A DNA stretch of 64,000 nucleotides, from positions 62,001-126,000 of the forward strand of contig MCFE01000111.1 of assembly GCA_002104905.1 (NCBI GenBank), read 5' to 3'. Of the stretch, positions 1-64,000 are shown piece after piece (position 1 is the first letter of the stretch; each line of letters opens with the position of its first letter). The notes under the pieces are model-generated. The model had not been told where the DNA came from. It made no database searches and was given only the letters and a program-made list of their open reading frames with translations. Origin of the DNA: Basidiobolus meristosporus CBS 931.73. Lineage: Eukaryota > Fungi > Basidiobolomycota. A program made the position numbers and the translations under genes.

Positions 1-1183
1 CTGGTTGCTCCATATATATAGTTTCTTGCAAATCCCCATTTAGAAAGGCTGCTTTGACGTCCATTTGGTGTAGATCTAGACTGTGTACAGCTGCCAGGGC
101 TAGAACTGTCCTAATAGAGTTAAACTTGGCAACCGGAGCAAATGTTTCCTTAAAGTCTAGTCCCTGGATCTGGGAATAGCCTTTAGCTACCAATCTAGCC
201 TTGTACTTATCAACGGCACCATTTGAGGTTATCTTGATCTTGTAGACCCATCTACATCCTATTGGCTTTCTCCCATTTGGTAAATCTACCAGTTCCCACG
301 TTTTTGCCTTGATCAGTGATTGGTACTCCTCCTGCATGGCTTGTTGCCACTTAGTAGCATCTGGACCTTGCATTGCCTGTTCCAGATTCTGAGGTTTGGC
401 ACATAAGGCAAGATAAGCTTCTTCATGATCATTGGATATCTGCCACCAGGATCCAGGGGCATTTCTTATTCTGGTAGATCTCCTAACTGGGATAATCTGT
501 TCTGATCTGGAACTGGTAGAAGTATCTTCCATCTCTGGCTGGATTTGGTACGTATCTTCCTCATTTGTGTTGATTGCATCATCAGGCAGCTGGCCAATGA
601 TTTCTGTGGCTTTCTGATCTGAATTCTCCTCAAATACAACGTCCCTGCTCTTGATCAGCTTCTGAATTTTGCCATCATACACTCTATACCCTTTAGTATC
701 TTCACAATACCCAAGAAAGATCCCTTTTCTACTCTTTGGTTCCAACTTTGAGCGTTTTTTGTCAGGGATGTGATAAAAAACATCACTGCCAAAGATCCTG
801 AGGTGCTGGAGATCTGGTTTTTTGCCTGTATATGCTTCAAAGGGTGTAGAATCACGTAGTGCTGTTGTTGGGCATCTGTTCTTGATGTATACAGTGGTAG
901 CAACAGATTCAGCCCAAAACTTGTAGTCCATTCCCTTATCATGTAGCATAGATCTTCCCATCTCTACTATTGTTCTATTTGCACATTCTGCTACTCCATT
1001 TTGCTGTGGAGTATGAGGAACTGTGGTCTGTTGAAGTATACCAGTAGACAAGCAGTATTTTGCAAACTCCTTTGAGCAGTATTCTCCTCCATTGTCACTT
1101 CGTAGTACCTTCAATTTACACCCAGTTTGTGTTTCTGCCATGTTCTTGAAGTGCTTAAACGTCTCTAAAGCTTCATCCTTTGT

Positions 1184-2731
1184 TTAGAGGAAGTACACCC
1201 ATGTATATCTTGTCTTGTCATCAATAAACGTCATAAAGTATCTCTTGGCTCCAAAGGACAGTGTTCTCATGGGGCCACATATGTCTGAGTGTACAATAGC
1301 CAATATTTCGGTAGTATTGATGTCTTCTGAGCTCTTGAAACGTTGCCTAGCTTGTTTGCCATATGAACATCCCTTACAAACATTCAATTTGATTGGAATT
1401 GAGTATTTTAGGCCCAAAACAAGCTGATTTTTCACCAATTGGCTCATTTTCTGTTCCCCTATGTGTCCTAGCCTCCTATGCCACGTCTCCCAGTTGGTTT
1501 CATCAGTTTCAGCAATGTTGACATACTCAGGTACAATGATCTTGCATTGTAACTTGTATATATTGTGATCTCTGATTCCCAAAGCTAATTTTTTTCCATT
1601 TTCACTCAATATTGAGCAGCTCAGCTTAGTAAAAACAAATTTCAGTCCCTGAGTAGTCGCTTTACTTACTGAGAGTAGGTTCTTAGCTATTCCAGGTACA
1701 TAGAGTACGTCAGTCAGTTTTGCTGTTATTGCCCCTGAGTTATCACTCATATTTAGTTGTATAGACCCACTAGCGGTAGCTTCCAATGCAGAGTTATCTC
1801 CCAGATAAACCTTTCTTACGGGAATAGTCTTTAAGTTGCTGAACCAATCCTTTATACCACAAATATGCTGTGATGCTCCAGAGTCAATATACCATTCATT
1901 ACTTTGGTTACTTGCACTCTCTTGTACAGTGACAAATAACTGTTCATCAGTAGTTATATGGTTTGCCTGCTCTAGTTTCTGTTTTTTGTCTGCTTGTTTC
2001 TTCTTGCATTCTCTTGCCCAGTGTCCTGGCTTCTTAAAGTAGTTACAGCAGCCAGGTTTTCTTTGGTTTTGTTGCTTTCCCTTCTTTTCTGTATGCCTTT
2101 CTGAACTGAATAAAGCATTATCTTCAATTTTCTCTGCTTGATGATTACGTCTGAGTTCTTCATGGAGAAGTCTTCCTTTGACATAGTCTAAAGTCAAGTT
2201 GTCTTCTCTGCTTTCAAAAGAAAGTATGAGTGGCTCATACTTGTCTGGTAGGCTGCAAAGCAGACAGAGTATCTTTTCTTCATCATCTACACCAGCATTA
2301 ATACTGTAAAGTTCTTCTGCAAGTGTCTCCATTCTGGTAATGAGTTGTAGCATGTCATCATCTGGCTTTTTTCTCATGTTGAAGAACTTTCGTTTCAAAT
2401 AAAGCTTGCTTGATACTGACTTTGCTCTAAAGATCTTCTCTAAGGATTCCCATGCTGCTTTGGCAGTATTTGAGGCATGGATTTGTCCAATGACAGAGTC
2501 TTGCACATTGATGCATATTGCATTGAAGGCCTTTCTCTCCTTCTCTTGAAACTTCTCCACATCTTCTGCTGTTCCTTTGGGCTCAACTTCCTTTCCTGTT
2601 ACTATCTTCCAAAGCTTTCTTTCCTCAAGGTGGATCTGCATCTTGATTCTCCAAAGTCTGTAGTTCTTCCCATCAAACCTCTCCTTTACAGGGAAGATGT
2701 TGGTATTGCTTTGTTTGCTGGTAGAAGTCAT
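1184..2731 (-). pseudogene. Copia gag-protease-integrase polyprotein ORF, prematurely terminated
   Basis: 515-aa ORF stops inside the integrase core; the downstream integrase continues in ORF 655-942. Confidence 0.9.
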
Positions 2732-2754
2732 CTTTAGAATAGATTAAGGCAATT

Positions 2755-2767
2755 GGGGCTCATAACC
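2755..2767 (-). promoter_or_regulatory. Primer-binding site GGTTATGAGCCCC (tRNA-iMet anticodon-arm type)
   Basis: Directly follows the LTR end (...GCAACA) on the minus strand; complementary to GGGCTCATAACC in fungal initiator tRNA-Met, as in Ty5/copia. Confidence 0.85.
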
Positions 2768-3136
2768 TGTTGCAATTTAAGAAGTGATTTGAATATAAGG
2801 AACTTATCAAGAAATAGTGATAATAGTTGAACTGTTGTTTATTCATAAAGAAGCTCAGTATTTATACCTTTGTAGAAGTAATACAGCTGCAACACTATGT
2901 AGGGAGGGTTTCTCAATATTCAGGAGCATTCTGTAACAGTTTCAGGGTTAGTACATAATGTTTGGTAATAGTGCTAATTTGATCCTGACTATAGGGGAAT
3001 AATCATAAGATCATATATCTAGAGAAAGTGGCAAAGTTAAGGCAGTAAATGAGTCCTACAGTGACTAAGATTAGCCTAGAATTGTTAAGTAAATTTTTAG
3101 CTGCTGAATGATACCAAATAGTCCAATATTTCATCA
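2768..3136 (-). repeat. 5' LTR of copia A copy 1 (369 bp)
   Basis: Plus strand starts TGTTGCAATTTAAG and ends AATATTTCATCA; same length as and homologous to the LTRs at 13674-14042 and 17986-18354. Confidence 0.92.
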
Positions 3137-3734
3137 GGTTGTTTCTTGTAATTCTAAGTAATATATGCACCAGCATAAAGATATATATATACCCAGTGGT
3201 AGAGCATCTGTCAATCAGATCTCTACCCCAATGTGAATCCCTATAACCATCATATTTCTGCCTATTAGCTGCTCCAGAGTAATCCAGTACCATATGTGTG
3301 GTAGGTAGTAAGTATCTCAAAATCTGCTTAACTGCTGTGATATGATCCAATCCATAATTCTGCATGAGTCAACTCACTGTTCCAGCTGCTACTGCAATAT
3401 CTGGACATGTTGACACCATCAAGTACATCAGGCTACAAACCATTGATTGATAGGGAAAGCTTTGGCCCATATTTGAGCCATTTTCACATAAAACTGGCTG
3501 AGATTTGATAACTTTAGATTATTGTCCATATGAGTAGCTGCAGGCATGCAATTTTACAATTTGAAGTGTCTAAGACTCTCCCTAATGTACTTAGACAGAT
3601 TCAGCACAGTTTCCTGTGCAGGTATGTTGAAATTATTTTAACTTCAAGGAAATAACTCCATTATCTAAGATCTTTCATCTCAAACATGCTGAAGAGATCT
3701 GATTTTGTCTGTTTAAGTGTCTCTTGGTCACTTG
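3137..3734 (-). mobile_element. Copia family A RT/RNase H fragment, the older copy that copy 1 inserted into
   Basis: Colinear with 14405-15005; degenerate YxDSxW motif in ORF 3003-3365. Confidence 0.85.
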
Positions 3735-5836
3735 TATTACAAGTCTTGGTGTAAGAGTTGTAGAGGAATAGGGAGTGTAGCTAGTATTTTATTCACTTAA
3801 ACTTGAACTGATCTTTATTGAGGTTCCAGCAGCCCCTTATATACATTTTTCCAGATGAATTGCTTACTAATTTATTTCCTAATGTAGGCTGTGGCTGATG
3901 AATCATTTGATTGCATCATCATCACCTAATAAAATCCTACTTAATATATCTATTTCTGTATGATAAGGATCTGCTGATTCATTTGCTGACTAATGCTACC
4001 AATTTGATAGATGATACTGATATACTGGTAAGCTAAACATATAACTAATTGACTTGACTAAGAACTGATAAACCTAAACATTCAAGTAGCAGATCATAGT
4101 ATTCTTCCCTACTAAAGCTGATAGGGTTCTCTTGGAGCTCTTTTCTTGTGATACCAATATCTTGATGGTTCAGTATTATCAGCAAGTCTTGCAAGCTTGA
4201 GTCTGTCCCTATGTACTAAGTCCTCATGTATATTGCCTTGTTTGTCCACTAGTTAGTAAGTTGCAAATGGATATTCTCTGATAATCTTGAATGGTCTTGT
4301 CCATTGTGGCTCAAGCTTCTTCCAAGTGTTGTTTCTTAGCAATACAAAGTTCCCAAATGTCAATGCTTCTGGTGCTATAGTCTTATCAAATCTCTGCTTC
4401 ATCTTTTCTGCACTTTGAGATACTTTGGTGTGTGCCTCTTGACATCTTTGTGGCATTTGCTGGTGTCTACTTGGCTGACTGAGTTCATCTTCTAAGGTGT
4501 CTATAAGCTTTGGTTGTGTGAGATCCCCTAGAATCCTTGGTTCACATCCATAAACTAAGTAAAATGGCAATTGTTGGGTGGTGTTGTGTACTCTGACACT
4601 GCATGCCAAGAGTGCTTGGTCTATATACTCATCCAATCTACTGACAACTCCATTTGCATACTTGGTCAGCATTTTTCCAAATAATCCATCAAACCATTCA
4701 GTGACTCCATTAGTTCTGGGGTGATATGCCAAGGTTTTCTAGTGTTTGATCTGCTGCACTTACAGGTAGGCTTCCAATGTCTTTGCCATAAGGCTTGCAC
4801 CTCAATTAGATAGAATCAACCGCAGAGCATCCAAACTTCATAAGGATCTCATGATAGATGAAACTTGCAACTTCTTGTTCACTGGCTATAGGTACAGCTT
4901 TGGCCTCTGGCCATTTAATGACATGGTCAATTGCTACTAGGATCCAACAGTTTCATTTCCTGGTAGTTGGCAGTCTTCCAATAAAGTCAATTCCCCATCT
5001 TTCAAATGGTCTGACAGGCTCCAAGGGAAAGAGTTTGGCAATTCTCTGTGGTTGGCCTTGTTTGATTTGGCAATTTGGGCATGTTTTCACTAGCTTCTTA
5101 ATGTCATGTTACATTCTAGGCCACCATGCTCTGGCTTTCACAAGGCTGTAGGTTCCATCAGTTCTAAGATGTCCATATCCATTGTGTAGCATATGTATTA
5201 AATCCAAGCAAGCAACATAAGGGCAATAGGCAATAGGGCTTCCAACAACAATTTGGTAGTGTTTCATCCTGTACTACAAATTTGCTGGCTTCATCCCGGA
5301 TTATCTTCTTGATATCTTCATCCACCTCATTAGGAATGGCTTGGTCCTCCAGGCACTTTGGTAAAAGGCTAGGCCAATCCAATTCATGCACCAAGTTGAG
5401 TTGTGCAACTTGTTCTAATCTTGATAAGGCATCAGCAACCATGTTGTGCTTTCCAGGGCAGAAGACAATCTCTAAATCAAATTGCTGAATGTATTCACTC
5501 CATCTTATCATTCTTCTAGAGCATACCTTCTGAGTAAATATATACTTGACAGAGGCATGATCAGTTTTCACAGTGCATTTGACTCCTTCAATATAGCATC
5601 CCCATGACTTCAAACAGTGTATTATAGCAAGCATCTCCTTCTCATGCACTGGATAGTTTTGTTCTACTGAGTTCAGTTTGATGGATTCAAAGGCAACAGG
5701 GTTGTCCTTTCCCTTGTGTTCTTGGCTCAACACTCCACCAATTGCATAATTTGAAGCATCTGTGCACAGAGTAATCTCTTTCCTGAAGTCAGGTATTCTT
5801 GAGCTTAGCAGTTTAGAAAGTTCATTCTTGAGTGTG
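3735..5836 (-). mobile_element. Ty3/gypsy remnant: RNase H, integrase and 3' LTR (LTR ~3735-4098)
   Basis: TDASNYAIGGVLSQ, NYPVHEKEMLAI and NMVADALSR motifs; integrase YHPRTNG and KLEPQWTRPFKII; LTR is the reverse complement of 11178-11542. Confidence 0.88.
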
Positions 5837-6287
5837 TTTTTTGTTGGCTGGCTTCTTCTTGCATTCTCTTGCCCAGTGACCTGGCTTCTTACTATACTTA
5901 CAGCATCCAGGTTTTCTTTGGTTTTGTTGCTTACCCTTCTTTTCTGTGTGCCTTTCTGAGCTGAATAAAGCATTCTCTTCAATTTCTCCACTTGATCATT
6001 ACATCTGAGTTCTTCATGGAGAGGTTTTCTTATGACATACTCTAAAGTCAAATTGTCTTCTCTACTTTGAAAAGAAATAGGAGTGGCTCACACTTGTCTG
6101 GTAGGCTGTAAAGCAGACAGAATATCTTTTCTTCATCATCTACACAAGAATTAATACTGTATAGTTCTTCCGCTAGTATTTCTATTCTGGTAATGAGTTG
6201 CAGTATGTCATCATCTGGCTTCTTCCCCATGTTGATGAACTTTTGATATAAATAAAGCTTGCTTGATACTGACTTGGCTCTAAAGAT
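5837..6287 (-). mobile_element. Copia family A gag fragment fused by deletion to the gypsy RNase H
   Basis: Homologous to 1990-2435; homology switches to gypsy sequence at ~5837. Confidence 0.8.
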
Positions 6288-6289
6288 CA

Positions 6290-7669
6290 AAAGTGTGAAT
6301 GTCAACCAGTACCATGATAGAGTCAGTTAAAAACTACAAACCTGACTCTTGCAGATTGAAGAAGCTTTTAAGTTATAGAATTGCTTCAGAAAGTAATATC
6401 TATTATGCTGTTTCTTACTTAATAGACTCAGCTTAGCAGCTCTACCACAATGAGGTCAGGTCAGCCATGATGATGGGATGCCCTAAAATTTCTATCAGAG
6501 ATGAGTTTATACTGGAAATTGCGGATCCTTTTGAACTTCCTCACTAAGAGATACTACTAAGAAGGAAGTGATAACACTCAGATAGAAAAGCAAGGCTCAA
6601 GAATACTTCTATGAGTATATGTGTCTACCTGAACTAATTGAAAGAATGGACCTCCTGGCTCAAGTTAAACACTTATTGATGGGTTGAAAGAAAGAGCTTG
6701 CAAGGAAGTGAGTTATTGATGACCTCAGAATATTGAAGAAGCCATCATGATTGCCATTGACTATGACTTAGCTATGTTTGATGCTGGGAAGCCCACAATG
6801 ACTAATCAGAAAGGCTACATTCACCATGAAAGAAGACAATCAGAAGCAATGCCATTGGAAATAGATGCTATGCAGGAAATCACACCTCATATGAATGTAA
6901 GAAGAAAGGAGTTTGCTTTTTTTGCCACCATCAAGGACATAGTGCAAAGCACTACCCTTGGTGAAGAAGTGGACACCTGCCAACAAGAACACTCAACCAT
7001 ACTGAAACCCTTGCACATAGTAGCAGGGAGGATGAGCCTGAAGGAGACTTAGAACTCACCTTACATATGATAGAAAAGTTCTTATTCAAAATGACCTCAA
7101 ACTCAGGAAAGCTATTATACCTGCATGGAGTAACCCAGACTAACTTGCCAAGAATATGATCAACTCTAAAGTATCACGCAAGTATATGTTAGAGCAATTT
7201 TCCTCAAAAGCTGGAATCAACTCAGAACCCACCATATCAACTTCATTTTGACAGCCAATAAGAACTTTTACATAATCAACTGTATTACTCAGCCAGTAGA
7301 AACAAAGATTGGTAACTATTGAGAAGAAATAAAGGCCTTTATATTTGGAAATTGCAAGTTTTATCTTGTGCCAGGGAAAATATGGCTTTTCTGGTGTGAC
7401 TTATCAATCAACCGGAGAACCCATGCCACCCAGATCCAAAAAGACAGCCAGACTAATGAGTTCTTACCTGCCAGACTGGATTTCAACTTGGTCAACTCCA
7501 GTGTGTGTGAAACAAGTGCACATAGCAAGACACAGTTCTCTGGGGTACCTAGAAAGAATACCCAGATGTTCCTCTTTATGGTATTGCAGGAGGATTCTTC
7601 TATTCTAATTTTCCAGGAGGCACAAACCCTTTTGAAGAAAAACTCAAATGTGTTTGCAGATGACCTTGT
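6290..7669 (+). mobile_element. Degenerate Ty3/gypsy-like gag-protease region
   Basis: Gag-like IEEAIMIAIDYD and MPLEIDA motifs, zinc-knuckle-like CFFCHHQGH in an adjacent frame, and LLKKNSNVFADDL linker cut by the LTR at 7670; many stops. Confidence 0.65.
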
Positions 7670-10600
7670 TGTTGAAATATTGGACTCATTGGTGCCATTC
7701 AGCAGCTGAAAATTTACTTAGCAATTTTAGGCTAGTACTTATCACTGAAGGACAAATTTATAGCCCTAACTTTGTCACTTTCTTAGTTCAATGATCCTAT
7801 GACAATTCCCCTGCAGCCAAGATTAAATTAGCACTCTTAAAAATAGTATGAACTAGCTTTGAAACTGGTACAAAGTGCTTCTGAGTGTTAAGTAACCCTC
7901 CTTACTTAGTGTCACAATTGAATTACTTCTACAAAGGTTGAAATATTGAGCTTGTTTATTAATAAACAACAGTTTGACTATTATCATCATCTCTTGCTAA
8001 GCTCCATTTATCCAAAACATATCTTAAATTATGTCAAGTTATTATCCCCAAATGCCTAAATCCAATCAAAAAGTGACATCTACCAGCATACAGAATAATG
8101 CAAACAGCTACCCTGTAATGAAGAAGTTTGATGGGAAGAGCTACAGACTTTGGGGAATCAAAGTGCAGATCCACCTTGAGGAAAGAGAGCGTTGGAATAT
8201 AGTAGCAGGAAAGGAAGTTCATATGTGTAAATGTGCAAGATTCCTTCATTGGATAAATTCATGCTTCAAATATTGCTAAAGCAGCATGGGAATACTTAGA
8301 TAAGGCCATCAGAGCAAAATGAGTAACAAACAAGGTTTAATTCAAAGAAGGCTCCTCAGAAGGATGAGAAACCCAGTTGAGAACACTGCACAACTAATTA
8401 CTGGAATGAAGACACTTGACAAAGAACCTAACAATATTAGTGCTGGTGTAGATGATGAAGAAAAGATGTTATGACTGCTTTGCAGCTTCCTAGACAGATC
8501 TGAGCCACTCATATTTTCTTCAAAGCAGATAAGACAATCTGCTATTATACTATGTTAAAGGAAGACTTCTGCATTAAGAACTCAGATGTGATGAGCAAGC
8601 TGAGAGAACTGAAGCTAATGCTTTATTTAGCTTAGAAAGGCACACCAAGAAGAAGGGAAAGCAACAAACTGAAGAAAGCCTGATTGCTGTAAATACTGTA
8701 AGAAGCCAAATCACTAGGCAAGAAATCTCAAGAGGAAGCAAGCAGACAAAAACAGAAGCTAGAGCAGCCAAACCATATAACTACAGATGAACAGTCTTTT
8801 GTAACTGTCAAAGAGAGTGCAAGTGTGCAAAGTATTGATTAGTATATGGACTATGAAGCATTACAGCTTATTTTCAGTATATAGAGTGGTTCAGCATCTT
8901 AAAGCCTATTCCTGTAAAAAAGGTTTATCTGGGGGAGAGCTCTGCATTGGAAGTTACTACAAGTGGGTCTATACAGCTAACTATGAGTAATAACTCAGGA
9001 ACTATAGCTTGCTATCACTCAGCTGAGCTGGTTACTATTAAGAAATAAAGGACAGAAATTTGCCTTAGAAACTAAAGATTGCAATGTATACAAGTTACAA
9101 TGCAACATCATTTTTCCTGAATGTATATGCATTGCTCAGGCTGCTGGAGCTAATTGGGAAACATGATATAGGGACTTGAACACATTAAGGAACAGAAAAT
9201 GGGTCAAATGGAGAATAATTGGCTTGTTTTGGGCCTAAATCACTTAATTTGAGTCAGATTGAGTAACTGAAAAAAATATTCTTATGGCAAAAATGCTAGA
9301 GGGTGTTTCAGAGGCTCAGGAGGCACTTTCACTATCTCAATATTGGCAATTGAGTGCTTGACATATGTTTTCCAGTAGGAATATTGTCATTTGCACACAA
9401 GAGATACTTTATGTCATTTATAAAAATAGTGCACAATATACATTGAGGAAGTCCCTCAGTACAAAGGATGAGGCATTAGAGTTGCTCAAACACTTCAAAA
9501 ATATGGCAGACATACAAACTGGGTTTCAATTTGAGGTTCTTTGAAGTGACAATGGAGGGGAGTACTGCTCACACAAGTTTGTAAAATACTGCTCATCTTC
9601 TGGTATACATTGGCACACCGCTGTTCCACATACCACACAGCAATACAGAGTAGCAGAACATGTAGATAAGACAATTATGGTGATGGGAAGATCTATGCTG
9701 CATGGAAAGGAAATGTATTTCAGGTCCTAGTTTGATCTGTTGCTACTGCTGTATTCATCAAAAATAACTGTCTAACAGCAGTGCTGCATGAGTCTACACC
9801 CTTTGAAGCATATCCAGGCAGCAAAATAGACCTCTAGCACCACAGAATCCTTGGCAGTGATGTTTTCCATAGCCTCCCTGACAAAAAAATGAGAGTAAGA
9901 ACCAGAAAGTGGAAAAGGTATCTATCTTGGGTATTATGAAGATACCAAAGGGTATAGAGTGTATGATGGCAAAATTCAGATGCCAATCAAGAGCAGGGTG
10001 TTGTAGCTGAGGAGTATTCAGATCACAAAGTCACTGAAATCATTGGCCAAGTGTGTGATGATGCAATCAACACAGTTGAACATGGTACAAACCTAGTTCA
10101 GCCAGATATGGAAGATAATTCCACCAATTCCAGAGCAAAGCCAATTATCCCAATTGTGTGATCTGCCAGAACAAGAAATGCCCCTGGTTCCAGGTGGCAG
10201 ACATCATATGATCACAAAGAAGCTTACCAAGCCTTATGAGCTAGACCTCAGAGTCTGAAACAGGCATTGCAAAGTCCAGATGCTGCTATGTGACAGCATG
10301 CCATGCAGGAGGAGTGCTAATCACTGATCAGGGCAAAAATATGTAAGTGGCTGATTTAACAAATAAGAGAAAGCCATCAGGATGTAGATGGGCCTCCACA
10401 ATTAAGATAACCTCAGATGTTACTGTTGATAAATACAAAGCTAGATTGATGGCTGGTCACTGTGGGACTGAACTACAGTTCTAACTTGGCCACTTTTGTC
10501 AGATCTATGATCCTATGATGTCTTATTACAGTCAAATCAAGTTAGCACTTATACCAATCATTATATATTAACCCTGAAACTGCTAAAGAATGCTCCTGAG

Positions 10601-10751
10601 TGTTGAGAAGCTCTCCTTACTTAGTGACACAGTTGTATTACTTCTACAAAGGTTTAAATACTGAGCTTCTTTAGGAATAAACAACAGTTCAACTATCAGC
10701 ACTATTTCTTAATAAGTTCTTTAGATACAATTTATTTGTTAATTTGTAACA
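7670..10751 (+). mobile_element. Copia family A copy 3, heavily degenerate and internally deleted (RT-RNase H, PPT and ~70 bp of the 3' LTR lost at ~10454)
   Basis: 5' LTR 7670-8036 starts TGTTGAAATATTGG; decayed PBS, gag, PR and IN follow. Just after the KARLVA-equivalent codons the sequence jumps to LTR sequence GGTCACTGTGGGACT, ending GTAACA at 10751. Confidence 0.85.
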
Positions 10752-11542
10752 GATCTCACACAACCAAAGCTTACAGTTACCACAAAAGTAAAACACAGTC
10801 AGCCAAGAAGACATCACCAACCAGAGCAAAGCTGTCAAGAGAAACTTGCCAAAATATCTCAGTGCGCAGAAAAGGTGAAGCAGATATTTGATAAGACTAT
10901 ATCACCAAAAGCATTGACAGCTGGGAACTTTGTATTGCTTAGAAACAGCACTTGCAGAAGTTTGTGCCACAATGGATGGGACCATCCAAGATCATCAGAG
11001 AATGTCCATGTGGAACTTACCAACTGGTGGACAAGCAAGGGAGTATCTGGGAAGATTTAGCTCATTGAGAAAGATTCTAGCTTGCTGGACCTGCCGACAA
11101 TACTAAAACATCAGGATATTAGTATCACAGTAAAAGAGACTCAGGAGAACCCTCTCAGTTTCAATAAGGGAAAAGGTTGTGACCTACTGCAGGAGTATTT
11201 AAGTTAGACCAGTTTTAGTCAAATTAATTAGTCTTATGCTTTGCCTATCATGATATCAGTGTTATCCAGAAAGTCAGTATTATCATTCAGCAGATGAATC
11301 ACCATATCTGTATGAGACAGATATGGGTAGATTCAGTAAGATCTAATTGGGTGAGGATAATGCAATCAAATGAGTCATCATCCACAATCTATATTAGGAG
11401 ATACAATGAGTCAGCAATTGATCTGGCAAAATGTATATAAGGAGCTGCTGGAATCTCAATAAAAATCTGCCCATGTTTTAGTAAATACAATACCAGCTAA
11501 ATTCCCTATTTCTTTGCAACTCTGATCTCAAGACCTGTAACA
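10752..11542 (+). mobile_element. Gypsy integrase C-terminus, PPT and 3' LTR (11178-11542)
   Basis: Reverse complement of 3735-4525; purine tract AAGGGAAAAGG precedes TGTGAC...TGTAACA. Confidence 0.82.
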
Positions 11543-12750
11543 AATGAGTAGGAGATACTTGTCATAATGTACTGCTCAAAGACATAGAGATGCTATATTA
11601 AAGGAGTCAAGTACACTGTGAAAGACTGCTCATGCCTCATTCAAGTATATATTTGCTCAGAAGGTGCTATAAGGAAGAATGACAAGATGGAGTGAAAACA
11701 TTCAGCAATCTGACCAGGAGACTGTTTACTGTGCTGGGAAAAATATCACCATTGCTAATGCCATATCAAGACCAGAGCAAGTTGCACAACTCAACCTGGT
11801 GTGTGGATCAAATTGGCCCAGCCTATTATCAGAGCATCTGGAGGGCAAAGTCATTCCTAATAAGGTTGCTGCACATTTCAAGAAGATTATATGGGATGAA
11901 GCCAGCAAATTTGTAGTACTGGATGAAGCACTGCACTAAATTGCTGATGGAAGCCCTATTGCCAATTGCCCCTGTGTTGCATGTTTGTATTTAATACACA
12001 AGCTAAATAATCAATATGGACATCCTGGAACTGAAGGAACCTTTTGGCTTGTAAAAGTTGGAGCATAGTGGCTCAGAATGAAACAAGATATTAAAAAGCT
12101 AGTCAAAACGTGCCCAAGTTGCAATTTCAGTCAAGGTGAACCACAGAGAATTGTTTAACACTTTCCCTTGGAGCCTGTAAGACCATTTGACTGATAGGAA
12201 ATCGACTTTGCTGGATGACTGCCAACTACTAGGAAATGTAATTTATGGATGCTAGAAACAATTGACTATGCCACTAAATGGCCAGTGAGTAGAGCTGAAA
12301 TAGTAGCTAGAAATAATGAATTGCAGGTTTCACTTGCCATGAGATCCTTATGAAGTTTGCATGCACCATGGAAATCATATTGGATAGAGGAGCAATCCTT
12401 TTGGCAAAAACATTAGAACCCTGCCTTGAAATGCGGCCAATCAAGCATCTGGAAACTTTGCCACATCACCTTAGAACCAATGGAGTAACTGTGCAACTTG
12501 ATTGATTATTTGGAAAATGAGTACCAAGAATGCCAATGGAGCTGTGAGCAAATGGGACAAGTATATTCACCAAGCACTGTTTGCCTGGAGAGCTAGGGTA
12601 CACAACCTAACCAAACAATTAACATCTTACTCAATGTATAGATGTGAACCAATGACTCAAGGAGATCTCACATAGCCAAAACTCACTAGTCTAGTAGACA
12701 CTAATAATTGGAACAAAAATGTCAGGAGGCACATGCCAAAATTTCTAAAA
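11543..12750 (+). mobile_element. Gypsy RNase H-integrase remnant interrupted by the preceding LTR
   Basis: Reverse-complement homology to ~4440-5650, with frameshifts and stops. Confidence 0.82.
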
Positions 12751-12759
12751 CTGCAGAAA

Positions 12760-13673
12760 GGAACTGTGGAAACTGAGAATGGAGCTGCTGCTACAGGAAA
12801 GAAGCCCTTGGGATCTTGTTATGGGAGAAGAATACCCTCCTGAACATGTAGGAGATGTAGCCTCAAGGTACAGAAAAAAGTGCAAAGTGCATTTCATAAC
12901 ATATATGCCAACATCAGACTTGTTCTGTTGGACAGTGCCACATTGAGCCATTAGTTCCAAATGATTCTGTAGTGGGCCAGGGAGGCCATGTGGATTTATA
13001 CTTGGCCACAGAGTGTGAGATAAAGTTATTCATCTTCATACTAAGTAGCTCCTGTGCTTCACCCATCATGCAGGGGAAAATCCACCCTTTGACCTTTTTT
13101 TTGGGATCAATGTTGTACATGATCTGTAAGAGGACAGGAGTTCTGAAGACATGCATTAGGTACTCATTACCTATGGTACTCTGAATCTTGCCCCTGCGGC
13201 TTTTAACATGTACAAAAATTCATGGCACTATCTGGCACTATAAGTGCTTTGTATAGGTTTTACTTTGGGGCTAATATTTAAATATGGTGCCATATAGTGC
13301 CAGTGGACCAAGATAATGACATGTTACAAGCCACAGGGGCTATATTCAGAGTGCCATGGGTATTGAATATCAGATGCATGTCTTCAGTCCTTTTGTGTGC
13401 TTACACATTGTGTCTAACATTGATTTCAAAAAAAAGGGCAAAAGTTAATTTTCTCCAGCACATTGGGTGAAGCACAGAGGCTGCTTTGCATGAAGTTGAA
13501 TATCTACTTTTCACACTCAGTGGCAAATTTAAGTCCATTAGGCCTTCCTGGCACACTAAGGCATCATTTGGTACTCATGGCTCAATGTGGCACTATCCAG
13601 TGGAACAAGCCTATTAAAGACAAGCTGCTGATTCAATGCTCAAGGGTAAAAATGGCAAAGAATGCATGGAAGG
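12760..13673 (+). mobile_element. Copia family B gag remnant, 5' part (split by the MITE and by copia A copy 2; resumes at 18355-18628)
   Basis: Homologous to gag at 24490-24690; both sides of the copia A copy 2 insertion rejoin to the sequence seen at 24681-24710. Confidence 0.8.
12917..13611. mobile_element. ~695-bp non-autonomous fold-back element (MITE-like) with ~295-bp terminal inverted repeats
   Basis: 12917-13212 is the reverse complement of 13318-13611 at roughly 75% identity by eye (termini GACTTGTTC / GAACAAGCC); no meaningful ORF; interrupts copia B gag. Confidence 0.85.
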
Positions 13674-14042
13674 TGTTGCAACTTAAGAAGTGATTTGAAT
13701 ATAAGGAGCTTATCATGAAATAGTGATAATAGTTGAATTGTTGTTTATTAGTAATGAGGCTCAGTATTTATACCTTTGTTGAAGTAATACAGCTGTAACA
13801 CTAAGTAAGGAAGGTTTCTCAATATTCAAGAGCATTCTGTAACAGTTTCAGGGTTAGTATATAATGTTCAGTAATAGTGCTAATTTGATCCTGACAATAA
13901 GGGAATAATCATAAGATCATAGATCTGCAAAAAGCGGCAAAGTTAGAGCTGTAAATTAGTCCCACAGTGACCAAGACTAGTCCAGAGCTGTTGAGTAAAT
14001 TTTTAGCTGCCAAATGATACCAAATGGTCCAATATTTCAGCA
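13674..14042 (-). repeat. 3' LTR of copia A copy 2
   Basis: TG...CA termini, adjacent PPT; about 42 mismatches to the 5' LTR counted by eye (~11%). Confidence 0.93.
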
Positions 14043-17000
14043 CTCCCCCTCAACTAAATAATTCCTTAATCCTAATTCCTCCCTAAGATTCTCAAGTTGT
14101 GGCCTAGCAGTGGTTTTGTCAATATATCTGCCACCATTTTGTTAGTTGGGCAGTACACTAACTCTACTAAGTTATTTTTTACAGCTTCCTTCACAAAGTG
14201 ATGCTGCATATCAATGTGCTTAGTTCTGGCATGATTAGTAGGATTTCTAGCTAATTAAATTCAACCTTGATTATCCTTGTAAATACTTGTTGGCTCATCT
14301 GAATAAAAACCTAAGTCTTTGAGTAATTTTTGTAGCTATATAGCCTCCTTAGTTGCTTGACATGCAGCCATATATTCAGCTTCAGTTGTAGATAGGGCCA
14401 CAGTTGGCTGTTTCTTGCAATTCCAAGTAATAGCTGCACCAGCATAAAGAAATACATATCCTGTGGTAGAGCATCTCTCAATCAGATCCCTACTGCAATC
14501 TGAATCACTATAACCATTAAATTCTTGCCTAGTAGCTACTCCAGAGTATTCCAGTATCATATTTATGGTACCTTGTAGATATCTGAAAATCTGCTTAACT
14601 GCTGCAATTTGATCTGTTCCATAATTCTGCACAAATTGACTGACTATTCCAACTGTCACTGCAATATCTGGACATGAAGACACCATCAAGTACATTAGGC
14701 TACCAATCATTGATTGATAGGGAAAGTTTTGGTCCATATTTGAGCTGTTTTCATCTATAACCGGCTGAGATTTGCTTAGTTTCAGGTTATTGTCCATAGG
14801 GGTAGCTGCAGGTTTGCAATATTCCATTTTGAAGCGTCTAAGAATGTCCCTGATGTACTTAGACTGATTCAGCACAATTTTCTGCATAGGTATGTCAAAT
14901 TTGACTTCAATTCCAAGAAAATAGCTCAATTGTCCTAGATCTTGCATCTCAAGCTTGCTGAAGAGATCGGACTTTGTCTGTATAAGTGCCTCTTGGTCAC
15001 TTGTAGCTATATTCAGGTTGTCAACATAAAGAACCAGGATAATCACACCCTTTTTGTGCTGTTTCACATATATACTGTGAACTGCAGTGCTACAAGAGAA
15101 CCCAATTTCCTCTAGATATGTGTCAATCTTGTTATACCATGCTCTAGGTGCCTGCTTAAGCCCATGCAACATTTTTCCAAGTTTGCACACCTTATGGGGT
15201 CTTTTGGATTGGTAAAACCTTCTGGTTGCTCCATATATATAGCTTCTTGCAAATCTCCATTTAGAAAGGCTGTTTTGACATCCATTTGGTGTAGATCTAG
15301 ACTGTGTACAGCTGCCGGGGCTAGAGCTGTCCTAATGGAGTTGAACTTGGCAACTAGAGCAAATGTTTCCTTCAAGTCTAATCCCCAGATCTGGGAATAG
15401 CCTTTAGCCACCAACCTAGCCTTGTACTTATCAACAGCATCATTTGAGGTTATCTTGATCTTGCAGACCCATCTATATCCTATTGGCTTTCTCCCATTTG
15501 GTAAATCTACCAGTTCCCATGTTTTTACCTTGATCAGTGATTGGTACTCCTCCTACATGGCTTGTTGCCAAATAGTAGCATCTGGACTTTGTATTGCCTG
15601 TTCCAGATTCAGAGGTTTGGCACATAAGACAAGATAAGCATTTCATGCTTGTTGGATGTCTGCCACCAGGATCCAGAGGCATTTCTTATTCTGGTAGATC
15701 TCTTAACTGGGATAATCTGCTCTGATCTGGAACTGGTAGAATTATCATCTGTATCAGGCTGAATTAGGTAAGTATCTTCTTCATTAGTGTTGACTGCATC
15801 ATCAGGTAGCTGGCCAATGATTTCAGTGGCTTTGTGATCTGAATTATCCTCAAATACAATGTCCCTGCTCTTGATCAGCTTCTGAATTTTGCCACCATAC
15901 ACTCTATACCCTTTGGTATCTTCACAATACCCAAGAAAGATCCCTTTCCTACTCTTTGGTTCCAACTTTGAGCATTTTTGTCAGGGATGTGATAAAAAAA
16001 GTTACTGCCAAAGATCTTGAGGTGCTGGAGATCTGGTTTTTTGCCTGTATATGCTTCAAAGGGTGTAGAATCACAAAGTGCTGTTGTTGGGCATCTGCTC
16101 CTGATGTATACTGCAGTAGCAACCAATTCAGCCTGAAACTTGTAGACCATTCCCTTATCATGTGGCATAGATCTTCCCATTTCTACAGTTGTTCTATTTG
16201 CATGTTCTGCTACTCCATTTTGCTGTGGAGTATGAGGAACTGTGGTCTGTTGAAGTATACCAGTAGATGAGCAGTATTTTGCAAACTCCTTTGAAAAGTA
16301 TTCTCCTCCATTGTCACTTTGTTGTACCTTCAATTTACACCCAGTTTGCGTTTCTGCCATGTACTTGAAGTGCTTAAATGTCTCTAAGGCTTCATCCTTT
16401 ATTTTGATGAAGTACACCCATATGTATCTTGTTTTGTCATCAATAAATGTCATAAAGTATCTCTTGGCTCCAAAGGACAGTGTTCCCATAGAGCCACATA
16501 TGTCTGAGTATACACTAGCCAAAATTTTGGTGGCATTGATGCCTTCTGAGCTCTTGAAGCGTTGCCTAGCTTGTATTCCATATGAACATCCCTTACAAAC
16601 ATTTAATTTGATTGGAATTGAGTTTTTTGGGCCCAAAACAAGCTGATTTTTCACCAATTGGCTCATTTTCTGTTCCTCAATGTGTCCTAGCCTCCTATAC
16701 CACATCTCCAAGTTGGTTTCAGCAGTTTTGGCAATGTTAGCATACTCAGGTACAATGATCTTGCATTGTAACTGGTATATATTGTGATCTCTGGTTCCCA
16801 AAGCTAATTTTTGTCCATTTTCACTCAATATTGAGCAGTCCATCTTAGTAAACACAAATTTCAGTCCCTGAGCAATTGCCTAACTGACTGAGAGTAGGTT
16901 CTTAGCTATTCCAGGTGCATAGAGTACATCAGTCAGTCTTGCTGTTGTTGCCCCTGAGCTATTGCTCATATTTAGCTGTATAGACCCACTGGCAGTAGCT

Positions 17001-17985
17001 TCCAGAGCAGAGTTAACTCCCAGATAAACCTTTCTTACAGGAGTAGTCTTTGAGTTGCTGAACCACTCCATTTACCACATATATGCTGTGATGCTCCAGA
17101 GTCAATATACCATTCATTACTTTGGTTACTTGCAATCTCTTGTATGGTTACAAATAACTGTTCATCAGTAGTTATATGGTTTGCCTGCTCTAGTATCTGA
17201 TTTTTGTCTGCTTGTTTCTTCTTGCATTCTCTTGCCCAGTGTCCTGGTTTTTTACAGTAGCTACAGCAACCAGGTTTTCTTTGGTCTTGTTGCTTTCCCT
17301 TCTTTTCTGAGTGCCTTTCTGAGCTGAATAAAGCATTATCTTCAATTTTCTCTGCTTGATCATTATGTCTGAGTTCTTCATGGAGAAATCTTCCATTGAC
17401 ATAGTCTAATGTCAAATTGTCTTCTCTGCTTTCAAGAGAAAGTATGAGTGGCTCATACTTGTCTGGTAGGCTGCAAAGCAGACAGAGTATCTTTTCTTCA
17501 TCATCTACACCAGCAATGATACTCTAGAGTTCTTCTGCAAGTGTCTCCATTCTGATAATGAGTAGAAGCATGTCATCATCTGGATCCTTCCTCATGTTGA
17601 AGAATTACTATTTTAAATAAAGCTTGCTTGATACTTACTTTGCTCTAAAGTTCTTCTCTATGGATTCCCACGCTGCTTTGGCAGTATTTGAGGCATGGAT
17701 TTGTCTAATGAAGGAATCTTGCACATTGATACATACAGTATTAAAGGCCCTTCTCTCATTGTCTTGAAACTTCTCCACTTCTTCTGCTGCTCCTTTGGGC
17801 TCAACTTCTTTTCCTGCTACTATATTCCAAAGCTTCCTCTCCTTGAGGTGGATCTGCATCTTGATTCTCCAAAGTCTGTAGTTCTTCCCATCAAAACTCT
17901 CCTGCACAGGGAAGATTTTTTTGTTGTTCTGTTTGCTGGTAGAAGTCATCTTTAGAATAGATTAAGGCAATTGGGGCTCATAATC

Positions 17986-18354
17986 TGTTGCAATTTAAGA
18001 AGTGATTTGGATATAAGGCACTTATCAAGAAATAGTGATAATAGTTAAACTGTTGCTTATTATTAAAGAAGTTCAGTATTTATACCTTTGTAGAAGTAAT
18101 GCAACTTTAACACTAAGTAAGGATGGTTTCTCAATATTCAGGAGCATTCTGTAACAGTTTCAGGGCTAGCACATAATGTTTAGTAATAGTGCTAATTTAG
18201 TCCTGACTATAAGGGAATAATCATAGGATTATAGATCTGAAGTAAGTGGCAAAGTTAGAGCTGTAAATTAGTCCTTCAGTGACCAAGACTAGTCCAGAAT
18301 TGTTAAGTAAGTTTTTAGCTGCTGAATGATACCAAATAGTGCAATATTTCAACA
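17986..18354 (-). repeat. 5' LTR of copia A copy 2
   Basis: TGTTG...CAACA termini, adjacent PBS. Confidence 0.93.
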
Positions 18355-18860
18355 GAAGTCATTAGAAGACACCTACCAACAATGTTTAGCTGCCCAGAAA
18401 ATGTATCATGAGCATAAATTCTTTACTACAAAGGTGCTGCAGCAAGAAGAAATGAAAAATTTAAATATCAGACTTGCCCTGTTGGTGATGAGATTAAATC
18501 TGTGGGTATACCAGCTACTGATAAAGGTGTGATAGTTACCCTCCAGAATAGCCTGACAGAGGGGTTTTGGGCCCTTGTGTTGGCTCTAGAGTCTGGACTA
18601 AAGATTGGACTTCTAATTGTGTATATGGTGTTGCAATTGTTGAGCTGTCACCTAATTATTCATGCTGGCTTGTCACATAGAGCTTACTCTGAGATTAGCA
18701 TCCTCTTATGACCAAATTTCTTGTTGGGATCTACTATGAACATTTTCACCAAATTTCAAGGTACCCAGATTATGACCTTTCCCTTATCTGTCTAAAATAC
18801 CCCAAACTTTGCACATATATTCTGAGGACCCTCCTGAACAGATACCTCTAAGAGAAGTAA
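18355..18860 (+). mobile_element. Continuation of copia B gag (18355-18628) followed by a family B LTR-like remnant
   Basis: 18355-18628 matches 24690-24962; 18709-18850 matches 24196-24340 in direct orientation. Confidence 0.65.
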
Positions 18861-18909
18861 TTTGCACTCATAGGTGGATCCAATCAGGACCAGCCTTCAG
18901 GCTCCTGCA

Positions 18910-20580
18910 ATGAGTCTGTCATAATGCCAGCAGCTTGGAACTACTGACCCTCTACATGTTGTGATGATAGGATTGTGACAGTGTATGCCTGATTTTACTA
19001 CCAAATAAAGTTAAAAGCCTGATGTTGTTTGGGTGGCCTTTTGAAACAAATTGCATGGAATTCTGATGGTCTTTATGCATTCTACATTTATTTAAGCTGT
19101 CCTAACCAGTCAATACATCCAATTGCCTTATGTGGCAAGAAACTTGGCAGCATTTGGATAGCCTCATAGCAAACCTCTGCTGGCATTATGATGGCTGTAC
19201 AGTGGCCAACCACTAGTTCTGTATAATTCAGTTGTGCTAATTTACCAAATGATATTGCCTTTTACTACCTCTCCTTGTGTATTCATATTATCACTTTCAA
19301 ATCACCCCTCTATAACTGTGTATCCACTACTACTTTTGGTATTCTATATGTAATTCAAATTAAAAAGGACTATAGCCTCCTGCTTACTACCTCTACATTT
19401 GTGCATGCCAATTGCAATTGACACACTTCTATTGCCTCAACTTAAAGTTTTTCAGTGCTATACTTGCAAAGTTGCCGTATGCCTTGTATTGCTAGTAACA
19501 TGTACACTTTACAAATATAGGCATGGTTGCTTCCACTCTTGCCATGAATGCATCTTGAATAGTTGCAAAGAGCCTGTTGGTATTAGCTATTATATTCCCC
19601 CTCTCTGCTGGATTCTAGTTCCCCTTATAGGTGCAGTCTAGCACTTGTTTGTGAATTCTGTGTCAATTGGTACACCAACTGCCTTGTGTCTAGGAGAAGC
19701 CCAGCATAGTTTGGTAAGGTTGTCCTATTATGAATTGGCCACTTGTTGTACCAAACCCTGGTTTGCATTACTTTACTTATTACCCTTGCATTGGGGCTGC
19801 TTAGCTTTTTAATGCCAATGGCATAGGTGTCTCCATGTGTGCATCTTTCCACAGTATTTTCCAGCTCTTCCTGGCTGTCCACTGTGTACCAACTCATCAC
19901 ATCCATTACACACTTGAAGGCAATATTCTTGATGAGATTGGGATATGGTAGTACTTGCAACTTGACTTGTCTTCTTATCTTCCTACACATCTGCTCCATA
20001 GGAAACTCCCAAAAGGTGAAGCAAGGTCCAATATTCTCAACACACCAAGCAAGATGGAGTAGCAAGTCGATACGGTTGCAGCAGAGATCTATGTATTCAG
20101 CTTTATGCTTGTAGTATTGCCGCTCAAATCATGTAACAAACCCTTTGCACAAAAGCCAAAGATGCTTCAAGCTGGCATTAGTGATCTGCTTCTAGATAAA
20201 TATTCCTCCAATGTCCACATATGACTCCCAATGCTTCCAATGTACTTGTGGTATAAGTGGCTTCAGAAGGCCACTTGAATAAATGCATATCCAGTTCATC
20301 TGGTTGTTGCACTTGTATTGTTGCATATGCATATGAATGTTGATTGGAGCCCATGAGAAGCACTTAGGGTAGTGGATACTCTGTTATATCTTGCCTATCC
20401 TTTCAATCTTCTCTGATATCTCAAAGGGCGTATTTAGCTTGAAATGCCCCATGTACTACTTGATCATCAGCATAGGTATATTGTTGAAAAGCAAATACAT
20501 TGCTCCCAGTGGAAAGCTTTTGCTCCAACAAATACCCTCTATCTAAGTATATCTGGCCCTACAAAATATTATTGTAATAA
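18910..20580 (-). mobile_element. En/Spm (CACTA/CMC)-like transposase remnant, inverted copy
   Basis: LHLAWCVENIGPCFTFWEFPMEQMC motif; reverse complement of ~22090-23770 at roughly 80% identity by eye. Confidence 0.75.
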
Positions 20581-21519
20581 TCCTGTCAAAAGGCTATCAC
20601 AAATTTCAAGTCCCATGACTAAGAGGTACAGGTCCTGTCAGGATACAGTGCAGAGACTGTTGAAAAATAATTGCACCCCAGATTTCTCAAAAAACTTGAT
20701 CAAAATTTTTCATCTTGACACTATATTAGTGGCTTTTGATTGGTTACCTGCCAACTTGTTCACTTTCTGATCCTGGACACTTAATCACCTCCTACATTTG
20801 TTTACATTGATTGGCTATTACCTCTTTTTCACACTCTTTACTTCCTGACTCAACCATTTCTCTTACTTTGTATGTGTACAAATTGATTTTTTCCATTGAA
20901 ACTTCAGTTGTACCTCAATTGCCAATTGTAATGACCTACACAAGTCCCTATACCCTTCACTAACATCAAGCTCAACCCCACACTCAACAAGTAACTCCAT
21001 TAAAATCTGCCACTCAATAGGTATTTCTGCTGTAATGCTCTGTTTCCACGGCTCTGGCAGGAACCTAATGGCTTTATGTTACTGTTCATTCACTGTTTCC
21101 CACACATCCTGGTCTTCAGCCAGCACTGCAAGGTCTAGCACCTCATCTGCCAGTCTTTGCAATAAATTCTTGCAATATTCAAGTGTGTTATCTTGAGCAC
21201 TGCTCTTGAAGTAGTGCTGAAACCACTTGGTGTGTCTATAAATGTTCCAAAATTCCACCAAAGGCATTGTGATAGTCTTGTGAGTTCTTGACATTGTATA
21301 CTGGTCTATCAGTGGGATCTCTACTCTTTCAACAATGGAGGATGTGGAGGCTGTGGTGAAAAAATTGTTTTTCTCTGCAAACTCTTCTACCTTTCTGCAG
21401 TGTAGCTCAACTGCCTGCACTTCCAACTCTTGTGAACACAGCTGTTTTCTTACCCCATCTGAGGAAGCTGATGCAGTCCAACAAACATTGCAAAGCTATG
21501 CAGTACTGCACACAGTATC

Positions 21520-23770
21520 AATCAAGCGCAAGCATATGCAATATATTTGATGGCCAACACTACAAACAGCAAAAAGGCAAGGTCTACTTTGAATGTATGT
21601 ATGACCATGCCTTTGCTTTAGCACTTGATGGACTCATATTAAACATGTACTCTACCAACAAATCCTGCTGGCCACTAACTCTCATCAGCCTGAATCTGCT
21701 GCCTATTTTACAGTATCAGAGCAAAAATCTGATAGTAGGCTCACTGGTATCAGGGCCTAAATCACTGTCCAATGGGGATAGCTACCTGTATCCATTGCTG
21801 GATGAATTTTGTGTGCTTTCCAGCAGGATAACAGTAAATTGCCATCATGTCAATGTACATGTTTTTCTGCATTGGAGATACCCCAGCTGTCAGCAAGATA
21901 GCCAGAGTTTCTGGGCACAATAGATGGTATTGCTGTTGAAGGTGTGAGATCCAGGGGATTTACTTCACAACTCAAATACATTGTTATCACCCAAACACCA
22001 ACACTAAGAACATCATCTTCCAGCAGAGACAACATACAGAAGTCAGCATACAGTTGTAGCAAAGTAGGCAAGCTATAAGCCATTGGCCAGAATATGGAAT
22101 CATTTGGTAACCAGAGATAATTGAGATAGTGAGTATCTATTAGAGCAAAAGCTTTACACTGGGAGCAATGCATTTACTTTGCAACAATATCCCCATACTG
22201 ATGGCTAAGTTGTACATGGGGCAGTTCAAGCTAAATCAGCACTTTGAGATACTGGAGGAACTTGAAAGAATTGGCAAGATATTACAAAGTATCTGCTACC
22301 CTAAGTACTTCTCACAGGCTCCAATCAATATTCATATGCATATGTGACAATAGAAATGCAAAGACTGGATGAACTGGATATGTATTTATTCAAGTGGTGT
22401 TCTGACGCCATTCCTACCAAGAGTACATTGGAAGCATTGGGAGTCATATGTGGACATTGCAGGAATATTTATCCAGAAGCAGATCACCAATGCCAACTGG
22501 ACACATCTATAGCTGTTGTGCAAGGAGTTTGTGATGAGATTTGAGTGGCTATACTATAAGCATAAAGCTGAATGCTTAGACCTTTGCCACTACTGTATCC
22601 ATTCTCTACTCCATCTTGCTTGGCATGTGAAGAATATTGGGCCTTGCTTCACCTTTTGGGAGTTTCCTATAGAGCAGATGTGTGGGGAGATAAGAAGACA
22701 AGTCAAGTTGCAGGTACTACCATATCCCAATCTCATCAAGAATATTATTTTCAAGTCTGTAGTGGATGTGATGAGTTGGTACATGGAGGATAGCCAGGAA
22801 GAGTTGGAAAATACTGAGGACAGATGTACACATGGAGATACCTATGCCTATGGTATTAAGAAGGTAAGCAGCCCCAATGTGTGGGTAATCAGTTAAGTAA
22901 TGCAAAGTTGAGTTGAGTGCAACAAGCAACTAATTTTTATTAGAAAAGCCCTACTAAAGTATGCTGGGTTTCTCTTGGTCACAAGCCAACTTCTACATCA
23001 TTAATATGGATTTCACACAAACAAGAGCTAGAAAACACCTATAAGGGGGAATAGAATCCAGCAGGGAGAAGGAATATATTGGCTAAATACCAAAAAGTTC
23101 TTTGCAAATATTCAGGAGGTATTCATGGCAGAAGTGGCAAAAACCAAGCATATGTTTGCAAGAAGTATATGTTACCAGCAGTACAAGGTATATGGCAACT
23201 TTGCAAGTATCACACAAAAAAGCCATAGAGCTGAGGTGATTGATGTATATCAATATCTTGCAACAGATGCGCATGTTTGTAGAGGTTAGTAAGCAGGAGG
23301 CCATAGTTTTTTTTGATTTGAACTATATATGGAATACCCCAGGTAGTAGAGGGTAAGCAAATAATGGGGGTGATTCTACAGTGGAATACATGAATTGCAC
23401 AAGGGGAGGTAGAAAAAGTAAATTCCATTTGGTAAATTGGTATAGTAGCATTTTACAGAACTAGCTGTAGGCTGCTATACTACCATTATAATACCATCAA
23501 AGACTCACAATGAGGCTGTCAAACACTGTCAAGTATTTTGCCATATAAGGCAACTGGATGTACTGGCCAGTTAGATCCATTTAAAATAGTTGTAGAGTGC
23601 ATTAAGACTGCAACAATGTCATGCATTATTGCTACAGCACCAATTAAACCCCATCAGGTTTTTTAACTTTATTTAGCAGTAAAGTTAGCCAAACAACATT
23701 GTGATCCCGTCAGATGATTGTTAGGAGGGTCACTGATTCCAGGCTGCTGGTATTATGACAGTCTCCAAAC
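21520..23770 (+). mobile_element. En/Spm (CACTA/CMC)-like transposase remnant (Tnp2-type core)
   Basis: IFDGQHY, ALALDG, SCWPLTLISLNL, GPKSLSNGDSYLYPLLDEF and HSLLHLAWHVKNIGPCFTFWEFPIEQMCG resemble the Tnp2 (PF02992-type) family; stops and frameshifts; no CACTA termini seen. Confidence 0.75.
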
Positions 23771-24119
23771 AGGATCATGATGGTGTGGTGGTGTATAGGT
23801 CCAAGGAAGAGATATGCCCAACACTTTTCAAATGTTTTGTGTGTGGGGTGTTCACTGGGTGCAATAGCCTCTGGCAAAAGCTTGCTAGGAATACTTGGGT
23901 TCTGCCTCTAATCTCATGTGATGGGGAATAAAGCCACAAGTTTGTCAAGGGAAAACTATTGAGCTACAATCCCCAACTTAGTTGGCGTCTTAACAAAAGC
24001 ATGTGCTGGGTTCAATGTCCTTTGAGATGACAATGTACTAAAGCTTTCAAAGTCAAAACAACTGTAAACTCCACCAGCCAGGACTTGATAAGAATGCAGC
24101 TGTGATCAATAGTTACAAA

Positions 24120-25100
24120 TGTTGTAAAAATTTGTATTTCCATCTAAATACTCACCTAACTTAGTCACTTGAATCATTACCTTCAAATCCTAGAGAATAC
24201 TGACCAAATTCCTTGTCAGGATTTACTTATAATATTTTCACCAAAATACCAGGTACCCAGAACATGAAACTTCTCAAAGTTGTCCAAACAGCCCCAATCA
24301 TTGCACCCATGTTCTTGGGACCTTCTTTAACCTAATCTACTTGTTCTCCTAAGTCACTTCCAATATCTCCAAGACTCTTACAACAGGCTATGAGCCCCAA
24401 GCTGTCACTCTCTGCAATGTCTACCACTGCTATTACTGGAATTTTCCCCTCTGCTGAAAAGTTGGATGGATCTAACTATCAAGTGTGGAAGGTGAAGATG
24501 AAGATGCAGCTATAAAAAAGAGGCCTTTGGGATATTGTCATGGGAGAAGAATGTCCTCCTAAAAACATGGGAGAGGAAGCCTTAAAGTACCAGAAGAAAG
24601 AACAAAGTGCCTTTAACTGCACTTGCCATAATGTTAAAGACAAATTGCTAATTCAATGCTCAAGAGCAAAAACAGCAAAGAATGCCTGGAAGGCATTAGA
24701 AGACACCTACAATTCATGTTCAGCTGCAAAGAAAATGTATCTGAGATGAAAATTCTTTACCAGAAAAATGCTGCCAGGAGAAGAAATGAAAAATCTAATT
24801 AACAGAATTACCCTGATGGTGGATGAAATGGAATCTGTGGGTGTACCAACTACTGATGAGGATATGGTAGTTACCATCCTGAATAGCCTGACAGACAAGT
24901 TTCAGGGCCTTGTATCAGCCCTAGAGTCCAGAACTGAAGATTTGACCTTGAATTACATATATGGAAGGCTCCTGGATGAAGAATTAAGAAAATCAAGCAC
25001 CAATAAAAAGGAAGAAGAAAATGCTTTAATTGGCAATGATAACCAACAAAAGAGGTACCCAAGACCCAAAGATAAGCCCAAAGAAAAACCTATCACAGCA
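24120..25100 (+). mobile_element. Copia family B 5' LTR (~24120-24385), PBS and gag remnant
   Basis: TGTTG...CAACA followed by GGCTATGAGCCCC; gag KLDGSNYQVWKVKMKMQL...LWDIVMG and UBN2-type region, with in-frame stops. LTR start is approximate. Confidence 0.78.
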
Positions 25101-25419
25101 TGGGAGGGAGACAATGTGGTGTTTATACCAAAGCTAAAAAATCAAAATACATTCAAGATCCATGAAGCTCTTGAGTGCAATGATGAAGAGTGGGCTAATA
25201 TTCAAGAGGCTGTTTGAAGTCTAGCATGCCAACACCTCAAGGCCAAGCAGAATGCACTTGACTTGCTCCATGAGCATTATCCTGGATTCAAATGAGTAAA
25301 CAGATTTTGGGCCAGCACTGGTATGCTAAAAAAGTATTTCAAGAATAGCAGAAACTAGCAAAGGCAGAAGAACAAGAGTGCAATGGCTAAAAACCAACTG
25401 CTTCCTCAAGATCCCATTA

Positions 25420-25800
25420 CAAGCAGGGCCAAAAGCTCCAAACAAGTGTCAAAGAGACATCAGGTAGCTGGATGAGTGCCAATAAGGGAAAAGCAGACAG
25501 ATACAAATGCACCAGCATAACATTTACCAAGGAAAAAGCATAGTTCTCAAATGCTCCAGAGTCAATATACCATGTCTGAGAATCCCTGTTTGTGGTCATA
25601 TTTAGTGCAGATATGAATAGTATATCTTCAATTGTTGCAGCATTTCCATATTTGGGCTTTTTCTGCTGATTTTCTCTCTGAGCAAGTGCTGCTGGTCACT
25701 GATTCTCCTTGACCTGAATCTGCCACCAGTCATATCATATCAGTGCAGGAATCTGACAGTAATATCACAGATGTTGGGGCCCAAAACCCCATCTAACCTG
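25420..25800 (-). mobile_element. Copia protease-region fragment
   Basis: TWYIDSGA motif in ORF 25417-25599. Confidence 0.5.
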
Positions 25801-26469
25801 AATACCTACCCCTAAGAAAAAAAATTAAGAAAAGGCCAGTAGAATACCATCATCATATCAGCTGAATTCCAAGTTTCTCCAAGCTTATAACAATTGAAAT
25901 CTCAAGAAGTAGCTCTTTGGCAGACAGGCAGAAATATTTTTTGGGAGGAGACTAGGCCCCCTGGCATCCATACCAGATTTGGTAGTGCTCTACTCACTGC
26001 TTCCACCAAAATATTGCAACTAAAATTTTGAAGGAGAAACACCAGCTGAATGCCAGCAAAATACCATTAGAACACCAGCAGAATACCAGCAGATTATCAG
26101 ATGAATTCCAAGTTTGAGATTTCTCATAGGGGCATGTTGGTAAGTGGTGTTAAAAGTGGTTTGCTCTATTGGATATCATTTGAACTAGCTGACAGATTTC
26201 TGGCGTATCTGCACTTCAGAAAATCACAGGCCAATACATCCATCTCCACCAAACTTGGACGGAATGCCAGCAACCAGATTCACTTGGTTGACATGCAGTT
26301 GACTCTCGAACTCATATGGCCTTCATATCTATGGCACAAACGGTTCTTGGATGGAACAGGTATGAAGCAGTAGTGGGGGAGGGGATACAATGTTTGGTGA
26401 GAACCGAAACACGCGGGTTGATTTATATAGGTAAAAGGTTGGAAGGGGAACACGTTAGTGAGGTCAAAT

Positions 26470-29400
26470 CTATTGTGCTTTTCGGCCTTTCTTCTTGGTG
26501 ACCACTTGGAATGTATTCACCGCCGGTTGAGGAACGGAGGGAACGGTGTCGAGGGTCGAGGGGGAACCAAGCCAGCGTCAACCTTACGCCGCTTCACGTA
26601 CTCGAAGGCGAACCGCCGGCCGTCCATGGATGAGGAATAGGCATACACCGATTCTGCGATGATATCCATGGTTGCCGGTGGTGGATCAAGGGGGAAGGTG
26701 AGCAGCATTTGGATGAGATCATCGGTGTTGACCCCGCTGAGCCCCTTCAACGTGTTACGGCACCAGTTCAAGAACTCTGGACTGGGTGGCTTGGGCTCTT
26801 GATGGCTGACCACTTTCTTGGAAGCGTCGGTGGATTTAGATTGGGACTGGCCCGCCGATCTAAAACAGATGATCAGAGAAGCTCGACCAAAGGGGGTTTC
26901 TGTGTTCCTACCTTCCGGGCAATGCGGAGTCCGCTGTCTTTGAATCGCTGCCGGATTTCGAAGCGGTAGATTTCCCACCTAGAATGGTTGTCCAGCCGGT
27001 GATTGGGGTTGGCTGAGGAAGGGATTAGCCCCGGTGCGTAGCATCAACAGTCAGGGTAGGGCTTACCTTGGGGGTGGAGGATGCGACGGTGTCAGCATAA
27101 CGCTTGCTAGTGCTGCTTCCACGGGATTGGCTTTCTTGAAGCTTGGTGCGAAGCTTGGAAGCCTCCTCTTCTTCTTTCTGGATCTCCAAGATACTCTTCT
27201 TCGGTGCGTTAGTGCTCTGCCAAGCAGCAGCATTCTCGGCCTCTTGGTTGGGTGACTCCGATGCCTCGGCGGCTGCCTGGTTAGCGTCTGAACGACGTTT
27301 TTCAACCTCAGGGGATGATTTCACCTCGGGGTCAGGAAGCTCTTGGGAAGGGCGAGTAAGAGTGGAGAGGGGCTCATCGGTGATCTTTGCCCATGGGGTC
27401 AATGTAGCAAAAGTGGTTGATGGAGACCCATGGGCGCTACCAGATCGACTCCAGGCATTGGGGGTTGAGATAGCCGAAACTGTGGATTTTTGGGAATCCT
27501 CCGGTCTCTCGACTTGTTTATCCGAAGATGGTTCGGACGCCTCGACAGCGGATGCCTGCACATCAGCATCCGTTTGGTTAGGAAGTTTACCTTGCTTGCG
27601 CTCCTCTTCCAGTCTCAGTTGGGCCAATGCCGAGCTAGCAGAATCCACCAGCTCACTTCTGGGCTGATCATTAAACCCAGTATCGGGGCTGATCGAGTGG
27701 TCAAATTCGGTCGCTGGGAGAAGAAAAACGTTAGCAATTCCACCACAACCGCAATGCTACACGCTATATTCGTCTACCTAGTGAGATTCCGGAGGTAACC
27801 GCGCCCAAACCGCTCCAACCACCAGGGGAGCTCAAAGGCTTAGTCTGCGACCAAGGATCTCCCCTCTGGCTATTGGCCGGAAGCTGCGGGAATGGTGGGT
27901 CTTTGAACATGTCTGCTCCATTTGGAATTCCCCAAGGGTTCCCTGCAGGGTTCATGGGAGCATTCCGGCTAGCTAGCAGTGGTTCATAACCTGGCTGAGA
28001 TGACATCTGTGGCATCAAGTTGCCGATCAGATCATTCTGGAAGCCGGGAGAATGCTGTTGAAATTGAAGGAACTGCTGCATCTGCATATTCTGGCGTTGC
28101 TGCATCGCTTGCAAGTATTGGTGGCGCTCGAAGGCCGCACGCGAGTTGTCCAGCCCGAAGCCTCCACCGGCACCGCCATTCATAGCGAGATTGTCCCCAA
28201 CGAATTGAGAATTACCACCCAATGGTGGCCCGAATAGGTTGTTTCCCCAAGGGCTAGTCGAGCCCGCCTTGGGATCCAGGTTGATATCCATTCGTCGGCT
28301 CTGGCTCTCCAAGTGTCTCCGGAAGCCCATCGCATTCTGCTCAAACCCAGAGGTGAGCGGGGCACCGAATGGGTCAAAGCTTCCTCTGCCAGCCCCAATG
28401 TTCATTGGGTTGTGCTTATCGGCAACTGGGGACGAGGGAAGGCTTAGGAAATTTCGATTGAACTGAGTCCGCATCTGTTGATGAGGAAGCATGTTGGGCG
28501 GAGGCATTGGGCGTTGTGCTGACAAGAAAGGTTGCTTGTCATCCCCTACTTGACGCACTAGCACACCCAGTGGCTCAAAGGAAGGATATCCTTCGCGTTT
28601 CACAAGTAATGAAGGTGGGAAGAACCCGGCGGAATACCACTCCTGCATCTCTTCAGTCGAGAAGGGGCCTAAGATAGTATCAAATACCACCAATGAGTTA
28701 GGGTATTCGTAGACGTGAATATTCCATGCTCGTTACCTTGGACATTTCCAGCTGGATCTTTATAGAACCATCTTGCGATCTGAGGAGAGGCACTTCCCAA
28801 GTCTTCTCTCTTAAACCCAAGGTGGCTGGGGAATCCTTCCGGTAGCATATTCGGGTTTGTCGATATCTTGAGTTTTTCGGTCGCTTCGATACTCCCTTCA
28901 CTGCTCGCTGGAATAGCATTGTTGGCTTGACTAGGGCCTAACTGCTTGGCTACGTTTTGAGCCAAATCTTTCTCCAGCATCTGCTCTCCGGAATTAAACA
29001 CTCCGCTTTGCGACTGGTCACGAGGTGGCTCTTGAGCGGATTCCTGCAACGAATTAATCCCCAAACTAGCTTGAATAACCTGTGCAAAACAACCCACCTT
29101 GGCAGAGCCCGGTTCTTCTAACGATTCAGGAGTATGGCAGGATTTTTCAATTGGCTCTAGTGATTCATATAAGTCGGTCTCAGGTCCATTGTCAAATCTA
29201 AAGACCCCGCTGTTGTCAAACGTTCCCACTACACGTCTGCTGATGCCCGTCCATAAGGCATTATCATCTTGCGATAACCCATTGCTATCCCTCGAGATAT
29301 TTCTTCCGAACCGTGTGAGATCTACAAAAAGGTTGTTGAGCGATCACTTCACTATCGACAGAGTATCCACCCTAACCAACCTTGCTCCAACTTTTGCTCC

Positions 29401-30186
29401 ACCTCAGATTGGAATTCCTTGGAATTTTGAGCGTAACCTAAGTCATTCCATGATTAAGCTGGCCATCGCACGGAGAATCTGATTGAATTCAATACCTCCA
29501 CGACTCCTCGGCGGTGTGGCTAAACCGCTTCTACTAGGGTTTCGTTCATTTCTAATAAAGCTTGATGGATTTGTGGTTCCTTGGACGATTCTTCGTGTTA
29601 ACTCGCTGTTTACCGAGCCTGAGAGAAGCTACATCGGGTCGATTCCCAATAAGGGGGATTTTAGCATCAGACTTCACACTACACTCGACCAGACGCCATA
29701 CCTTTTTCTCGTTTTCGTCCAACGAAATACTAGCCATAGGCTGGAGACTTTCTTCACTCGTGACATATTCATGTCTTTCGAAATCCAGTGGCATAGGGAC
29801 GTGCTTATATAACGATAACATCAACTCTTTGGAGTATTTGAAAGGGTTAAGTTGATCGTCTAGATTTGATTCGGAAGTGTACCCTTTAAGCAGGTCCTCC
29901 GGGCTCTCTTGATTTAGAGTGTTCCGTCTAGAGGTGTTAGTGGCCGCGATGGTGGAATAGGTAAAGCTTCCTTGGGTTCCATTGACTCCTGGTGAAACCA
30001 AAGGAGATGTAGGTAGACTAGAGGTACTAAATGCACCTCGTGAATTCAAATCTAGAGCCCCCGGAGTAACTGGTTTGGATAATCGTCTCATCCTAAAAGG
30101 AGGGATGAGTTACATACGAAGCAGATTCCACATAATCGACATCGTGATTACCATTCGGGACCGAAATTCATGGTGTTGCTGGTCAT
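26470..30186 (-). CDS. SMY2: GYF-domain protein (GIGYF/Smy2-like), multi-exon; possible 1-nt frameshift near the C-terminus
   Basis: Exon 1 (30186-30152) spliced over a 59-nt intron gives MTSNTMNFGPEWMRR, the GIGYF-type NFGPEW start; GYF domain [28 protein letters not shown] split by an intron; C-terminal EFLNWCRNTL...FAFEYVKRRK. Confidence 0.88.
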
Positions 30187-31012
30187 ATTTAACAGATATC
30201 TGTAGGGTTCGGGGAGAGCAAAAATGGGAATCGTTAGACCCAGTTGGTCAATTCGTGAAATATGTCTCGAAGGGGTTGGACGTTCGAAAGGGAAATACCT
30301 TGGAAGTGGTTTGTTTCGATTGTCGATAAGACGCAAAGAAGCAGTCAGAAGTTTCCTCACAAAAAATCTCCAAGACTTAATGATCCCGGTGATGAATGTT
30401 GATCTGAGGCCAAAATTTCACCAATGGTTGGCAAAAAAAAACTCCTTAGTAAATTTAATGTTCATCTCGGATCACATGATCCCGAGCATCAATCTGTTGC
30501 TAATTGGTTGTGTATGAAGTTTGTGTGCTGTTAATTTGAGAGCATTATTTCATGTGTAAAGCAACACAAATCAGATACTCTCAGGCAGTGGTACAAAATT
30601 CCCAACCTTAGCCCACTGATGCGTAGCGTAACATCAATTCTATGCAAAGGTCTGGCCCATGATGCCTCTAAATTAGATAGAATGAGCTTTATTTTCGATT
30701 AGGGATTAGCCTAGCTGGCACTCGCTCGTTGTGTTCTTGGTCGTGCCTCTCTCGGTGGTCAATCACGTGTGTATTTTATGGGGTTTCTAGGGTGTTATCA
30801 TAGGGGTGGCTGAGGGGGAAGTAGCACTGGTGTGGCGTAGAGAGACTCTACATCCACACCCATGTCCACAACACATCAAGCCAATTTATCACAAGTCATT
30901 TACATCGAGTTCCAGTTTTCCATTCTTCTTCGACGGTCATTCATCCAGCAAATATACACAGCACCCCATCCCGCGGACAGAATCACGGTTGATCATCTCA
31001 ACAAGCAGTCAC

Positions 31013-31453
31013 TTATCTGCCAGAGTCGGAGATTGGCTCGGCGGCCTCTTTCCTCATCTGAGTCACCTTCTTCTCCATGTTCTGGAGCATCACGTCGAAC
31101 TTCTGCTTCAGTGACTCGCGAATAGGTTGACCCTCAGGCTTGACATTAGGCTGGACATCCTCGGCCCAAGCAGACGCGACCTTCTCCTTGAAGGTCGGCG
31201 AGGCCTCGGAGTCCATGCCACCCATATTCATAGGCTTGGACATGGACATGGGCATGGGCGCGGGCGCGAGAGCTGGCTTTGCAGAGTCAGTAGCCTCGAC
31301 ACTTTTGATTGTGGCGGTGGTTGTCTCAGTCCCCGGCTGATCAGGTACATTCTTCATGACTGCAGTGATCTCGAACGGCATCGCCTCAGCAGCGAGCATC
31401 CAGGACGACGACACGACGACAATGGAGAGAAGAGCGACGGCAGAGAGACGCAT
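31013..31453 (-). CDS. Orphan 146-aa secreted protein, copy 1
   Basis: Single-exon ORF with signal-peptide-like MRLSAVALLSIVVVSSSWMLAAEA; Pro/Thr/Met-rich middle, helical charged C-terminus; TATATA upstream. Confidence 0.8.
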   Translation of the reverse strand: MRLSAVALLSIVVVSSSWMLAAEAMPFEITAVMKNVPDQPGTETTTATIKSVEATDSAKPALAPAPMPMSMSKPMNMGGMDSEASPTFKEKVASAWAEDVQPNVKPEGQPIRESLKQKFDVMLQNMEKKVTQMRKEAAEPISDSGR

Positions 31454-32162
31454 GGTTGACGGATCGGCTGAAGTGGCAAGTTACTAAGAGTTATCGAATG
31501 AGTTGGGTTGAGCAACGAAGAAGCAGGATAGTGCGGGAGGTGCAGAGCGGGTTAGGTTAGTGAACTGGTTATCGTTGAATACGACAGTGCTTTTGCTAAC
31601 CATGGAGTATAGAGACTATATATGCCTGACGGGAGGGTATTTACAGTACCCATGATCATGGGTATACCAGAGCTCTCAGAGCAACGATCTGTAAGTTTCA
31701 ACGCATGCACAATCATTTCAACAAACAGATTGACAGCAGTTGGATGCAAATCGAGTGTTCTGGGGACTAAAACAATCTTAATGCACGTTAACTGTAATAC
31801 CATTCCATTTTATGATTTGCATAGTCGTTTAGATGATACTTTATTCTAAGTGAATTAGTCAAATATTTATATCCGAATGCTGTCATTTTGTTTGTTGAAA
31901 TGATTGTGCATGCGTTGAAACTTACAGATCGTTGCTCTGAGAGCTCTGGTATACCCATGATCATGGGTACTGTAAATACCCTCCCGTCAGGCATATATAG
32001 TCTCTATACTCCATGGTTAGCAAAAGCACTGTCGTATTCAACGATAACCAGTTCACTAACCTAACCCGCTCTGCACCTCCCGCACTATCCTGCTTCTTCG
32101 TTGCTCAACCCAACTCATTCGATAACTCTTAGTAACTTGCCACTTCAGCCGATCCGTCAACC

Positions 32163-32603
32163 ATGCGTCTCTCTGCCGTCGCTCTTCTCTCCATTGTCGT
32201 CGTGTCGTCGTCCTGGATGCTCGCTGCTGAGGCGATGCCGTTCGAGATCACTGCAGTCATGAAGAATGTACCTGATCAGCCGGGGACTGAGACAACCACC
32301 GCCACAATCAAAAGTGTCGAGGCTACTGACTCTGCAAAGCCAGCTCTCGCGCCCGCGCCCATGCCCATGTCCATGTCCAAGCCTATGAATATGGGTGGCA
32401 TGGACTCCGAGGCCTCGCCGACCTTCAAGGAGAAGGTCGCGTCTGCTTGGGCCGAGGATGTCCAGCCTAATGTCAAGCCTGAGGGTCAACCTATTCGCGA
32501 GTCACTGAAGCAGAAGTTCGACGTGATGCTCCAGAACATGGAGAAGAAGGTGACTCAGATGAGGAAAGAGGCCGCCGAGCCAATCTCCGACTCTGGCAGA
32601 TAA
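32163..32603 (+). CDS. Orphan 146-aa secreted protein, copy 2 (identical to copy 1)
   Basis: Identical translation; TATATA at ~31995 and AATAAA at 32922-32927. Confidence 0.8.
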   Translation: MRLSAVALLSIVVVSSSWMLAAEAMPFEITAVMKNVPDQPGTETTTATIKSVEATDSAKPALAPAPMPMSMSKPMNMGGMDSEASPTFKEKVASAWAEDVQPNVKPEGQPIRESLKQKFDVMLQNMEKKVTQMRKEAAEPISDSGR

Positions 32604-33093
32604 GTGACTGCTTGTTGAGATGATCAACCGTGATTCTGTCCGCGGGATGGGGTGCTGTGTATATTTGCTGGATGAATGACCGTCGAAGAAGAATGGAAAA
32701 CTGGAACTCGATGTAAATGACTTGTGATAAATTGGCTTGATGTGTTGTGGACATGGGTGTGGATGTAGAGTCTCTCTACGCCACACCAGTGCTACTTCCC
32801 CCTCAGCCACCCCTATGATAACACCCTAGAAACCCCATAAAATACACACGTGATTGACCACCGAGAGAGGCACGACCAAGAACACAATGAGCGAGTGCCA
32901 GCTAGGCTAATCCCTAATCGAAAATAAAGTAAATCCTATCTAACTATAGTATATTAGGTGATTGGATAGTAGATCATGAAAAAAATGATTTATTTGTGAT
33001 TATGCCAGCAAGTCATCAATCTCAAGACTGATGGTGGGAATTGTGGTTATTCGCGAGAGTGGGGAAGAAAAATCACTCGGGCAATTCTAAAAT

Positions 33094-34308
33094 TTACAAA
33101 GTAGGAGCTTTACCGGTAAGCTTGGTGTAAGCTTCAATATACTTATTCAAAGTGTTGTTAATGACATCCTCAGGAAGCTCGATTGGAGTCTTCTTGTCAT
33201 AATTGATGCTCAACAAGTAATCACGGAGGTACTGTTTATCGAAACTAACAAACTCCATTAGCACAAGGGAAATATGGATACACCAAAGCTCTCATATTAC
33301 CTATCCTGTCCTCTGCCAGCTTCATATTTATCCAAAGGCCAGAATCTTGAGGAGTCTGGGGTAAGTACCTCATCGGCCAAGATAAGATTGCCCTCTTCAT
33401 CAGCTCCAAATTCGAATTTAGTATCGGCAATGATGATACCACGCTCATACGCATAGTCTCTAGCCTTAACGTAGAGTTTGATTGCTGCCTCTTCCATGGC
33501 TTTAGCATTTGCTTCACCAATAATTCCAGCAACTATAACGCAAATTCACTTTAGTATAGATGTTGGCATCCCACCCTAAGAAGTTTCAGCCTACCTTTAC
33601 TGGGGTGAATATTCTCATCTGTTTAAGCCAAGGCAAAATGTCAATGTTAGACACGAAGATAACAAACGCACCAAGAAATATTTACCATGCTCTCCGTACT
33701 CAGCTTTGGTAGATGGAGTGAATAGCGGTGTCTCCAGACGCTCACTCTCCAAAAGCCCCTCGGGCAGCTTGATATCACAAACAGTACCCTGTTTCTTATA
33801 CTCAACCCATCCGGAGCCTATTATTAGGGGTAAATTCATGAGCATAAGACAAAACATAGTAGTACAACTAATACATACCTGAGATGTAACCACGGACAAT
33901 GGCTTCGACAGGGTGGATTGTTAGAGACTTGACTAACAAACAGCGGCCCTCAAGTTGGTCACGGTATTGCTTGACAATATCAGGCATTTCCTCGAAGTTG
34001 GTAGTCAACAAGTGGTTGGGGAGCACATCCTCCAATAACGCGAACCAGAAGTTGCTAAGCTGAGTAAGGATTTTCCCTTTACCAGGAATAGGCTGCACCG
34101 AGAATAAGGGTTAGTCACAACCATACAACGGCATTCAACACCTAGTTCTATCCGAAGTACTTACGTTTTTCATGATAACGTCGAATGCGCTAATTCTGTC
34201 AGTGGCGACAAAGAGAATGGTTTTCTCGTCGACACGATAGACGTCCCTGACTTTGCCTCTGGCAAGAAGCTTCAAGTCAGGGCATTCGCTATTCAACAGA
34301 GCAGTCAT
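33094..34308 (-). CDS. ADE1: SAICAR synthetase (phosphoribosylaminoimidazole-succinocarboxamide synthase), multi-exon
   Basis: [51 protein letters not shown] and [10 protein letters not shown]...[14 protein letters not shown] motifs; ends [11 protein letters not shown]. Confidence 0.96.
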
Positions 34309-34930
34309 GTTATTAAGGAAGAGTGGGGGAGCAGTTGAAGACAACGCGGGAAGCCCGTGCTACTTTTTAACATTCTTCAGAAAAAAATCCAAAAAACGAA
34401 CTCTGGAAATGAAACCTGCCCATCGACTAAATCATACGGTCAATTCAAAATTTTTCGTTGCAATGCAAATGCATTCAGTATCTTGTTCTACCAAATGGAT
34501 TTTTACGTACTTGGTTGAATGCTCACACACAAATATGGTATTTGCAAGTACCATTTGATTTAACTTATCTCCTATCTTGATCAAAGACGGGAGATAAGAT
34601 ATCATATCATATTATCAGCTGCCGATTTAGGTTTGCGGTTGCACGAGGAGTGATTGGTAGGTTTGTATGGTTTATTCATTTCTTCTGTTCGCTAGGATTA
34701 ATGCTTGCATGGAAGGCAATCCACATTTAGTGTGGTTAAATATGTAGGCGGTGGAAAAAATTGGGTGGAAAAAATGGGGTTAGGTTTAAAGTCCAAGGTT
34801 AACTGGTTAGTAACGTATATTCATGTTGATTATTTACATGAGTGTAAACGGCCTTGGGGAGTTAGAAGATAGGTGATTTCATTCAACATGGTTAAAGTAG
34901 AAAGGTAAATCAGAAGTTTAAAAATCTCAT

Positions 34931-36897
34931 TCAGCGCCATTTGGCCAAGAGGAAGCCTAGGGCGGCTGCTACTACAACTCCACCAGCAACTCCGAAAGCG
35001 ACTTCGTTGGAAAGGGTAGCCTTAGGGTCAGGCTTGTCATGGCTTAGTGAGCTCATATGCTCAGAGAGGTCCATGTCGAAAGTGTGTTCTTTGTAAGCAT
35101 CCTTGGGCAAGACTAAAACCACGAGCCTATTAGTTCCTTGAGCCCGGGACATCTCAACAGCATCCTCGAGTTCTTCATCAGTATTCAACGCCACTAGGTC
35201 TTTTTCGTCATCAATGTAGGCAGTCTCAAACTCTTCTATCTCTAGTTTGCTCTTTATCTTGCTACGAAGCGCTGTCAGATCGTAAGCATCGCTGACCACT
35301 CTATGAACCTTTTCCTCCTCTTCTTGCACCCCATATACCCGCAGTTTGAATAGAAACATTCCCGACTGGAGCAGGCGCGAAGTGATCAGAACGGTCGATT
35401 TGGATTCATTATGTAGAGTAGAAGCCGAGTCATGTGGATATAACTCTGGAGAATGCTCCACTTCCATAGACTCAGGTTCCTGGGTGAAAATGGATGCAGC
35501 ATGTGGAATCCCGGAGGTGACAACTGACTGAGAATCGTCATCGTTGAACGAGCAGAAGAGCTTGCCCCAGATACTGTCTCCATTGGTTTCGGAGTTCTCG
35601 TGTTCCATGCTGTTCAGCTAAGAGACCAAATCAAGCAGAGTTAGAATTTATCAGTCGCGCAGCGGAGAAACAATGCATTGTTTACCGCCTCAAGAGTAAC
35701 GTATGTCAATTTCAAAATATCCAGCATTCCCACGACGTCGCCAAATTCGCTCACCACTGGCAAATTCATGAAATGGCCCTCTGGAGTAAAAGGTCAGGTT
35801 TGGGTAGTTTAGGGTCATCGATTGGGCATGCCCACATACCGTTCATCTTTTTTAAGGCCTCCACAACAGTCATATTCAGTGGAGCACAATCCGGGTGCGG
35901 AGTCATCACTCTAACCACGCTGCAGTTCGACGGGTCAAGCCCAGCAGCTATGACCCTAAGCACAATATCCTTCGTGGTGAATATTCCAACTATCTGGCTT
36001 TCCTCAGTGACCAACACTGCGGTGGACTTCTCCTTCTTCATCAATCTTGCCGCCTCCTTGACACTGGTCTTTGGAGTTACTTCTGGTGGCTGCACACCAT
36101 CGATTAGGTTGGCCAATGTAGGGCATGAAATCTTTTCTTTCAACAGATCCATGAATTGAAACATCGACACAGTCACATTGGAATTGTTGATTGGCCACTC
36201 TTTGCCCATCCCTTCGATGGCATCCACCAGTTTTTTGCTTGTGCCGTAGGCTCTGTCCAGTTTTTTCAAAACCTCTAGTAGACACTTCGTGATGTCTAGC
36301 AAGCCCACCACATCCCCCTCAAGGTTGCATACTGGCAAATGACGGAACCCCTTGGTAGTCATGGTGTTCAGTGCCTCTATGGCGCTTGTATCACTGGTGA
36401 CGCATAATGGACGACGAGTCATTATATCACTGACCCTGGTATTCCGTGGATCGATTCCTTCACTTATCACTTTACAAGCCAAGTCGACCGAGGTAAATAT
36501 CCCACTCAGGTGCTCCTCAGAATCCACCACCAGTACGCTATCCATGCGCTTGGCAGCCATCAGCTGGGCTGCCTCCGTCACTAGGATATTCTCTTGGACT
36601 GTCAAGGCTTGTTGCGGTCTTAGGCTAGATACAGTCCCAGGGGTTCGCTGGCTCTTCGAGGAGCGAGATTTAAGACTTTTCTTTCGCGACAATTCTTGCT
36701 CAACTTTTCTGCGTATAGCCTGCCAAGCGACATTAGAAACTTAGTGGAAATATACTCCATACAAGACCTACCTCATCTCGTTTTGACACTCTGCTACGGG
36801 CCTTTGTGCTTCTTCCCGGATCGGGTAGAGTGGAATTATCGGCGCTTGAGGAGGTGTTTTGATGGTTAGAACGTCTAGAGACTGAGTGATAGGTCAT
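34931..36897 (-). CDS. CBS-CBS-PB1 domain protein with C-terminal transmembrane anchor (S. pombe Mug70-like), multi-exon
   Basis: Spliced N-terminus SKRDEAIRRKVEQEL; two CBS pairs (FRHLPV, GIFTTKDIVLRV); PB1 acidic motif AYIDDEKDLVALNTDEEL; terminal hydrophobic helix. Confidence 0.88.
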
Positions 36898-37407
36898 TCT
36901 CCTGACGTTTGTTAAATGCGATGGACAAGTATGGGAGGGTGCTTCAGTAGATTATATTACTATAGACAAGTAAAGGGTTTGATATGGACAATTATTTACA
37001 GGTGGTTAAAGGGTATAACCAGGCTTAGCGTTAGGAGGGTCGAGAGAAAGCCTAGAAAAAGCGGATAGCGCCCTCAGTATCAGATATATTCTCCACAGCA
37101 GAACGAGGTGGGGTGAGGTGAGCGGAAGCTACAAGGGAGAAAATAGCTCGATCCTCTGGTGTTTCATAATATTCTTGAAGGAGATGTCCAACAAGGAATA
37201 TAAACATTACAGTGATTCAGCTGCATCTAATCATCCTCATTGGGATGATTTACTTATCACCTAAACACCCAAGATCAGGAAATATCTTTGAGGGCCAAAC
37301 GCATCGGAAAGTCCGCCATTTTTATAGAAAAGCAAGAGACATTTATCAAAATAGGCCATTGATCTATTACATTCATATAATCTAGGCTCTACTGCATCAG
37401 ATTGCAT

Positions 37408-39495
37408 TCATGAGAATAGAGGCTCTACTGCCCCAAGGAAGCTCTTTTCAAACGCGCTTTCTGAGAATTTGGAAGCAACTGATTTCCTGGCATTTTCTTG
37501 GATACAGACACGTTCCGAGGGGGGCATTTGCAGAATACCATGGATAGCCTCGGCAAATTCTTCCTTTGTTGTTGCTAGGAACCCTGTATTTCGACCAAAG
37601 CCTTAGCCACCAGTCGCTGGCCAACAAACAAGCAAGCTCGAGTTACCTGTGGGCTCGTTTCCGTGGCTTACAACAATATCCATCTTCGGGCCGCCCGAGT
37701 TATTGGCCACCGGAATCATTCCAGCTGCCTATTCCATAGCTCTAGTTTAATATCCATGACGCTTGTAGTAGACCAGGCCATACGTACCATGTATTCAACT
37801 ATACTGATTCCAAAGTGTTCATTGTTCATCGTGTGCAGGCCGATAAGCGCTTTTGACGAGTATTCAACTAGTGTTTCGTAAGAAGCGTTGACTACAAATT
37901 CAACTTGTTCCTAACCACGTCCCAAATCATTCAATAAGGGTGCGGCAGTATCATGGTGTATGGGTGCTCTTACTTGGAGGTCCAATTCAATAGCTTTGTT
38001 CCTCAGCTTCTGGATTCTCCCCTCATCATCTTCATTGCGACTGCTGCCGATTAAAACGAGTCGAACCCCATCTTTGCCATTTGCATAATTCGGATAACGA
38101 TCAAGCAACTCCTTCATCATTTCCAGCTGTAAGGTGTGGTTTTTCTCCGGCCTTGAGATGGCAAAAAAGTATTACAATGTGTCGTTGTGACGCCCAGGCC
38201 TCCAAAACGGTACCTGAATTGTGCGATAGATATGATCAGCCTCTCTCGAGTGCCGATAGGCAGTGTTTCGAGTCGAGAGGTATCGCACGGGGGATAAACC
38301 GTTCTTGTGTTTTGCACATTGCGCCATAGCTCCAGTATATGATTTTTGGTCCATGTCGAATTAACCTGGGAATGTGAAGACGTTACTCATCGGCGATATA
38401 CTTCTTGGGACTCGGTTGACGCCTACCATAACCACTTGGCAAAACGAACCCACAAAACCGTACAGATAAGCAAAGATATGATAGTAGCTGTCAGTTACCA
38501 GAGCGGCGTTAGATGGTGGTGATGTTGGGAGTTACGTTGTCGAAATTACATAAGCTTGCCACGAGTGAGAAGTTTGCTGCTGCCGATTCCAGTGTGGTTG
38601 TTGAAGCTGACCGTGTTTTGTTGAACTGCATGGAGCATGTCCGTACTGGTTTGCAAGGAATGATCAATCGAAATACTTTGCAAGGGTCCACATCATCAAT
38701 CTACCTTATAGTCGGGTAATGGACGTAAGCACCAACATTAGACACCCCAAAGAGCTTTACAAGCGGGAATGTAAAAGCATAACCCATAGTATCTACGCAT
38801 TCGTACTCAAATATTTACATGGGCTCAGACATCTACCAGACTGAATTCATTCCACATACCTATAAAGACATCAGGTACTAGCAAAGTAAGAGCTTCCCAT
38901 CCTAGAATTATCGATCCGAGACTTTGACCCAATAGCGTAAACCGCTTATACCTTTGTGTGCGCAGTTAGCATACACCGAGTTCCCCTCTAACTATTATTA
39001 TCTAACCTTTTGTCTTCAACCAAATAGCGCTTGGTCAGGAATTTGAAGCAGAGGGTGCTATGATTGAGCTCAATCCCAAAGTTATCGCGTACTTTATCTA
39101 GAATCCCCTGCTTCGTCATCTCTATATCCCCAGAATATACCACACAGACAGCGTTTGGGTATTTTTCTTGAATGGCTCGGATGGCCACCCACAATACGCG
39201 CTCACCGCCTCCGCCGGCGTTGCTATCAAATACGAATATCGTTCAGAGTTAACACACGGGAAATCAGACAGACGTATGGCCGAGAAGCACGAAAGTACCA
39301 ATAGGGGTGGAACAGGCCAACAATTACAGGTGGTTGATCATCGGTCAAAGGCCTCAGTTCAGAAAGCAGTTGCTTCCGGTTTCGAAGTTTAACTCGAGCA
39401 AGGTGAGTACGAAGAACGAAGAACGTAAACCCTAGCCCAAACAGACAAGTGGCAACCCAAACGATTGCAAATAAAGTTAGGAATGATAGTGCCAT
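37408..39495 (-). CDS. ALG11: GDP-Man:Man3GlcNAc2-PP-Dol alpha-1,2-mannosyltransferase, multi-exon
   Basis: N-terminal TM; GLFHPY / [11 protein letters not shown]; [11 protein letters not shown]; [12 protein letters not shown]; [18 protein letters not shown] / AAG...[10 protein letters not shown]. Confidence 0.95.
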
Positions 39496-39730
39496 ACTTT
39501 CAAGGTAAAGCAAGAAGTGACAGGTGCATGAAAGCCGGTGATGAAAACTATAGAATTTCCTCCTATTGTGTGGAGTGTATTGGTAATGGTGAAGTTGATT
39601 GAATCAAATCTAATTATTCATATATATACACGATAGTGTCTGACGCATCATATAAGCCTCAATTGTATGCCGATAGTCCATCCAGTATTTATCTCAAGAT
39701 TCGACATTGATTATTACCACGTTGGTTTCT

Positions 39731-42700
39731 ATGAATATGTCGAAGCTGGATGTCCTGAACGTTTACTCGCAGCCCATTTCGCTAGAACAAGCTATAATCC
39801 CTAAATTTTTAGAAGAGGAATTCCCCCAGTTGGACGGCCTTTCTTCTATCAAAGACGTGCTAGAGAAACGTATCCAGCAACAGCGCGAACTTGACCAGAA
39901 AGTAATCCATTGCCTTCTCCACCACCGCATTTTCAGGCGCTAATCGTCATCAATCTCTACCTCCTACAGCTTGAGCAGGCCAAGAAGGCCAGTTCCTTAA
40001 GTTTACTCAACTTCAAGGCCACCGGCGAGAACATTTCTTCTCAAATACGCACGTTGCTCGCACAGAAAGTGGATTTGAGTAAAAATCTAGAGGAGCATTT
40101 AAATTCTGATCAGTCAATCATCTTGGAGGTTCAAAGCTTATTGAAACAATTGAATTCTCTCCACGTTAGCCAAGAATATTTTGAAGTTTTGCTTCAAATT
40201 AACGACCTAATGTATGTACCATATAATGAATCCTCTTCACATACATTTTCTTGACGAAATTCCGATGCAACTAGCGCTGCAGCCAAGAGTGAAGTAGAAA
40301 AATCACCCAAACATGCTTTAGTGCCGTATAATCAACTGGTCGAGATGTCTACGCAATTGACAAACTCCAAGAAGCTATCAAATAGGCTTACTAGTTATCT
40401 GAATGGGACTATTGATAGTTTGTGGAAAGACCTACGAGATAGGCTTAGCACGTAAGACACTATTCAAGCAATGGTTTGCCTCGAACTTTGCTAAACAAAA
40501 AACGATGAAGAAAATTCACTGCTAGCTTGGAAGCTTTAAATTGGCCCACCCCGATCCGGAGTCCGTATTCAAGCAGCCTTGAAAGCAAGCTCCAAACATT
40601 CAAGAAGACATTCCTAGATCTGCTTCTACTTCAACAACCGTATCCTTATGTCTAAGTCTGGAACGTATCATTTCGCTCGGAGAGGACATATTAATACCTT
40701 GACAAGCGCCTTTTGTAGATGCAGCGACAACAACGGAGAAGAAAAACAACTATTTACTGAAACCCTGATCCCCATGGAGATCTTGGTGAATCCGCTAGTA
40801 ACGAGGTTCAAGTATCATTTCGACGGGAAAAAGCCAACAAGCAGAATTGACAAGGTTTGTTGTGATTCCTTGGATCGCATTTTGCTTTTCGCTTACTTAT
40901 GCCTCCCAGCCTGAATGGTTCTTTTCGCATGTACTTTCGATAGTTCGGGATTACTCGGACTTCCTGATCAACGAAGTCCAGCCATTGCTGTCCAGCGCTA
41001 AACTGGGCATGTACGATGCCAAGGTAAGGTAGTTGGGGTGTGCGGGGATCCATTCAATGCTAACCTGACCACACCTTCATCATTCTCCTCATTCCACAGA
41101 ACGAATTCATTCGGGGCTTGTTGACTGCGGTAGAATCCAAGTTAAGGCGCGACACCAAAAAGCTGCTGAAAAACCCGCAATACCTGGCTCACACAGTAAG
41201 GGAAACATTGGAGTTTGATCAAGCTCTTAGAGAGCTTCATTTCTATTGTGAAAGAGATGGAAGCGACTGGAAAGGTTGTGTTGGTGTTTTCACTGAGAAC
41301 AAGAACACATTCGATGCCTGGATCAATGCTGAAAAAGCGTGTAAGTGAACGACTGCCTTGTGCCCCAACAGGATGCTTATTGATATCTATTTGATGTCGC
41401 AGTTGCCGAAGCAAGGTTCGAGGAGATCATGGATGAGGAGGATGTCTGGGAGCCACTCTATGATGACGACTTCACGGTTGAAGAAATAAGACCCACCAAA
41501 TCTGCGGATAAGCTTATCAACTTGTTGGAAATCATCACTGGTCAGTTGAACTGCTTACGATGTGTTGCCTCCACTGCTGCTGACTTGGGTTCCAGAGAGA
41601 TACAAGCCTCTCATGAATTTAGCGCATCGGCTGCGATTTTTGGTGGAGATCCAGTTACATTTGCTGGCTTTGTACCACTCCGAGATCTCGTACGCCATGG
41701 ACAATTTCGAAAAGCAAAGCTTTGCCTTTATACGGGCGGATGGCCATGACGAGATCGAGGGTCTCAAAGGAGTTCGGAAACTGTGCTACTGGCTGGATTC
41801 GGCTGGGTTTGTTAGTGAGATGGTCAAGGATTGGGGTGAGCAAGAGGTAGGAGCCAACATCCCATTGAGCTTTTCAGACTCGCCACTGACACTTTGTTGG
41901 AGTTCTTTTTGGAATTGTGGGAGGGAGTGAATGAGCACACGGAAGGCTTGAGCACCAGCTCCAATGAAGAGGGCGACGAAGATGGAACGATTTTCGAAGA
42001 GATCGGCGATACTTATAACTCACTATGTGAGCGTATTCAAAAGGTTATAGTACGGACCATCAGCAAAGAGTTTACTACGGCACTCCGTCCATACCGAAAG
42101 AAGTAATTGTCACGACTTTGGTTGATTCTCCTTGGATGTACTGACAAACGGCGGTGTGAATTATAGGCGTACCTGGGCAGTCCTGGATCCTGCATTGATG
42201 TATTCCAATTCCGAGAGCGTTGGAATTGATGTGACCGAGATTCTGGAGATCTCGCCTGAGCTATGTTCACCTCTATCTCACTTGTCAATGGAAATCAACT
42301 ACCTGGGCCAGCATTTGCCGAGATCCCTCTTTGTCAGCCTTTTCAAGGAAGTGGCTGCCGAGGTGGACGACTTCTTCTGGAACAGGATTCTCATGGCATA
42401 CCAATTCAGCGACTACGGCTGCAAGCAATTCGCTCTTGATATGAGAGTCGGAGTTTGGGGATCAGTTCAAAGATGGCTTCGTAAGCCTGAAAACTACTTC
42501 AAAAGGTATATTTGAGAAACCTCTATGTTTGGTCAAACATTTAATAACACCACCACCATCCAGGGTCAAAGATGCATGCACCCTCTTCACACTTGACCAT
42601 GCCGTACTTGCTCGGCTATCTGTAGAATTGTATGATTATTCGGTTCCCAGTGAGGAACTGACTCAGTTCTTGGAGAAGTTGAACATATTTAACCTGAGCA

Positions 42701-42753
42701 TCTTGGAAGCTCGAGAATTGCTCTCTAGAAAGATCGATCCCTATGAAATGTAA
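39731..42753 (+). CDS. TIP20: Dsl1/NRZ tethering subunit TIP20/RINT1-like, multi-exon
   Basis: RFKYHFDGKKPTSRIDK / PEWFFSHVL, LAHTVRETLEFDQALRE, RYKPL...HRLRFLVEIQL and SPELCSPL motifs across short-intron exons. Start codon uncertain (39731 or 39737). Confidence 0.85.
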
Positions 42754-42902
42754 CTGTAATTAAACAATCCACCTGAAACGAACATTTATCCAGTAATCTT
42801 CTGCCATAAGCCGATATCAACATTCTGACCACAGGCTGGCATCGCGGTGACTTATTTATTTATATGCGAATAAAGGTAGTTGGACCATAGTAAATAAAGG
42901 TT

Positions 42903-44744
42903 TTAGGAGAATCCAAACAATCTCTTTTTGGTGTCTAAGATAGTTTTACCTATTCCAAGAATACCTCCTAATCCTTTTTTAGCTCCATTATAGATTGATC
43001 CGAAGAACCCTCCTCCTCCTCCTCCTCCTCCTCCATTACCATCACCACCACTACCGCCTTGACCACCGCCTTGACCGCCGCCACCGCCTTGACCACCACC
43101 ACCACCCTGACCTCCATTTATAATATAGTAGCCTTGGCCTCCCTGACCACCTTGTCCTTGCCAGCCTCCTTGTTGCCACCCGTATCCACCTTGCCCTCCT
43201 TGCCAAACTTGACCTCCTTGGCCTCCTTGACCTCCTTGACCTCCTTGACCTCCTTGGCCTCCTTGACCTCCTTGACTTCCTTGGCCTCCTTGTTGCCAGC
43301 CGTATCCACCCTGTCCACCTTGGCCTCCCTGTTGCCAGCCGTATCCACCCTGTCCACCTTGGCCTCCCTGTTGCCAGCCGTATCCACCCTGCCCACCTTG
43401 GCCTCCCTGTTGCCAGCCGTATCCACCCTGCCCACCTTGACCTCCCTGTTGCCAGCCGTATCTACCCTGCCCACCTTGACCTCCCTGTTGCCAACCATAT
43501 CCACCCTGCCCACCGTTCCCTTTATATCCAGAAGGAACGTAATATTTGACCTTTCTCTTGGGCTGAGGAGGATATTTGGGTTTGGTCTTGTCCCCTGTCG
43601 GGTATGTGGGCTGGCGCTTTTTGACAGCCTCCTTGAGTTTGTAGGATTTCTTGATCTTCCCCTTGTAGGAGTCGTCCTGATCTTCGCGTTGGCGTATGGT
43701 CTTGGCCTTCCCCTTGTAGGAGTCGTTGTGATCTTTGCGCCGGCGTATGGTCTTGACCTTTCTTACTTTCTTGACACGCTTCTTTTTATTCGAACCGGAA
43801 CTGCGCTTCTCTCCATAACCTTGGTCAGTGCTAGAGGTGCTGGTACCTGAGCCGTATTTAGAGGTGGAACTGCTGTCCGAACCGTATTTAGAGGTGGAGC
43901 TGCTGTCCGAACCGTATTTAGAGGTGGAACTGCTGTCCGAGCCATATTTAGAGGTGGTGCTACTCCCTGAACCATAATTGCTCTTGGGACTCTCTTCTTT
44001 TGACTTCGCTAAGTAATCCGATAGATAATCGAAGATCCTGGACTCGCCTTTAGAGGAATCGTCAACTTTCTTGGGCTTGTAGGAAATATTAATCTTGGGC
44101 TTCGGACTTGGCTTCGGGCTTGGTTTCGGGCTTGGTTTCGGTTTCGGCTTGGTTCCCGAACCATAGGAAGAGCCTGAGTGTGAGTGAGAGCTAGAGCCAG
44201 AACCATAGGAGGAGCCGGACTGAGAACTGGAGCCAGAGGAGGAGCCAGATGAGGAACCGGAACCAGAGGAGGAGCCGGACTCGGAACTGGAGCCAGATGA
44301 GCCGGACTCCGAGCTAGACCCAGAGGAGGAACTGGATTCTGAGTAACTACCCCCAGTGGATGAAGTTTCGTAAGACCACTCTCCGGGATTCTGGATGATG
44401 CTGTAGGAACCGCTTGATCCAGAGCTTGATTCCGAGGAACCTGAGCCATAGCCAGATTCGGAATAGCTTCCACTTGTGGTTGAGGTTTCATACGAGTATT
44501 CTCCAGGACCAGCAACGGTTTCGTAGACATCAGGTGACTTGCCAGTTATGACATACTCTTCTGTGCCATCAGGATGCTTGATGGTTTCCGTGGTATAAAC
44601 CATATTGTCTGGGGAGGTCTTTGTGCCGGCAGAATCATCCTTCGCGACGCCACTGCCATACCCACCCTCAGCATTGCTTTTATCCTCTAGTCCATAAGTG
44701 CCCAGTAGCACGGCAGATAGCACAAACAGTTGCTGAAGAAGCAT
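42903..44744 (-). CDS. Secreted low-complexity modular repeat protein (~613 aa; Ser/Gly-, Lys/Tyr- and Gly/Gln/Trp-rich blocks)
   Basis: Single long ORF; first ATG at 44744 (the track start at 44756 is TTG); signal-peptide-like MLLQQLFVLSAVLLGTYG; all repeat units are multiples of 3 nt. Confidence 0.85.
   Translation of the reverse strand: MLLQQLFVLSAVLLGTYGLEDKSNAEGGYGSGVAKDDSAGTKTSPDNMVYTTETIKHPDGTEEYVITGKSPDVYETVAGPGEYSYETSTTSGSYSESGYGSGSSESSSGSSGSYSIIQNPGEWSYETSSTGGSYSESSSSSGSSSESGSSGSSSESGSSSGSGSSSGSSSGSSSQSGSSYGSGSSSHSHSGSSYGSGTKPKPKPSPKPSPKPSPKPKINISYKPKKVDDSSKGESRIFDYLSDYLAKSKEESPKSNYGSGSSTTSKYGSDSSSTSKYGSDSSSTSKYGSDSSSTSKYGSGTSTSSTDQGYGEKRSSGSNKKKRVKKVRKVKTIRRRKDHNDSYKGKAKTIRQREDQDDSYKGKIKKSYKLKEAVKKRQPTYPTGDKTKPKYPPQPKRKVKYYVPSGYKGNGGQGGYGWQQGGQGGQGRYGWQQGGQGGQGGYGWQQGGQGGQGGYGWQQGGQGGQGGYGWQQGGQGGQGGYGWQQGGQGSQGGQGGQGGQGGQGGQGGQGGQVWQGGQGGYGWQQGGWQGQGGQGGQGYYIINGGQGGGGGQGGGGGQGGGQGGSGGDGNGGGGGGGGGFFGSIYNGAKKGLGGILGIGKTILDTKKRLFGFS
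43209..43513 (-). repeat. Coding tandem repeats: 39-bp unit (GGQGGQGGYGWQQ) x ~6 and 9-bp GGQ array
   Basis: Directly visible in DNA and translation. Confidence 0.95.
43847..43976 (-). repeat. Coding 30-bp tandem repeat (SKYGSDSSST) x ~4
   Basis: Repeated GAGGTGGA(A/G)CTGCTGTCCGAACCGTATTTA. Confidence 0.93.
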
Positions 44745-45358
44745 GGCAGTATCCAAAGTAGGGCGCGGGTTCTAGACTTCCACAGTAGCCCCACCAGGTG
44801 ACACAACCGTCTTTTATGTAAAAATGGACAGTTTCAGGAAGATGCTGGGATAAGCATCCATGCTGAAACCTTAGTAACAGCTGCAACTCGCAGTGCCAAC
44901 AATATATGACGGGTCTGATGCAGATCTTCCTCGGCGACTTCAAACGGCGATCGGTTTCATCTTGGAACCGCACCTCTATTGGCGGCAGAGAAGCCAGGCT
45001 AGAAACGGGGATGGAACTCACTAGGTGGAGAGAAACGTTTAACCGCAGCCAGAGGATTGGTCACTGGATAGGAAATCCAAATAGCTGCTCTAGGCTAATC
45101 AGATCCAAATCTAGGCGAGGGAGGGGAGCGAGAACCACAACAAATGGTTCTCGTAGCTTAATTTTGCTCCAATTTTCCAGCAAACCTTGGTTGAAGGGTT
45201 TCTACAGGGAATTCCTGCGATCCAATTCATTTCCTTCCACTATATATGGATGGTGTATACTCCGTGCAGGTCGTGGTTCTTTTTTTTGCATCGAGTGGAG
45301 TCATCGCTTCCACAGTAACCTCCTTTCCTTTTCTGCGCTCCCTTTCTTTCTTAATACC

Positions 45359-46559
45359 ATGTCCGAGAATTCCGTCCACAACCTGCCACACGCATTCACC
45401 TCGCAGTTCCCCTCGACACCCCTACCGTACCCTTTACAGAGCAACACCACACCAGCACCCAACCACACATACCCCCCGTTATCTACTCCGAATCACAGCA
45501 ATGTCCAGCCTCCGGTTTCCCTCCCTTCGCTGAAGCCAGAGAAGTATAGATTGAGGTTGTCGGACTTTGTGATTTTGCGGACAATAGGAACCGGCTCTTT
45601 TGGACGTGTCCATCTTGTACAACTAAAGGCCAACGGCCGCTTCTACGCCATGAAGGTGTTGAAGAAGACCGAGGTCGTTCGACTGAAGCAAGTGGAGCAT
45701 GTCAATCACGAGCGAGCTGTTCTTGAGTTGTGTCACAACACGTTCCTTGTGAATATCATTGGGAGCTTCCAAGACACCACCAACCTCTATATGGTGATGG
45801 AGTACGTGGCGGGTGGGGAGCTTTTCAGCTACCTTCGAAAGTTTCAGGTATGTACGACCAGCTCAACCCGTTCTATCTGGACTGGTTCTAAACAAACCCC
45901 TTCCCTAGCGATTCCCAGGCTACGTAGCCAAATTCTACGCAGCCGAGGTCACCTTGGCCTTCGAGTATCTTCACACCAAAAGCATCATCTACCGCGATCT
46001 GAAGCCCGAGAACGTGTTGTTAAATAGCCAGGGACACATCAAAATCACCGATTTCGGCTTCGCCAAGTACGTCCCCGACATTACCTGGACACTGTGTGGC
46101 ACGCCAGATTATCTTGCGCCGGAGATCATCCAATCCAAAGGATATGGTAGCGCGGTTGACTGGTATTCGCTAGGAATCCTGATATTTGAGATGCTTGCTG
46201 GCTATCCACCGTTCTACGATGATGATCACTTCAAGCTGTACGAGAAAATCATCGCCGGAAAGATCAGATGGCCACCGCACATCGATGCCGATGCCAGGGA
46301 TTTGATCAAGAAATTAACCACCGCCGACCTTACTAAGCGCTACGGGAATCTCAAAGGGGGCGTCCAGGACATCAAGAACCACAAGTGGTTCGCGGAGATC
46401 GACTGGAACCGGCTGGAGCGACTTGAGGTTCAGCCACCCATCGTCCCAATTGTGACCAGCGACGGGGACACCAGCAACTATGATATGTATCAAGAGACGA
46501 ACGATATTTATGGAATGCCAACCGAAGACCCGTTCCGGGAGAAGTTCCTCGATTTTTAG
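45359..46559 (+). CDS. pkaC: cAMP-dependent protein kinase catalytic subunit (exons 45359-45847 and 45909-46559)
   Basis: [30 protein letters not shown] and [14 protein letters not shown]; splicing gives [19 protein letters not shown]; ends FLDF. Confidence 0.96.
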
Positions 46560-46934
46560 GTTCGCAAAATCCACATGATTTGTAAAAATACGCTATAGAT
46601 GTATAATACTTAGTATACACGATTAATAAAGCACATGGACGCATACAACGCCACTCCGAATGTTAACCAGGGTGCACAACATGACTAAAGTGATGTCTCA
46701 CGCCTGGCCGTTTACCCGAGACCTGGGTGATTGTGGGGATTGATTGGTGAGATGATATCAATATCAATCTTTTCTGTGCATGCACATCTACATCAGCGAT
46801 ATTTTTAGCAAAGATGAATATGTGCTACATCACCAGCTCCCTGCCTATTTAAACCTACCCCTATGGTGGCTAGCCTCCACTTGTGCTGAAATTTGAGTTA
46901 CAACTAGCCAGTGTTACCATTTATTTCTTCTATA

Positions 46935-48710
46935 ATGTATCGTTACCAAAGCTCTATCCCTAAACTTCCAGTTCCCAAACTGGAAGACACTTGCCAAAAG
47001 TATCTTAAGAGTGTTAGACCTTTGTTAGATGACCAAGCCTACGCAAATACCGAGCTCGCCGTCAAGGACTTTTTGAAGCCCGGTGGCCAAGGAGAAGAGC
47101 TTCAGAAGCGTCTCTTGGCCAAGGCCAACGACCCCAAGGTCGTTAACTGGCTAGAAGACTGGTGGAATGACCTTGCTTACATGGGCTACAGAGACCCTGT
47201 AGTCCCCTACGTTTCCTACTTTTACACCTTCAAGGACGACCTTGTTAGAAAAACCCCCTCAAAGAGAGCCGCCAGCATCGTGACCGCAGCAATGGAATTC
47301 AGAGAGTTGGTTGTAAGTGAAAAGCTCACCCCAGATGGCAGCAGCAAGGCTCCCTTCTGTATGTCCTCGTACAAGTATATGTTCAACGCTTGCAGATACC
47401 CCAAGAAGCCTTCAGACTATGCTGAAACCTTCGACACCGCCACCAACACCCACATTGGTGTGGTCAGAAAGAACAAGTACTACATTGTTGAGATGTTCCC
47501 CAACGGCCAGCAACTTTCCGCCGCCGAATTGGAGCAACAATTTGAGAGAATCATTGCTGACGCTGGCTCGGACAAAGCACCTGCCCTTGGTGCCGTGACC
47601 TGCGACAGCCGTGATGTCTGGGCCGATGTTCGTCCAATCATCCTTCAATCCGCCCCTGAGAACGAGGCACTTCTTAAGAAGCTTGAAAGCTCTATTTTGT
47701 TGGTTTGTTTGGACGACTCCGCGCCACAAAACCGTGACGAGCTTTCCTGGGGCTGCTGGGCTGGTGACGGCCGCAACAGATACTTTGACAAATCCCTCCA
47801 ATTCATCGTTTTCGAGAACGGTAGAGCCGGTTTCTTGGGAGAGCACTCCTGCATGGACGGCACGCCCACCGCTCGCCTGTGCGACTATATTTTGAGCAAT
47901 TTGGCCAAGGGCAAGGTCAACCTTGGCTCCAACGCGGTCAGATCCAACGTTCCCAATCCCGAGAAGTTGAACCTTCGCTTCAGCGAGCAAGCTCTGAAGG
48001 CAATCGCTGTGTCCGAGAAGAACTTCGACGTGTTGATGAGCAAGCACGACCTGAACGCACTGGCCTACTACGGCTTCGGTAAGAACTTGATCAAGAAGTT
48101 CCGCACCAGCCCAGATGCTTTCGTCCAAATGATCATTCAGCTCGGATACTACAAGATGCACGGTATCTGCCATCCAACATACGAGGCTGCCACCACCCGT
48201 AAGTTTGCCCACGGTAGAACTGAAACCGGCCGTTCCGTCTCGAGCGAATCGGTCGCATTCGTCAAAGCCATGGAGGATCCCACTGTCTCCAAGGAGCAGA
48301 AGATCGCCCTAGGCAGAGCCGCCTTCAACGCTCATGTCAAGTACATGGTCAACGCAGGTAATGCTCAAGGAGTTGACAGACACTTGTTAGGCCTACGTCT
48401 CCTACTCCGCCCCAATGAGCCCAAGCCAGCCATCTTCCAAGATAAGGCATACTCCTACTCTAGCCATTGGAATCTCTCCACATCGCAACTCGCCAGCGAG
48501 TTCTTCGACAGCTGGGGTTACGGAGAGGTCGTCCCTGATGGCTTCGGTATCGCCTATATCATCAAGAACAACGCATTGCACTTCACAGTGACAAGCATGA
48601 ACCTTGGAGCCAAGACCTTGACCTACTGCTTGGCTGAAGCGGCCGAGGAGATGAAGAAGCTGTTCGAATCGGAAGTTCCCACTGAGAAGAATGCCAAGGC
48701 CAAATTATAA
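46935..48710 (+). CDS. CAT2: Carnitine O-acetyltransferase, intronless, with peroxisomal PTS1
   Basis: LPVPKLEDT, NWLEDWW, NRYFDKSLQF, catalytic GEHSCMDG, YEAATTRKFAHGRTE, GVDRHL and LSTSQ; C-terminal AKL; first ATG at 46935. Confidence 0.95.
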   Translation: MYRYQSSIPKLPVPKLEDTCQKYLKSVRPLLDDQAYANTELAVKDFLKPGGQGEELQKRLLAKANDPKVVNWLEDWWNDLAYMGYRDPVVPYVSYFYTFKDDLVRKTPSKRAASIVTAAMEFRELVVSEKLTPDGSSKAPFCMSSYKYMFNACRYPKKPSDYAETFDTATNTHIGVVRKNKYYIVEMFPNGQQLSAAELEQQFERIIADAGSDKAPALGAVTCDSRDVWADVRPIILQSAPENEALLKKLESSILLVCLDDSAPQNRDELSWGCWAGDGRNRYFDKSLQFIVFENGRAGFLGEHSCMDGTPTARLCDYILSNLAKGKVNLGSNAVRSNVPNPEKLNLRFSEQALKAIAVSEKNFDVLMSKHDLNALAYYGFGKNLIKKFRTSPDAFVQMIIQLGYYKMHGICHPTYEAATTRKFAHGRTETGRSVSSESVAFVKAMEDPTVSKEQKIALGRAAFNAHVKYMVNAGNAQGVDRHLLGLRLLLRPNEPKPAIFQDKAYSYSSHWNLSTSQLASEFFDSWGYGEVVPDGFGIAYIIKNNALHFTVTSMNLGAKTLTYCLAEAAEEMKKLFESEVPTEKNAKAKL

Positions 48711-48889
48711 GCCCAATCCATTGTAATATTCAAAACCATTGTTTAATACTACTAGCACTCATTAAATCGCATTCCTAATCATAACCATATGTACGTTAAT
48801 TAGTTGGGCATTGCAGAAAGATTAGGGTTTATTTACAGTGTGGTGAATGATGCATTATGAATATTGGATTAGTCTAAGTGAATGTTTCT

Positions 48890-50413
48890 CTAGAAGCGGG
48901 ATAGATCGCACTCGGTCAACTTCACGATCTTGGTCTTGTTGATGATTTTGTACCCGAAGTAGAGTACGGCAAAGATGATGATGGCAAGGTAACCACCAAT
49001 ACACACGCCCCAGTCGAAATGACCATTGGTGTATGCTTCATACCCTTGCCCGCCAAGAACAACTGCGCACAGGACAAATGCGAGAATGGGGCCGAATGGG
49101 TACAGGCGGGCTCTGTATGGCAATTCGTCCAAAGAATGCCCCTGAGCGAGGAATGCTTTACGGAAACGATAGTGGCTCACTGCAATTCCGATCCAGGCAA
49201 TGAAGCCTGAGGTACTGGAGGCACGCAAAAGCCACATGTAGATGACACCGTTCCCGAAGAGGGATGTCAGAAACGCCAAGCACCCAACAACAGCGGTAAG
49301 GATCAGAGCGTGCATGGGAACCCCGCGTGAGTTCACCCGACCGAAAATCTTGGGGGCCATGTTGGAGTTGGCCATCATCCATAGAGTGCGGGTGCATGCA
49401 TAAAGAGCAGAGTTTCCAGCGGAGAGGACAGTGATGAGGATAATGGCGTTCATAACGTCCGACGCAGGGCCAAGGCCAGCAAGTTTGAAGACCAAGGTGA
49501 AGGGAGAAATGGCAACGTCCTGGACACTACCCGAACTCACCAGGTTGGGGTCTGTGTAGGGAATGAGGAAGCTGATGATCATAATGGCGCCAATATAGAA
49601 GAGCAGGATTCTCCAGAAAACCTGTTTGATGGCGGTTGGAACGTTCTTCTCCGGGTTTTCGCTCTCTCCGGCGGCCACTCCAACCAACTCGGTTCCCATG
49701 AAAGAGAAACCGGCAACCAAGAAAACGCCCAGCGTGCCGAGTGCGCCATCTACGAAGGGGGCATCACCCAAGGTGAAATTTCTGGTACCGTACTTCACAC
49801 CACCAAGGACACCGGTAGCAACAAATATACCAATGATAATGAAGATCACGACGGTTACTACCTTGATCAGAGCAAACCAGTATTCTGCTTCGCCGTATCC
49901 CTTCACGGAAATAGAGTTGATCCCCACGATGATCACCAGCAAGCAGGCACTCCATACCCAGTTCGGAACATGAGGGAGCCAGTATTGCATGATCAGACCT
50001 CCAGCAGAAAGCTCCACCGCAACGGTCAGAGCCCATGAATACCAGTAGTTCCAACTGAGAGCAAATCCGAAGGCTGGGTCAACAAAGCGAGCACCGTAAG
50101 CATTGAAAGAGCCCGAGATTGGCATGTAGGTGGCCATCTCCCCCAGACTGGTCATCAGGAAGAACACCATGATGCCGATTAGTCCGTAGCCAAGTAGAGC
50201 ACCACCAGGTCCTCCGGTAGCGATAGAAGCACCGCTGGCAAGGAAAAGGCCCGTACCGATGGTACCTCCGATAGAAATCATCGATAGATGGCGCCCCTTT
50301 AGCGATCTTCTGAGTTCGGCTTTCTCGCCCTCGATGCTGCAGCTCTCCAGCTCGGCTAGCTTCTCGGGGTCTTTTAAGTGGGATTGTTGGGTAAACGATC
50401 GCTCGGCTTCCAT
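48890..50413 (-). CDS. APC-superfamily amino acid permease, LysP-like, intronless (copy 1)
   Basis: RHLSMISIGGTIGTGLF, GEAEYWF, GFSFMGTELVGVAAGES; likely ATG at 50413 (MEAERSF), 507 aa. Confidence 0.93.
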   Translation of the reverse strand: MEAERSFTQQSHLKDPEKLAELESCSIEGEKAELRRSLKGRHLSMISIGGTIGTGLFLASGASIATGGPGGALLGYGLIGIMVFFLMTSLGEMATYMPISGSFNAYGARFVDPAFGFALSWNYWYSWALTVAVELSAGGLIMQYWLPHVPNWVWSACLLVIIVGINSISVKGYGEAEYWFALIKVVTVVIFIIIGIFVATGVLGGVKYGTRNFTLGDAPFVDGALGTLGVFLVAGFSFMGTELVGVAAGESENPEKNVPTAIKQVFWRILLFYIGAIMIISFLIPYTDPNLVSSGSVQDVAISPFTLVFKLAGLGPASDVMNAIILITVLSAGNSALYACTRTLWMMANSNMAPKIFGRVNSRGVPMHALILTAVVGCLAFLTSLFGNGVIYMWLLRASSTSGFIAWIGIAVSHYRFRKAFLAQGHSLDELPYRARLYPFGPILAFVLCAVVLGGQGYEAYTNGHFDWGVCIGGYLAIIIFAVLYFGYKIINKTKIVKLTECDLSRF

Positions 50414-51442
50414 GTTGTGTGTATTAAGGGGCACTGTACAGCAGAGCGTGTGAGTAATTCTAGTCTTGAGAATATGAAACTGCGAGGAGACTCTCACGGC
50501 ATTTATAAGAAACCAGAGATTCCTCGACCGTAACCCTGGGGTTGGACAGAAAAAGAGAGGGAGATATGCCATAAACGGTACATGTCAGGCTACCATTTGT
50601 CCTCTGGATATTTTCTAGACCAAATGCAACCCAATTACCCTGTGGCTTCTGCTCTGAACAACCCAATTACCCTTAACCATCTACGAGGAATACCAAAAAA
50701 AGCCATGTATCGACCAATATGGAAGTACCTTGGACGAAAAGTATAACATGTGAGGAATTTTCTGGCCAGGAAAGGAATTTTCAACTTTGGCCTGGATAGA
50801 TCAGGATGACTCACGGAGCAGTTGTTACAAATCCATGGATTCATAATGGTTACCATAGGGGGCATTATTTATTGTCAATATGCTCGCACTTTTTATTTGC
50901 TGTACGGCTCAGCAACGTTACGGGAAAGCGGCTTAATTAACTGATCGCTGATAAGCCTAATGCAAGGGTTGATGAGCATGTTTGGAAGGTTGCTTCGAAA
51001 ACATTCTCCATGTGATTGCTCGAAAGGGAATTCGTGACAATAGAACATTCCTCCCACACCGAAAAGTCACCCAACCCAACGAAAAGTCTACATGTGAGCG
51101 ATGGAAGGTGATTAAAATGGACAAGTGAAATTTTCTTCGCTTATCTACAGAGGTTAATGGTGCTGGCCAATTGCTACTGTTACTACCGTTCACTCTGCTA
51201 ATCCATGATCTCTCAGGCGAAGGATTTAAGTTAATATTGGTTCCCATATCAGGCATGGTGCTAGTCGACAAATCTAAAATAAGCTTTTGCCTTGTCATCC
51301 ATCCACTTCATTAAAGTCAGTTGACTGGAATTAAACTTCCTGAAGTGAGACCCCTCCCTCCACCCATTCGGTTCCTATAAAAAAGCATCCGTCACCGTCT
51401 CAGAGACCCAACAACCCTTCTATTGATTATAACTAATTCACA

Positions 51443-52960
51443 ATGGGAGGAGATATAGAGCTACAAACTAATACCTATTTCACAGAACAGAAGAAGACCC
51501 TCGATGTTGAAAGCAACTATCCTGAATCGACAGAGGGTGGGGGAGGGCTCAGAAGAACACTAAAGGCGCGTCACCTGTCCATGATTTCCATCGGCGGAAC
51601 CATCGGAACCGGGCTTTTCCTGGCCAGTGGTCTTTCCATCAGCAATGGTGGACCTGGTGGTGCTCTGCTCGCCTATTCTCTAATTGGTATGATGGTGTTC
51701 TTTATGATGACCAGTCTGGGCGAGATGGCCACGTACATCCCCGTTTCTGGTTCATTCAACACATATGGTGCCCGCTTCGTCGACCCGGCCTTTGGATTCG
51801 CCCTCAGTTGGAACTACTGGTACTCATGGGCACTCACGGTGGCGGTGGAGCTTTCGGCGTCGGGCCTGATCATGAAATACTGGTTTCGGGATGTCCCCAG
51901 CTGGGTGTGGAGTGCCAGCGTTTTGGTGATCATCATAGCAATCAACTCATTCTCCGCGAGAGGATACGGCGAGGCGGAGTACTGGTTCGCCTTGATCAAA
52001 GTCATCACCGTGGTCGTGTTTATCATAGTAGGCATATTTGTTGCTGCCGGTGTTCTCGGAGGCGTCAAGTACGGGTTCCAAAACTTCACCAAGGGAGAAG
52101 CCCCATTTGTGAACGGTGGGCTTGGTGTCCTCAGTGTCTTTCTGCTGGCCGGGTTCTCTTTCATGGGAACAGAGCTGGTAGGCGTGGCTGCCGGTGAAAG
52201 TGAAAACCCGGAGAAGAACATCCCCAAGGCTATCAAGCAAGTTTTCTGGCGTATTTTACTCTTCTACATTGGCGCAATCTTCATCATCGGCCTATTGATT
52301 CCATATGACGATCCTTTGTTAACCAGCGAGGATGTCCAGACCTCTCCCTTCACCCTTGGCTTTAAGCTTGCTGGCCTTGGATTCGCCCCCGATGTCATGA
52401 ATGCCATTATACTGATTACAGTTCTCTCGGCCGGAAATTCTGCCCTCTATGCATGCACTCGAACTCTATGGACCATGTCCCATTCAAACATGGCCCCCAA
52501 GATCTTTGGCCGCATCAATTCTCGAGGTGTGCCCATGTACGCAATGCTACTTACTGCTGCGTTCGGGTGCCTTGCTTTCCTAACATCGTTATTCGGAGAT
52601 GAAGTTGTATACGAATGGCTACTCAAGGCTTCCGGCACCTCCGGGTTTCTCGCCTGGGTTGGAATTGCTGTCAGCCACCTCCGATTCCGTAGAGCATTCA
52701 TCGCACAAGGTCACACACTTGATGAGCTTCCTTACCGCGCCAAATTGTATCCGTTTGGCCCTATAGTCGCTCTGTTACTTTGCATAGTGGTGATAGCCGG
52801 ACAGGGCATCAATGCCTACTCTAACGGCAAGTTCGATTTCCTTCAGGCTTTCGGAGAATACCTAGCCGTCATCTTGTTCGCGATCCTGTATCTTGGATTC
52901 AAGATCATCAAGAAAACCAAAGTCGTTCCACTAACCCAGTGCGATTTTAGCCGAACCTAG
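51443..52960 (+). CDS. APC-superfamily amino acid permease, LysP-like, intronless (copy 2)
   Basis: Paralog of copy 1 in divergent orientation; same motifs; 505 aa. Confidence 0.93.
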   Translation: MGGDIELQTNTYFTEQKKTLDVESNYPESTEGGGGLRRTLKARHLSMISIGGTIGTGLFLASGLSISNGGPGGALLAYSLIGMMVFFMMTSLGEMATYIPVSGSFNTYGARFVDPAFGFALSWNYWYSWALTVAVELSASGLIMKYWFRDVPSWVWSASVLVIIIAINSFSARGYGEAEYWFALIKVITVVVFIIVGIFVAAGVLGGVKYGFQNFTKGEAPFVNGGLGVLSVFLLAGFSFMGTELVGVAAGESENPEKNIPKAIKQVFWRILLFYIGAIFIIGLLIPYDDPLLTSEDVQTSPFTLGFKLAGLGFAPDVMNAIILITVLSAGNSALYACTRTLWTMSHSNMAPKIFGRINSRGVPMYAMLLTAAFGCLAFLTSLFGDEVVYEWLLKASGTSGFLAWVGIAVSHLRFRRAFIAQGHTLDELPYRAKLYPFGPIVALLLCIVVIAGQGINAYSNGKFDFLQAFGEYLAVILFAILYLGFKIIKKTKVVPLTQCDFSRT

Positions 52961-53141
52961 CTTCTGCAACCTGCATGCAACATTATATATTTAGTCAATT
53001 CTCATCATGTAGATACACAATCTTTCACATACCTGAATAAATCTAAACTAGATACTACTTTCGATCAATCGATCAAATCTGCTTGAAAAGCCAAAGGAAA
53101 GTGGGTTCGATAGTGGGTTTCCTTTTTTCAAAGGAAGCAAC

Positions 53142-54955
53142 ATGTACACTCCCATCAATATCGATCCGAACACGTCTCTTCGGCGAATTTACGAAGATCG
53201 GTTATCTTATCATTTGAGTCTATGTCTCGGCAGAAGAGATATTGTTCGGGCATGGAAAATCCTTCAAGTTCTGTTTCCTTTTCAGCGAGCACGTTTTGAA
53301 GTATTGTGGAAGGTAAGGAAGCGTCCGTGGCGAATTCTCTAGAGTCACCAACCACTCAACCCGAATTTTCTTTCTTCCCCCAAACGTGCAGGGAGGAGTT
53401 ACCGTAATGCAGACTCTGCCAAGTTGCCAAGTTGAATTAACCCGGTTTTTCCAGCTTCTCCTTACCAGACACAGCGAATATGTAAATCTCTGGCATATCT
53501 TGGCCTCTCGAATCTTCCAGTAATTTATTGTTTTGCATATAGCGCGAGGAATTGCTCTTGGAAATGACCTACCACCAGATTCAACAAGGAAGCGTTCAAG
53601 AGGCTTACGGAACAATCATGGGGTAAGCAAGCTCCTTACGATCCTCATACCTCTCAGTAGATAGAATTCTCTCAATGCTCTCCCAGTAGTGTACCAGACA
53701 GCCAATTTAACCCGTCTCAATGCTTAGTTATATATATCACTCCCCTTTCAGCGAGAATCCCCTTATACATGGGTATGCTGGAATGCTCTCCGCCTATCTA
53801 GCGGAAAAAGATAACACGAGACGGAGCCAAAGCTTTGTTCGAAGTAGTCAGAGCATGGACCCCTACGGAAATGCGGATGATGAGCCGAGTGATAGCCAAG
53901 GTAAATACGGGAGAATTTCATGTTGAAGACGGCTTGACTAACAAGACTAAAGCACCAATCCAAAGGAACGTATCGGAGGCAATCAAACATTTCGAGAAAG
54001 CCTGTGCGCTAGACAATTCCAATGACATGTTTACCAGGTGCATGGTGGAGGTAAATCCAATTTTTTATCGAGTGGAATGGACTAGCTCTTACACTAATGG
54101 CTTACCACCAGCTGCTATTCAAAAGCGGGCAACGTGACGAGGCAATCACATTAATGGAGGAGTTTTGCAAGAAGAATCCAACCAACCCTACTATTCAACA
54201 GTAAGCATTGATTGGAAACATTCATGATGTTGAGGGATTTACCATCATTTAATCGTAGCATGCTTTTCTCAACCCTTTACGCCGAGTTCCCCAATGACCA
54301 TAGCAAATGGATAGATCATGCTAAACAATGCGCACGACTGGACCCTGCTTGTGATTTAGAAAGCATCATTCAGCCAATTGTTCAGCACTACGAGATGGTC
54401 ATCAGCAAGCAGGTGGCATCCGAAAGCGTGCCTACACGGCTCGAGATTCTACGGCTCTTGGCTACTCGGATCGACTATGGGGCCAGCGAGATGTGGGTTT
54501 GGGAGAAAACCGTCGAAACCCTTATGCATATCAAGTAATTCGCCATTTGTACACCTCAGATCACCGGACATGTATGCTGATCCAACTATTAGGAAGAAGC
54601 CATCTGTATCAGACGCTGACGCCGAAATCTGGAAAGATCGGTTGAGCTGGTGGTCATCGTTTCTTTTCCTGCGCCTGCCGACTCCGTCAACACTGAACCT
54701 AAGCAACGAGGAGGACAAACTTTTGGGTGGGTGAACCATGTAGCAAGGCCGAGTTTCGAATCTTACTAACCATACGACCCAGTACTGAAGTTGATTTGCG
54801 CACGCTACATCTACCCAGTCGACTATGTGAAGTTTCCCGCAAGCCAGATATTGTTCCGAAGCTCGAGCAAGAAGGAGCTGAAGGGCCTGCTAAAGCCACA
54901 TGAATTTTGGCTCAAGCGAATCGAGGAGGAAGCACTCAACTCGGATGACGCATAG
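53142..54955 (+). CDS. Multi-exon helical-repeat protein, possibly RNA polymerase I TBP-associated factor TAF1A/Rrn11-like
   Basis: Chain of short ORFs bounded by GT-AG sites, ending ...NSDDA* at 54955; TPR-like KHFEKACALD and NPLIHGYAGML recall TAF1A homologs. Family call is from memory and uncertain. Confidence 0.5.
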
Positions 54956-55117
54956 AGGGTTTTTTTGTATTATTGTACAGTTGTTCACGAATAAAGTGAT
55001 TCCATAGAACGTTTATTTCGTGAGTATTAGGGATAAATTCCGAGGGTGGACAAAATTATACATGACTCGGGTAGGAAGTGATTACTATACTATGCTTCAA
55101 GGTATGTAGAGCTGCGC

Positions 55118-58100
55118 TTATTTGCCAGCACCGGTGGACTTGACAGTTCTGACGGTGGGGTACATTTGTAGTCCGGCGATTTCTGGGTTCCAGTTGATTG
55201 GCTTCCTCTTTCGGATGATGATCCGGCGTACGGTAGAATAGAGTATGAGGAACGCACCAAACGCTAAGGGGATCAGCCAGTAGAGTGGGCTGAGACGGTG
55301 TGAAGTACCGAATGCAATATTGAATGGTGGGATATAGACGATCATCATAGCCAAGGCAGCGCCGCAAAACATTCCATAGAATGTCTTCTTGTTGCGGAAC
55401 ATGTACTTGCCGAATGGAAGACGGATAAGACATTTGCAGGCAAACAAGTTGAAGCACTGACAGATCATGATTGAGAGATAGAAGATGCTCTGGGCTTGTG
55501 CAAGTGCTTCCTTTTGATCTTCATTGGTCAGGACTCGGCCGCTTGGGAGGGTATATGATGGTGAATCATTCAGGAAATATTGGTTGCCTTCCTGCATGTG
55601 ACGAGCCTGGGAGGGAGTGATACCGAATTCCCGATACAGAACCACAAAGTAGGCGGTCATGGCAGCAGCAAATTCGATGAGTCCTGCCTCGACATAAGCC
55701 CAAGATAATACACCAGCATCCACCAGAACCTCGTCGTCGGTCTCTTCAAAGAGCTCCCTCCAGTAGTAAGAGGTGAATTTTTCTGAAACACTGTGTTTGA
55801 AGAGAGTCATTTTAGATGGCCGGCTCTCCTCCCCAGACTCAACATCGACTGAAGCTACAGGGCGTCTGGCCATTTGGTTTCTGAGCCGAGTTACTGAACG
55901 AGCAGTTACAGGCTTACGAGGTGGAAGCTTCATCAATCCACCCTTGGTTTCAGGAAGTTCCCAGGCGTACGAGAGAGCGGCAAATATCTCGAAACCCAAG
56001 TCAATGACCAGAATCAAGATGGCAGATAGGGGGAGTGGAAGAGGCACAATGATGTACAACAAGTTCGGCAGGATTTCAGGCGTGCTGTGGGTCACTGTGT
56101 ACTGGATGGACTTCTTCAAATTGGCAAAGATAAGACGTCCTTCTTCAACTCCCTTGACGGTGGAGGCAAAGTTATCGTCCAGTAAGATCATGGCCGCTGC
56201 TTCCTTGGACACATCCGAGCCGGACTCGTTCATAGCTATACCCAGATCGGCTTTCTTCAGGGCGGGGGAGTCGTTCACACCATCCCCGGTAACACCCACA
56301 ATGTGGCCCATGGCCTGCGCACGCTTCACAATCTCCAACTTATGCCGGGGGGAGGTACGGGCAAAGATTATCTCATTCTTGGAGAAAATGATGTCCCAAT
56401 CGTCGTCAGACAGGGAGTCGATTTGCTCCCCGTGAATCACAATGGCCGAATATTCATGCTCTTGAACGCTCTCAACCGGGCGTCCAGTGCGCTTGGCTAC
56501 TTGGATCTTGGTTTCCGAGAGCACAAGATTGATTTTCCGTCCGACCGCTTCGGCAGTTAATGGATGATCACCGGTAACCATCATGACTTGAATTCCAGCA
56601 GAACGACAGCGACCAATGGCCTCACGGACTCCGTGTTTGGGAGGATCTTCAAGAGAAGCTAGACCAACGAAGCATAGATTGCTGGTGGGGTAGTTTTGGG
56701 CTTCCTTGGTAAACTGGAAATCTTCTGGGTACTGATCGCCGGGTAGCAACAGCTGAGCAAAGGCAAGCACGCGATGGCCCTTACTGGCCATGTACTCGTA
56801 GGTCTGATCATAGAGGGCCTGATGCTCCCCAGACAACGGAACGGCCTCGTTGTTGATCAGGATGGAACTGCATAGTCTCAACACGCGCTCAGGGGCTCCT
56901 TTAATGTACAGAGTCAGGGGCCCGTTGGCGTGACGTTTCTGGTGGATGGTCAATGCCCATTTGTTATCGGAGTTGAAGGGGATTTCAAAGACCTTGGGGA
57001 AATTGTTGGCCGCATTGTCGAAGTTGGGGAGGTTTTTGGCAGCAAATCGAACCAAACCCGATTCGGTAGCGTCTCCCAGGATTTGGCGCTCCTCCACAGG
57101 AATATCAACCCGATCGAATTTGGCCTTGGAGTTGAGGGTCGAAATATACATGATCTCATTGACGCCGGGTGCATCGGCAGTAAGTGGGACCTCTGGATTA
57201 CCAGCGGATGGGAACGCGGTATACATTACAAGCCCGCTCCAAACGTTGGTCACTGTCATCTGGTTTCTGGTCAACGTACCAGTCTTGTCGGTAGCCAGAA
57301 GTGTGATGGCACCAAGAGTCTCCACACCCTTAAGATCCTTGACTAGCACTTTGGCATCAGCCATTCTCTTGGCGGCGATGGTTAGAAGCATGGTCACTGT
57401 GGCGGGAAGACCCTCTGGGACCCAAGCGACGAAGACGCCAATGGCAAAATTGAGAGTGAACTGGATTTTCCCGTAGATGACTTGTCCAACAATGAAGAAG
57501 ATGACGGCGGTCAAGAATGCAACCGAGGCGATGATTTTAACAAAATTATCGATTTCAGTGGTTAGAGGGCTCTTCCTCTTCTTTTCTCCTTGAGTGAGGC
57601 CAGCGATTTGGCCCAACACAGTATTGTCACCCGTTCGGATGACTATGCCATACCCCTCACCAGAAACAACCAGAGTACCATTGAATGCAATGTTACTGGC
57701 CTCCAGAGGGTTCTTATGGGTGTTGGCTTTGGTTCGCTCTTGTGGCTCCGATTCACCAGTAAGAGAAGAGTTGTCAACCTTCATGTCAGATGAGGCAAAT
57801 ATCAGCAGATCAGCAGGAATCTTGTCCCCCATTCTGGCCAAAACAATGTCTCCTGGAACAAGATCTGCAGCAGCCATCTGATTCAATCGTCCATCGCGGA
57901 TAGCGAAGCACTTGGCGGGTATCATGTTAAGGAAAGAAGCAAGGATAGAGGCACTTTTCTGCAGCTGATAGAACTCGATGAATGCGTTCACCAAGGCAAC
58001 TCCGATCAGGATGGCTCCAAGATAAATGTTGGCCTGGTTGTTCACCGGATCGATAGCTAAAAGCACGTATTGAAGAATACCCGCCACAACCAGCAGAACA

Positions 58101-58531
58101 TTAAAAAGCCCCGCCAGACATTCAAGGTACAAGAAGAGAGGGGATTTCTTTTTCGGTGGAGTCAATATGTTGGGTCCATGCTCCTGGAGCCCTCTTGTGG
58201 CCTGGTCAGTGGTCAGTCCTTGGCTGTTTCCAGGTTTGGCAATATCGGCAGAGGTGTTGTACTTGTGGCAAACCTCCTCAAAGCCCATCAGATGCTCAAT
58301 AATATCGACATTCTTCTTTTGTTTAGAGTGCGGGGTTTTCTCGTCAAATGCTTCGGCAGCGGGTTCGTTGGAGGAGGGGGGGACGTAGGATACGGGAGTG
58401 ATATCAGAAGGGCGGAGAGGTTTCTCAGAATCCTGAAACACGACTTTGCTATGATGGGTGGCGGTAGAGATCAGGTCGTCATCATTGGGGTTGCTACTCA
58501 AATTATTGTTGTTACTATTATTGGCTGACAT
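55118..58531 (-). CDS. Type IIC P-type ATPase (Na+/K+- or H+/K+-ATPase alpha-like), intronless, 1137 aa
   Basis: LTGES, VPEGLP, DKTGTLT, KGAPERVL, MVTGDHP and TGDGVNDSPALKKAD; TM5-TM6 KSIQYTVTHSTPE...IDLGFE align with P2C pumps. Confidence 0.93.
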   Translation of the reverse strand: MSANNSNNNNLSSNPNDDDLISTATHHSKVVFQDSEKPLRPSDITPVSYVPPSSNEPAAEAFDEKTPHSKQKKNVDIIEHLMGFEEVCHKYNTSADIAKPGNSQGLTTDQATRGLQEHGPNILTPPKKKSPLFLYLECLAGLFNVLLVVAGILQYVLLAIDPVNNQANIYLGAILIGVALVNAFIEFYQLQKSASILASFLNMIPAKCFAIRDGRLNQMAAADLVPGDIVLARMGDKIPADLLIFASSDMKVDNSSLTGESEPQERTKANTHKNPLEASNIAFNGTLVVSGEGYGIVIRTGDNTVLGQIAGLTQGEKKRKSPLTTEIDNFVKIIASVAFLTAVIFFIVGQVIYGKIQFTLNFAIGVFVAWVPEGLPATVTMLLTIAAKRMADAKVLVKDLKGVETLGAITLLATDKTGTLTRNQMTVTNVWSGLVMYTAFPSAGNPEVPLTADAPGVNEIMYISTLNSKAKFDRVDIPVEERQILGDATESGLVRFAAKNLPNFDNAANNFPKVFEIPFNSDNKWALTIHQKRHANGPLTLYIKGAPERVLRLCSSILINNEAVPLSGEHQALYDQTYEYMASKGHRVLAFAQLLLPGDQYPEDFQFTKEAQNYPTSNLCFVGLASLEDPPKHGVREAIGRCRSAGIQVMMVTGDHPLTAEAVGRKINLVLSETKIQVAKRTGRPVESVQEHEYSAIVIHGEQIDSLSDDDWDIIFSKNEIIFARTSPRHKLEIVKRAQAMGHIVGVTGDGVNDSPALKKADLGIAMNESGSDVSKEAAAMILLDDNFASTVKGVEEGRLIFANLKKSIQYTVTHSTPEILPNLLYIIVPLPLPLSAILILVIDLGFEIFAALSYAWELPETKGGLMKLPPRKPVTARSVTRLRNQMARRPVASVDVESGEESRPSKMTLFKHSVSEKFTSYYWRELFEETDDEVLVDAGVLSWAYVEAGLIEFAAAMTAYFVVLYREFGITPSQARHMQEGNQYFLNDSPSYTLPSGRVLTNEDQKEALAQAQSIFYLSIMICQCFNLFACKCLIRLPFGKYMFRNKKTFYGMFCGAALAMMIVYIPPFNIAFGTSHRLSPLYWLIPLAFGAFLILYSTVRRIIIRKRKPINWNPEIAGLQMYPTVRTVKSTGAGK

Positions 58532-60011
58532 TATTGGCTTTCTCTAAAAGAGAAATACGAAGACGACGTAGGTATTAGGCGGAAAAACGAAACGAACGGC
58601 TATCAACGTCAACCAATTGTAAATGAGAGTAGAGGACAACTGTTCGCGGTAATGCTGAGTACGAGATGTTGAAGGGTGGAGGACATCCCTTATATATGGG
58701 TTGGAAAAGTATCCGATTATGACAATTCGCTTCTGACCCGTGACTCCACAGATAACTATACTACCCCATGTATCAGAACGCAAATAGGCTCTGTTGATTA
58801 CCAAACAGAAACATCTAATCATTGATCATTTGCTTTCCAGCACAGTCATTGTTTTGCCAAGCTATTGAATGCTATTCAATCAACGACGCATTTATTACCG
58901 CAGAATATGATTTGAAGCGGCGCTGTTTTTGGTTAGCGACCTGTAGGTAGCACTGCAGGTGGACAATCGATTACCACTAAAAATACCAGGATTCGTGAAA
59001 CTGCCATACAACAAACCAATGGTTCACCCCCCATCACATTTATTTTAATCCCCGAATCACTGAATGAGATCCTGCCCATCTAAGCTCTATTCACCTGCTT
59101 TACATTGAAATTGTTTCTGCCCACTTCACCACTATATTATACATACTGTACAGCAGCCTTGGATTGTGTGTGTAACATTGAACTCAGATAAGGAGTGATA
59201 AGAGTCGGTAGCCTAAAGTAAATGTTTCTAGAGGTCTGACTTACCAATGCCTGATGCAAATATGCAAACTTGGTGTCACCGAGGGAGACATAAATTTATG
59301 AATTTCAAACAATACCGTTTTTTAACAAATCGCAAAGGATTCTTTATTTTCTGGATTCAGTTTTCTTCCACGACTTTATCCTCTCTGTCATGACGTCTTG
59401 CACTCTGGTCTGACCCCTAACTCTGACCGACTGAGTCTTCGTAGGGAGAACGTTGGGTCAATTTCCAGATTAGTGCACCGATAACCACTGTACTGTATCG
59501 TCCGTAGGCTCGAAATTAAGAATGAGGGGTAGAACATGTTTTCCGATATCAACGGTTGTTTGTCAAGACTCCATTCTTTATCGCTGCCAATGAAACCCCG
59601 TCACTTCGTGATACGTAACTCAAGCGGCTCTACTGGCCCTGGATCAGAAGACCGATATCTGAAGTAGCCGTGATTTTTTTTCCTGTTAAGGAACGTCCGT
59701 CATTTTCCATTGGTTTCACAGCAGAATGAAAAGGTTGGACTCTGCGCTAAAGAGTTGCTCGGGAAGACCTATTGATAGAACCCGTAAAATATAAAACTCT
59801 TGTGGATACTCTATCTACTCTAACAATATTGACCATTTTATATATTTACTATACTATTTCTACGCTCTTGTACCAACCGACTGTAGTTTTAGGGTCTGCA
59901 TAAAAAACCCGGGGTCACTTCGGTCACTTTGAATCAGTGGATGTGAACTCTAACCTAGGGGGGTTGAGGTTAATCCGGGGAAAGGGATGAACAAGTCATA
60001 GCCATAGGCAC

Positions 60012-60185
60012 CCAATCAATCGTGATTAATGACTAATCGGTTCTTTGCGATCATCTATTGATTCTCTGTGGTAGTTCGTGTTGCGTATTGCATGTTGCAT
60101 GGTTTTTGTTGCACCCCACATCAGAGGTCTGGACCGGTCTTCAGAACAACAAGGTACTGCCCCAAAAGTCCATCAAATCACGTGA
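60012..60185 (+). promoter_or_regulatory. Candidate COX7 promoter motifs: CCAATCA (60012-60018) and E-box TCACGTGA (60178-60185)
   Basis: Motif matches only; CCAAT boxes are typical of HAP-regulated respiratory genes. Confidence 0.3.
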
Positions 60186-60310
60186 TGGAGAACCAAGAGT
60201 TGAGGCCTCTTGAATACCCCATAATTTTTCAGTAGTTAATTCAAAATCATTTCTGCTCGATCGCGACCTCCTCGATACTCTCTCTTTCGCTACCTAAAGA
60301 CACGCTCAAT

Positions 60311-60557
60311 ATGGATTTTGTCAACCGCCCCAACCACATGTTGAACAAGCAGAAGTTGTTCCAAGTAAGCCAGCCATTCACAAAAAGGATAGAATTTTTG
60401 CTAACTCTTTGTTTTTCAGTCCCAGGCCGCAAAGCCTGTGTGGCTCAAGGGTCCTAGAGACAAGGTCTTGGTTACCTCCTTCTTTGTCTTCCTTGGCGCT
60501 GGACTTGTTGGCTCCTTGTACGGCACTGTTCAATTGATCCGCGGCAAGAAGGACTAA
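60311..60557 (+). CDS. COX7: Cytochrome c oxidase subunit VII (Cox7/COX7A), ~63 aa, exons 60311-60364 and 60420-60557
   Basis: Spliced product MDFVNRPNHMLNKQKLFQSQAAKPVWLKGPRDKVLVTSFFVFLGAGLVGSLYGTVQLIRGKKD resembles yeast Cox7; intron GTAAGC...CTAAC...CAG. Confidence 0.88.
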
Positions 60558-62038
60558 ACAGTTCTAACATTCCAACACGTTATGCATCTTAATCATCCCA
60601 ACTTTACATCTCAAGAGTTCTAACGAAATAAAGTCCCTACCGATCATATCAGTCGAGCTATTTTGAACTGTCAAAAAATAGTTTCATATTAACATGAAAC
60701 CTAGGGTTGGATTTTCGTTTGATTCCTTGGGATTCTAGAGATTACCTGCATATTGTATGCCATGCCCTACGATTACAACTAGTTTATCCTGGTGTGTTAT
60801 GACAGAGATCACGATATTATTCTGGCATGTACATTCTTCTACCGAGGAGGTAGAGTTTTAAGTGGCCATACTCCATAACAATGCTAAGTATCTCACTAAA
60901 TTCTTACATAATTTAACCAAGAAGTCACGTGACCAGGGTTGATAATTCACTAACCCACAAATCCAACGAATCGATGTTGAATATGACGGAGGTTGATTAA
61001 AACTTACGTTGGACCCCCTATTAATTTCAGCACCCCGAAGCACAAGTTTATCAAATCGTTCTATGTATAGAATATTCTTCCACTCTGGCAAAACACACTT
61101 GCTTGCACGCGCGTTTTGATCTCCCTAAACGAACACTCTTGGTGTTATTTATACCTAGACAAGACATATTGCATTGGAATAATATCCCAAACGAATCGCT
61201 TGATTAGGTAAATATCATCTGCGTCGGATTCATACAGTACGTGTGAGTTGACCAATATGGCAGGTAGTGAAGCTTGATTTCTCACTTTGACACTTGTAAG
61301 CGTTACTCTCAGGGTTAGGACTAGGATCAAGTGACCGGTGCATGGTGACTCTCCACTATCTGGATCCATTATCAGGGAATCAGATGGATGAATAGGCAAC
61401 GTTTGGTTCATAGATAGATTGTAAAGCGAGCAAATTCCTGTATTCAAGTGGAATTGGATTCAATTATTACTACCCGCTTGGTCCTAAGCATAGCCCTCGG
61501 TCAAGGGGTGGCCTTCCTTTATGCAATCAATCAAGCCTTGAAAGAGGATCTCTTTAGCCAAATAGTCGACTTGGCGTGCCATAGCAATGTTACCTGGATA
61601 AATGATACTCTCTCCAAGCTATGATGTGTCCTATGGTACAGGCGAATGCAAATGCTCCATTTGTTTCTCTTGCAAGTCATGGGACAAGTTGAGGGTTGTG
61701 GAGGCCCGATGGTTGAAAATGGAGGGTATGCGGGAATTAATTCATCTATCTTAACAAATAAATTGGTACTTAAATTAGTCCTGGATCACATACCGAGTGA
61801 ATCCCTAAAATATTCTTGTGTCTCCTTGCTTGTGCCTCCCCCCTTTTGACTATAGGTTCCCTGAAGCCGTGTGGCATTGATTGAGATAATTCGAGGGAGT
61901 GATATAAATAATCCAAGAACGTTTCATCTCCGTTCAGACCAGACGTGTGATTGTGAAGTCATTTTAACTATCCCCCGCTCTCCTATCCTTTGCCCATCTT
62001 TGTAACCGAATCCATCTAATCACCTCACTATTCCCGCC

Positions 62039-63754
62039 ATGCACCTTACCTACCCACTACACAGATATGTCTTTCAAAATGACGAAAAAGCGGTCGAGGC
62101 TGCTTTAGGGGGCCCGCTATACAACCAAATCAATGAAAGGGACCATCGTGGAAATACCCCCTTACAATTGGCCTTGATTCTTGGTCGGGTGAGGATCGCT
62201 AATCTCTTACTCAACCGTGGGGCTGAGTGCCTTGGTTTGAAGAAGAATGGGAACGAGCCCCCTTCCTGGACATCACTAGACGAAGCTTGTGCCTTGGAGG
62301 ACAGGGATCTTGTTCGAAAGGTTTTGCAGAAATCCATTGATCAACATGTTCGTGATTGGTGTGCACCACCATTCAACCCTTCACATGGTGCCAGGGCTGG
62401 GCCAATAGCCAATGAAACCACTGTCAATCCCAACATATCTCCAGAGGGTGGTCCTCTAGCAAGACTAAACAAGAAGTTCCACGAGAATGCCGACATCACA
62501 CTGCACTGGAAGTTCACCAGTCGCATCTCTAACACACTGGCCCGCCATGCCTTGCCAAGAGACTCCATCCGCATCCGCAAGAAGTCCTCCTATTTCCGTC
62601 TGGACTTTGGAGAAACTTCTCTTGGGATGTTCGGCGGCTTTGACAAGAAGGATGATCGAGGCGCTGACGTGATTAACAAGCGTCGCCAGTATCTCAAGAA
62701 GAACGATATCCAAAGATTCAGCTTGGTTATCCGTGTTGACGATCCCAATGTTCCTCAAGCATTCCCAGCTCCACCTGCAGTGTTTCTACTTGACCATGAG
62801 CGTGAGTGGGTCCAGGAGCTCTACCCAGAGTTTTACCCCGAGTCCTTGCTCGAGAGTGCCGTGTCCACTTGTCTCCGTGCACCCATGGTGAAGTACTGGA
62901 TTCCGCTGCGCGACATGGAAATCAAAGAGAAGCCCGAGAAAAAGAAGAAAGGGTTGGGCATGTTGATGAAGAAAAAGTCAGGTGCTACCACTTACAAGAT
63001 CAAGAATGCCTCGATTTCTATTCTTGTGCGCGAACTCGAGGAGCGTGTTTGGGCCAATGGCAACGGTGGAGTTGCATCCAATGCGCTAATCAAGAAGTTA
63101 AAAGCCCTCGGGTTCAGTGGCTTGGATAGCATGCTAACCAACGGAAACGATGTTTCCAAATTGGGCAAAAGTGGAAACGGCTCGGACTCTGATTCAGACT
63201 CCGAGTCTGATGATGAAGCCAGCAGTAACTCTCCATCCGGCAATGGTAAAGGCAATGGCTGTAAAAATCACCAAGAGGACCCCAACATTCAGGCAGAGTT
63301 GGTCAAAATGTCGGTGACCGATAGTTACGAGGATTATTTTAGCGCGAACATCAAAAAGAACGTTTGCTTCAACAAGGCTGAAACCGTCACCCAGTATATC
63401 AAGTTTGAACTTAAAGAGCCTATCAAAGTCAAGTGGGCACCCACTATCCCAGGAAGCACGAAGAGCAAAAACTTAAGCAATGGCTCGTCTGGATTCCCAT
63501 TATCTTTCGATCAATTTTCCCCCATTTTCGAGCATCTTTTCAGCGGAGGGATTCTAGACTGGGCTGGATTCGCCAGTCTCTGGAATGAGTCCCGCAAGAA
63601 GGACGCAACCCCCGGATTTCCAGTAAAGATTAACATCCCGCTACATCCAGTTATTGGGGTCAGAATTAGCTTCAAGGAATGCCATGTAGGTACCTCACTA
63701 CCTGACGATCTCTTCCAGAATCAGGGATACAAGAAAAACGTCGTTATTCACTAA
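62039..63754 (+). CDS. ANKRD13-like protein (N-terminal ankyrin repeats plus GPCR-chaperone-type domain), intronless, 571 aa
   Basis: YPLHRYVFQND, DHRGNTPLQLAL and WTSLDEA ankyrin region; C-terminal GFPLSFDQ and GFPVKINIPL motifs typical of ANKRD13. Confidence 0.75.
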   Translation: MHLTYPLHRYVFQNDEKAVEAALGGPLYNQINERDHRGNTPLQLALILGRVRIANLLLNRGAECLGLKKNGNEPPSWTSLDEACALEDRDLVRKVLQKSIDQHVRDWCAPPFNPSHGARAGPIANETTVNPNISPEGGPLARLNKKFHENADITLHWKFTSRISNTLARHALPRDSIRIRKKSSYFRLDFGETSLGMFGGFDKKDDRGADVINKRRQYLKKNDIQRFSLVIRVDDPNVPQAFPAPPAVFLLDHEREWVQELYPEFYPESLLESAVSTCLRAPMVKYWIPLRDMEIKEKPEKKKKGLGMLMKKKSGATTYKIKNASISILVRELEERVWANGNGGVASNALIKKLKALGFSGLDSMLTNGNDVSKLGKSGNGSDSDSDSESDDEASSNSPSGNGKGNGCKNHQEDPNIQAELVKMSVTDSYEDYFSANIKKNVCFNKAETVTQYIKFELKEPIKVKWAPTIPGSTKSKNLSNGSSGFPLSFDQFSPIFEHLFSGGILDWAGFASLWNESRKKDATPGFPVKINIPLHPVIGVRISFKECHVGTSLPDDLFQNQGYKKNVVIH

Positions 63755-64000
63755 GAGTAAGGGATACAACAAGTGCGTCATTATCCCCTCAAAATCCAAA
63801 CCCATCATTCATGAAACTTTAATCATTCTACATTCCACTACCCTCGGATTAGTGAACTTTTAGATCTCTTACTCTCATACACCCCATTCATGTAATGATA
63901 TTGTTTATTCCACATGATACTCGCCAGACACACTAACCATTAGGTATGCTAATAAACTCAACTTTATATGCCAATTGCATGACGCAGAACTAATAAACCC

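Follow-up and report, generated by a model that had tools for sequence, protein, structure and literature searches.

Within the window analysed here, a 64-kb stretch of the genome of Basidiobolus meristosporus CBS 931.73 in whose coordinates all positions are given, lies a near-perfect palindrome carrying two copies of one complete gene, transcribed away from each other. A repeat search of the region between 29 and 35 kb identified one inverted pair, at 30673-31751 and 31865-32943 (1079 nt, 99% identity, 113-bp centre). A base-by-base mirror walk about a centre at 31808 then defines the near-perfect core of this pair. The features of the locus, from left to right, are as follows.

30673-30686: outer-left degenerate edge, mirroring 32930-32943
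30687-31727, minus strand: left arm, 1041 bp, containing the 3' flank, coding sequence and 5' flank of copy L
30728 (G) and 32888 (T): sole mismatch between the arms; on the gene strand the left copy reads CG and the right copy TG
31013-31453, minus strand: coding sequence of copy L, 146 codons plus stop, encoding an orphan, probably secreted protein (P0001)
31229-31259, minus strand: hexanucleotide repeat of copy L, about five units, encoding the Met-rich stretch PMPMSMSKPMNM
31617-31622, minus strand: TATA-like box (TATATA) of copy L, mirror of 31994-31999
31647-31664: 18-bp perfect palindrome TACCCATGATCATGGGTA of copy L, 25 bp upstream of the TATA box
31728-31888: spacer, 161 bp, AT-rich (GC 33%) and asymmetric
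31889-32929, plus strand: right arm, 1041 bp, containing the 5' flank (274 bp), coding sequence and 3' flank (326 bp) of copy R
31952-31969: 18-bp perfect palindrome TACCCATGATCATGGGTA of copy R, 25 bp upstream of the TATA box
31994-31999, plus strand: TATA-like box (TATATA) preceding the ATG of copy R by about 165 bp
32163-32603, plus strand: coding sequence of copy R, the same sequence as copy L
32357-32387: hexanucleotide repeat of copy R, about five units, encoding the Met-rich insert PMPMSMSKPMNMGGM
32923-32928, plus strand: AATAAA, followed by a single last nucleotide of the right arm
32930-32943: outer-right degenerate edge, mirroring 30673-30686

The two arms are 99.9% identical; the one position at which they differ belongs to the 3' flank and follows the stop codon by 285 nt. 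The initial annotation of this DNA had given the same coordinates, arm and spacer lengths and single CG to TG mismatch, all of which are reproduced by the mirror walk, and had described a palindromic pair of complete, identical and divergent gene copies, a description borne out by the open reading frames and the walk together. One detail requires amendment: the arm ends 1 nt, rather than 2 nt, after the AATAAA. A BLAST search of the arm against the 64-kb window returned its partner as the sole match, with no further copy or fragment, and both flanks of the palindrome are unique within the window.

Mirror symmetry extends a short distance past the core at both ends, in degenerate form. On the inner side, 31728-31751 and 31865-31888 match at 18 of 24 positions (shuffle p<1e-5), and the outer 24 nt on each side of the spacer is thus best read as a decayed continuation of the arm. 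On the outer side, ten of the 14 positions match, including one perfect 8-mer (shuffle p=0.0014), and the mirror walk detected no symmetry beyond this. Taken together, the decayed edges are identical at 28 of 38 positions (74%, compared to 99.9% in the core), a figure for which these 38 bp are the only informative sites. The nearest perfect 8-mer is separated from the arm end by 3 nt on the inner side and by 6 nt on the outer side, and most of these intervening positions are mismatched (two of three and four of six, respectively). No clear symmetry was found in the 113-bp core of the spacer. Gapped self-complementarity across the whole spacer is marginal (score 14, as against -9 +/- 8 for shuffled sequences, whose maximum was 18) and its signal stems from the 24-nt edges, so that we do not claim the entire spacer as a decayed palindrome.

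The open reading frame in each arm is intact, intronless and identical in the two copies; 274 bp of the arm precede its ATG and 326 bp follow its stop codon. The two genes stand head to head with 709 bp between their ATGs. The 18-bp palindrome upstream of each TATA-like box is a candidate binding site for a dimeric regulator, and its 14-bp core has no exact match elsewhere in the window. A CAI-like codon index fails to separate the true frame from the alternatives, the gene being too short; support for its coding status rests on the existence of a homologue in Basidiobolus ranarum. NCBI and UniRef already list the 146 amino acid product among their predicted proteins, and a GC3 of 0.70 likewise speaks for a real gene.

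That homologue is the one true relative of P0001 recovered by an exhaustive HMMER search of 1.84 billion representative sequences. It is a 128 amino acid protein (P0002; KAK9711096.1, locus K7432_008049) annotated as 'hypothetical protein [Basidiobolus ranarum]', and it shares 44% identity with P0001 in BLASTP. A word-indexed protein search recovered P0001 alone, and a two-protein profile built from P0001 and P0002 found no additional relatives among proteins and none in metagenomes. The full HMMER search contained no true prokaryotic relative; one bacterial match (P0003) is a threonine-rich repeat protein and was rejected as spurious. In Pfam no family matched P0001 at E<=0.01, the best score (15.7 bits, to DUF6425) falling under the 25-bit cut-off. 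There was no relative in the PDB and no usable neighbour in the ESM Atlas, where all structural neighbours had TM scores of 0.33 or below. As judged by these sequence searches, the P0001 family is restricted to Basidiobolus.

P0001 and P0002 have in common a signal-peptide-like N-terminus, the sequence PFEITAVM-N-PD at the start of the mature protein and a C-terminal helix (…SLK-KF--MLQNMEKKV…), with a variable region in the middle. In P0001 the signal-peptide-like segment was recognised by inspection and coincides with a helix modelled by AlphaFold2 at residues 4-23, and the protein is probably secreted. The AlphaFold2 model has a mean pLDDT of 52.5, and its only ordered parts are this N-terminal helix and a C-terminal helix at residues 109-138 (pLDDT 78-87); the protein is accordingly modelled as mostly disordered, with a confident C-terminal helix. 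The mature protein would have a mass of about 13 kDa and an acidic pI of 5.2; 9% of its residues are methionine, and cysteine and histidine are absent. The absence of cysteine from the mature protein rules out membership of the small secreted cysteine-rich class of fungal proteins. Methionine motifs of the MxM type are associated with Cu(I) binding, and the Met-rich MxM motifs of P0001 might, speculatively, bind Cu(I) likewise. The Met-rich insert is missing from the B. ranarum homologue, however, which weakens the case for Cu(I) binding as a function of the family as a whole.

The genes on either side of the palindrome differ from each other and from the palindromic pair. Spliced neighbours were searched exon by exon. 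To the left is a minus-strand gene encoding a GYF-domain protein, with its ATG at 30091, 595 bp from the arm. To the right is a minus-strand, five-exon ADE1 gene (encoding SAICAR synthase) with its stop codon at about 33097, about 165 bp from the arm, so that ADE1 and the right gene copy are convergent. Between the ADE1 stop codon and the arm, about 100 nt beyond the stop, the ADE1 strand carries an AATAAA. The only B. ranarum match to a neighbouring CBS-PB1 exon was partial (K7432_006478, 58% identical, compared to 60% for Rhizopus), and K7432_006478 is not adjacent to K7432_008049. A second head-to-head pair is present in the window, 18 kb away from the first: two divergent amino-acid permease genes (48890-50572, minus strand, and 51443-52960, plus strand) that are 74% identical in protein sequence and 76% identical in DNA sequence.

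Positions 1-26000 of the window form a transposon block, with a copia-type gag-pol sequence at 1184-2731 and many repeats that are 71-85% identical. The ratio of observed to expected CpG is 0.05 in this block, jumps sharply at 26 kb to the level of about 0.75 that is seen in the surrounding gene space, and is 0.81 in the palindrome arms, each of which contains 55 CpGs. Only the transposon block of the window has lost CpG. The arms therefore keep their CpGs where the transposon repeats do not, as the initial annotation had it; its further proposal, that the gene pair escapes repeat silencing as a special property, is not supported, since the CpG content of the arms matches that of ordinary single-copy gene space. 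For the same reason we reject RIP-like or methylation-driven decay of the arms. If the arms were homogenised or arose only recently, CpG decay would in any case have had no time to act. The CpG-depleted transposons of this fungus are presumably methylated.

How did two such copies come to be identical? The locus is a textbook-type inverted gene duplication, a structure of a type already known, and the gene is that of an orphan, probably secreted protein. In the account that we modestly favour, based on the sequence of the arms and their edges, one complete gene, comprising promoter region, intronless coding sequence and 3' flank, would have been duplicated head to head in inverted orientation as a repeat of at least 1079 bp originally, at a time earlier than the 99.9% identity of the arms suggests. 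Intrachromosomal gene conversion from arm to arm would since have held the 1041-bp core identical, whilst the outermost 14-24 bp at each end, seldom reached by conversion tracts, would have drifted to about 74% identity. Gene conversion, which the initial annotation had also raised, is a reasonable explanation of the arm identity, and the locus is probably a case of concerted evolution. The residual mirror similarity past the core speaks for this explanation, as do the two to four mismatches that separate each arm from the next 8-mer, which an eroding conversion boundary predicts and a simple microhomology junction does not. There is no clear signature of GC-biased conversion: the non-coding parts of the arms have a GC content of 0.46-0.48, compared to 0.32-0.48 for intergenic DNA here, and the GC3 of the 146-codon gene (0.70, the highest among the window's genes), as the value for one gene, is no test.

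The main competitor, less probable than conversion yet deserving of serious attention, is that the inverted duplication is very recent, with arms that are identical because they are young and with no need for conversion. The 38 bp of edges could on this reading be short inverted repeats that existed beforehand. The imperfect 24-bp inverted repeat that encloses the 113-bp core would have primed a template switch or fold-back, and with a second switch, back again at the outer 8-mer, the gene unit would have been copied in reverse; error-prone synthesis near the junctions could have followed. In yeast, inverted duplications are known to arise when short inverted repeats prime a fold-back (PMC10622511). 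Short imperfect inverted repeats do lie exactly at the inner junctions here, with an 8-mer at the outer ones, and the arms have diverged by just one difference per 1041 bp. B. ranarum, moreover, has a single annotated homologue under one accession, which taken at face value would place the duplication after the split between the two species, although the B. ranarum assembly is fragmented (the contig is 14 kb). Against a recent origin, perfect identity begins away from the microhomology and not at it: a clean template switch would have copied the bases that are mismatched between the 8-mers and the arms, although error-prone synthesis near the junctions could explain them. The similarity of the outer edges is also unexpected under simple fold-back.

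Comparison with known systems bears on both of these accounts. The locus resembles palindromes maintained by conversion, such as the ampliconic palindromes of primate Y and X chromosomes and small gene palindromes in other eukaryotes, in that a short unique spacer separates its inverted arms, the arms contain intact genes, and their identity greatly exceeds that of the decayed edges next to them. It differs from the primate palindromes in scale (arms of about 1 kb, compared to 9 kb to 1.45 Mb), in carrying one gene per arm and in lying at an autosomal-type fungal locus; conversion is deduced here from the 38 bp of edges only, and not from cross-species comparison. Fold-back and template-switch duplications, which include the foldback inversions of yeast and the inverted duplications (DUP-INV) attributed to MMBIR/FoSTeS, likewise have short imperfect inverted repeats at the junctions of spacer and arm and a small asymmetric loop between the arms. 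At the present locus, unlike in these, mismatches separate the microhomology from the perfect arms, and the duplication is neat and interstitial with both original flanks kept, rather than being accompanied by a terminal rearrangement or triplication. The permease genes nearby are also head-to-head inverted duplicates with a common upstream region, but that pair is older and has diverged, and hence is not being homogenised.

Both accounts take the palindrome to be real, and we regard this as very probable. The genome was sequenced using PacBio technology only (PMC7466969), and a fold-back or chimeric PacBio read, or a mis-join in assembly, could in principle have mirrored a single-copy gene. 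Several features of the locus make this improbable. The palindrome lies well inside the sequence, the window continuing for at least 30 kb to either side, and the genes that flank it are intact and differ between left and right; its spacer of 161 bp is non-symmetric, where an artefact of this kind might have had a centre of zero length; and the ends of the arms fade gradually without a sharp boundary. The arms also differ from each other, by a CpG transition. CpG transitions would make up only about 3.5% of random substitutions in an arm with 55 CpGs, and that the sole mismatch is one of them points to two physically distinct copies mutating biologically.

With two intact, identical copies, and identical 274-bp proximal promoters around a common spacer, both genes would be expected to be equally regulated from the common 709-bp bidirectional upstream region, with up to twice the transcript output of one copy, in line with the dosage doubling that the initial annotation had proposed. 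The opposite effect on expression, which is compatible with any origin of the palindrome, seems to us unlikely. Inverted-repeat transgenes trigger RNAi in fungi, and transcriptional read-through across both arms, which are 99.9% complementary, could by analogy produce a 1-kb hairpin RNA and lead to silencing of the pair. What favours this is geometry only, ADE1 being transcribed toward the right arm from close by; it is opposed by the AATAAA that stands on the ADE1 strand ahead of the arm and by the intact reading frame in both copies. Finally, a foldback-type mobile element that by chance holds a gene inside its long terminal inverted repeats would look similar, with long inverted arms and a short centre, but is most improbable, as there is no target-site duplication at 30687/32929 or 30673/32943, the window contains neither a further copy or fragment nor a transposase, and the arms consist of ordinary promoter, coding sequence and 3' flank with a gene-like CpG content.

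A literature search turned up no account of palindromes in Basidiobolus, and none of the papers it listed mentioned the genus. It is conceivable, albeit doubtful, that the locus reflects a habit of B. meristosporus in which many small genes encoding secreted, surface or orphan proteins are kept as head-to-head palindromes and continually homogenised by conversion, in the present instance with a lineage-specific Met-rich insert whose MxM motifs would have grown from the hexanucleotide repeat and perhaps bind Cu(I). Were such a habit to exist, it would be a fungal, small-scale counterpart of the ampliconic palindromes of sex chromosomes, and flipping of the spacers, together with common bidirectional promoters, could allow rapid change in copy number or regulation in this gut-associated fungus. 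Small gene palindromes such as the one described here would, if confirmed as real, be of value for studying how such arrangements arise and are maintained in a fungus that diverged early.

The two copies of the duplicated gene, an intronless orphan encoding a probably secreted protein, each carry a short upstream element and a repeat within the coding sequence:

31647-31664 and 31952-31969: 18-bp perfect palindrome TACCCATGATCATGGGTA, lying 25 bp upstream of the TATA box of each copy
32357-32387, mirrored at 31229-31259: coding hexanucleotide repeat of approximately five units

Exact matches to the 14-bp core of TACCCATGATCATGGGTA are found in the 64-kb window only at these two positions, and the element is a candidate site for a dimeric regulator. 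The hexanucleotide repeat encodes a methionine-rich MxM stretch that is not present in the homologue from B. ranarum (KAK9711096.1), and this coding insert appears to have grown in the manner of a microsatellite. At 0.70, the GC3 value of the duplicated gene (32163-32603) is the highest among the window genes that were checked, the others falling between 0.55 and 0.65.

The left part of the window is occupied by transposons:

1-26000: transposon block, with a copia-type gag-pol ORF at 1184-2731
19680-20544 and 22124-22988: 865-nt inverted repeat (84% identity) with a 1.6-kb centre

The block contains many repeats that are 71-85% identical to one another, and the inverted repeat probably represents two oppositely oriented transposon fragments or LTRs. 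The observed/expected CpG ratio is 0.05 across the block, with TpG/CpA in excess, and changes sharply to around 0.75 at about 26 kb. This deficit looks like methylation-driven CpG decay restricted to transposons, a pattern that appears to differ from classical CpA-biased RIP.

To the right of the palindrome, a gap of approximately 165 bp (32930-33097) separates the right arm from the stop codon of ADE1, which is convergent with the right gene copy. The 3' ends of both genes must nearly abut, making transcriptional read-through into the palindrome geometrically possible. A further gene lies to the right:

35769-36740, minus strand: CBS-CBS-PB1 gene, with a PB1 exon at 34934-35617

Its sole B. 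ranarum match within the length range of the search is a partial protein that, at 58% identity, is no nearer than the Rhizopus one at 60%. This leaves two readings: strong divergence between the two Basidiobolus species, or a true orthologue that is absent or outside the searched length range.

A second head-to-head pair is found further to the right:

48890-50572, minus strand: intronless amino-acid permease gene
51443-52960, plus strand: intronless amino-acid permease gene

The permeases are 74% identical in protein sequence and 76% identical in DNA sequence over 758 nt. The pair is an older inverted duplication that shares its topology with the orphan-gene palindrome but has not been homogenised.
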